Virus record (IMG/VR): IMGVR_UViG_3300031455_000002
Direction: 5' to 3' (one strand)
Source: an uncultured virus (IMG/VR IMGVR_UViG_3300031455_000002)
Taxonomy: Duplodnaviria; Heunggongvirae; Uroviricota; Caudoviricetes
Length of the DNA stretch: 27,252 nt
Made by a program: the position numbers and the translations under genes. How positions within the stretch are numbered: the first letter of the stretch is position 1; every line of letters begins with the position of its first letter. Below the pieces are notes generated by a model. It was not told where the DNA came from. It did no database searches and was given only the letters and a program-made list of their open reading frames with translations. Shown one piece after another: positions 1 to 27,252 of the stretch.

Positions 1-406
1 CGGTCTTTTCGAGGTCGCGACGCATCTCGTACCCGATGTCCTTGTCCTTTTCTCCTGCCTTGATCGCAGCAACGAACCCAGCAACCTCGAGCTGCATAGA
101 ATCCATAAGGTTGTAGACTCGGTTCTTGTTGATGCGTAGGCGCTCTAGAGAGCGCGTGATCGTCTTCAGTCCGTACGAGTGAAGAGTCGACACCTCGATT
201 CCTTGCGGAGCTTGCTTCTGTAGCTCGTCGGCGATGCTCTTGTTGAAGGCCACGAACAGCGTCGAGCACCCCCTGGGGACATGTTTGAGCGCCTCGACGA
301 TCGTGGTGGTCTTGCCGCTCCCGGCGACCGCCCTCACGACGGTATTACCGGTTCCAGTGGCGATGTTATCGAATACGTCCTGCTGATACTTGCTCCAGGT
401 TCTCAT
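1..406 (-). CDS. UvrD/Rep-like SF1 helicase, N-terminal part (runs off window)
   Basis: Manual translation from ATG 406: MRTWSKYQQDVFDNIATGTGNTVVRAVAGSGKTTTIVEAL...LFVAFNKSIADEL...STLHSYGL (Q motif, Walker A, motifs Ia/Ib); AGGAG Shine-Dalgarno upstream. Confidence 0.88.
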   Translation of the reverse strand, partial: MRTWSKYQQDVFDNIATGTGNTVVRAVAGSGKTTTIVEALKHVPRGCSTLFVAFNKSIADELQKQAPQGIEVSTLHSYGLKTITRSLERLRINKNRVYNLMDSMQLEVAGFVAAIKAGEKDKDIGYEMRRDLEKT

Positions 407-503
407 ATCGGGGGATCTCCTTTTCCCCTTGGTGGTGTGGGCGGAATGTCTCCGCCCACGTTCCGTTTCACTTCACTACGTGGTGGCTCTCAGAAACCTT
501 CCC

Positions 504-977
504 TCAGAACGGAGGCGCCGAACCACCCCCCGACGGAGCGCTGCTTCCGCCCCCACCGACGGCCTTGAGCCGAGCTTTGAAGGTGTCAGCAGTGAGGGGC
601 TTGTTCAGGGTCACGGTGCCTGCTCCGGTCAGGATCTCGAGCTTGGAGGCACCCATCTTCGTGGTTCCATCCGCGGCCTTGTAGGACTCCGGGGCGGTCA
701 CCCGGCAGGGCACCCGGTTGTCGTAGATCCCGTCCAGCTTGTCGATGTCCTCGGGACCGTTCCCTTTCCATCCCAGGAGACGAAGCCGCTCGTACGAGTA
801 CACGGCTGCGCCTTCGGAGAAGTACAGGAACGTGGTCATCTGACCGGACGGCTCCTTCGCGTCCTTGTCCACGAACAGATCCATGTCGATCGCCATCTGT
901 AGGACGCCCTTGTCGGTCTCGCCGAGCTGTACCTTGCCCTTGATTGCCTTGCCTTCGAAGTTTCCTGCGGTGATCAT
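504..977 (-). CDS. Phage single-stranded DNA-binding protein (DUF669-like)
   Basis: 157 aa with Gly/Ser tail ending APPF; start overlaps the stop of the Sak4-like gene, the usual Sak4-SSB pairing. Confidence 0.65.
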   Translation of the reverse strand: MITAGNFEGKAIKGKVQLGETDKGVLQMAIDMDLFVDKDAKEPSGQMTTFLYFSEGAAVYSYERLRLLGWKGNGPEDIDKLDGIYDNRVPCRVTAPESYKAADGTTKMGASKLEILTGAGTVTLNKPLTADTFKARLKAVGGGGSSAPSGGGSAPPF

Positions 978-1891
978 TTGGTTGCTTCTCCTGTGTCCTT
1001 GGTGACGGTTGACTGTTTCTCTTCGAGTCGTGCGGCGACACGGTTACGTGCCTCGACGATCATTCCTGGGTTTGCGCGCAGGTATTCCTTCACCTGCGCA
1101 TCGAGAGTCTTGTCCCCGATCTCGAGGAGCATATTGTCGATCTCCTTACGGAGAGCTTCCGCGCGTTCGGTGTCCGCGGCACACGCCTTCGAGAACTCGT
1201 CCCACGAGAGAAGGATCTTCTCGGGGAACATGGTCGTGCCTCGAGACTTGGCATCGTATGCCGGAGATCGCTGGGTGTGAAACCAGCGAGTCCCGGTGGC
1301 GACCGCCTTGGTCTCACCTCCGACCTTCTGGTGAGCCACGTCGATCGTAGCGAACAGGACGTAGTCCGCCCACTGGCGGAGCAGACCAGCGATCTGACGA
1401 CGCATGGCGAGCTCGTGACGATCGTATCCGACTCCGAGCGGATCGTCGAACCGCTTCACCTGCATGTGCCCGATCAGGACGATCGACTTGCCGGACAACC
1501 AGACGCGCTCCAGGGCGCTCAGGAGTTCGCGCCAGCGAGTCAGCGCGTACGTTTCTCCGCGTCCGTAGCCACCGTCCCACTTGTCGATCGTGGTATTCGG
1601 GAAGAATTCCGAGTTCCCATGATGCTCGAGGTCGCTCACCGAGTCGAGAACGAGCGTCTTGCACTTCACGGAACCGTTTTCCACGGCGCCGACCCACTCC
1701 ATTGTTTCGGTCCACGTGTCTGGGATGACGCGCTTGACGTCGTACTTGAAGCTGCCTCGGTTCACGTCGATGAAGAACGGATCGGGAGCGCCGGCTGCAA
1801 ACCGGGTCTTCCCTACACCGTCCGCCGAGTACAGGAGCACCCGGGGTTCTCGTTGCTGCTTACCTTGGGTGATTCGTTTCAGATCGATCAT
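974..1891 (-). CDS. Sak4-like AAA ATPase / single-strand annealing protein (AAA_24)
   Basis: RVLLYSADGVGKTRFAA Walker A, TLVLDSVSDLE Walker B, IVLIGH, WADYVLFA, AYDAKSR. Confidence 0.85.
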   Translation of the reverse strand: MIDLKRITQGKQQREPRVLLYSADGVGKTRFAAGAPDPFFIDVNRGSFKYDVKRVIPDTWTETMEWVGAVENGSVKCKTLVLDSVSDLEHHGNSEFFPNTTIDKWDGGYGRGETYALTRWRELLSALERVWLSGKSIVLIGHMQVKRFDDPLGVGYDRHELAMRRQIAGLLRQWADYVLFATIDVAHQKVGGETKAVATGTRWFHTQRSPAYDAKSRGTTMFPEKILLSWDEFSKACAADTERAEALRKEIDNMLLEIGDKTLDAQVKEYLRANPGMIVEARNRVAARLEEKQSTVTKDTGEATK

Positions 1892-1950
1892 TCGGGTACC
1901 TCTCTACTTGTGTGGGAAGCTCCGTGTGCAACACGGAGCCCCGTTAGAAA

Positions 1951-2805
1951 TCACTCTCCCCGTACCTTCCTCCACTCCCCGCTCCTGATCCCCTTGAGGA
2001 TCTCGCCAGGCACGTCCTCCCACTCCTGATCGATCCAGGCCGCGATGTCGGTCGCGACGGCGTTCTCCGCCTTCTTGCTGATCTTCGGCTCCTTGTCGCC
2101 GCTCACGATCTCACGCGCCTTCTTGGCGTTCTTGCTCCGCTTCTTGCCCGGGGTACGCGGAGCGTGCTCGATGAGCTCCGCCACCTTCTCCTTGGCCTCT
2201 GCCGGCTCGAGCTTCGACAGCTTGTAGCCGTCGCTCGTCGAAATCTTTCCGGCCTCGACGGCGTTGCGGACGGCCGCCGGAGCGTCGAGCAGCGACAAGA
2301 GGTTCTTCACGGAACCCTCGCTGATCCCGAAGAGCACCGCGACCTCCTTGGTGTCGCGACCGAGATCCAGATACCGCTGCGCCTTCTTCGCCTTGCCGAT
2401 CGGGGTGTCGTCCTGGCGATGCTCGTTCTCGCTGATCAGGATCCCCATAGCGCCGTGCGCGTTCGTCCGGCGCATCATCGCCGGCACCCGGATCGTCTCG
2501 AGTCCAGCCTTCTTGAGGCGCTTGTTCGCCTCTCGGGCGGCCTTCACACGCTGGCGCCCCACGACGACCTCCACCTTGCCCGTCTCCTGGTTGCGAACGG
2601 CCGTGATCGGCTCGAGGACTCCCTGAGGGATCCCGTCCGGGGCGTGCATCATGTTCTGGACGAGCGCCTCATTCACGGGCAGGTTCACGCGCTCGTCCCA
2701 GAGCGGCGACTTCTCGTCCGTCACGAGGACCAAGTCCTCGGGATCGAACATGTAGGCGTCCTTCTTACCCTTGGCGTTCAGCGAGTCTCTTGAGGCTTTC
2801 GGCAT
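1951..2805 (-). CDS. ParB/Srx N-terminal domain protein with HTH
   Basis: GVLEPITAVR...VVVGRQRVKAA (ParB box II-like), ISENEHRQDDTP, HTH TKEVAVLFGISEGSVKNLL; GGAG SD upstream. Confidence 0.85.
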   Translation of the reverse strand: MPKASRDSLNAKGKKDAYMFDPEDLVLVTDEKSPLWDERVNLPVNEALVQNMMHAPDGIPQGVLEPITAVRNQETGKVEVVVGRQRVKAAREANKRLKKAGLETIRVPAMMRRTNAHGAMGILISENEHRQDDTPIGKAKKAQRYLDLGRDTKEVAVLFGISEGSVKNLLSLLDAPAAVRNAVEAGKISTSDGYKLSKLEPAEAKEKVAELIEHAPRTPGKKRSKNAKKAREIVSGDKEPKISKKAENAVATDIAAWIDQEWEDVPGEILKGIRSGEWRKVRGE

Positions 2806-2871
2806 TGTTCTGTCTCCAGTTGAATAGTTGGTGAACGGTTGGTCCTACGGTTGGGCGGCAGGGATCCTTCC

Positions 2872-3924
2872 CTACTTGACCAGCTCCGCTACGGATTCCG
2901 CCTCGACGATCGCATCTACCCGTCCGCCAAGGGAAAACGTCCGAGAGGCGGCTCCCGTCTCCGGGTTCACCAGCGGTACCCGGAAGGTTTTTTCGATCGC
3001 GATGACCCCCTTCGGTGAGCCCCACCTGGCCGCATACCCAAGGAGCATCGCCTTCTCCTTCTCTCGGATGTATGGGTCCTCCGTCTCGAGCGCCGCTATC
3101 GCAGCCGATAGATCACCTGTGCGCCGGAACACATCGAGCGCAGCGTGGATACTGTGCCCCGTGGTGAGCGTCTCCGGTTTCTTTATCGGTCGCATCCTGA
3201 TCACGTAGCGGTTGTAGAACTTGCGAGGACACGAACGGTAAGCACGCATCGCGCTCTGCGTGAGCAGGCTCGCGTCGTCCGTCAGCGTCGTCGCTACGCC
3301 GTCTTCGGCGAGCTCCTCATGGACGTCTTCCTCGAAGCGGAAGAAGAGAGGATCGTTGAGATCCATCGTGTTCGAACACGGACCGAGATAGTCGCACTCT
3401 CGTCCCCAGCTCACACACGAGTCTGGATTACGCGGGTACATATTCAGCCGTCGCGCATCCCGCATCAGAGATGCCGTGTTCCACATGTCCTGCGCCGCTT
3501 CGCGCTCGTCGGACTCGAGTCGTACGACCACGCCACGGGCGTAGTATTTCGCAGGGTTCTCCGCGATGGCCTCGAGGCACCTGTTGCCGTACTCCTCTGG
3601 GGTCTCCGGTCTGGACTGGAGAACGTATCCGGCATCGGTGTCGCCGGTCTGGCGCCACTTTTTGCCGTGAAGACCAAGGACGCGCTGGCCGGCGGCGTCG
3701 AGGACGATCTTCTGGTTGTTCTCGTCGAGGAGAGGGACGGTGCTGGGTTTCTGCGCCGGTTTCAACAAACAGTCATAGACGCAGCCGCGCGGGTCGTGGC
3801 CCATCTTGCGAACGGCAGGGAGATAGAGCGAGAGCTGGGGGTCAAGGATCGTCCGTTTCCAGAACGTCGAGCCTGGAGAGAGATCCTCGCTCGTTGTCTT
3901 CGTCTCCCACAGATAGCACTTCAC
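2872..3924 (-). CDS. PD-(D/E)XK Cas4/AddB-like Fe-S exonuclease, circularly permuted
   Basis: Probable start GTG 3924 overlaps the upstream stop (GTGA). Motifs WETKTT, QLSLY, C-x6-C-x5-C, then TQSAMRAYRSCPRKF, GHSIH, IEKTF, GGRVD. Confidence 0.8.
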   Translation of the reverse strand: MKCYLWETKTTSEDLSPGSTFWKRTILDPQLSLYLPAVRKMGHDPRGCVYDCLLKPAQKPSTVPLLDENNQKIVLDAAGQRVLGLHGKKWRQTGDTDAGYVLQSRPETPEEYGNRCLEAIAENPAKYYARGVVVRLESDEREAAQDMWNTASLMRDARRLNMYPRNPDSCVSWGRECDYLGPCSNTMDLNDPLFFRFEEDVHEELAEDGVATTLTDDASLLTQSAMRAYRSCPRKFYNRYVIRMRPIKKPETLTTGHSIHAALDVFRRTGDLSAAIAALETEDPYIREKEKAMLLGYAARWGSPKGVIAIEKTFRVPLVNPETGAASRTFSLGGRVDAIVEAESVAELVK

Positions 3925-4589
3925 TTTGCCACCCTCACCTTGAACGGCAACTTCTCCGCATCCTCGAGTGACATCTTCCTCCACCAGACCTTCTCGTCCT
4001 TGTTCCATCTGAAACCGTGCTCTTTGACCACGTCCTTCATCTCGTACGGCGCGAGCGAATGAACCATCGCCTTCGGCCGCATCGCGTGAAGCAGGACAGG
4101 CTCGAGCTCATGCCCCAGCTCGACGAACCGGGTCAGGATGCGCGAGAGCGTGTCGACATCCGTCATCGCTCGGTGCGCGCCCGACACCCCTAGCCCGAAC
4201 GAAAGTGCCAGGTGCACGAGAGAGCCCCCTCGAGCACGACCGGGCCACGCTACGTCGTTCTCGGTGCACACCCAAGGTCGTCCGAGATCGGGCGTGAACT
4301 GTTGATCGAACTCTGCGTGGTGTGCCAGGATGATCTGAGCCGGCTCGAGGAGCCACCGCACCGTTCCCCAGACATGCTCGGGATCTCGGGCTTCCGGCAA
4401 GAGCTCTGCCGGGATCCCGTTGACGTGCTCCGCTGCGTTCTCGGCGGGGCCTCGGATGAGACTGGCGAAGCTCGCAACGGATCGAGCGCGTTGAACGTCG
4501 AAGAGAGATACCGCCACCTCGATCGCCCGGTCCCGGATCGGATCCAAGCCCGTCGTTTCCGTGTCTATCAAGGCGACGAAACGAAGCAT
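3921..4589 (-). CDS. DnaQ-like (DEDDh) 3'-5' exonuclease
   Basis: ATG 4589 with AGGAG SD; LIDTETTGLD (Exo I), AHHAEFD (Exo II), AHRAMTDV (Exo III); C-terminal VKEHGFRWN motif. Confidence 0.9.
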   Translation of the reverse strand: MLRFVALIDTETTGLDPIRDRAIEVAVSLFDVQRARSVASFASLIRGPAENAAEHVNGIPAELLPEARDPEHVWGTVRWLLEPAQIILAHHAEFDQQFTPDLGRPWVCTENDVAWPGRARGGSLVHLALSFGLGVSGAHRAMTDVDTLSRILTRFVELGHELEPVLLHAMRPKAMVHSLAPYEMKDVVKEHGFRWNKDEKVWWRKMSLEDAEKLPFKVRVAK

Positions 4590-5569
4590 GTTTCTCCTGC
4601 GCGTCGTCGAATGTCTTCCAGCGCCCGCTCGTTGCTCGCGAAAAAATGCGCGGTGCGCCCCGTGGACGCCATGTAGATCATGTGTCCGGCCAGCGCGGGG
4701 CCGTGCCGCTCTTCGAGGGCGTACCCCGCTTCCCCGGCCAGGTGGATCGACCACCCGGCGCGGCAGTGCGTCGTCGTGCACGAGTGCCACGCGCCCATGT
4801 TGAGCGCCCCCTTGCCGGAATCGATGACCTCCAGGATCCGGCGATCGAGATCCGGAACGACGGGCACGTCCTGGTGTTTCGCGCGGTACCGCTCGGCACG
4901 CTGGGCGTAGCGCGCCGGATCGACGACGCGCGTGTAGGGCTCCGGCGGATCGACCTTCTCGACGCCGGCAGGCACGTTTTTGGCGTCCGCGAGGTAGGCG
5001 TCCGCGAGGTTGGCGTCCGCGAGGTCGGCGCCCGCGAGGTCGGCGCCCGCGAGGTCGGCGCCCGCGAGGTTGGCGCCCGCGAGGTTGGCGCCCGCGAGGT
5101 TGGCGTCCGCGAGGTCGGCGCCCGCGAGGTCGGCGCCCGCGAGGTCGGCGCCCGCGAGGTCGGCGCGCGCGAGGTTGGCGTACGCGAGGTTGGCGTACGC
5201 GAGGTTGGCGCCCGCGAGGTTGGCGTCCGCGAGGTTGGCGTCCGCGAGGTCGGCGCCCGCGAGGTCGGCGCCCGCGAGGTCGGCGCGCGCGAGGTTGGCG
5301 TACGCGAGGTTGGCGTACGCGAGGTTGGCGTCCGCGAGGTCGGCGCCCGCGAGGTCGGCGCGCGCGAGGTTGGCGTACGCGAGGCTGGCGTACGCGAGGT
5401 CGGCGCGCGCGAGGTTGGCGTACGCGAGGCTGGCGTACGCGAGGTTGGCGTCCGCGAGGTCGGCGCCCGCGAGGTCGGCGCCCGCGAGGTCGGCGCCCGC
5501 GCCGGACGGATCTCCGCGGCGCCACAGCTTGTGCTTTTCGAGAATCTCGTTGAGTTTGGCCTGATCCAT
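4568..5569 (-). CDS. Pentapeptide repeat protein with C-terminal His/Cys domain
   Basis: About 34 A(D/N/S)LA(G/Y/D/R) repeats followed by MGAWHSCTTTHCRAGW. Confidence 0.9.
   Translation of the reverse strand: MDQAKLNEILEKHKLWRRGDPSGAGADLAGADLAGADLADANLAYASLAYANLARADLAYASLAYANLARADLAGADLADANLAYANLAYANLARADLAGADLAGADLADANLADANLAGANLAYANLAYANLARADLAGADLAGADLAGADLADANLAGANLAGANLAGADLAGADLAGADLADANLADAYLADAKNVPAGVEKVDPPEPYTRVVDPARYAQRAERYRAKHQDVPVVPDLDRRILEVIDSGKGALNMGAWHSCTTTHCRAGWSIHLAGEAGYALEERHGPALAGHMIYMASTGRTAHFFASNERALEDIRRRAGETCFVSSP
4985..5494. repeat. 15-bp tandem repeat (about 34 units) encoding the pentapeptides
   Basis: Unit of the form gcccgcgaggtcggc with variants, directly visible. 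Confidence 0.95.
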
Positions 5570-5578
5570 GGTTCGCGA

Positions 5579-5630
5579 AGCCTAAACGGGACACTTGCAT
5601 CTGTCAACGACATTCGCTACGCTACGTAGC
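5579..5630. promoter_or_regulatory. Overlapping divergent sigma70-type promoters with a possible operator
   Basis: Minus: TTGACA(5607-5602)-17-TAGGCT(5584-5579). Plus: TTGCAT(5595-5600)-17-TACGCT(5618-5623). Palindrome GCTACGTAGC at 5621-5630. Confidence 0.65.
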
Positions 5631-5633
5631 ACT

Positions 5634-5804
5634 ATGACAGAACGCCAGGAAATCGTGCTCGGGGCGAGGGTCAGCAAAACTTTGCAAGCAAAAATCCTTG
5701 CCGAGCAACGACGGCTCGAGAAGGTGACCGGGATCAAGCCCAGCATCAACGAGGTCGTGAGGATGCTCCTGGAGAAGGGGCTCGAAGTAAGGAGGAAGCG
5801 ATGA
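5634..5804 (+). CDS. Small ribbon-helix-helix-like DNA-binding protein
   Basis: MTERQEIVLGARVSKTLQAKI...PSINEVVRMLLEKGL: beta strand plus two helices; first gene after the promoter. Confidence 0.65.
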   Translation: MTERQEIVLGARVSKTLQAKILAEQRRLEKVTGIKPSINEVVRMLLEKGLEVRRKR

Positions 5805-5890
5805 AAATCTACGTCGCGTCCTCCTGGCGGAAACTTCTGCAACCCTCCATCGTCCACACGCTCCGTCGCCTCGGTCCGGTGTCACCATGA
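5801..5890 (+). pseudogene. 29-codon truncated paralogue of the NDT-like gene at 6135
   Basis: MKIYVASSWRKLLQPSIVHTLRRLGPVSP* versus MKIYVASSWRNALQPTIVRALRQCG; GGAGG SD; ATGA overlaps at both ends. Confidence 0.75.
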
Positions 5891-6138
5891 AAATTCCGAC
5901 AGTCCCTCGACCCGACTGCTCCTGCGGCCAACCAGCCACGCACGAGGTAGATGTCAACGTGCGACGCCTCGATCTCACCCGCGAGGCGGGCGTGCATTCG
6001 GTGCCATACTGGACGCCGTCGTTTCGAAGCCAAACGGTTCACGTCTCAGCTCTCGTTTGCGCAACCTGCGTGAAGAACCACGTTCGTATCTCGCTCGATG
6101 TCTCGGCTAGCGTCGAGAAGGCGAAGGTGAAACTGTGA
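5887..6138 (+). CDS. Hypothetical protein with CxC and CxxC motifs
   Basis: 83 aa, start/stop overlaps with both neighbours. Confidence 0.6.
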   Translation: MKIPTVPRPDCSCGQPATHEVDVNVRRLDLTREAGVHSVPYWTPSFRSQTVHVSALVCATCVKNHVRISLDVSASVEKAKVKL

Positions 6139-6596
6139 AAATCTACGTCGCCTCCTCTTGGAGAAACGCCCTGCAACCCACCATCGTCCGCGCGCTCCGT
6201 CAATGCGGCCACGAAGTCTACGACTTCCGGCACCCAAAGCCGGGCGATGACGGTTTCACCTGGAAGCAGGTCGGCGCTGGAACAGCTTTCGTCAACAAGG
6301 TCGAACCGGCGACGTGGAGGAAGATGCTCGAGCACCCACGCGCCGCCGAAGCCTACGAAGCAGATATCTCGCACGTGAGGTGGTGCGAGGCCGTCGTCTA
6401 CGTACTCCCGTGCGGGCGCTCTGCGTCGTTCGAGTTCGGCTACGCGATGGGCCAAGGCAAGCGCGGCGGCTCGGTTTCTGCGTGGGTTGTTCGAAGATGG
6501 ATCGGTCAACATTCGATCAGACGGAAAACTAGACCATGTCGAGTTCTCGTCAATCGTCCCCGAGGTACGCAGAATTGTGCGAACGATGCTGCTTAG
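6135..6596 (+). CDS. Nucleoside 2-deoxyribosyltransferase-like protein, C-terminus probably replaced after ~6465
   Basis: KIYVASSWRN, GHEVYDF, VLPCGRSASFEFGYAMGQGK; the tail reads out of frame through the intein remnant. Confidence 0.7.
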   Translation: MKIYVASSWRNALQPTIVRALRQCGHEVYDFRHPKPGDDGFTWKQVGAGTAFVNKVEPATWRKMLEHPRAAEAYEADISHVRWCEAVVYVLPCGRSASFEFGYAMGQGKRGGSVSAWVVRRWIGQHSIRRKTRPCRVLVNRPRGTQNCANDAA

Positions 6597-7089
6597 ATTC
6601 GGAATCGTTTCTGGAATCACCAACAGAGACGAGACGATCTACATCTACGGTCAATACGCCAAAATCTTTGGTGATCGGATCGGGTTCGTGTCGAAGTTCA
6701 AACAGGACAGGCTCAAGGAATCGGAGGCATCAGAAGGAACTCGATACACGTTTCCACTACGCAAAACGGAACTAAATTTATCGGCAGCTAAGCGCGGAGA
6801 AATCCAGCGACATCTAGCGCCAAAAGAAGCGTTCGTTGACAGAGCCCCGTTTCACCACTCGAAGATTAAGTCAGTTTCGAGATACATCGGCGAATCTGTA
6901 TGCGTGGAGGTTCCAGACGGTCATCAGTTCTTGCAGAACGGGTTCTGCGGTTGGAACAGTCAGGGTTCACAGTTCAAACATGCGGTCGTCATGGTGGATT
7001 GGAAACAGGACTACTCGAACGAAAATACGAGACGGCTGGCGTATACCGCCGCGACCAGAGCGTCAGAGAAGCTCACGGTGTTGACGTGA
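6463..7089 (+). pseudogene. 3' remnant of a RecD/Dda-like helicase gene: C-terminal half of a LAGLIDADG intein plus C-extein
   Basis: ARFLRGLFEDGSV (block E), VRRIVRTMLLRFGI (block H), VCVEVPDGHQFLQNGFCGWN|S (blocks F/G, junction 6957/6958), then SQGSQF...RRLAYTAATRASEKL (SF1B motifs V/VI); in-frame TGA at 6376 upstream. Confidence 0.75.
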
Positions 7090-9944
7090 AGGACACCGTC
7101 ACTCTTCCCCTCTTCCCCACCTCCACCCTCTTCGAAGCCAAGATCCCAAAGCTCCGCCCCTATCAGGAGCGCGGGATCCAGAGGCTTCGAGACCGCGTTC
7201 GCGAAGGGAAGAAGCGCATCCTTCTGGTGGCCCCCACAGGCGCCGGTAAGACCACGGTGATCGCTGCGATCATCCGTACCTCATCCGTGCCCGTACTATT
7301 TGTGGCACACCGTATGGAGCTCATTGATCAATGCGTGAAGGAACTGGCTGCCGTAGGAATAACTAATGTAGGCGTCATACGTGGCAACGATAATCGAGTA
7401 AACCCGAACGCTTCGATCCAAATCGCTTCAATTCAAACTCTCTCTCGACGCGATAAACCGGAAGCGGGCATAGTGTTCGTCGATGAATGTTTCCCCGCTG
7501 GCACTCTAGTCAGCGGGCGTCCGATCGAGGCGATTCGAATTGGAGACTTGGTAGATAGCTTCGATCCGAAAACAGGATTCAGGTGCGTACGTCCGGTTGT
7601 TCGTGTTTTCAGAAAAGAACCCTCATCGCTTGTCCGTCTCACAATAAATGGAGAAACGCTTGTCTGTACCCCAAATCATCGGATCTGGACCAGTAACGGA
7701 TGGGTTGAAGCAAAAGACTCACTCGGGCAAAATGTCGCCGTCCTACCGATCGACTTGCGATTCTTGCAACAAAGAGACCAGGAAGAAACCTCGACACTGG
7801 AGCATCCGGATGCTCTGCGATCCGTGTCTACAGAAGTCAAAAAAAGACAGAGCAAAAAAAGTTCACGCGATCTGCAAACTATGCTTGAAGCCGATTGTCC
7901 TTCAAGGAAAGAGCTTATGGCGCGCGCGATCCGGAGCATTTTACTGCGGAGATCATCCGAAGAACTGTCGACCTGTAATCACAATACGATCGACGTGCGA
8001 CACCTGTGGGAAAGAAACAGGAAAGCCAGCCAGACACAACAGTATTCCGTTGTTCTGCGCGAATTGCTGTCAACAGAGAAACGAGAAGAGAAGAAAATAC
8101 ATCACTCTTCCGTGTGCCATCTGCAACACTCCGGTAAAAGAGAGAACAGTGAAGATCCGTACCGGAAGAGTCTACTGTTCGGAGCAGCACAAAAAAGAAT
8201 TTCTGAGACAAATGCATTCGAAGAGACTATCGGAGTACAACCGAGTGCATGCATCAGAGAGAATGCGTCTACAAAATCCGATGCGAAATCACGGTGCGCG
8301 CTTGAAGATGGCGCACACGCTTCGCTCTATAGGACATCGTCCTCCATGGGTCGGAGGCAAAGGACGAGGGTTAACGGAACCACAACAACGAATGATCAAT
8401 GCACTTGGGCATGGATGGACCCCGGAGCTTCCGATCGTGACGAAGAGAGAAAACGATCTACCCAACTGCATTTACATCGATCTAGCAAACGAGTTTTTAA
8501 AGCTAGCGATCGAAGTGGACGGGAAATCGCATGGGCTTCTGAAAACAAAAGAAGCCGATGTCCGCAAGGAGTCATTTCTTCGTGGGTTAAAGTGGACAGT
8601 GTTGAGGTTCTCGAATCAGGAAGTGATGGAAAATTTGGAGGACTGTGTCCAGAAGGTATCGTCTACAATCTCGAGGTTGAAGGCACTCACACCTACTTTG
8701 CAAACGGAATAGCTGTATCAAATTGCCATCGCGCAGTCAGCGACAGCTACCTAGCGCTCCTCGAGCACTACAAGCAGTCCATCATCCTCGGGTTCACCGC
8801 TTCCCCCACCCGCTACGACGGTCGACCGCTCGGCAACCTGTTCGAGTGTCTGGATGTCATCGCAACGTACGAGGGGCTCATCAAGGACAAGTTCATTATT
8901 CCTCCGCTCTGCTACGGCGGTCCGGTAGAGCTCGATCTGTCGAGTATCAAAACCGTCGGCGGGGACTACGACGACGGTCCTCTCGGGGAGCTAATGCGGG
9001 ACGTGTCTCTCGTGGGTCAACTCCTCGAGCACTGGCGTCGTCTGGCGAACATGTACCCCCGCGAGAATGGTTCTGTAGGTCTCGTCGAGGGACCGCTCCG
9101 TCGCACCTTCATATTCGCCGTCGGGATCCAGCACTCGATCGACATCTGCACCAGGTTCGAAGCGGACGGAGTCCGCATCGCTCATCTCGACGGAACCACT
9201 CCCGAGACAGAGCGGAAGCGCATCATCAATGCGCTCGGATGCGGCGAGCTCGATGCGGTAACCAACGTCGGTGTGCTGCTCGAGGGGGTCGACATTCCGA
9301 GCGCCAAGTGCGTCGTGCACGCCAGGCCGACGCAGTCGATCGTTCTGTGGCGCCAGAGCGCCGGCCGCATCTTCCGCCCCTGGCACCCCGGCTGCCGGCC
9401 AAGCTGTCGCGAACACCCGAGCCTTCAACCGCTGCTTCTCGATCATGCTGGCAACATCGCGCGACACGGCTTCCCTCACGAAGATCTGCACTGGGAGCTC
9501 ACCACTCGAGCCCGCTCGCTCGAGAAGAAGGTCGCCACCCGAATCTGCCCCAAGTGCTATGCCTACCTCCCTGCTTACAAGCGCGTTTGCCCGTACTGCG
9601 ACCACGAGGCGCCTCCACCGAAGCCGGCCGAGCTACCCAAGGAGAGCGAGGAGCAACTCCGTCAGCTCTCAGGGAGCCCTGAGGAGATGCGGCGCATGTA
9701 CTTCCAGATGATGGCTCAGGTCGCGCGCGCTAAGGGCTACAAGCCTGGGTTCGTCGGAGCTCGGTACAAGAGCCGATACGGCGTGTGGCCACCGTGGGAT
9801 TGGAGTGAGTCATTGAAGTCGTCGTTCGCCAGCGATCCGGACTGGCAGTTCAACTTGCAGGCGAACCAGGAACGGAAGAGGAAGTTCGAGTTGGCGAAGA
9901 TGGCGAAGGAGCTCGCTAAGATTGAGAACCCGGACGATTGGTAA
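7086..9944 (+). CDS. SF2 DExH helicase (RadD/YejH-like phage helicase) with intein and C-terminal Zn ribbon
   Basis: GTG 7086 overlaps the upstream stop; LRPYQ, APTGAGKT, VDE|CH split by intein, GFTASP, LLEGVDIP, QSAGRIFR, CPKC...CPYC. Confidence 0.92.
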   Translation: MKDTVTLPLFPTSTLFEAKIPKLRPYQERGIQRLRDRVREGKKRILLVAPTGAGKTTVIAAIIRTSSVPVLFVAHRMELIDQCVKELAAVGITNVGVIRGNDNRVNPNASIQIASIQTLSRRDKPEAGIVFVDECFPAGTLVSGRPIEAIRIGDLVDSFDPKTGFRCVRPVVRVFRKEPSSLVRLTINGETLVCTPNHRIWTSNGWVEAKDSLGQNVAVLPIDLRFLQQRDQEETSTLEHPDALRSVSTEVKKRQSKKSSRDLQTMLEADCPSRKELMARAIRSILLRRSSEELSTCNHNTIDVRHLWERNRKASQTQQYSVVLRELLSTEKREEKKIHHSSVCHLQHSGKRENSEDPYRKSLLFGAAQKRISETNAFEETIGVQPSACIRENASTKSDAKSRCALEDGAHASLYRTSSSMGRRQRTRVNGTTTTNDQCTWAWMDPGASDRDEERKRSTQLHLHRSSKRVFKASDRSGREIAWASENKRSRCPQGVISSWVKVDSVEVLESGSDGKFGGLCPEGIVYNLEVEGTHTYFANGIAVSNCHRAVSDSYLALLEHYKQSIILGFTASPTRYDGRPLGNLFECLDVIATYEGLIKDKFIIPPLCYGGPVELDLSSIKTVGGDYDDGPLGELMRDVSLVGQLLEHWRRLANMYPRENGSVGLVEGPLRRTFIFAVGIQHSIDICTRFEADGVRIAHLDGTTPETERKRIINALGCGELDAVTNVGVLLEGVDIPSAKCVVHARPTQSIVLWRQSAGRIFRPWHPGCRPSCREHPSLQPLLLDHAGNIARHGFPHEDLHWELTTRARSLEKKVATRICPKCYAYLPAYKRVCPYCDHEAPPPKPAELPKESEEQLRQLSGSPEEMRRMYFQMMAQVARAKGYKPGFVGARYKSRYGVWPPWDWSESLKSSFASDPDWQFNLQANQERKRKFELAKMAKELAKIENPDDW
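7488..8723 (+). mobile_element. Intein (412 aa) inserted in helicase motif II (DE/CH)
   Basis: Block A CFPAGTLV, block B LVCTPNHRIW, blocks F/G VYNLEVEGTHTYFANGIAVSN followed by Cys+1; removal restores VDECHRA. Confidence 0.93.
7648..8712 (+). CDS. DUF559/Vsr-like endonuclease with CxxC repeats, nested in the +1 frame inside the intein
   Basis: IDLANEFLKLAIEVDGKSH...DVRKESFLRGLKWTVLRFSNQEV; several CxxC motifs; alternative start ATG 7732. Confidence 0.85.
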   Translation: MEKRLSVPQIIGSGPVTDGLKQKTHSGKMSPSYRSTCDSCNKETRKKPRHWSIRMLCDPCLQKSKKDRAKKVHAICKLCLKPIVLQGKSLWRARSGAFYCGDHPKNCRPVITIRSTCDTCGKETGKPARHNSIPLFCANCCQQRNEKRRKYITLPCAICNTPVKERTVKIRTGRVYCSEQHKKEFLRQMHSKRLSEYNRVHASERMRLQNPMRNHGARLKMAHTLRSIGHRPPWVGGKGRGLTEPQQRMINALGHGWTPELPIVTKRENDLPNCIYIDLANEFLKLAIEVDGKSHGLLKTKEADVRKESFLRGLKWTVLRFSNQEVMENLEDCVQKVSSTISRLKALTPTLQTE

Positions 9945-10084
9945 CCAAGAAACAGAGACACAGAGGTACCCGATCTGCAATACGTGTGGTCGAATCCTAG
10001 CAAAGGATCTCAATGAATGGGACGACTCTCCGGATCTGCTTTGCTTCGGAGACGCTTCGTGTCTTCCTCTTTCGAAGGTTTCAG

Positions 10085-10294
10085 ATGACAACGACTAAGG
10101 AACTATTCGCCAGCATCGAAGCCCAACGAGACCGCCAACGTTTCATGGCGCTCCCGATCGAGGACCGAGTGCGCAACGCCTGCCCAGGCTGCGGGTGTCG
10201 GCTCATCGAAGACTTCACGAGAGCGCTCGCGTTCGTGGCGGGACCAGTGAAAAAGGGTCGATGCCAGAAGTGTGGGTGGGAAGGGACGAAGTAG
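10085..10294 (+). CDS. Small Zn-ribbon protein
   Basis: CPGCG...CQKCGW in 69 aa from ATG 10085. Confidence 0.55.
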   Translation: MTTTKELFASIEAQRDRQRFMALPIEDRVRNACPGCGCRLIEDFTRALAFVAGPVKKGRCQKCGWEGTK

Positions 10295-11076
10295 CCCCTG
10301 TGAACCTCATCTGTGCTCATTGCGGCTGCGGATTTGTTGCAGTCAAAAGAACAAGAATTGCGAGAAAATTTTGCTCGCGATCCTGTTGTGGTTTGCATTA
10401 CCGAGGAACAAAGAGACCTCGGACATTGATCTCCAAACAATGCGATTCATGCCAACGTGTCTACCAGATCAAAAGAAGTAAAGTTATCACATCCAGATAT
10501 TGCTCCGTATCATGCAAGATCACTGGTCACAAATCGAAACCAAAGATCTCCAGATCCGTTCGTATAGAGAAAAAGAAAGGCCGATGTCGTGTATGTGGAT
10601 CACATGGGATCTCAAGAAAGACTAAGTACTGCTCCTTGGAATGTCGGTACCTAGGTCGATACAAAAAATCACGCGACGAATTGTCTCTAGTGGTCCGCGG
10701 ATGCGGAGTATGCGGATCTCCGATTCGCGTATGGACCAAACGCCCACAAAAGAACTGTGCCAAATGCTCCCACATCCTTAGAAGAGGATCCGGAAATCCA
10801 AACTGGAAAGGAGGCGTAACCAGTGAAGGACAACTAATTCGTCGATCCCCAGAGGGGATTGCATGGCGCAAATCGGTTTTTGAAAGAGATCGATTCACAT
10901 GTCAAATATGCGGCAAGGTCGGCGGAACACTGCACGCTGATCACATAAAACCGTTCGCGTACTACCCAGATCTCAGAACAGACATAGGTAACGGACGCAC
11001 ACTATGTGAACCGTGTCATAAAAAAACGGACACGTACTTGTCCGGTGCCAAGAAGCACAATCGGGTATCCAGGTGA
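10261..11076 (+). CDS. HNH endonuclease with N-terminal Cys-rich repeats (homing-endonuclease-like)
   Basis: NPNWKGG, WRKSVFERDRFTCQICG, HADHIKP, NGRTLCEPCH; repeated CxxC..(F/Y)CS..C; start uncertain. Confidence 0.9.
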   Translation: MPEVWVGRDEVAPVNLICAHCGCGFVAVKRTRIARKFCSRSCCGLHYRGTKRPRTLISKQCDSCQRVYQIKRSKVITSRYCSVSCKITGHKSKPKISRSVRIEKKKGRCRVCGSHGISRKTKYCSLECRYLGRYKKSRDELSLVVRGCGVCGSPIRVWTKRPQKNCAKCSHILRRGSGNPNWKGGVTSEGQLIRRSPEGIAWRKSVFERDRFTCQICGKVGGTLHADHIKPFAYYPDLRTDIGNGRTLCEPCHKKTDTYLSGAKKHNRVSR

Positions 11077-11432
11077 GCGAGTCTGGTTTACAGTGTCTCC
11101 TGCTTCTAGATGCACCCAAAAGACTACCTGATCTCAGACTGTTCAGAAGAAACGTAGTTGTTGCCCGCATCGCAACAAGAACAGTTCATGCCGGAATCAA
11201 AGGTCAATGTGATCTTTATGGATACATTCGCGGAGGACTGGTGATCGAAGTTGAACTCAAGAGTGCAAACAAAAAACTAGATCCCGACCAGGTCACGTGG
11301 CGCGACTGGTGCGTCGAATGGGGGATTCCCCACATCGTGCTGACGGCAGCGAAGAGGGAGACGGAGAAGCAGACGGTAGATAGGTGGTGCGTGGAGCTTG
11401 GTGCTCTACTGAAGTCACTCGATCAGGGCTAA
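11073..11432 (+). CDS. VRR-NUC domain nuclease
   Basis: GIKGQCDLYGY...IEVELKS...LDPDQVTW; downstream of SF2 helicase. Confidence 0.8.
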   Translation: MSESGLQCLLLLDAPKRLPDLRLFRRNVVVARIATRTVHAGIKGQCDLYGYIRGGLVIEVELKSANKKLDPDQVTWRDWCVEWGIPHIVLTAAKRETEKQTVDRWCVELGALLKSLDQG

Positions 11433-11816
11433 GAGGGCCGCCTTCGGATCTTCCTCATCGAGCGTCCTAACAGCCTTCTCGGAGCACGCGAGCAGATATC
11501 GGACCCCTTGATCCTTCGCCTGTGTCCAGCAGTCTCGAGTTCCTCGATCTCCGGTGAACACGACCAGCAGATCCGGACTGAAGTCCCTCAGCATCAAACC
11601 GTTCCTGGCGTGTCCGGCCCACCCCCTTAGGTACGACGTCCACCTCGCCCCGTACACCCGACACGGGCGCCCCCGCTGCCCCGCCCAGAGGCCTACCAGA
11701 AGGTCGGCTCCATCGGCTCCGCCGTGGGCTACCTCCGTGGGGGAGAGGGCGTCCAGCACCCTATAGAGGTGCCGGCGGTCGGTGTAGGAGCGGCCTCCGG
11801 TGACTGCGACTCTCAT
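11415..11816 (-). CDS. SLOG family protein (DUF2493/YspA-like)
   Basis: MRVAVTGGRSY, VAHGGADGADLL, GHARNGLML, VVFTGDRGT. Confidence 0.85.
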   Translation of the reverse strand: MRVAVTGGRSYTDRRHLYRVLDALSPTEVAHGGADGADLLVGLWAGQRGRPCRVYGARWTSYLRGWAGHARNGLMLRDFSPDLLVVFTGDRGTRDCWTQAKDQGVRYLLACSEKAVRTLDEEDPKAALLALIE

Positions 11817-11818
11817 CC

Positions 11819-12331
11819 TTATTCCTCTGTTTTTCTAGCCTCAAGTACATGCGGATTGTCGATCAGGTGAACACGGAGCTTCTCCGTCCTTCTCAGTATC
11901 GACATGCAGTTCAATTTCACGGGATCGGATCGATGCAGTCCGTTCACAAGTTCGAACATGGTCTTTCCGAAACCAGTAATCAGAGCGAATACACGGAAAT
12001 AAATTCGAACCTGATCATCGAGAACTCTTCCGTATCTCATCCTGGGAAGGATGTTGGAGACTCTGGCTTCGATGCTCAAAGCTGCTTCGTGGTTTGGACA
12101 CCATTCGCTTGGTAGAAAATCATTTTTCTCTAAGTTGCAACCAGGGCACGCTGGAACCAGGTTCCATGGAAGTTGCGGTCCTCCTCGGATTACCGGAACC
12201 ACATGATCGGTTGTAAGTACAACGAAAAATTCATTGCAGTAGAAACAGGTACCCTCGGGGGGTCTGTGAGAAGGTTTTCGGCTTCTAGCAACAACGATTC
12301 GGCAACCGGAACACACGGCTCCAATCTGCAC
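11819..12331 (-). CDS. HNH endonuclease domain protein
   Basis: CFYC...TTDHVVPVIRGG...NLVPACPGCNLEK; start uncertain. Confidence 0.8.
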   Translation of the reverse strand: MQIGAVCSGCRIVVARSRKPSHRPPEGTCFYCNEFFVVLTTDHVVPVIRGGPQLPWNLVPACPGCNLEKNDFLPSEWCPNHEAALSIEARVSNILPRMRYGRVLDDQVRIYFRVFALITGFGKTMFELVNGLHRSDPVKLNCMSILRRTEKLRVHLIDNPHVLEARKTEE

Positions 12332-12360
12332 AGATGGGGCAGTAGTAAGGACACGACATT

Positions 12361-12558
12361 TTACAGTATCACTTCAGTGGGGTCAGTGGGGGGGGGTGAC
12401 GAGTCCACCACGGCGAATTGGAAAATCACTGTGTTTTTGACGGTGTGTCCAGGGGGTGTATTCGAGCCTGTGTACTCAATAAAAATTTGAGATTTTTCCT
12501 ACCACCTGGTTCAGAGTCCCCACTATCCCCATTCATCCCAACTGAAGTGTCACTGTAA
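12361..12558. repeat. Inverted repeat with convergent short iterons; candidate replication origin
   Basis: TTACAGTATCACTTCAGTGGGG (12361-12382) and CCCAACTGAAGTGTCACTGTAA (12537-12558) match 19/22 as reverse complements; non-coding gap downstream of the primase. Confidence 0.55.
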
Positions 12559-12628
12559 TCTGTTGTAACAATGTGGATTCGTTTGATTGGAAATAGTCGT
12601 GCCACCGGGTCTACGATGGTTCAGATTT

Positions 12629-15394
12629 TTAGGTACCCCCACTGGAGGGATCTGTGCCAGACGACGTCTCGAAGACCTTCGTGACCCTCCACTTCATGAC
12701 GCCCCCGGCGCCAGACTTGGTGACCAGCCTCATCCCGTTGATCACACGCCCCTTGAAGGCCCCTAGGCGCCTCCCTAGCTCGACCGTGTCGGGGGCGACG
12801 ATCCGTCCCTGCTGACGCATCCCGCGCTTCCCTACAAGCGTTTCCATGGCGTCCCGGAGGTCTTCTAGGCCGTCCTGCTTGTACCCCCCGTTCACCGGAT
12901 CCAAGGCCCGTTCGCTCCGGAAGATCAGATCGATCACCGAGCTGATCCGGAACTCCTCGTCATCGAGCATTTCGTGCAGCCTGGACATGATGATCCGGAT
13001 GCTCCGGAGCTCGTTGTCGACCTCTTCCTCGGACTCCGGTCTCGCCCCCATTGGGTCAGCTCCGCCCGCGAACACGATGGCGTGAGGGATGAGCCGGGAC
13101 CACTCCTCGAAGCTTCCCCAGCGAGCGCACCCCATGTCTGGCTTCCCTGCTCGAACATACGCTCTCAGGAGCAGTAGAGCCGCGGACACCAACCGAGGCC
13201 GCTGTACACGGATCCACTCCAGTAGATCGCTGTGCTTGAATTTGGTTCGCTGCTCCGGCTTCTCCTCAGCCGGCTCGAGCCTAGCCATCAACACACGGCG
13301 ACTCGTGTCACCGTAGAAGCTAACGTTGTTCCCGGTCGCCATGATAAGCGCGCGCCACGGGAGCGTTACGATCTTGGTGGCCCCAAGGACACGAAGCTCG
13401 ACGTCGTCTCGAGCCGTGATGACTCGATCCATCGGACCTCCACCGAACGGTCGCATTGCTGGGATATTGTCGAGACAGATGAACGAGGATCCTCGAAGAG
13501 CGTACCCAGCCAGGATCTTCTCGAGCTCAATGTCGTCACTCGTGTAGTTCATGCGAGGGGCTCCGCGCCCCGTGGCGATCGTCGCGATAGCGTCCGTCTG
13601 GAGAGTCTTGCCTGATCCGCGAGTCGAGGCGTCGAACAGAACCGCTGGCACCGAACCGAGAATGGCCGGCCTCGCTACCAGGGTAAGGATCGCTGCGATC
13701 GGTACGGATCGGTGAGAAGGGTTCACGTACGGAAAATCCTCGAAGCACTCGCTCAGGAATTTGAGTGCCCACTTCGCATTTTCCTGAGTCGCTTTTGCAT
13801 CGTCGATGTTGGGGAAGTTCTCACCCGGCATGTACAGGTACTTAGTGAGTTTGTCGTACCCAGGTATCTGCATGATCTGGCCGTCTGGTCGCATGGTGGG
13901 CGTCTCCACCAATCCGATCAGGGTCCTGATGCCGGGCCAGTTCGATCGTTTCTTCACTGCGCCAACGATCTCGTCGGTTGGCACGATAGGAGTGTAGTTC
14001 TGGTTTTTGCTCGACCACTTCTGGAACGTCGCTACCTCAGATAGGCGCTCTCTGAGCGTTGGTGTCTCCATCTGGCAGATCTGCGGAGAACCCTCCACTA
14101 GCTGACGATGAGTCTGGCCATCGTCTCCTATAACCGGTTCCGAGTTCTCACTCTGATCTCGAGATACACGGGTCACAAATACGAGCTTTGTCTCTCGCTG
14201 ATAGATGTTCTCGTCTCCACTGACGAGCGCCTTGATCGCTTCTGTTGCGTTGACCATCACCTCGTGGGTGACGGTGATGCTTGGTTTGCTTGACTTGCTC
14301 GGACCGACGTTCTGATAACGAGGATCTAGTCCCCAGGGGTCCTCCGGGGTTCCCTCCGGCTCACGCTGGCCAGCCTCGGGGGAGGGAGGGCGAGCTGGGT
14401 CGGCGAGCACCATGGGGACCTTCGTCCCTCCGGTCTCTCGAATCCGTTTCTCTGCGCTGCCAAGGGTTGCTCGAGACTCATGCTCCGGAAGTCCACACGC
14501 TCTCGCCGCAGCGAGGAGCTCGTCGTGCACCCACTGCCACCGGTGGGATTGATGCAACCCGCCGCAGTATTCGAACATGCGACAAGCGACACTGTAGAGC
14601 GTGTTGTTGCGGTTGCCCTGACCGCAGGCGGCGAGCGCGCGAGCCTCGTTGGTGACGGCGACCTCAAGGTAACGCTCCGCTCGGTTGCGAGCGTGACCCG
14701 GCTTGTTCATCTGAGCCGGCGTGTACTTCTGGACAAACTTTGGCGTCTCGAGCTTCGTCAGAAGCTGCATCGCCCAGTGAACTGGAAGCGTGGCGATCTC
14801 TCCGGTGACGGTCCACACGTATCGCTTGCCGTTGGCGTGTAGCGACGGAGCGACGACGACCTGGCCGCCTTCGACCTTCACGTCCACTCCTGGCTTACCG
14901 CCGAGCGCCGTGGCGTTGCGAATACGGTCAGTGTCGACCTCTGGGGGCGCTCGGTAGAAAAGGCGGTACCCTCGTCCGGAGTCGCAGCGCGGGGTCTCCG
15001 GAAGATCGCCTAGTTCTTTCTCCAACTCGACGAATCGATCTTCTTCGTCGATGTCGATCGCGATCAGGTACTCGTTCGTCCCCGGTTGCTTACCGAGAAC
15101 CAGACCGATATTTGGTTTGAACTTCGAGCGAGCGATCTGGTCACGGAGTTGATCGAGACTGAACTCGCGCTTCTGCCAGTTCGGAAGGATCGGATGCTTA
15201 CCCGAAGAGGAAGATCCGCTAGCAGTACGGTCGTGGACTTTTCCGCATGAGCATCCACCCTCCGGAGTAGGAGCGTGAAGCAGAACGGTTTTCAGACCCG
15301 TCACCGAGTAGATGGTTACGGCATCCTCGGTGGACTCTACGTTGAGCAGAGATTCGGGAATCGAGAGACGCAGCGACGGTTCTGACATCGGCAT
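12629..15394 (-). CDS. Bifunctional DNA primase/polymerase fused to a P-loop helicase-like domain
   Basis: CSCG...GKHP, NIGLVLG, IAIDID, GGQVVVAPSLHANGKRYVW, GNRNNTLY, ASTRGSGKT, CLDNI, ATGNN. Confidence 0.88.
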   Translation of the reverse strand: MPMSEPSLRLSIPESLLNVESTEDAVTIYSVTGLKTVLLHAPTPEGGCSCGKVHDRTASGSSSSGKHPILPNWQKREFSLDQLRDQIARSKFKPNIGLVLGKQPGTNEYLIAIDIDEEDRFVELEKELGDLPETPRCDSGRGYRLFYRAPPEVDTDRIRNATALGGKPGVDVKVEGGQVVVAPSLHANGKRYVWTVTGEIATLPVHWAMQLLTKLETPKFVQKYTPAQMNKPGHARNRAERYLEVAVTNEARALAACGQGNRNNTLYSVACRMFEYCGGLHQSHRWQWVHDELLAAARACGLPEHESRATLGSAEKRIRETGGTKVPMVLADPARPPSPEAGQREPEGTPEDPWGLDPRYQNVGPSKSSKPSITVTHEVMVNATEAIKALVSGDENIYQRETKLVFVTRVSRDQSENSEPVIGDDGQTHRQLVEGSPQICQMETPTLRERLSEVATFQKWSSKNQNYTPIVPTDEIVGAVKKRSNWPGIRTLIGLVETPTMRPDGQIMQIPGYDKLTKYLYMPGENFPNIDDAKATQENAKWALKFLSECFEDFPYVNPSHRSVPIAAILTLVARPAILGSVPAVLFDASTRGSGKTLQTDAIATIATGRGAPRMNYTSDDIELEKILAGYALRGSSFICLDNIPAMRPFGGGPMDRVITARDDVELRVLGATKIVTLPWRALIMATGNNVSFYGDTSRRVLMARLEPAEEKPEQRTKFKHSDLLEWIRVQRPRLVSAALLLLRAYVRAGKPDMGCARWGSFEEWSRLIPHAIVFAGGADPMGARPESEEEVDNELRSIRIIMSRLHEMLDDEEFRISSVIDLIFRSERALDPVNGGYKQDGLEDLRDAMETLVGKRGMRQQGRIVAPDTVELGRRLGAFKGRVINGMRLVTKSGAGGVMKWRVTKVFETSSGTDPSSGGT

Positions 15395-15735
15395 CAGAAC
15401 AGGGTGAGTTGTCGGGTTGATGTTGAGGTCTCGAGACCGCGAACGTAGTTACGGGCGGCGGAGCGCGCTTTTTTTTGCGAAGAGGAATGGCCTATAGCTT
15501 GCCCTGGGTCACTCCAGATCCATCCGTCGTCCACCCTTTCTATCTCTGCGATCACCCCCGTGCGTTCGTCGCACGATCTCTCAACCAGCGTATCCCAACG
15601 CCGAAGCGTTCCGTCTCTATGCATGGACGCAGCTCTCCCTTGTCTCCACTTCCAGCTCGCTGCCGCCTGGGATGACGGCTCTTCGACGTTGAGCTGAGGG
15701 ATCCTCGTTCTATCGAACTGTGAGTAAATCCGCAA
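15394..15735 (-). CDS. Hypothetical protein
   Basis: ORF whose stop abuts the primase start; start uncertain. Confidence 0.45.
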   Translation of the reverse strand: MRIYSQFDRTRIPQLNVEEPSSQAAASWKWRQGRAASMHRDGTLRRWDTLVERSCDERTGVIAEIERVDDGWIWSDPGQAIGHSSSQKKARSAARNYVRGLETSTSTRQLTLF

Positions 15736-15759
15736 CCCCTTGCGTAGGAGTGCGCACAG

Positions 15760-15801
15760 AAAAAAAAGACCCGTAGCCCCCCGTCGAAAGGGGGCTACGG
15801 G
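15760..15801 (-). terminator. Intrinsic terminator
   Basis: Perfect 12-bp stem CCCGTAGCCCCC / GGGGGCTACGGG with 8-nt loop, followed by TC and T8 on the minus strand. Confidence 0.85.
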
Positions 15802-15840
15802 CCGGAGAGCGGAAGAGAGAGATCCTGCTCGAGAGATGCG

Positions 15841-15869
15841 AGCATAACCACAAGTTGGGTGTGCGTCAA
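15841..15869 (-). promoter_or_regulatory. sigma70-type promoter
   Basis: TTGACG-17 bp-TATGCT on the minus strand in an intergenic gap. Confidence 0.65.
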
Positions 15870-15890
15870 AGCACTTATCGTGGAGTAAGG

Positions 15891-16097
15891 CTAGCGAGGC
15901 ATCCTATTCAACGCCTTCCGAAGCGCCTCTTCCACGGTGTCTCCTGTGCCCGTAGCTGCGGTCTTGCGGTCGTAGAAGATGTCTTCCGGGATACCTTCAA
16001 CCAGCTCTCTGACGGTCACCAGAAAGCCGTCGCGTGTGAGTTCGACAACCACGGCGGCGTCGAGATCTAGGCAGCGGAAGCGGTCCCAGGTGTTCAT
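15891..16097 (-). CDS. Hypothetical protein
   Basis: 68 aa, ATGA-coupled to the upstream gene. Confidence 0.6.
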   Translation of the reverse strand: MNTWDRFRCLDLDAAVVVELTRDGFLVTVRELVEGIPEDIFYDRKTAATGTGDTVEEALRKALNRMPR

Positions 16098-16753
16098 CGT
16101 GGACGCCTTCGTAGAGGCTTCTCGTTCCAGGTGAGCCCATCAAGCTTCCAGAGCTTCAGTTCGCCAGTGATGAACGAATCGTACTCATCGACCCATTCGT
16201 CCCCGGTTATGACGATCACATCTCCTTTGCGCTTAGCGGTCATCCCAGCATCCTTTAGTGCGGCGAACGCAGCGGCCAATTGCTCTGGAGCGAAGTACGG
16301 GATCCCGTAGCCGTTCCACGTCTCACCGAAACTCCACCCGACTACTTCGGGGCCGCCGTCGAACCAGAACTTGGCGAGGCGTGCATTGCTGCGGCGAGGT
16401 GGAAGTATTTTTGATTCACGTACACTACCCCCGGCCCCATCCATGATGGCCCGCTCGAGCTCCGACATGCTCATCGCGAGCACCTCGGACACGGAGTCGA
16501 AGTCAGCCTGATCGACCATCTCCCACTCGTCGCCCTCGAGCTTATAGATCCCCACCGCCACCTCGTCGTCGAGACTCTTCGGGGCACTATCGTGCTCGAG
16601 GGAGGTCATCACGAAGAGCTTCCCTCGCGTGCCACGCACGGCGGCGTGCGCGCTGATCTCGTCGTTCCATCCGACGCTCCATCCGGGGATCTCGAGCCTG
16701 TCTTCGTCGTAGTCGGGGTTGGTGCGGACGACGTGACGTCTGTGTGTAGCCAT
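16094..16753 (-). CDS. Hypothetical phage protein
   Basis: 219 aa, AGGA SD, acidic globular sequence with GETWNGYGIPYF. Confidence 0.7.
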   Translation of the reverse strand: MATHRRHVVRTNPDYDEDRLEIPGWSVGWNDEISAHAAVRGTRGKLFVMTSLEHDSAPKSLDDEVAVGIYKLEGDEWEMVDQADFDSVSEVLAMSMSELERAIMDGAGGSVRESKILPPRRSNARLAKFWFDGGPEVVGWSFGETWNGYGIPYFAPEQLAAAFAALKDAGMTAKRKGDVIVITGDEWVDEYDSFITGELKLWKLDGLTWNEKPLRRRPR

Positions 16754-16763
16754 GATGCGGATC

Positions 16764-17921
16764 CTACTCCTTCAACCGGACCCCGATCAACGGCGCCACC
16801 GCCCGGATGAAAACAGCGGCTTGTTGCGGCACGATAGCGTTGCCGAGCCCCCGGAGGACACCTACCCGCGAGGGGCGCAGTCGAGCCATTCCTCGGGGTA
16901 GCCCATCAACCAGAGGGTATGCGCCGGGTTTAGCTGGGCGGGCTTTGCCGTCTCGGCAGAGCCACCATTCGGCGTCGCTCCAGAATCCAGAAGTAGCGCC
17001 TGGCGCGGGAGCGGCCGACCCTTCGAGCCGTATTGCTCCGAATCGCTCTTCTGGCCCCGGTCCGAGCGGTGATCGCGCGCCGCCGGAGTCGCCCATGAGG
17101 CGAGCTGCGCCTGCAAGTTCAGGCTCGTGAGCGAGACTCCGAGACTCGATCCCTTCGCGTTCGATTTTCGTTTTCGCTCGAGGAACTGCTCCGGGGTTCC
17201 CCCGGCTTCGCGGGCTGCTGGGGTTGCCCAGCTCGCGAGCTGCGCCGATTGCACTTTCAAACTTAACGCTTCGTACCCGTCGTTGCTGTTGCGTTGAGAT
17301 CGCTCTTCTGCTCTTGGTGTCGGCCAACTCGCGAGCCTTGCCGCCCCGATCGGTGTGAGACTTTTCTGACTGTGGTTGCCTCGAGCGTACGTGTACCCGT
17401 TCCCGGACGCCGCTGTGTTCGGCGTAGGCCACGAAGTACAACCGTTGCCTGATATGCGCCGTCCCAACGCCCGCAGCGCAGGTATCAGCCGCCCAGACGG
17501 CGTAACCCGATAGCTCCAGGTCAGAGTAAACAAGGTCGAGCCACCGGAGGCCATCATCGCTCGCAACCTGCTCGCCGAAGATAACCCGAGGAGTGCACTC
17601 CTGGATGAGCTCAAACCAGGCTGGCCAGAGGTGTCGCTCATCTTCTTCGCCTTTGCCTTTGCCGGCTTGAGACCACGGCTGGCACGGACAACTCCCTGAC
17701 CAGACTTCTTCGTCGTCCGGCCACCCCGCGAGCCGGAGCGCGCGCGACCACCCGCCGATCCCAGCGAAGAAGTGGGCTTGCTGGTAACCCTCGAGGTCTT
17801 TCGGCTTGAGGTCGACGATGCTGCGTGTTTCAACGCGGCCCGGAACGATGAGATTTTGGCTTGAGAGATTCCCGAGCCACTCGGCCGCGTACGGATCGAT
17901 TTCATTGTAGAAAGCCTTCAT
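16764..17921 (-). CDS. C5 DNA cytosine methyltransferase, large polypeptide
   Basis: YNEIDP, HFFAGIGG (I), GSCPCQPWS (IV), GEQV (VI), HIRQRLYFV (VIII), LRGLGNAIVP (X); no recognisable motif IX in this frame. Confidence 0.92.
   Translation of the reverse strand: MKAFYNEIDPYAAEWLGNLSSQNLIVPGRVETRSIVDLKPKDLEGYQQAHFFAGIGGWSRALRLAGWPDDEEVWSGSCPCQPWSQAGKGKGEEDERHLWPAWFELIQECTPRVIFGEQVASDDGLRWLDLVYSDLELSGYAVWAADTCAAGVGTAHIRQRLYFVAYAEHSGVRERVHVRSRQPQSEKSHTDRGGKARELADTKSRRAISTQQQRRVRSVKFESAIGAARELGNPSSPRSRGNPGAVPRAKTKIEREGIESRSLAHEPELAGAARLMGDSGGARSPLGPGPEERFGAIRLEGSAAPAPGATSGFWSDAEWWLCRDGKARPAKPGAYPLVDGLPRGMARLRPSRVGVLRGLGNAIVPQQAAVFIRAVAPLIGVRLKE
16862..17641 (-). CDS. Overlapping-frame second polypeptide of the methyltransferase (TRD-like repeats and motif IX)
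   Basis: Four SW(P/A)TP modules and QLNPAHTLWLMGYPEEW; frame open 17905-16862, ATG 17641 is a plausible start. Confidence 0.7.
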   Translation of the reverse strand: MSDTSGQPGLSSSRSALLGLSSASRLRAMMASGGSTLFTLTWSYRVTPSGRLIPALRALGRRISGNGCTSWPTPNTAASGNGYTYARGNHSQKSLTPIGAARLASWPTPRAEERSQRNSNDGYEALSLKVQSAQLASWATPAAREAGGTPEQFLERKRKSNAKGSSLGVSLTSLNLQAQLASWATPAARDHRSDRGQKSDSEQYGSKGRPLPRQALLLDSGATPNGGSAETAKPAQLNPAHTLWLMGYPEEWLDCAPRG

Positions 17922-17962
17922 TGGCCGGGCTCATTCGTGGTCTTTAGGTTCGCCCCCGGCGC

Positions 17963-18172
17963 TCACGCCGACGCCCCACTTCGAAGCGCCTTACGCACCC
18001 GCCTGTGCGCGATCCGCGCCATCGCGGCGAAGTCGTCTTCGCTGATCCCATTGGGCACTGCGTAGTCAGCCAACGCGATGGCGGCGATGAGCAAGGACAA
18101 CGCACGCTGCGTGTCGGGTTCATCGGCGTGCCGGTTGACGCAATCGGTGATCTCGGTCTCGAATCGGTTCAT
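17963..18172 (-). CDS. Hypothetical protein
   Basis: MNRFETEI..., AGGAG SD, ATGA overlap. Confidence 0.6.
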   Translation of the reverse strand: MNRFETEITDCVNRHADEPDTQRALSLLIAAIALADYAVPNGISEDDFAAMARIAHRRVRKALRSGASA

Positions 18173-18495
18173 CGAAATTCTCCTTGGCGGGTGCGCCGCC
18201 CCCACGGTTTCATCTTCGGTTTCCCTGCTGCCAACTGCGCGCGTCGTGCGTTCCGACATGCACGGCAGCTCCAGTGATGCCCGTCAGGCGCCCGAGCTTC
18301 TCGGTTGAACGCCGTCAACGGGAATCGATCGTAACATATGCGGCACAGCTTGAGGCGATCCGGTGATGGCGCCACACGTGGGATGCGCGTGCGTTCGCCG
18401 AACCGGTTACCCGGTTGGAAGCGGGTGCGAAGCCCGAAGCGGTGACCCTTCTCGAACGCCATTTGCCTCACAGCGTCATCGGGTAGCCGCCGCAC
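18169..18495 (-). CDS. Hypothetical protein with Zn-finger-like motif
   Basis: KLCRIC...F...DGHHWSCRAC. Confidence 0.6.
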   Translation of the reverse strand: MRRLPDDAVRQMAFEKGHRFGLRTRFQPGNRFGERTRIPRVAPSPDRLKLCRICYDRFPLTAFNREARAPDGHHWSCRACRNARRAQLAAGKPKMKPWGRRTRQGEFR

Positions 18496-18728
18496 TTCAA
18501 CGAATCCTCAGGGGTGTTTAACACCCACTGTAGAAAGCACGACTTCGAACAGAAGATGAGTCTGAGGCGGCGGCCTAGCTCGATCGAGATGGGTTTAATC
18601 GTCATTGCGTCGAGATCCTTCTCGCTTGGGCCGAGCAACCTGAACCCGTCCGTCCGGTACAGGACGACTTTGCACCGATCGCAACGTACGTGCTCCACGC
18701 TACGGCTCCTCGACGACCATCGGCTCAA
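18468..18728 (-). CDS. Hypothetical protein (CxxC / FCSxxC)
   Basis: CDRC...FCSKSC; start uncertain. Confidence 0.5.
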   Translation of the reverse strand: MSRWSSRSRSVEHVRCDRCKVVLYRTDGFRLLGPSEKDLDAMTIKPISIELGRRLRLIFCSKSCFLQWVLNTPEDSLKCGGYPMTL

Positions 18729-18903
18729 AGTATTCCGGCAGCACCCACCGAAGCTTCTCCTCGAGCCGATGCCGAGCGAGCCCGAACAGATCCACGTAGA
18801 CGCGGATCGTGCCTCCTGCCGAGAAACGTGCTCGGCAGGAGGTAGCGCCCGCAGCTTGGACGGCTTGGATGAGTGCGACCATGATGGGGTCTTGGGACAT
18901 CAT
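18700..18903 (-). CDS. Hypothetical protein
   Basis: 67-aa ORF within the co-oriented gene string. Confidence 0.5.
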   Translation of the reverse strand: MMSQDPIMVALIQAVQAAGATSCRARFSAGGTIRVYVDLFGLARHRLEEKLRWVLPEYFEPMVVEEP

Positions 18904-18906
18904 TGG

Positions 18907-19084
18907 TCAGACCGCGTTGGCCATGATGGCGATTCCTGCCGTTGTCCAGCCGTACGCGCCCCAGCACAGAATCGACACAATGCGCACGAGCCAACCTCGG
19001 TCGCTTTTCACGGCGAGTAGATAGTTGCCGAACGTTTGTGAGGAAGGCGGCGAAACCGATGACTTCGGTGAGGAGGGGGTTCAT
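18907..19084 (-). pseudogene. Small membrane protein with an apparent frameshift near 19030
   Basis: MNPLLTEVIGFAAFLTNV continues hydrophobically only after a frame change: GNYLLAVKSDRGWLVRIVSILCWGAYGWTTAGIAIMANAV*. Confidence 0.55.
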
Positions 19085-19296
19085 TCTGACTCCAGGTACC
19101 GGGTCAGCTCATCACGGAGCTCCGCAATCGTTTCTCTGGTTAGCCCCAGCACGTGTTCCTTGTCACATTCTCCGCACGTTAGATTGTGTTCGTTTCGTCC
19201 TGTGACAGCGAGATACAGACCATCGAAAGCGTCGGCCTCGTAGACACGGAGTACGTTGTTCGGGTGACCGGTGTCGATTGTTGCGCGCTCGATCAT
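19081..19296 (-). CDS. Hypothetical protein
   Basis: ATG 19296 with GGAGGAG SD and ATGA overlaps. Confidence 0.65.
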   Translation of the reverse strand: MIERATIDTGHPNNVLRVYEADAFDGLYLAVTGRNEHNLTCGECDKEHVLGLTRETIAELRDELTRYLESE

Positions 19297-19565
19297 TTCT
19301 CCTCCAGTCGACGGACGACGGGAGCCCACGGTAGATCGGTGCCGACATTTACGTGCCCGTCGCAAAGAAGCGATCCTGCCTCGTTGTCGCGCGTGGCGGT
19401 ATTAGGGCAACCGACGTGGCCGCACCTCGGCAATGTCTCCACCAACTCGTCGAGGCGGTCGGCAGCATCGAGCAACTCCGCCACATGCTCGTATGCCAGC
19501 CCAGCAGCCGCGGGACCGTAGTCGGCGAGTAACCGTCGCAGCTTGTCGCGCTCTTCCTTCGTCAC
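19293..19565 (-). CDS. Hypothetical protein
   Basis: GGAGG SD, GTGA overlap, CGHVGC...LCDGH. Confidence 0.6.
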   Translation of the reverse strand: MTKEERDKLRRLLADYGPAAAGLAYEHVAELLDAADRLDELVETLPRCGHVGCPNTATRDNEAGSLLCDGHVNVGTDLPWAPVVRRLEEK

Positions 19566-19747
19566 GCCCGCCTCCCACCCACCGGCGTCCGATCCGCCTT
19601 CCTCAGTTTCGCCAGGCGAGCCGTCTCGTCCCGGTACTCACTCACCAGCGGGCCGAGCTTGCGGCGAGCGGACTCGTCGCAACCGACGACGTAGCCGATG
19701 AACAGCGCCAACGGGATGACAATCAGCAGGGTAATTGTGATCACCAC
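19562..19747 (-). CDS. Small protein with N-terminal transmembrane helix
   Basis: ITITLLIVIPLALFIGYVVG. Confidence 0.6.
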   Translation of the reverse strand: MVITITLLIVIPLALFIGYVVGCDESARRKLGPLVSEYRDETARLAKLRKADRTPVGGRRA

Positions 19748-19944
19748 AGATCGTAATCGCTCACGTCGAGCGCCTCCTTGGTGACCGCGTCTTTGATCTT
19801 CACCACGATCCCTACTCCGGTTGGAGTGAACTCGTACGTGTACCTCCCGCCGATTGCGGTGAGTTTCGATGGTTTGTCAACCTCTTGCCAGTGGATCCAG
19901 TCACGGATCTTCTCGTCTTGCTCGGGTGTTGTTGTGAAGGTCAT
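19741..19944 (-). CDS. Small hypothetical phage protein
   Basis: AIGGRYTYEFTPTGVGIVVKIKD...DVSDYDLW. Confidence 0.7.
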   Translation of the reverse strand: MTFTTTPEQDEKIRDWIHWQEVDKPSKLTAIGGRYTYEFTPTGVGIVVKIKDAVTKEALDVSDYDLW

Positions 19945-20016
19945 TGTCGTCTCGCAGAAAAATTGCGCGACCCACCCGAGGAGGGAACACCCGGATGGGT
20001 CGCGACTTGTCTTGTG

Positions 20017-20430
20017 TCAGCACGGCGCCACATCTTTCGGCGCCGGCATCGTGTCGCGCTTGAGTACGTTCTGATGGATCCATTCCTCGAGCTCGATAGC
20101 AGCTTCGTCGAAATTCATCCCGGTCAGGTCGAGCACCGGGACACCGTGCTGGATCCCGTGATCCGCTTCCATCTTCATCCCGGAGGACACGACTGGCCCA
20201 ACGAGGATCGTGACGTCACACCGCTCGACCTGCGCGCAATCACACGCCAGTCCACGAGCTCGGTTCTCGGGAGTCTCCTCGAGAACCCCTGTCATGACGA
20301 TCCACGAGCAGACCGGCGAGACGCCTTGGACACAGAGCCAAGCTGCCCACTGAGCGGCCTTGCGGCGGTTCTCTTCGATGCCCTCGCGCGTGGGGGCAGA
20401 GAGCTGGTGGGCGATATAGGCGACAATCAT
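20017..20430 (-). CDS. NDT-fold protein (DUF4406/DUF1937-like)
   Basis: VAYIAHQLSAP...EENRRKA...DCAQVERCD...SSGMKME. Confidence 0.65.
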   Translation of the reverse strand: MIVAYIAHQLSAPTREGIEENRRKAAQWAAWLCVQGVSPVCSWIVMTGVLEETPENRARGLACDCAQVERCDVTILVGPVVSSGMKMEADHGIQHGVPVLDLTGMNFDEAAIELEEWIHQNVLKRDTMPAPKDVAPC

Positions 20431-20435
20431 CTTTT

Positions 20436-20774
20436 TTACTCACGATCTTTTGGGTTGCCTCGTGTGACGTGCACGTTGACGCCTTCGTCCTCAGCGAGGG
20501 TGACGAGTGAACCTAACATCATCTTCTCACGCTCGGGCTGTATCGCTTCGATGAAACGTTTGCGTTTATCTTGGGGCCACATCATGCTTGGGCGGCAGCA
20601 CGAAAAATCAGGACAACACTCGTGCCGCGTGTTCGGGCACACGGCGTCGCCAGATACCCACCGAGTGAGTTGCTCCTCAGGGGTAGGAGCCCCGTCGGGC
20701 ACCCATGTGGCCTGACAACGTGCGTCGTAGCACGAGCGATTGCCGCCAGGATGACGGGGGCACCCAACAATCAT
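20436..20774 (-). CDS. Hypothetical Cys-rich protein
   Basis: QLTRWVSGDAVCPNTRHECCPDFSCCRP; ATG 20774 overlaps upstream stop. Confidence 0.6.
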   Translation of the reverse strand: MIVGCPRHPGGNRSCYDARCQATWVPDGAPTPEEQLTRWVSGDAVCPNTRHECCPDFSCCRPSMMWPQDKRKRFIEAIQPEREKMMLGSLVTLAEDEGVNVHVTRGNPKDRE

Positions 20775-21052
20775 CGGACGAATTCCTTCCGAACCGTATG
20801 TTCTCCCCCTGGGCAGTCTCTGTGGTGCCAACTAGCACCGCACCCCGAGAAGTATCGCGCGTCGTGGTCGGCGGCGCCCGCATCCAAGTAGCGAAGCCTA
20901 TCTCGAGCTACCCCGTCCGGGCAGACGATAACGTACTCGACCCCGAGGAACCGATCGAGCGCGCGTTTCAATGCCTTGATTATTTTTGTGCCTTCGTTGC
21001 ATGACGTGGGTTGGCTGAGTTCGCGTTCCACTCCATTTCCTTGGTGGGCCAC
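20771..21052 (-). CDS. Hypothetical protein (start uncertain)
   Basis: VIVCPDG...DCPGGEHTV; stop coupled to the next gene. Confidence 0.45.
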   Translation of the reverse strand: MAHQGNGVERELSQPTSCNEGTKIIKALKRALDRFLGVEYVIVCPDGVARDRLRYLDAGAADHDARYFSGCGASWHHRDCPGGEHTVRKEFVR

Positions 21053-21249
21053 ACACCCCCGAGTTTTGGCAGACGGAGCGCCCAGCAGTCACGGCATTTC
21101 TCGACGCAATCGTACGGCGGAGAACCGACGTCTACGAACATCGTACGTGTATGCTTGCATCCGCGCATTCGTTTGTTCGCAGCGTAGTATTCTCGGTCCC
21201 ACTTCCAGAACCAGAAAGCGGCGTACATCTGACGGAGTGACTTGATCAT
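20980..21249 (-). CDS. Hypothetical protein
   Basis: ATG 21249 overlaps upstream stop; CKH...CRDCW. Confidence 0.5.
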   Translation of the reverse strand: MIKSLRQMYAAFWFWKWDREYYAANKRMRGCKHTRTMFVDVGSPPYDCVEKCRDCWALRLPKLGGVWPTKEMEWNANSANPRHATKAQK

Positions 21250-21515
21250 GTCCATGTTCCAAGTCCGACCAGTTTCGTCGCCACCTTGCCCCACGTCATG
21301 GGCGCCAGGCCGGCGCGGTACGCCAGCTCCGCCTTGATCTTCTTGACGGCCTCTTCGAAGGTCGGCGCGGTCGCCTCGAGTAACGTCACGTTGATGTACT
21401 TGCGGGGGTCCGTTGTCAGCGACGACCCGGGCTCGGAGTAGAAACCGGTGTCGACGCAGTGAAGGTTCTCGTCGAGACGGAGGACTAGGTAGGCGGTGCG
21501 GGGCATCGTGCTCAT
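21246..21515 (-). CDS. Hypothetical protein
   Basis: 89 aa, GGAG SD, ATGA overlaps at both ends. Confidence 0.6.
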   Translation of the reverse strand: MSTMPRTAYLVLRLDENLHCVDTGFYSEPGSSLTTDPRKYINVTLLEATAPTFEEAVKKIKAELAYRAGLAPMTWGKVATKLVGLGTWT

Positions 21516-21856
21516 TTGTCGAACTCCAAACGCTCACGCCTCTTCCGTTTCTCTACGCCATGGAGATTCCCAACGGTGTTCAGCGCGTGCTCCCATCGCT
21601 CGAGCCCTTTGCCTTTTACTCCGTGTTTGTAGGGAGGCACATCATCGAGCGCTCTCTGGACGGCTTCCTTTGCCTCGCGCCGCGCGCGCTCCATCAACTG
21701 CTCGAGTATCATCTGAGCCAACCGCCCCGGCACCGCCCCGTTCTCCCACCGGCTCACGCTCACGAACGAGACGCCCAACCGTTGCGCGAATGTTTCCTGC
21801 GTCAGACCGAGCCGTTTGCGCAGAGAGAGGACCCTGGAGGCCCACGTTTTCTTCAT
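21512..21856 (-). CDS. XRE-family HTH transcriptional regulator
   Basis: LRKRLGLTQETFAQRLGVSFVSVSRWENG. Confidence 0.88.
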   Translation of the reverse strand: MKKTWASRVLSLRKRLGLTQETFAQRLGVSFVSVSRWENGAVPGRLAQMILEQLMERARREAKEAVQRALDDVPPYKHGVKGKGLERWEHALNTVGNLHGVEKRKRRERLEFDK

Positions 21857-21866
21857 AAACAGTGAC

Positions 21867-22223
21867 TTAACATTCTACGCGAGCGGCGTCAACTGGGCAA
21901 CGATGGGCCGGCGAACGCGCGCCGCATGCGGGACATCCCGACGGAGTGTGTCGTCGTTCCCGCATGGGTTTCTGCGGCTTGACAGGAGCGACCAAGACGG
22001 CCGGACCGGCGACCGCCGGGCACCGATGCGTGATCCCCCTCGAGCCGTACGCTAGGCACACCTGGAGCCCCGAGCGGGCGTGGGCCTGGGCATACTCGAG
22101 CCACCCACGAGGCGGCGGGTCATAGAGACGGATAGGTCGCCGTAGACGCGGAGGGAGCGTCTGGGCGGCGTCAACAAACAGTTCGAGGATCCCTTGGTGA
22201 AGATCGATCGCTGAGTAAGGCAC
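21867..22223 (-). CDS. Hypothetical protein
   Basis: 118 aa, DLHQGILELFVDAAQ, CPACG...HRC; lies just after a minus-strand promoter. Confidence 0.45.
   Translation of the reverse strand: MPYSAIDLHQGILELFVDAAQTLPPRLRRPIRLYDPPPRGWLEYAQAHARSGLQVCLAYGSRGITHRCPAVAGPAVLVAPVKPQKPMRERRHTPSGCPACGARSPAHRCPVDAARVEC
21872..21900 (-). promoter_or_regulatory. Putative sigma70 promoter of the XRE gene
   Basis: TTGCCC-17 bp-TAGAAT, ending 15 bp before the ATG at 21856. Confidence 0.5.
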
Positions 22224-22233
22224 GGGGACGAGA

Positions 22234-22296
22234 AATCTAACGGAAGAACAGCTATTTCGTCAAGGGTTGACGTACGACGCCGTATGACGTTACGGT
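22234..22296. promoter_or_regulatory. Back-to-back divergent promoters
   Basis: Palindrome CGTCAAgggTTGACG (22258-22272) supplies both -35 boxes; minus TTGACG-18-TAGATT, plus TTGACG-18-TACGGT. Confidence 0.55.
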
Positions 22297-22304
22297 TCCC
22301 GCTC

Positions 22305-22484
22305 ATGAGACTTCTCAGCGTGCGCCTTCCTCCTGATCTTCTCAAGGAGATCGAGAAGGAACGTGTTCGAACGAGTCGCGTCGCTGGCGCTGACGTTAAC
22401 CTGAGCACTCTGGTTCGAGGAATGCTCGAGAGCGATTTGCGTCGGCGGAAGAAGCCGGCACCGAGACGGGCAACGAAGGAGTAG
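22305..22484 (+). CDS. Ribbon-helix-helix-like DNA-binding protein
   Basis: MRLLSVRLPPDLLKEIE...VNLSTLVRGMLE. Confidence 0.7.
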   Translation: MRLLSVRLPPDLLKEIEKERVRTSRVAGADVNLSTLVRGMLESDLRRRKKPAPRRATKE

Positions 22485-22487
22485 AAA

Positions 22488-22640
22488 ATGGCTCAAAGAA
22501 AAAAGACACCTGTGGTTGCCTGCGGCATCTGCGGAGAGAATGGACACACCAGCTCCGGCCACGAGTACCAGAACAGGGGGATCTACTCCGGGGTACGCCC
22601 GAAGAAGAACATCCTCGGAAAGAGAAGGAAGAAGAAATGA
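22488..22640 (+). CDS. 50-aa basic protein with Zn-knuckle-like motif
   Basis: Manual translation MAQRKKTPVVACGICGENGHTSSGHEY...KRRKKK*; AAGGAG SD. Confidence 0.6.
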   Translation: MAQRKKTPVVACGICGENGHTSSGHEYQNRGIYSGVRPKKNILGKRRKKK

Positions 22641-22796
22641 AGGTTCGGATCTGGCCGGTGAACGGGCGCGTCGTGTACATCGACGACAGCGGCGAGCTCC
22701 GGCGCGTCATGTCGGCACCAGGAACAGTTCTACCGATCTTCAGTTGCTTGCTACTCGAGCTGCTATCGACGGGCTCGTGGACATGAAGGTGCTTCT

Positions 22797-23060
22797 GTGA
22801 ATCCGCGCGATACGGCACGGAAGCTCGTTGAGCTTGCGGCGGATGAACGGACTCCGGAGAAGGAGAGAGCTGCCGCAGCGATCAAGGCCATCGAATTTAT
22901 CCGTGAGCACGATCTTCTTGAGATTCCCAGCAAGAACGAAGCAACCAGAAAAATTCAAGATGTGTTGAGCGATCCGGATGTGACTGAAGCTTTCAAGGCA
23001 GTCGGATGGAAAATATGGGAGGTCGCAACAGCTCCCAAACCACGGCGACGTCGCCGCTAG
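22797..23060 (+). CDS. Hypothetical protein, DUF2786-like N-terminus
   Basis: ARKLVELAADERTPEKERAAAAIKAIEFIREHDL. Confidence 0.55.
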   Translation: MNPRDTARKLVELAADERTPEKERAAAAIKAIEFIREHDLLEIPSKNEATRKIQDVLSDPDVTEAFKAVGWKIWEVATAPKPRRRRR

Positions 23061-23073
23061 ATCGGCGCCGTGC

Positions 23074-23254
23074 GTCGAAGGAACGAAGCCCCTCCGCAGG
23101 CTCTGACAGGCTGCGGGTTTCGTGGCGACAGGTGGGGTATCGCCGCGTCGAAGGTACGAAGCCCCTCCGCAGGCTCTGACAGACCGCCGGCAAGCGCCGG
23201 GAGAGCGGCGGGCAGGACGTCGAAGGTACGAAGCCCCTCCGCAGGCTCTGACAG
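23074..23254 (-). CRISPR. Mini CRISPR array: three 36-bp repeats, two spacers (36 and 37 bp)
   Basis: Repeat CTGTCAGAGCCTGCGGAGGGGCTTCGTACCTTCGAC (minus strand) at 23219-23254, 23147-23182 and 23074-23109 (one mismatch, distal copy); unique spacers; one more base is shared, so a 37-bp repeat is possible. Confidence 0.93.
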
Positions 23255-23363
23255 AGGCCCCGAGCGCCCCCAATGATTTCGATACCTTACATGACTGTTT
23301 GCGAGCGGTCCCATTTCCGGCGCTTCTCATCTCTACTCCGCGGCCTCCGGGGAAGCCAGATCA
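23255..23363 (-). promoter_or_regulatory. CRISPR leader-like region
   Basis: 109-bp gap between effector stop and first repeat, with an AT-richer core CGCTCGCAAACAGTCATGTAAGGTATCGAAATCATT. Confidence 0.55.
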
Positions 23364-25397
23364 TCACTCGATCCGGCATCTTTTCCGCCCTTCGCGAGCG
23401 CCTCCTGTCTCCGGCGCGTCACGCATCCGCTCGCCGAAGACGTAGATGAGTGTCTCCTTGAACTCGCTCACGGCAGCCAGGGTCCGATTGCGCCGTGCTA
23501 TCTGATGTAGCTCCACCGGCTTGTCCTCGCTCTTGTCCCTCAGGGCGAGCGCAGCCAGGTCGACGGCTCCCCCAAGTGAGCACGTCTCGTACCTCTCCGA
23601 GAGACGCGCGGCGGTGACCTTGTAGAAGTCTCGGCGTGCCGCGATCGCCGCTCGAGTGGCGCCCTCGGCAACTTGCTCGAGGTGCGTGTCCTTGAGCCGC
23701 CAGGTCTCGAGCCAGCAGGCGAACCGTTGCTCTGATGACACTCCGTGTTCCGACGCCCACTGCTCGAACGTCTCGAACGACACGAACTTCTCTTTCCTGT
23801 TTTCTCTCCAGTCGTGCCACGTTTTGAGCGTAGTGTCATTCGCCAGGACGTTGCTCACACGCCTGAGCGGCTCATGTCGCTGCCAGTGTTCGATGTTCTT
23901 GCACATCTCCTGGACGTCCGATGGCATCTTGTCCAGTTGCTTGACGAGCTCGGCGCGAGCGGTGTTGAAGTGGATGTCAGCGTAGTGCCTCAAGCTCGCT
24001 GCGTAGCGAAGACGCGCAGGGATACTGTCTCGCCTCTGCTGGTGCTTCTTGACCCGGCACTGACCAGCGTGCGGAAGCAGCAACGGCTCTCCGTTGATGT
24101 CCGCAACCTCGAGTGTATCTCCACGCTGCGTCCACTTGAGAGACACGTGAACGTGTCCGGTACCGACCGCTCGCTGGATGAGCGGGCTGGTGGGCGTCGC
24201 GGTGAGCTGCACGCTGTACTCCATCTTGCCGCCCAGGCGCTCCTCGGGGACTAGGTAGATCCAGGTGATCTTGGTGTCGTCCGGGATGGGGCGATGCACC
24301 GCGACCTCTACACTGACCCACTCCGAGATCCCGTTCGACTGCGTGATCCGGATCTGCATCGTGGCGAGCCACTTGTGCTCGTTTTTGCTCTCTGGACGCA
24401 GGCGCATATCACGCACCCGGAGATCACGACACTTCCCGGACAGGATAGCTCCCCATGAGATGCCACCTTGTACCTGCCATCCCATTTTGCGCAGCCTGGG
24501 CAAGTCGCGGTCGTGCTTGCTGCGCGCGAACGCAGGACGGATCTTCGGACGACGTGGTTCTCCGTCGGGGCGAGGCTTCGGTTTTTTGCCGGCTTGAATG
24601 ACCGATTCTTTAACAGCCGTGTAGGTACCGTGGTTCAGGTTGTGAGCGCCTTTCATCCAGTTTTGAAGCCAGTACACGACAGCATCGAGGCGCGTCAGAT
24701 CCTTCCAGGCGTCGTGCCAGGGTTCTTCCAACATCTCCGCACGCACGCTTGCGTTGTACTTCTTCTTCGTGTGTGTTTTGCGTGAGTCAGCGTCGAGCTG
24801 ATCCGAATACTTCTCTAGATCAGACTTCGCTTGTTTCGCTGCGGTCTTCGTTTCTCGAGTCGCGCCTTTCTTCGTCGCTTCTTTCAGAGCGGCGTTGGTG
24901 ATTTCGCGGATACGGTTTCGTTCCTTAAGTCGCTTGACGGAGACCCCTCGTGTACGAGCCTCGTACACCAGGCTGGGTTCATCAACGAACGCCGCGAACG
25001 CTTCTCGCATCGGCTTGGCTTGCTCCCCAGCAGCTTTGCGCCACTGCTTCATGATCTCGATGTCGGTGAGCTCCTTCTCGACGTCGACCTTCTTCGTCGG
25101 TGTGGCCTTGCCTCCCTTCGTCTTCGGTGCGCTCGCCTCCTGACGCTTGCCTCGGATCTTGCCTCGAGCGCCGCTGGGTCCGGAGTGATCCCCGATCCAG
25201 TCCGAGAGTTGCTCGTACGCAGTGTCGATCTCGAAGAGACCCGGCACGTAACGAGAACGGATCTCACCGTACGCGCGGCGGCGCCAGCGCTCGATCGCAA
25301 CGAGTGCGTTGAAGAGATGTCCGGCGTCGCGCATCTCGGCGTGGGCTGCGGCGTGACCTTCGATGAACCTGCGGACTCCGAACTTGAATACCATCAT
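23364..25397 (-). CDS. cas12m: Type V CRISPR effector, Cas12m (V-U1)-like, RuvC degenerate and C-terminally truncated
   Basis: VFKFG...FNALVAIER, long coiled coil, LNHGTY, VAVHRPIPDDTKITW, RuvC-I-like HVHVSLKW, WRLKDTHL...RRDFYKVTAARLSERY, RuvC-II-like SLGGAVDL, RRNRTLAAVSEF; adjacent co-oriented array. Confidence 0.8.
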   Translation of the reverse strand: MMVFKFGVRRFIEGHAAAHAEMRDAGHLFNALVAIERWRRRAYGEIRSRYVPGLFEIDTAYEQLSDWIGDHSGPSGARGKIRGKRQEASAPKTKGGKATPTKKVDVEKELTDIEIMKQWRKAAGEQAKPMREAFAAFVDEPSLVYEARTRGVSVKRLKERNRIREITNAALKEATKKGATRETKTAAKQAKSDLEKYSDQLDADSRKTHTKKKYNASVRAEMLEEPWHDAWKDLTRLDAVVYWLQNWMKGAHNLNHGTYTAVKESVIQAGKKPKPRPDGEPRRPKIRPAFARSKHDRDLPRLRKMGWQVQGGISWGAILSGKCRDLRVRDMRLRPESKNEHKWLATMQIRITQSNGISEWVSVEVAVHRPIPDDTKITWIYLVPEERLGGKMEYSVQLTATPTSPLIQRAVGTGHVHVSLKWTQRGDTLEVADINGEPLLLPHAGQCRVKKHQQRRDSIPARLRYAASLRHYADIHFNTARAELVKQLDKMPSDVQEMCKNIEHWQRHEPLRRVSNVLANDTTLKTWHDWRENRKEKFVSFETFEQWASEHGVSSEQRFACWLETWRLKDTHLEQVAEGATRAAIAARRDFYKVTAARLSERYETCSLGGAVDLAALALRDKSEDKPVELHQIARRNRTLAAVSEFKETLIYVFGERMRDAPETGGAREGRKRCRIE

Positions 25398-25525
25398 GGT
25401 TTTGATTCCTTGTCTGGTGGAGGTGTCGGGGGTCGGTAGATAACTCTCTCAACCCGACACTCTAGGATCGTCACATCGAGCCCCTCTGCCCACTTGAGGA
25501 TGCCGCCTTCCGGCTCCTGCTCCAT
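25394..25525 (-). CDS. Short ORF coupled to the effector start
   Basis: MEQEPEGG...KESKP*, stop overlaps the effector ATG. Confidence 0.35.
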   Translation of the reverse strand: MEQEPEGGILKWAEGLDVTILECRVERVIYRPPTPPPDKESKP

Positions 25526-25541
25526 GTAGTGTCGCTCGGTT

Positions 25542-25733
25542 TCACCGTCGCGACTTCCGACTCTCTGCCTCGAGCAAATCGAGTCCTCGGTACAGCGCGA
25601 GGCGGTGTACGTCCGCCCGTGTGACTCGAGCTCCAGGCTCGGATCGTTGCGCGGCGAGCGCATCCATCCGTTCTACGGCTGACCCTGTGATTCGAACTGC
25701 GGTTTGCAGCTCAGTGTCTTTCTTCTTGCTCAT
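25542..25733 (-). CDS. Ribbon-helix-helix-like DNA-binding protein
   Basis: QTAVRITGSAVERMDALA...VTRADVHRLALYRGLDLLE; AAGGA SD. Confidence 0.7.
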   Translation of the reverse strand: MSKKKDTELQTAVRITGSAVERMDALAAQRSEPGARVTRADVHRLALYRGLDLLEAESRKSRR

Positions 25734-26353
25734 CAGTGTGCTTCCTTGTTCTCGAGGCGCGCCATTCTGAGCGCCTCATCAGCAAGCGCCACTAGAAGCT
25801 GCGCCGTGCTAGCTCGCTGGTTCGTCGAGCGCCTCAGTCGCACGGCCGTGTTGAGCAGTGCAACCTCGACCGTGTCTTGGTCGTACCCGGCGCGCTTATA
25901 GACGCTGAGGACACGCACCAGATCCCTGGAGACCGCCTGCACGCGCTGGTAGTCGTCCATGATGTTTTTCGGATCGATAGCGTCTCGAGGAACGAACTCT
26001 GCGATGGGCGATAGCCGCACGACCAGGCGGCAGGCCATGCCGTGGAAGAGCTTCGCAGGCTCGACGTCAGCAGGCAGCTCGGGTGTGTCGTGGAGCACGT
26101 CGCGGATGGCGGCGGCGAGCTCGTGGATGAGGGAGATGGAGGTCATGGGGTTCTTTCTTGCACGTCGCTGCATGCGTCGAATCGATTCGCGGAGCGCGTC
26201 GATGTCCTGACAGTTCACCCCGGCCTTGCGTAGTTCAGTTACCGATAGGATCCCTGCCTCACGGAGAATTGTTTCTGGCCCAGCCTGATACGATACTAAC
26301 CGTGCAGCGGCGTACGCTATCCCACGGATGAATCCTTTCGTTTCAGGGGTCAC
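25733..26353 (-). CDS. Hypothetical protein
   Basis: Probable start GTG 26353 overlapping upstream stop (MTPETKGFIRGIAYAAA...). Confidence 0.6.
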   Translation of the reverse strand: MTPETKGFIRGIAYAAARLVSYQAGPETILREAGILSVTELRKAGVNCQDIDALRESIRRMQRRARKNPMTSISLIHELAAAIRDVLHDTPELPADVEPAKLFHGMACRLVVRLSPIAEFVPRDAIDPKNIMDDYQRVQAVSRDLVRVLSVYKRAGYDQDTVEVALLNTAVRLRRSTNQRASTAQLLVALADEALRMARLENKEAH

Positions 26354-26565
26354 GGACTCATGCTCCCCCGCCCCAGCAGCGACATCAGGCACAACGATAG
26401 AACCTCTTGACCAGATAGCGTCGAGGGGTCGACGCTTTCCACGACGCGGTAGCACAGTCGTCGCTCTTCTTCTCGAGCGGCAGCGATGATCTCTTCCAGC
26501 TTCGAGGCGCAGTGAAACTGAGCGCGACCAGTGTAGTCTTGCATCGCTTTTTGGAGGCGGGTCAT
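26350..26565 (-). CDS. Hypothetical protein
   Basis: 71 aa, start/stop overlaps on both sides. Confidence 0.55.
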   Translation of the reverse strand: MTRLQKAMQDYTGRAQFHCASKLEEIIAAAREEERRLCYRVVESVDPSTLSGQEVLSLCLMSLLGRGSMSP

Positions 26566-26819
26566 GGGTTCTTCCGGTAGGGGTTGTTGTCAGGAGACAT
26601 CCCGTAGGTGTTACTTCCGGCGCGGAACCCTTCGTCCCATGCGTCAGCTTTGCTGGAAGCAAGCTCGCGAACCTCCGCCGCAAGCAATGACACTGCGGCG
26701 ATGACGTGTTCCGCAGCGTAAAAGGCTGCCCCGTCCGGTGCCCCGCAGAGCGATACGTGAGCATTGTCGAGCTCGACCAAGCACGCGGCCAGGTTCCCTC
26801 GTTCCTTCTGAGTTGTCAC
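26562..26819 (-). CDS. Hypothetical protein
   Basis: KADAWDEGFRAG...NPYR, a common small phage protein motif. Confidence 0.65.
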   Translation of the reverse strand: MTTQKERGNLAACLVELDNAHVSLCGAPDGAAFYAAEHVIAAVSLLAAEVRELASSKADAWDEGFRAGSNTYGMSPDNNPYRKNP

Positions 26820-26962
26820 GGCAAGTAACCTTTTTTGGCGACACGTTCAGCCTTGCGCTTGCGCGCGTAGATTGCCTTCGTCTCGCAGTGAGCGCAGGTC
26901 TTCTGCGTGGCGCCGGCTCGGGCTAGGCGGTAGCACGCCAGGTGGCGGGATGAGACCTTCAT
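26816..26962 (-). CDS. 48-aa basic protein
   Basis: Manual translation [29 protein letters not shown]...; ATGA and GTGA overlaps. Confidence 0.5.
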
Positions 26963-27252
26963 GCGCGCTTCAGGTGGCCGTCGACCTGGACCCATCCCGA
27001 AGGGAGCCGGTAGATGTTCGCCCCGGAGAGGTTCGCCCAGGAGAGGTTCGCCCAGGAGAGGTCCGCCCTGGAGAGGTTCGCCCCGGAGAGGTCCGCCCCG
27101 GAGAGGTCCGCCCCGGAGAGGTTCGCCCCGGAGAGGTCCGCCCTGGAGAGGTTCGCCCAGGAGAGGTTCGCCCCGGAGAGGTTCGCCCCGGAGAGGTCCG
27201 CCCCGGAGAGGTTCGCCCAGGAGAGGTTCTCCCCGGAGAGGTTCGCCCCGGA
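26959..27252 (-). CDS. Second pentapeptide repeat protein, 3' end (starts outside window)
   Basis: 15-bp tandem units encoding A(N/D)LS(G/W/R), then [20 protein letters not shown]. Confidence 0.9.

Follow-up and report, generated by a model that had tools for sequence, protein, structure and literature searches.

A phage-borne Cas12m homologue with a shortened RuvC domain, encoded beside a two-spacer CRISPR array

For CRISPR interference that does not cut, Cas12m is the natural model; it is also in development for base and epigenome editing. Its RuvC domain consists of three motifs, often non-canonical (HDD, NDD, DED, HEK), with a zinc-finger TNB domain inserted. Type V-M effectors are characterised by crRNA-guided, PAM-dependent binding of dsDNA that leaves it uncut, and by processing their own pre-crRNA. 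Cas12k, the effector of the type V-K CRISPR-associated transposons (CAST), is also nuclease-inactive and limited to DNA binding; it works with the Tn7-like proteins TnsB, TnsC and TniQ. MmCas12m2 (Omura et al. 2023, PMC10442227) and GoCas12m (Bigelyte et al. 2024, PMC11013384) are described as binding and silencing DNA that stays uncut. According to the same descriptions, both are encoded on plasmids or chromosomes, have 36-nt repeats and are guided by one crRNA, which bears a pseudoknot handle and works without a tracrRNA (PMC10442227, PMC11013384).

Two phage-carried systems share features with the locus presented here, whose effector we designate P0001. MvCas12m, from myxophage MV-1, is a phage-encoded Cas12m adjoining an array; no cas1, cas2, cas4 or tracrRNA is described at its locus and no target is identified for its spacers in that account (10.64898/2026.09.14.751636), and the present locus is similar in each of these respects. 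MvCas12m has 610 aa and keeps D305/E463/D555, whereas P0001, compared with it by description, has none of the three (10.64898/2026.09.14.751636). TldR proteins, which are TnpB-like nuclease-dead repressors, share with P0001 RuvC mutations, C-terminal ZnF/RuvC loss and carriage by phages, and their RNA-guided DNA binding and repression of host genes have been demonstrated (10.1101/2023.11.30.569447). As described there, they differ from P0001 in having a single omega-RNA-like guide, no CRISPR array and direct descent from TnpB.

The DNA analysed is a stretch of 27,252 nucleotides, hereafter the window, from the 89-kb contig of an uncultured Caudoviricetes virus (IMG/VR IMGVR_UViG_3300031455_000002). 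An initial annotation, made from the letters alone, had proposed that it carries a minimal CRISPR system with a nuclease-dead Cas12m-like effector. The features of the locus are the following.

23364..25397, minus strand: effector gene P0001, 677 aa as called (ORF call)
23333..23384, minus strand: tail frameshift (three-frame translation and homologue tails)
23255..23363, minus strand: leader, from gene to array, 109 nt as called, 78 nt from the ancestral stop
23297..23312, minus strand: leader motif GGGACCGCTCGCAAAC (alignment of six truncated-clade loci and motif scan)
23219..23254, minus strand: repeat 1 (leader-proximal), 36 nt
23183..23218, minus strand: spacer 1, 36 nt
23147..23182, minus strand: repeat 2, 36 nt, identical to repeat 1
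23110..23146, minus strand: spacer 2, 37 nt
23074..23109, minus strand: repeat 3 (distal), one substitution at plus-strand position 23082, an unpaired loop position

The phage origin of the locus was borne out. The 103 ORFs of at least 85 aa in the window include genes for Sak4, a ParB-like protein, an exonuclease, an intein-bearing helicase, HNH, PrimPol and a C5-methylase; its content is that of a phage replication and recombination module. Relatives of the locus are found in IMG/VR phage genomes. No Cas1, Cas2 or Cas4 family was detected among these 103 ORFs, as had been claimed for cas1 and cas2, and the 27-kb window holds no phage structural gene. One relative's record is 179 kb long with terminal repeats, is 100% complete according to CheckV, and has no cas1. 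Among the four relatives' records, two had a terminase match and none a Cas1, and each carried one effector copy. PrimPol and Sak4, used in tblastn, matched only phages of many hosts, at 25-36% identity, and the locus itself had no DNA or protein match in the phage collection. A search of GTDB species genomes by peptide patterns, whose result depends on the patterns, returned no relative. The locus was present in one soil-metagenome DNA run, probably its source, and no RNA run was listed with it.

The 677-aa gene was recovered as proposed, together with all the protein motifs quoted for it: HRPIP (residues 368-372), V-x-L-x-W at RuvC-I (418-422), RRDFY (588-592) and R-x2-AA (638-642). It encodes a Cas12m-family protein whose RuvC domain is degenerate and C-terminally shortened. 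Against the PDB, phmmer gave a single match below E = 1, the Cas12m 23vw_A (6e-7); the second row, at E = 1.7, was discarded as noise. A family profile built from 34 homologues and run against PDB chains matched 23vw_A (1.8e-33), UnCas12m4a (23vu_A, 5.2e-17) and MmCas12m2 (8hhl_A, 3.8e-11). The PADLOC model of Cas12u1 (formerly V-U1, now V-M) matched residues 168-650 at 3.1e-23, over profile positions 64-472 of 533 only. Pfam, NCBIfam and PHROGs contained no match for the effector.

The AF2 model of P0001 (pLDDT 83.0, pTM 0.71) is predicted to have the Cas12m fold, that is, WED, helical REC1, WED, and RuvC with a helical REC2 insertion. The best four Foldseek matches of this model were all Cas12m entries (1.5e-14 to 3.6e-11; E values of 1.5e-14 and 5.3e-14 were used in testing for the fold). 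With VIA, Z was 17.1 against GoCas12m (8pm4_A, 484 residues aligned) and 16.7 against MmCas12m2 (8hhl_A, 483 residues aligned, residues 1-665 of the model on 4-544 of the chain), compared with 12.0 for the best match outside Cas12m and at most 12 for Cas12f and TnpB. The overall fold is thus like that of the structures of MmCas12m2 (8HHL/8HHM/8HIO) and GoCas12m (8PM4), with 462-484 residues aligned. Similarity to Cas12k was much weaker (Z 9.2), and no tnsB, tnsC or tniQ family was found among the 103 ORFs (27-kb window of the 89-kb contig), which sets the locus apart from a type V-K CAST. Nor is P0001 a TldR, as a three-repeat array is present and the protein is nearer to Cas12m than to TnpB (Z 17 versus 11). 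P0001 is a Cas12m homologue in sequence and fold, in agreement with the annotation.

The best sequence match of the family, 23vw_A (577 aa, 'CRISPR-associated DNA-binding protein Cas12m'), for which a literature search found no publication, has in common with P0001 the HR.IP motif of WED, the x-L-G-W strand of RuvC-I, the helix before RuvC-II and the RNRF.AA.SEF helix. In 23vw_A the Asp (IDLGW) and the Glu (LEEF) are retained, as are DQDYNAA and a zinc finger with a double CxxC. P0001 carries Ser in place of the Asp and Gly in place of the Glu, its chain stops short of the zinc finger, and its helical REC parts are longer by about 100 residues. The view that the system could serve as a compact tool did not hold: at 677 aa, P0001 is larger than MmCas12m2 (596 aa), and it would be no smaller a tool than existing Cas12m.

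Catalytic positions were mapped through a HMMER alignment to MmCas12m2, using the residue numbers given for that protein (PMC10442227). His317 of RuvC-I corresponds to Ser419 in P0001 and Asp485 of RuvC-II to Gly610; the TNB residues His549/Cys552/Cys569/Cys572 and Asp579 of RuvC-III have no counterpart. The chain ends 20 residues past the helix preceding TNB, in a tail with no Cys/His knuckle. Likewise, the last 61 positions of the PADLOC profile are unmatched, and the structural alignment stops at residue 544 of MmCas12m2, before TNB and RuvC-III. No split gene supplying the missing part was apparent, the flanking ORFs having no zinc-finger or RuvC motif and no neighbour being conserved. The catalytic apparatus is lost in P0001. 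With no acidic residue at the catalytic positions and no final RuvC segment, the sequence gives the annotation's term 'nuclease-dead' a sound basis. MmCas12m2 and GoCas12m, unlike P0001, are described with a complete RuvC that has the triad H-D-D, and with a TNB domain whose zinc finger is HCCC (PMC10442227); judged by its residues, P0001 is further from a nuclease than described Cas12m, with the RuvC-I and RuvC-II acids gone and neither TNB nor RuvC-III. The WED His-Arg pair is kept: His269/Arg270, which contact the crRNA scaffold in MmCas12m2 (PMC10442227), correspond to His368/Arg369, and Arg369 is invariant in 34/34 sequences.

This truncation is not peculiar to P0001. By a simple tail rule (at least 50 aa with a Cys/His knuckle), the tail was absent in 98 and present in 82 of 180 family and superfamily proteins; DQDxNAA was usual in the latter. 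P0001 belongs to a 67-leaf clade in which every protein is classed as truncated by this rule, with a FastTree support of 100 in a tree of the best 178 hits that is neither rooted nor curated. This clade was seen here solely in phages and viral contigs.

The array conformed to the annotation, with three 36-nt repeats on the strand of the gene and two spacers (23074-23254), the leader-distal repeat alone differing, by one base. Read on the minus strand, the repeat is CTGTCAGAGCC...CCTTCGAC, and start-to-start spacing is 72-73 nt; such a regular set of three almost identical 36-mers is far more than chance would produce. A blastn-short search of the whole window with the repeat returned these three copies only, and no anti-repeat longer than 10 nt, again as proposed. 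A downstream array on the same strand accompanied the effector in all nine related loci (eight of them distinct), and in 6/6 truncated-clade loci with DNA examined. In the array of the 179-kb phage, some units have spacers of 11-16 nt.

Repeat sequences differ from one related locus to the next, but compensatory changes preserve the pseudoknot. In a test with 10 arrays, each represented by its modal repeat, 90% of cells were paired, compared with 35-46% when the partners were slid; 8 of 10 pseudoknot pairs were changed on both sides, and the covariation score was reached by none of 500 shuffles. The layout agrees with the crRNA pseudoknots described for PmCas12m (10.64898/2026.03.26.714355) and MmCas12m2 (PMC10442227). 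The array has the characters of type V-M: same strand, 36-nt repeats, a pseudoknot handle formed by the 3' part of the repeat, and no anti-repeat in the window. The linkage between effector and array is conserved, with a covarying repeat structure of the Cas12m type.

We consider it probable that the locus is a self-contained, phage-borne type V-M derivative, in which a Cas12m-family effector and a mini-array form a DNA-binding roadblock that does not cut. By analogy with characterised Cas12m, the array would be transcribed in the direction of the gene, then cut into crRNAs, each made of a repeat-derived 5' pseudoknot handle and a guide from the 5' part of the spacer. The effector would grip the handle through WED and RuvC-remnant surfaces (His368/Arg369 of HRPIP), bind complementary double-stranded DNA and stay there, blocking transcription or replication of the target. 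P0001 most likely binds and blocks DNA instead of cutting it, because of Ser419 and Gly610 and because neither the TNB zinc finger nor RuvC-III is left in the chain. For how it would work, TldR would be the closest analogue. The RuvC pocket of MmCas12m2 is described as helping to hold the displaced DNA strand (PMC10442227); a RuvC that is shortened could therefore bind less firmly or act on a different substrate.

The region between the gene and the array has features of its own. Compared with its homologues, the gene is shifted by +1 in its tail, where the A4 run at 23381-23384 contains one A too many. Read in the +1 frame, the tail becomes ...KDAGSSDDLASPEAAE, which matches the conserved family end ...AAE, and it terminates at the ancestral stop, 23333-23335. 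The 109-bp leader of the annotation stands for the gene as called; from the ancestral stop it measures 78 nt, akin to the 68-86 nt of relatives. The motif GGGACCGCTCGCAAAC lies about 45-55 nt upstream of repeat 1 and is nearly invariant in six truncated-clade loci. The 3' end of the gene and the leader share a nucleotide element (GCGAGCGGTCC / GGACCGCTCGC), the tail codons being conserved at the nucleotide level and complementary to the leader motif. The corresponding hairpin was part of the minimum-energy fold in three of the six loci and showed no covariation. It is a tentative and rather doubtful possibility that this element couples effector expression to crRNA production. Promoter and terminator scans of the window gave sites no more numerous than in shuffles, and Rfam and tRNA scans gave nothing.

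It is unlikely, in our judgement, that the effector is more than a simple roadblock and acts as a guide-RNA-directed platform, its conserved tail (ERSG...GGAR...AAE) bringing a partner of phage or host origin, such as a nuclease, helicase, polymerase or protease, to the bound site. The AAE end occurs in 89 of 180 family and superfamily proteins, and many have the ERSG and GGAR motifs. The tail of P0001 is disordered in the model (pLDDT below 50 at residues 663-677), as docking motifs often are. However, the window and three related loci (L001, L002, L004) have no gene neighbour in common except the effector, the AAE end is lost by frameshift in the window copy, and the nucleotide-level conservation of the tail codons means that RNA or DNA, not a peptide, may be what is conserved. 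PmCas12m, moreover, is reported to have tolerated loss of its last residues in assays (10.64898/2026.03.26.714355).

Spacers were searched extensively. All those of five arrays, compared with the window and related loci (local blastn-short), gave self matches only. Exact 24-mers of both window spacers had no match in IMG/VR, and a 22-mer of spacer 2 had none in GTDB species genomes. The window array had no match in the phage collection and only chance-level matches in plasmids (E at least 0.1). The array of L002 matched nothing in the phage collection and only other repeats in its own complete 179-kb genome; its one borderline plasmid match (E 7e-3) spans a repeat-spacer junction and was rejected. 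The L009 array had no plasmid match. As no spacer target was found, the purpose of the system, RNA-guided DNA binding or silencing, is one that we infer, and the aim at host genes or competing elements suggested in the annotation is putative. The processing of crRNAs, PAM-dependent binding to DNA and the use made of it by the phage are inferred as well. The phage would likely use the system to keep out rival phages or plasmids, or to repress host genes.

The frameshifted tail and the presence of only two spacers in the window copy are compatible with a decaying system, and with the empty target searches they could indicate a remnant with no current function. We regard this as quite improbable. 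Before the frameshift, 665 residues are intact; they align over their whole length with 33 homologues (identity 41-63%), and 60 columns of the alignment are invariant. The two proximal repeats are identical. The frameshift falls in a homopolymer of the disordered tail and, in a single metagenome, may be an assembly error. Mini-arrays with no adaptation genes are described as usual in virus-borne CRISPR (10.64898/2026.09.14.751636).

That the effector still cuts, through a rearranged active site or with RNA instead of DNA as its substrate, is very unlikely. Catalytic-site rearrangements are described in TnpB and Cas12 (PMC10691335), and Asp613, three residues past the RuvC-II position, is common in the family. 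Against this, the RuvC-I position varies freely among 34 close homologues (S, A, E, D, H, R), the RuvC-II position is Gly in 33 members of the truncated group, and the segment bearing RuvC-III is absent; even Cas12m proteins whose D-E-D triad is complete are reported to have bound DNA uncut in assays (PMC11013384). Finally, solitary repeats and mini-arrays of phages that act on host systems are described (PMC11656645), but the co-occurrence of effector and array in 9/9 related loci and the compensated pseudoknot make it highly improbable that these repeats are a decoy for host CRISPR, or unrelated repeats, and not the array of this protein.

If the locus is indeed a non-cutting type V-M derivative, a large uncharacterised clade would show which parts of the nuclease lobe RNA-guided DNA binding can do without, since its members keep arrays and the crRNA handle, yet have neither the TNB zinc finger nor a third RuvC motif. 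The 'gradual inactivation' already known in V-M would then extend to outright deletion. One tentative and rather doubtful possibility is that this clade is in transition from adaptive CRISPR effectors to hard-wired, RNA-guided regulators like TldR, with which the phages would reprogram host or rival gene expression without DNA damage. The phage setting would offer a case on the viral use of non-cutting CRISPR, be it to exclude rivals, to silence host genes or to regulate the virus itself.

We consider it likely that the window carries an RNA-guided, non-cutting DNA-binding system of a phage, whose action would resemble that of characterised Cas12m. The locus consists of an effector gene followed by a short array.

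23364-25397, minus strand: effector ORF, 677 codons
23333-23384, minus strand: +1 tail frameshift, with an extra A in the run 23381-23384, in the disordered tail
23297-23312: leader motif
23219-23254, minus strand: repeat 1, a 36-nt direct repeat downstream of the effector, on the same strand
23147-23182, minus strand: repeat 2, 36 nt, identical to the other leader-proximal copy
23074-23109, minus strand: repeat 3, distal, 36 nt, with one substitution (plus-strand position 23082)

The repeats, which read CTGTCAGAGCC...CCTTCGAC on the minus strand, enclose spacers of 36 and 37 nt. A sensitive repeat search of the whole window returned these three copies and no others; opposite-sense matches to the repeat never exceeded 10 nt, and there is therefore no anti-repeat in the window. 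None of the 103 window ORFs of at least 85 aa matched Cas1, Cas2 or Cas4. The initial annotation had described the gene, the three same-strand repeats with the variant one distal, and a window free of cas1/cas2 and of an anti-repeat; every checkable particular of this description was correct, including the quoted peptide motifs, which are present in the effector.

The effector had no match in Pfam, NCBIfam or PHROGs. A single-sequence search gave one PDB match below an E-value of 1, the 577-aa Cas12m chain 23vw_A (6e-7). The effector has 34 metagenomic homologues (35-61% identity). With a profile of 34 sequences, the same chain was matched at 1.8e-33, UnCas12m4a at 5.2e-17 and MmCas12m2 at 3.8e-11, and PADLOC's Cas12u1 model, named after the former designation of subtype V-M, matched the effector at 3.1e-23. 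A confident AlphaFold2 model made from the alignment (pLDDT 83.0, pTM 0.71) had four Cas12m entries as its best Foldseek matches (1.5e-14 to 3.6e-11); with VIA, Cas12m entries reached Z 15.7-17.1 over 415-484 aligned residues, compared with at most 12.0 for Cas12f and TnpB. Both the HMM comparison and the structure prediction, which had been proposed along with the resemblance to type V-M Cas12m, placed Cas12m nearest. Sequence profiles and predicted fold therefore identify the effector as a Cas12m by homology and modelled structure. The idea of a compact tool did not hold, since the effector has 677 aa and MmCas12m2 596 aa.

RuvC positions were transferred from MmCas12m2 through the HMMER alignment, correcting for chain 8hhl_A being offset by two residues and using the residue numbering of Omura et al. 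(PMC10442227).

Positions of MmCas12m2 and their equivalents in the window protein
RuvC-I: His317; Ser419, within HVSLKW
RuvC-II: Asp485; Gly610, within SLGGAVDL
HCCC zinc finger of the TNB domain: 549-572; no counterpart
RuvC-III: Asp579; no counterpart

The effector ends 20 residues past the helix that precedes the TNB, and its tail contains no Cys/His knuckle. Three independent signs concur that the TNB/RuvC-III end is missing: the PADLOC Cas12u1 profile is matched only up to position 472 of 533, the structural alignment of the model to 8hhl ends at residue 544, and a full-length relative (P0101) can be aligned with 23vw_A all the way through TCHKCG...CSTCGELWDQDYNAAKNLL. At RuvC-I, the residue varies freely among the 34 close homologues (S, A, E, D, H, R), and at RuvC-II it is nearly always Gly. 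His269/Arg270, with which MmCas12m2 reads the crRNA scaffold (PMC10442227), align with His368/Arg369 of the effector, and Arg369 is invariant among close homologues. To judge from these alignments, the cutting apparatus is gone, in line with the label nuclease-dead of the initial annotation, and the guide-holding part is retained. Residual nuclease activity, one of the main rival readings, is improbable in view of these losses.

An HMMER scan of 1.84 billion representatives yielded 2945 proteins at E ≤ 1e-3 and 458 at E ≤ 1e-30. The best 150 of the 2945 were aligned with the 34 close homologues (180 proteins altogether), and a protein was called full when the stretch past the last helix in common was at least 50 residues long and held one or more CxxC, CxxH or HxxC. 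By this rule 82 proteins were full and 98 truncated. The full ones mostly have D/N/H at RuvC-I, E/D at RuvC-II and 'DQDxNAA' past the zinc finger, and their sequences read as ordinary Cas12m. After removal of two fragments, the remaining 178 proteins were placed on a FastTree tree, along which the trait changed at least seven times. The window protein belongs to a clade of 67 leaves, all of them truncated (local support 100), and the next node outward brings in 14 full-length proteins. As this is a quick tree, with no curated Cas12m references and no proper root, we infer the direction of change between full and truncated forms.

DNA could be retrieved for nine related effector loci, of which eight are distinct. 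Those of the truncated type are L001, L002 (whose sequence recurs on a further contig as L003), L004, L009 and L010; in L011, L012 and L013 the effector is full-length, having D at RuvC-I as well as a zinc finger. All nine have a same-strand array directly downstream of the effector, in which repeats of 36 nt alternate with spacers of roughly that length (about 36 nt); the distinct loci hold 4, 20, 7, 11, 7, about 10, 23 and 13 repeat copies. Repeat sequences are widely divergent, yet two interleaved helices are possible in all (in the window repeat, A8-C11 with G20-T23, and C14-G19 with C29-G34). To evaluate this pseudoknot, ten arrays each contributed their modal repeat, chosen with no pairing filter: 90% of its cells were paired, compared with 35-46% with slid partners, both sides changed in 8 of the 10 pairs, and the covariation score was reached by none of 500 shuffles. 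The outcome was the same for 33 distinct repeats, where the percentage paired is biased upward by a stem-2 filter (L002 and L005). The helices are located as in the crRNA handles of PmCas12m (-28..-26 with -17..-15; -23..-20 with -6..-3) and MmCas12m2 (-22..-17 with -8..-3; PMC10442227). A predicted crRNA of Cas12m type, with the guide behind a repeat-derived 5' handle, therefore fits the array orientation, the length of the repeats, their pseudoknot and the absence of a tracrRNA.

The 179-kb phage that contains L002 has a second, orphan array (L005, 27.7-35.5 kb) of about 12-14 related repeats, some 113 kb from the effector. Repeats inside both arrays vary, with compensating changes, and the trailer ends (L002 9097-9380, L005 4084-4230) have degenerate repeats and spacers of merely 11-16 nt.

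As called, the effector tail has the end ...GGAREGRKRCRIE; translation in the +1 frame gives ...KDAGSSDDLASPEAAE, which is homologue-like and restores the family's ...AAE end. The ancestral stop (23333-23335) would leave a leader of 78 nt, in line with relatives. Either a genuine mutation or an error of the single source assembly may account for the frameshift; that the window copy is a decaying remnant is a main rival reading. An AAE C-terminus is found in 89 of the 180 aligned proteins (P0001-P0180), whether the zinc finger is present or absent, and many family tails are disordered, with ERSG and GGAR motifs, in truncated and full-length forms alike. A further main rival takes the effector as a platform, whose conserved tail recruits a partner.

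The leader motif GGGACCGCTCGCAAA is nearly invariant and occurs in 6/6 truncated-clade leaders, preceding repeat 1 by about 45-55 nt (besides the window, L001 ~7961, L002 ~8026, L004 ~4487, L009 ~7134 and L010 ~7291). It is also present in L012 (~6967), and L011 has a looser version. The motif is the reverse complement of the ERSG tail-motif codons, GAG CGG TCC GGT, and these codons are unchanged even in L013, an AT-rich phage of 321 kb. A long-range RNA stem between tail codons and leader motif appears in the minimum-energy fold of three of six loci; no covariation was detected in it over the six. Possible roles of the motif are those of a promoter, of an RNA switch, or of a leader element through which spacers are taken up in trans.

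The window, 27 kb of an 89-kb soil metagenome contig, is a phage-like DNA-metabolism block. It encodes a Sak4-like annealase, a ParB-like protein, PD-(D/E)XK and DnaQ-like exonucleases, an intein-split helicase, several HNH endonucleases, a 921-aa PrimPol, a C5 methylase, nucleoside deoxyribosyltransferases and an XRE regulator; no phage structural gene was found among the ORFs of these 27 kb. Relatives lie in IMG/VR records of 179 kb (direct terminal repeats, rated 100% complete), 55 kb (91% complete) and 91 kb (classed provirus). Carriage by a phage, as first proposed, agrees with this block and these records. The four relatives' records each have exactly one effector copy; two have a terminase match and none has Cas1. 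Besides the effector, no neighbour is conserved across the window, L001, L002 and L004, and the gene and array therefore travel as a self-contained module. Full-length zinc-finger proteins of Cas12m type with downstream arrays are found in IMG/VR viral contigs of 90, 125 and 321 kb (L011, L012 and L013; triads D-E-D in the first two, D-A-N-like in the third), so that phage-borne Cas12m appears not to be rare.

Several other window genes deserve mention. An intein, recognised by Hint and intein-splicing matches, interrupts a 1014-aa SF2 helicase (6900-9944, plus strand, with 7648-8712 nested in it) and encloses an endonuclease-like ORF. The ORF upstream (6487-7089, plus) carries LAGLIDADG together with a C-terminal part of UvrD, a sign that a second helicase gene may be interrupted as well. 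A pentapeptide-repeat protein (4571-5569, minus; Pfam 2.4e-49) overlaps, on the same strand in another frame, the N-terminal low-complexity part of a 559-aa 'exonuclease' ORF (3921-5600, minus); the real genes are probably the pentapeptide-repeat protein and then a shorter DnaQ-like exonuclease. A 137-aa nucleoside 2-deoxyribosyltransferase-like protein (DUF7768; 20020-20430, minus) has a counterpart of 66% identity in L004 (2085-2495), immediately upstream of the effector.

'Gradual inactivation' of Cas12m on the V-M tree and non-cutting Cas12m are already in print (PMC10691335), and V-M is enriched on plasmids 'and also some prophages' (PMC11656645). One phage Cas12m reportedly has an intact D-E-D triad (preprint 10.64898/2026.09.14.751636), whereas the window effector has Ser419, Gly610 and no RuvC-III. 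The four clades of Omura et al. are each defined by three residues (PMC10442227). In a search of the Cas12m literature, we found no description of relatives without TNB and RuvC-III; the TNB-less clade may be present, unremarked, in published census trees. Lacking the 'complete RuvC plus TNB' of Cas12m, the window effector is best called a Cas12m descendant, by analogy Cas12m-like in its working.

No spacer targets were found for the window array (exact 24-mers of both spacers in IMG/VR, a 22-mer of spacer 2 in GTDB species genomes, a phage collection, and plasmids, where matches stayed at chance level with E of 0.1 or more), the L002 array (phages; plasmids, with a single borderline match at E 7e-3 lying across a repeat-spacer junction) or the L009 array (plasmids). 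When the spacers of five arrays were compared with the window and the related loci, they matched only themselves. Against its own complete genome, the 179-kb phage array matched other repeats only, and that phage at least is therefore not self-targeting. With no target found, the purpose of the system is one that we infer. Following characterised Cas12m, the array would be transcribed from the leader, and the effector would bind the pseudoknot handles and mature the crRNAs, a processing that is independent of the RuvC site in Cas12m (PMC10442227, PMC11013384). The complex would then bind PAM-flanked complementary DNA and block transcription or replication, as Cas12m does (PMC10442227, PMC11013384). 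DNA binding can outlast the loss of the zinc-finger/RuvC end. TldR, with a truncation of this kind, retains RNA-guided DNA binding; it serves prophages in repressing a host gene, with some guides of merely 9-11 nt (10.1101/2023.11.30.569447). The phage is possibly temperate, given the XRE regulator and the provirus among its relatives. For such a phage, the system could serve to exclude rival phages or plasmids, or to silence host genes, leaving the DNA undamaged.

Follow-up and report, generated by a model that had tools for sequence, protein, structure and literature searches.

The effector gene examined here lies in a 27,252-nucleotide stretch of DNA from an uncultured virus (IMG/VR record IMGVR_UViG_3300031455_000002, hereafter the window). 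On sequence similarity, its 677-aa product is a relative of Cas12m (type V-M, formerly V-U1). It belongs to a clade, designated S1, whose members lack the TNB zinc finger and RuvC-III end of the nuclease and, in the four distinct loci with DNA, keep a CRISPR array. These features suggest that the S1 effector probably binds DNA under crRNA guidance and silences it without cutting, and this is the explanation we favor over the alternatives weighed below.

Effector gene and family assignment

The gene was recognized as an open reading frame (ORF) with PDB and PADLOC matches:

23364..25397, minus strand: effector gene, 677 aa (P0001), Cas12m family, short "S1" clade

When P0001 was compared with all PDB chains using phmmer, the single significant match was the Cas12m chain 23vw_A (E 6e-07). 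A profile of P0001 and 33 homologues matched 23vw (E 1.8e-33), UnCas12m4a (23vu, 5.2e-17), and Cas12m2 (8hhl, 3.8e-11), and a profile of 66 S1 sequences matched 23vw (4.5e-63), 23vu (2.4e-31), 8pm4 (7.6e-29), and 8hhl/8hio (3.7e-27). PDB matches of the single protein and of the S1 profile were Cas12m chains only. The best PADLOC profile was Cas12u1 (E 3.1e-23), which aligned over profile positions 64-472 of 533. The ESM Atlas model of the protein was poor (pTM 0.48), and its neighbors, TnpB/Cas12f-like clusters, are only a lead.

Loss of the nuclease end

Three features mark what is left of the nuclease domain:

24132..24155, minus strand: RuvC-I remnant HVHVSLKW, residues 415-422, with Ser419 (24141-24143) at the catalytic Asp position, from alignment to 23vw 'AIDLGW'
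23556..23585, minus strand: RuvC-II remnant TCSLGGAVDL, residues 605-614, with Gly609 (23571-23573) at the catalytic Glu position, from alignment to 23vw 'IVLEEFTL'
23448..23495, minus strand: last Cas12m-homologous helix RRNRTLAAVSEFKETL, residues 635-650, with no TNB zinc finger or RuvC-III after it, where both would be expected, from alignments and profiles

The initial annotation had read the RuvC-I Asp position as Ser and the RuvC-II Glu position as Gly. Its numbering (S419, G609) was exact, and the phmmer alignment of P0001 with 23vw_A agrees, pairing 'vhvSlkw' with 'aiDlgw' and 'csLGGavdl' with 'ivLEE-ftl'. Across the 66 rows of the S1 clade, the RuvC-I Asp position is occupied by R (14), D (12), E (12), S (9), H (7), A (6), K (4), T (1), and Q (1). 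The RuvC-II Glu position holds G (24), S (10), D (6), H (5), K (4), and others in S1, compared with E (42) and D (15) in 75 full-length forms. Catalytic positions I and II are unconstrained in the 66 aligned sequences and vary freely.

Homology of P0001 to Cas12m ends at about residue 650-656, and the solved chains extend some 60 residues further. In the full-length relative P0175, the corresponding stretch of about 60 residues contains two CxxC pairs and WDQDENAA. The Cas12u1 match ends at position 472 of 533 for P0001 versus 530 and 531 for the full-length relatives P0070 and P0077. Alignment of the S1 profile with the full-length profile by hhalign (probability 100, E 1.8e-126) reaches column 592 of the 678 full-length columns and stops there, directly before the zinc finger; up to that point the REC and WED regions and the stretch from RuvC-I to RuvC-II can be aligned over their whole length. 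All 66 S1 proteins lack a CxxC in their last 120 residues, and translation of the window from residue ~646 to the array gives no CxxC in any of three frames, which bears out the annotated absence of CxxC pairs and of the RuvC-III end in the window gene. Searched with a profile of 79 full-length tails, the frames of the window gave no match (best E 1.6), and neither the window nor the related loci L001-L004 yielded a TNB/RuvC-III-like ORF in any frame. Two characteristics of Cas12m, the full set of three RuvC motif positions (in a triad that may be non-canonical) and the TNB zinc finger inserted in RuvC (CCCC or HCCC), are missing from S1.

The gene had been described as truncated. The loss stands, but a plain C-terminal end does not, since the short forms retain the stretch located after RuvC-III in full-length relatives (ERSGD..PGGAR..AAE). 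The TNB/RuvC-III block, approximately positions 475-533 of the Cas12u1 profile, was therefore excised internally. S1 proteins are no smaller (578-756 aa) because their REC insertions are larger.

A distinct clade of short forms

Homologue searches identified 34 relatives of P0001 at 35-61% identity; 33 span at least 97% of the query, and all 33 have the short end. The initial annotation had proposed a reduced lineage rather than decay, to be abandoned if the closest homologues were all full length and this protein inactive, and the near-full-length homologues proved to be short. The S1 clade comprises 66 sequences that are 26-66% identical, short forms only, with open frames throughout the size range given above. 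It forms one side of a branch with SH-like support of 100 in FastTree, and 20 sampled S1 rows again formed one side of a branch in IQ-TREE (SH-aLRT 100). Many alignment columns are invariant or nearly so. For the whole gene, dN/dS (NG86) was 0.23-0.32. Estimates for the RuvC remnant (0.22 and 0.39) were of the same order as those for the N-terminal part (0.22 and 0.22), all of them rough values with synonymous sites near saturation (pS 0.61-0.72). A search for a clade sharing the loss and a dN/dS comparison were among the checks that the initial annotation had suggested, and both agree with its reduced lineage. On these trees and alignments, S1 appears to be a distinct, old, and diversified Cas12m clade, and the loss does not look like decay of one gene.

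Similar losses at the same domain boundary recur in other branches. The trees require five to seven changes between short and full-length labels, and short forms of other branches stop at Cas12u1 positions 472-475 of 533, whereas their full-length sisters reach 531. Longer or fused homologues did not turn up, which carries little weight, and no relative was confirmed when 185,579 species genomes were scanned with a peptide pattern for the effector. Viral contigs carry both S1 forms and full-length relatives of Cas12m (L016, L026, L089).

CRISPR array, repeat, and genomic setting

The array of the window follows the effector gene on the same strand:

23219..23254, minus strand: CRISPR repeat 1, 36 nt
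23183..23218, minus strand: spacer 1, 36 nt, no target found
23147..23182, minus strand: CRISPR repeat 2, 36 nt
23110..23146, minus strand: spacer 2, 37 nt, no target found
23074..23109, minus strand: CRISPR repeat 3, 36 nt, one mismatch

The repeats are near-perfect, as annotated. In all four distinct S1 loci with DNA (window, L001, L002, and L004), the array lies approximately 80-110 nt downstream of the gene, and S1-locus arrays range up to 20 repeats. Toward the end of the L002 array, the units are spaced 47-52 nt apart, so that the guides there would be very short. The repeat can form a pseudoknot of nine pairs, with 96% of cells paired and compensatory changes in five of the nine, compared with at most 54.5% of cells in slid controls; this test used 11 distinct rows, seven of them from one array. 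In the crRNA of PmCas12m, positions -28 to -26 are reported to pair with -15 to -17, and positions -23 to -20 with -3 to -6. The S1 pairs occupy these positions, and the S1 repeat keeps the pseudoknotted 5' handle of Cas12m crRNAs, and the array is that expected of a Cas12m locus. The same repeat type is used by full-length Cas12m relatives (L016), as found in a repeat-pattern scan of viral contigs only.

Spacers of the window had no target in the window itself (including searches with 18-nt seeds and up to three mismatches), in GenBank phages, or in IMG/VR by exact 22-mers, and gave only chance-level matches to PLSDB plasmids (E 0.2-0.7). Searches of the L002 and L004 array spacers against phages found nothing. 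When 44 spacers were compared with all the DNA examined, each matched its own place only, and none was common to different arrays.

The genomic setting is a phage-like element in which the S1 gene has its own three-repeat mini-array. Among the 28 scanned ORFs of the window and 23 flanking ORFs of L001, L002, and L004, there were no adaptation genes and no transposase or TnsC/TniQ families. No conserved partner gene was found among the loci except a DUF7768 gene common to the window and L004, and no tRNAs were found.

C-terminal tail and leader

The end of the gene and the leader of the array contain the following features:

23367..23429, minus strand: C-terminal tail RMRDAPETGGAREGRKRCRIE, residues 657-677, with the family 'GGAR' motif kept and the last five residues outside the family frame, from homologue tails
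23381..23384, minus strand: A4 run at which the reading frame leaves the family frame by one base, from frame comparison
23333..23380, minus strand: +1-frame continuation DAGSSDDLASPEAAE with a TAG stop (23333-23335), a family-type C-terminus, from frame comparison
23427..23434, minus strand: GCGAGCGG in the ORF tail (coding part of G-E-R), 5' arm of a conserved inverted repeat
23298..23311, minus strand: invariant leader 14-mer GGACCGCTCGCAAA, forming the 3' arm of this inverted repeat and located about 44-46 nt ahead of CRISPR repeat 1

An intact ORF had been taken as an argument against decay. The ORF is indeed long, but it is not fully intact: within the A4 run, five codons upstream of the stop, the frame slips by 1 nt, and RCRIE and a stop take the place of the 15 residues with which the family ends. 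The +1 frame near the ORF end reads ...KGGKDAGSSDDLASPEAAE before its stop and matches the conserved "...AAE" end of the family, AAE being the C-terminal end in 91 of the 180 proteins examined. With the +1 frame, the tail of P0001 would equal that of P0005 in length (judged by eye). The frameshift may be an assembly error, which its position in a homopolymer run makes possible, or a real defect. DNA run X1, possibly from the source sample, contains the stretch, and X1 contigs cover positions 23200-23255 only, without the frameshift site; no RNA run was listed as containing it.

The tail was rejected as a purely protein-level docking motif, since its codons show conservation at synonymous sites as well as complementarity to the leader 14-mer. 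In the putative RNA helix between the 14-mer and the in-ORF arm, 60 of 66 cells are paired, with no compensatory changes. A scan of IMG/VR for the 14-mer gave 107 matches, judged to be of the order of chance, and only four of the contigs had an effector relative. An Rfam search gave no match.

Proposed function and alternatives

Full-length Cas12m is described as binding dsDNA and blocking transcription or replication without cutting, and it is often encoded on mobile elements. Cas12m variants with DED, HDD, or NDD triads are reported to bind DNA without cleavage, and pre-crRNA processing by Cas12m is reported to be RuvC-independent. By analogy, the S1 array would be transcribed together with the gene or just after it, and the S1 protein would bind, and probably trim, the repeat-spacer units. 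The complex would bind matching dsDNA beside a PAM and block transcription or replication without cutting, with rival mobile elements or host genes as likely targets. The initial annotation had inferred a binding-only lineage; the reduced lineage stands, and DNA binding, like RNA loading, silencing, and the kind of target, is something we infer. In PmCas12m, an engineered TNB deletion (residues 551-578) is reported to have greatly reduced or abolished activity. The TNB is therefore not trivially dispensable, which counts against a binding-only S1 effector. We also counted against our explanation the lack of a spacer target in the collections searched, the frameshift in the window copy, the rough dN/dS values, and the 11-row repeat test.

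Several other functions were considered. S1 effectors could be domesticated RNA-guided transcription factors like TldR that regulate a fixed host or phage gene rather than interfere with rivals. The tiny window array with two spacers, the absence of adaptation genes from the ORFs surveyed, and the very short guides implied for L002 would suit such a role, which is also described for phage-borne TldRs truncated in the same manner. We nevertheless regard it as doubtful: no spacer is shared between the arrays compared, the window has no self-target, and arrays of up to 20 repeats fit turnover better than a fixed guide. Degeneration offers another account, in which the window copy or the whole lineage is non-functional. 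The frameshift that removes the conserved end, the loss of all catalytic positions, and the failure to find spacer targets are what a relic might show. Against this, the 66 S1 sequences have open frames, many of their columns are nearly invariant, dN/dS is about 0.2-0.4 with the RuvC remnant included, arrays are kept in all four loci with DNA, and the homopolymer frameshift could be an assembly error. We consider a decaying relic unlikely.

S1 could also still be a nuclease that has moved its active site or relies on a partner nuclease in trans. TnpB branches are known in which the catalytic residues have moved, and a Cas12m-Cas3 pairing has been described. Residues at three positions (E364, E629, and E656) are acidic more often in S1 (79% at each) than in full-length forms, but none of the three is invariant. 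The strongly conserved acidic positions D474 and E225 are common to the full-length forms, and D374 less so (65% acidic there), so these positions make no new triad. A relocated triad, which the initial annotation had named as evidence that would overturn its reading, was rejected on this conservation pattern. The RuvC-III strand and helix are also absent, no conserved neighbor was found among the loci besides the DUF7768 gene, no separate TNB/RuvC-III-like ORF was detected in the window or L001-L004, and the lack of fused longer forms points weakly the same way. We consider a retained nuclease very unlikely. A decoy or anti-CRISPR function, in which S1 soaks up host V-M crRNAs or occupies their targets and so blunts immunity, would parallel a role proposed for phage Cas9 with a dead RuvC domain, and the repeat type shared with full-length relatives (L016) would allow it. 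S1 genes, however, keep their own arrays with unique spacers, and the empty effector scan of species genomes leaves this repeat type with no known host system. This function seems highly improbable.

In a speculative extension, to which we give little credence as a whole, S1 would be a naturally minimal DNA binder guided by RNA and able to form R-loops with an incomplete RNase H fold that has no last strand and no TNB, and the loss would have been selected repeatedly at one boundary. The putative 14-mer helix bracketing the gene end would couple effector translation to pre-crRNA production, as a functional descendant of the TnpB guide-RNA scaffold, which also overlaps the 3' end of its gene. 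If S1 binds DNA, the TNB and RuvC-III strand would be dispensable for crRNA-guided recognition in a true CRISPR-array setting, beyond the TnpB-derived repressors. S1 would then delimit the smallest functional core of a Cas12, would explain natural success where an engineered TNB deletion failed, and would supply repression or base editing with scaffolds that are nuclease-free by nature.

Comparison with known systems

Solved Cas12m proteins (MmCas12m2, 8HHL/8HHM/8HIO; GoCas12m, 8PM4; 23vw; 23vu/23vv) resemble S1 in having the gene followed by the array and a pseudoknotted handle at the same positions. The clades of Cas12m described so far have three triad positions (HEK/HQK, HDD, DED/NED, DND), whereas S1 lacks RuvC-III and its positions I and II are not conserved. 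The solved proteins are also described as carrying a zinc-finger TNB/ZnF domain, which S1 does not have.

Precedents exist for loss of the nuclease end, in TldR and in the Cas12 of CasMu-V. The initial statement that Cas12m and TnpB keep a zinc finger and RuvC-III was accordingly too broad, as TldRs are reported often to lack the ZnF/RuvC part and CasMu-V Cas12 to have lost RuvC-III. TldR is like S1 in the deterioration of its triad and the loss of the C-terminal ZnF/RuvC part; TldRs with C-terminal truncations are reported to retain RNA-guided DNA binding, and many of their genes are phage-borne. Unlike S1, TldR is described as TnpB-derived, with a single guide RNA from the 3' end of its gene and no CRISPR array; S1 lies among Cas12m-like proteins in the trees and has multi-repeat arrays. 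CasMu-V Cas12 is a Mu-linked type V effector without RuvC-III, as in S1 (Altae-Tran et al., 2023, Science). Compared by its description only, CasMu-V is linked to Mu transposase genes, whereas the 28 window ORFs scanned had no transposase match. In these and the 23 flanking ORFs, S1 shows no linkage to Tn7-like or Mu transposition genes of the kind that marks the effectors of CRISPR-associated transposons (Cas12k of V-K; CasMu-V). Two subtypes in the 2025 classification of CRISPR-Cas systems, V-O and V-P, are named as inactivated type V systems 'confidently predicted' to block transcription by binding, and they may overlap with S1. On the searches reported here, S1 may be undescribed, as the initial annotation had suggested.

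The presence of both S1 and full-length relatives on viral contigs suggests that phages make recurrent use of V-M-type systems. A single phage Cas12m case is described in a preprint, MvCas12m of myxophage MV-1 (bioRxiv 10.64898/2026.09.14.751636). Like S1, MvCas12m is reported to be phage-encoded with an adjacent array and no adaptation genes. Unlike S1, it has 610 aa and keeps D305, E463, and D555, and in this it is full-length like L016, L026, and L089.

Effector gene and its missing nuclease end

The effector of the window is encoded by a single open reading frame.

23364..25397, minus strand: effector ORF, 677 residues by translation (protein P0001)

Pfam and NCBIfam gave no significant match to this ORF. 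A single-sequence phmmer search of all PDB chains returned one family only, with the Cas12m chain 23vw_A at E 6e-07. A profile of P0001 and 33 homologues matched 23vw (1.8e-33), UnCas12m4a (23vu; 5.2e-17), and Cas12m2 (8hhl; 3.8e-11), and the PDB matches of a profile of 66 sequences (the short-form clade containing P0001, here S1) were exclusively Cas12m (23vw 4.5e-63, 23vu 2.4e-31, 8pm4 7.6e-29, 8hhl/8hio 3.7e-27). In the phmmer alignment with 23vw_A, Ser419 (HVHVSLKW) faces the Asp of AIDLGW, and Gly609/Gly610 (CSLGGAVDL) face the Glu-Glu of IVLEEFTL, which confirms the serine and glycine placed by the initial annotation at the RuvC-I Asp and RuvC-II Glu positions.

Homology of P0001 to Cas12m ends at about residue 650-656. 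V-U1 is the former name of V-M, the subtype of the PADLOC Cas12u1 profile. This profile matched P0001 over positions 64-472 of 533 (E 3.1e-23), and in two full-length relatives the match extended to 530 and 531. The stretch absent from P0001 holds two CxxC pairs and WDQDENAA in the full-length relative P0175. From the point where homology ends up to the array, no frame contains a CxxC, and searching all frames of the window with a profile of 79 full-length tails yielded nothing (best match E 1.6). The absence of the zinc finger/RuvC-III end, and of CxxC in other frames before the array, had both been noted from the sequence by eye; both observations hold, since alignment, profile end point, frame, and tail-profile searches agree.

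As read, the ORF ends ...GGAREGRKRCRIE, and the +1 frame at its end reads ...KGGKDAGSSDDLASPEAAE.

23381-23384: A4 run, departure point of the two frames

The usual C-terminus of the family is AAE (91 of 180 proteins examined, including 45 of the 66 in S1), and it lies here in the +1 frame; the initial annotation overlooked this terminal departure. Judged by eye, reading through the frame shift would give a tail equal in length to that of homologue P0005. The departure may stem from misassembly or be a genuine mutation; in the one sequencing run that contains this stretch, contigs cover only 23200-23255. In S1 a segment located after RuvC-III in full-length forms (ERSGD..PGGAR..AAE) persists beyond the break, which indicates that the loss is an internal excision of the block of TNB (the Cas12m zinc-finger domain) and RuvC-III, rather than a simple truncation.

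Phylogeny and constraint of the short forms

A word-indexed search yielded 34 homologues with 35-61% identity, 33 of which span at least 97% of the query; P0022, a 441-aa fragment, was omitted from their alignment. An exhaustive search of 50%-identity representatives returned 778 proteins at E ≤0.001, and the best 150 of these 778 were used. In all, 180 proteins were aligned to the family profile and classified by the residues after query position 655 as short (≤50 residues) or full (>50 residues and one or more CxxC), giving 94 short, 79 full, and 7 odd proteins.

FastTree was run on the shared region only (172 rows), excluding eight fragments (P0022, P0109, P0117, P0118, P0152, P0153, P0171, P0174). 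P0001 falls within the 66-row clade S1, in which every row is short (support 100), so the clade sharing the truncation that had been proposed for a search does exist. A quick IQ-TREE run on 66 selected rows, 20 of them from S1, likewise separates those 20 from the rest by a single branch with SH-aLRT 100. Another short group (21 short rows and one odd) is nested in a clade also holding full-length forms on the FastTree. To account for the short/full label, the FastTree requires 5-6 changes and the IQ-TREE tree 6-7, in a sample enriched in short forms because it was drawn from the best matches to a short query, and some singletons may be cut gene calls. Nei-Gojobori dN/dS, also suggested initially, was 0.23-0.32 among the effector genes of the window and related loci L001 and L004, with 0.22 and 0.39 for the RuvC remnant (residues 405-656) and 0.22 and 0.22 for residues 1-404; these ratios are rough because synonymous differences are near saturation (pS 0.61-0.72). 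Judged by sequence, the effector represents a lineage, not a lone broken gene.

Across the 66 S1 proteins the RuvC-I position holds R14, D12, E12, S9, H7, A6, K4, T1, and Q1, the RuvC-II position holds G24, S10, D6, H5, K4, and nine other residues, and no CxxC occurs within the final 120 residues of any of them. In 75 full-length rows, RuvC-I includes N35, D33, and H5 and RuvC-II includes E42 and D15, which are residues of the types found in the triads of described Cas12m clades (PMC10442227). Alignment of S1 to the full-length profile by hhalign (probability 100, E 1.8e-126, 575 columns) terminates at full-length column 592 of 678, directly before the zinc finger. Short forms of other branches (P0052, P0119, P0145, P0094, P0122) stop at Cas12u1 positions 472-475, and their full-length sisters P0143 and P0079 match to 531. 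These end points indicate that the breakpoint is the same in separate branches, i.e., that it recurs.

In a second short-form group (P0052, P0068, P0103, P0107, P0119-P0124, P0149, P0160), RuvC-II is still Asp (TVDxYS), RuvC-I is usually Arg (HVRIGW), and one leftover CxxC (RCTPCERP) remains at the former zinc-finger site. This looks like an independent, less complete loss.

Arrays, repeats, and leader motif

In the window, the array consists of three 36-nt repeats separated by two spacers. An array lies directly 3' of the gene in all four distinct S1 loci with DNA (window, L001, L002, L004).

L001: array of 4 repeats
L002: array of 20 repeats; identical sequence in L003, L007, L013, and L053, on two contigs
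L004: array of 7 repeats as far as the contig end

The L002 repeats beside the effector (8078-9380) are 20 heterogeneous variants, and the final five units are spaced just 47-52 nt, implying a spacer length of roughly 11-16 nt. The same 179-kb viral contig has, about 110 kb away, another array with this repeat type (L005 4001-5500).

Twelve repeats (11 distinct, 7 from the L002 array) were aligned and tested for a pseudoknot in which columns 9-11 would pair with 20-22 and columns 14-19 with 29-34. Pairing was found in 96% of cells, with compensatory changes in 5 of 9 pairs; 0 of 500 shuffles reached the observed values, and slid controls gave ≤54.5%. Counted from the repeat 3' end (-28..-26 with -15..-17; -23..-18 with -3..-8), this geometry equals that reported for the PmCas12m crRNA. 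No spacer targets were found in the window, GenBank phages, or IMG/VR (exact 22-mers).

23298-23311, minus strand: invariant leader 14-mer GGACCGCTCGCAAA
L001 7959-7972; L002 8024-8037; L004 4485-4498: leader 14-mer in the other loci
23427-23434, minus strand: 14-mer complement GCGAGCGG(TCC), in the ORF tail, encoding the conserved ERSG

The 14-mer occurs in 4/4 S1 loci, 10-21 nt past the family-frame stop and about 44-46 nt ahead of the first repeat. A third, similar copy encodes the GGAR motif. RNAalifold joins the outer two copies (60/66 cells paired; slid controls 26-42%), with no compensatory changes in the 66 cells of this helix. Conservation of the "conserved protein tail" is thus, at least in part, conservation of the nucleotide sequence.

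Genomic setting and phage-borne relatives

Families of cas1, cas2, cas4, and transposases had no match among 28 window ORFs or 23 flank ORFs of L001, L002, and L004. The sole neighbor shared by the window and related loci is a DUF7768 gene; its window and L004 copies are 66% identical over 89 aa, and the L004 copy sits directly upstream of the effector.

Window 20017-20430, minus strand; L004 1995-2492, plus strand: DUF7768 gene, nucleoside 2-deoxyribosyltransferase-like by PHROGs

Other window genes encode helicases, a Sak4-like protein, ParB, exonucleases, HNH endonucleases, a primase-polymerase, a C5 methyltransferase, and an HTH regulator, and the rest of the window resembles the replication module of a phage or phage-like element. 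One helicase (6900-9944, plus strand; 1014 aa, SNF2/ResIII-type) is apparently interrupted by some 400 inserted residues; this insert may be an intein, as it has weak, below-cutoff matches to PT-HINT and Intein_splicing. A 15-nt tandem array (4980-5501, 34.8 copies) lies within ORF 3921-5600, whose product combines an RNase T-like exonuclease domain with an extensin-like repeat; another (27007-27252, 15 nt, 16.3 copies) encodes pentapeptide-like repeats at the window end.

L001-L003 are IMG/VR viral contigs, and a peptide-pattern scan of 185,579 species-representative genomes confirmed no effector relatives. Full-length Cas12m relatives, with zinc finger and DQD-type RuvC-III present, are likewise encoded on viral contigs that share the repeat type of the S1 loci (L016, and L026 and L089 via a leader-motif scan).

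L016 1309-3624; L026 882-3089; L089 2982-4766 (minus strand): full-length Cas12m relatives on IMG/VR viral contigs, array adjacent

A 2026 preprint terms its own phage Cas12m the first (bioRxiv 10.64898/2026.09.14.751636); given these three relatives, phage-borne Cas12m is not a one-off.

Proposed function and comparison with known systems

Full-length Cas12m variants whose triad is DED, HDD, or NDD silence plasmids and phages and bind, but do not cut, DNA flanked by a PAM; the RuvC active-site mutations tested leave pre-crRNA processing intact (PMC11013384, PMC10442227). TldRs (nuclease-dead repressors that resemble TnpB) without the ZnF/RuvC end retain RNA-guided DNA binding (bioRxiv 10.1101/2023.11.30.569447), and a truncated, disordered C-terminus has been reported for TldR (bioRxiv 10.64898/2026.09.22.753285). 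Because these proteins bind DNA without cleavage or the ZnF/RuvC end, we infer by analogy that S1 proteins would load repeat-spacer RNAs and that the complex would bind DNA, thereby blocking transcription or replication. Engineered TNB deletion greatly reduced or abolished PmCas12m activity, so the TNB is not easily dispensable. Rival readings are that S1 is a fixed regulator, a product of decay, a hidden nuclease, or a decoy.

In the literature searched we found no description of an array-linked lineage of Cas12m type that is missing both TNB and RuvC-III. The 2025 classification lists V-O and V-P as inactivated subtypes; their make-up stands only in its figures and data files, so S1 may already be catalogued under another name. 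A Mu-linked Cas12 is said to be without the RuvC-III motif, by loss (PMC10910872), and the "gradual inactivation" of V-M has been remarked on (PMC10691335). By sequence, array, and repeat, S1 groups with Cas12m, but the TNB zinc finger and RuvC-III position described for that family are both missing from it, a loss for which TldR (bioRxiv 10.1101/2023.11.30.569447) and the Mu-linked Cas12 provide precedents.
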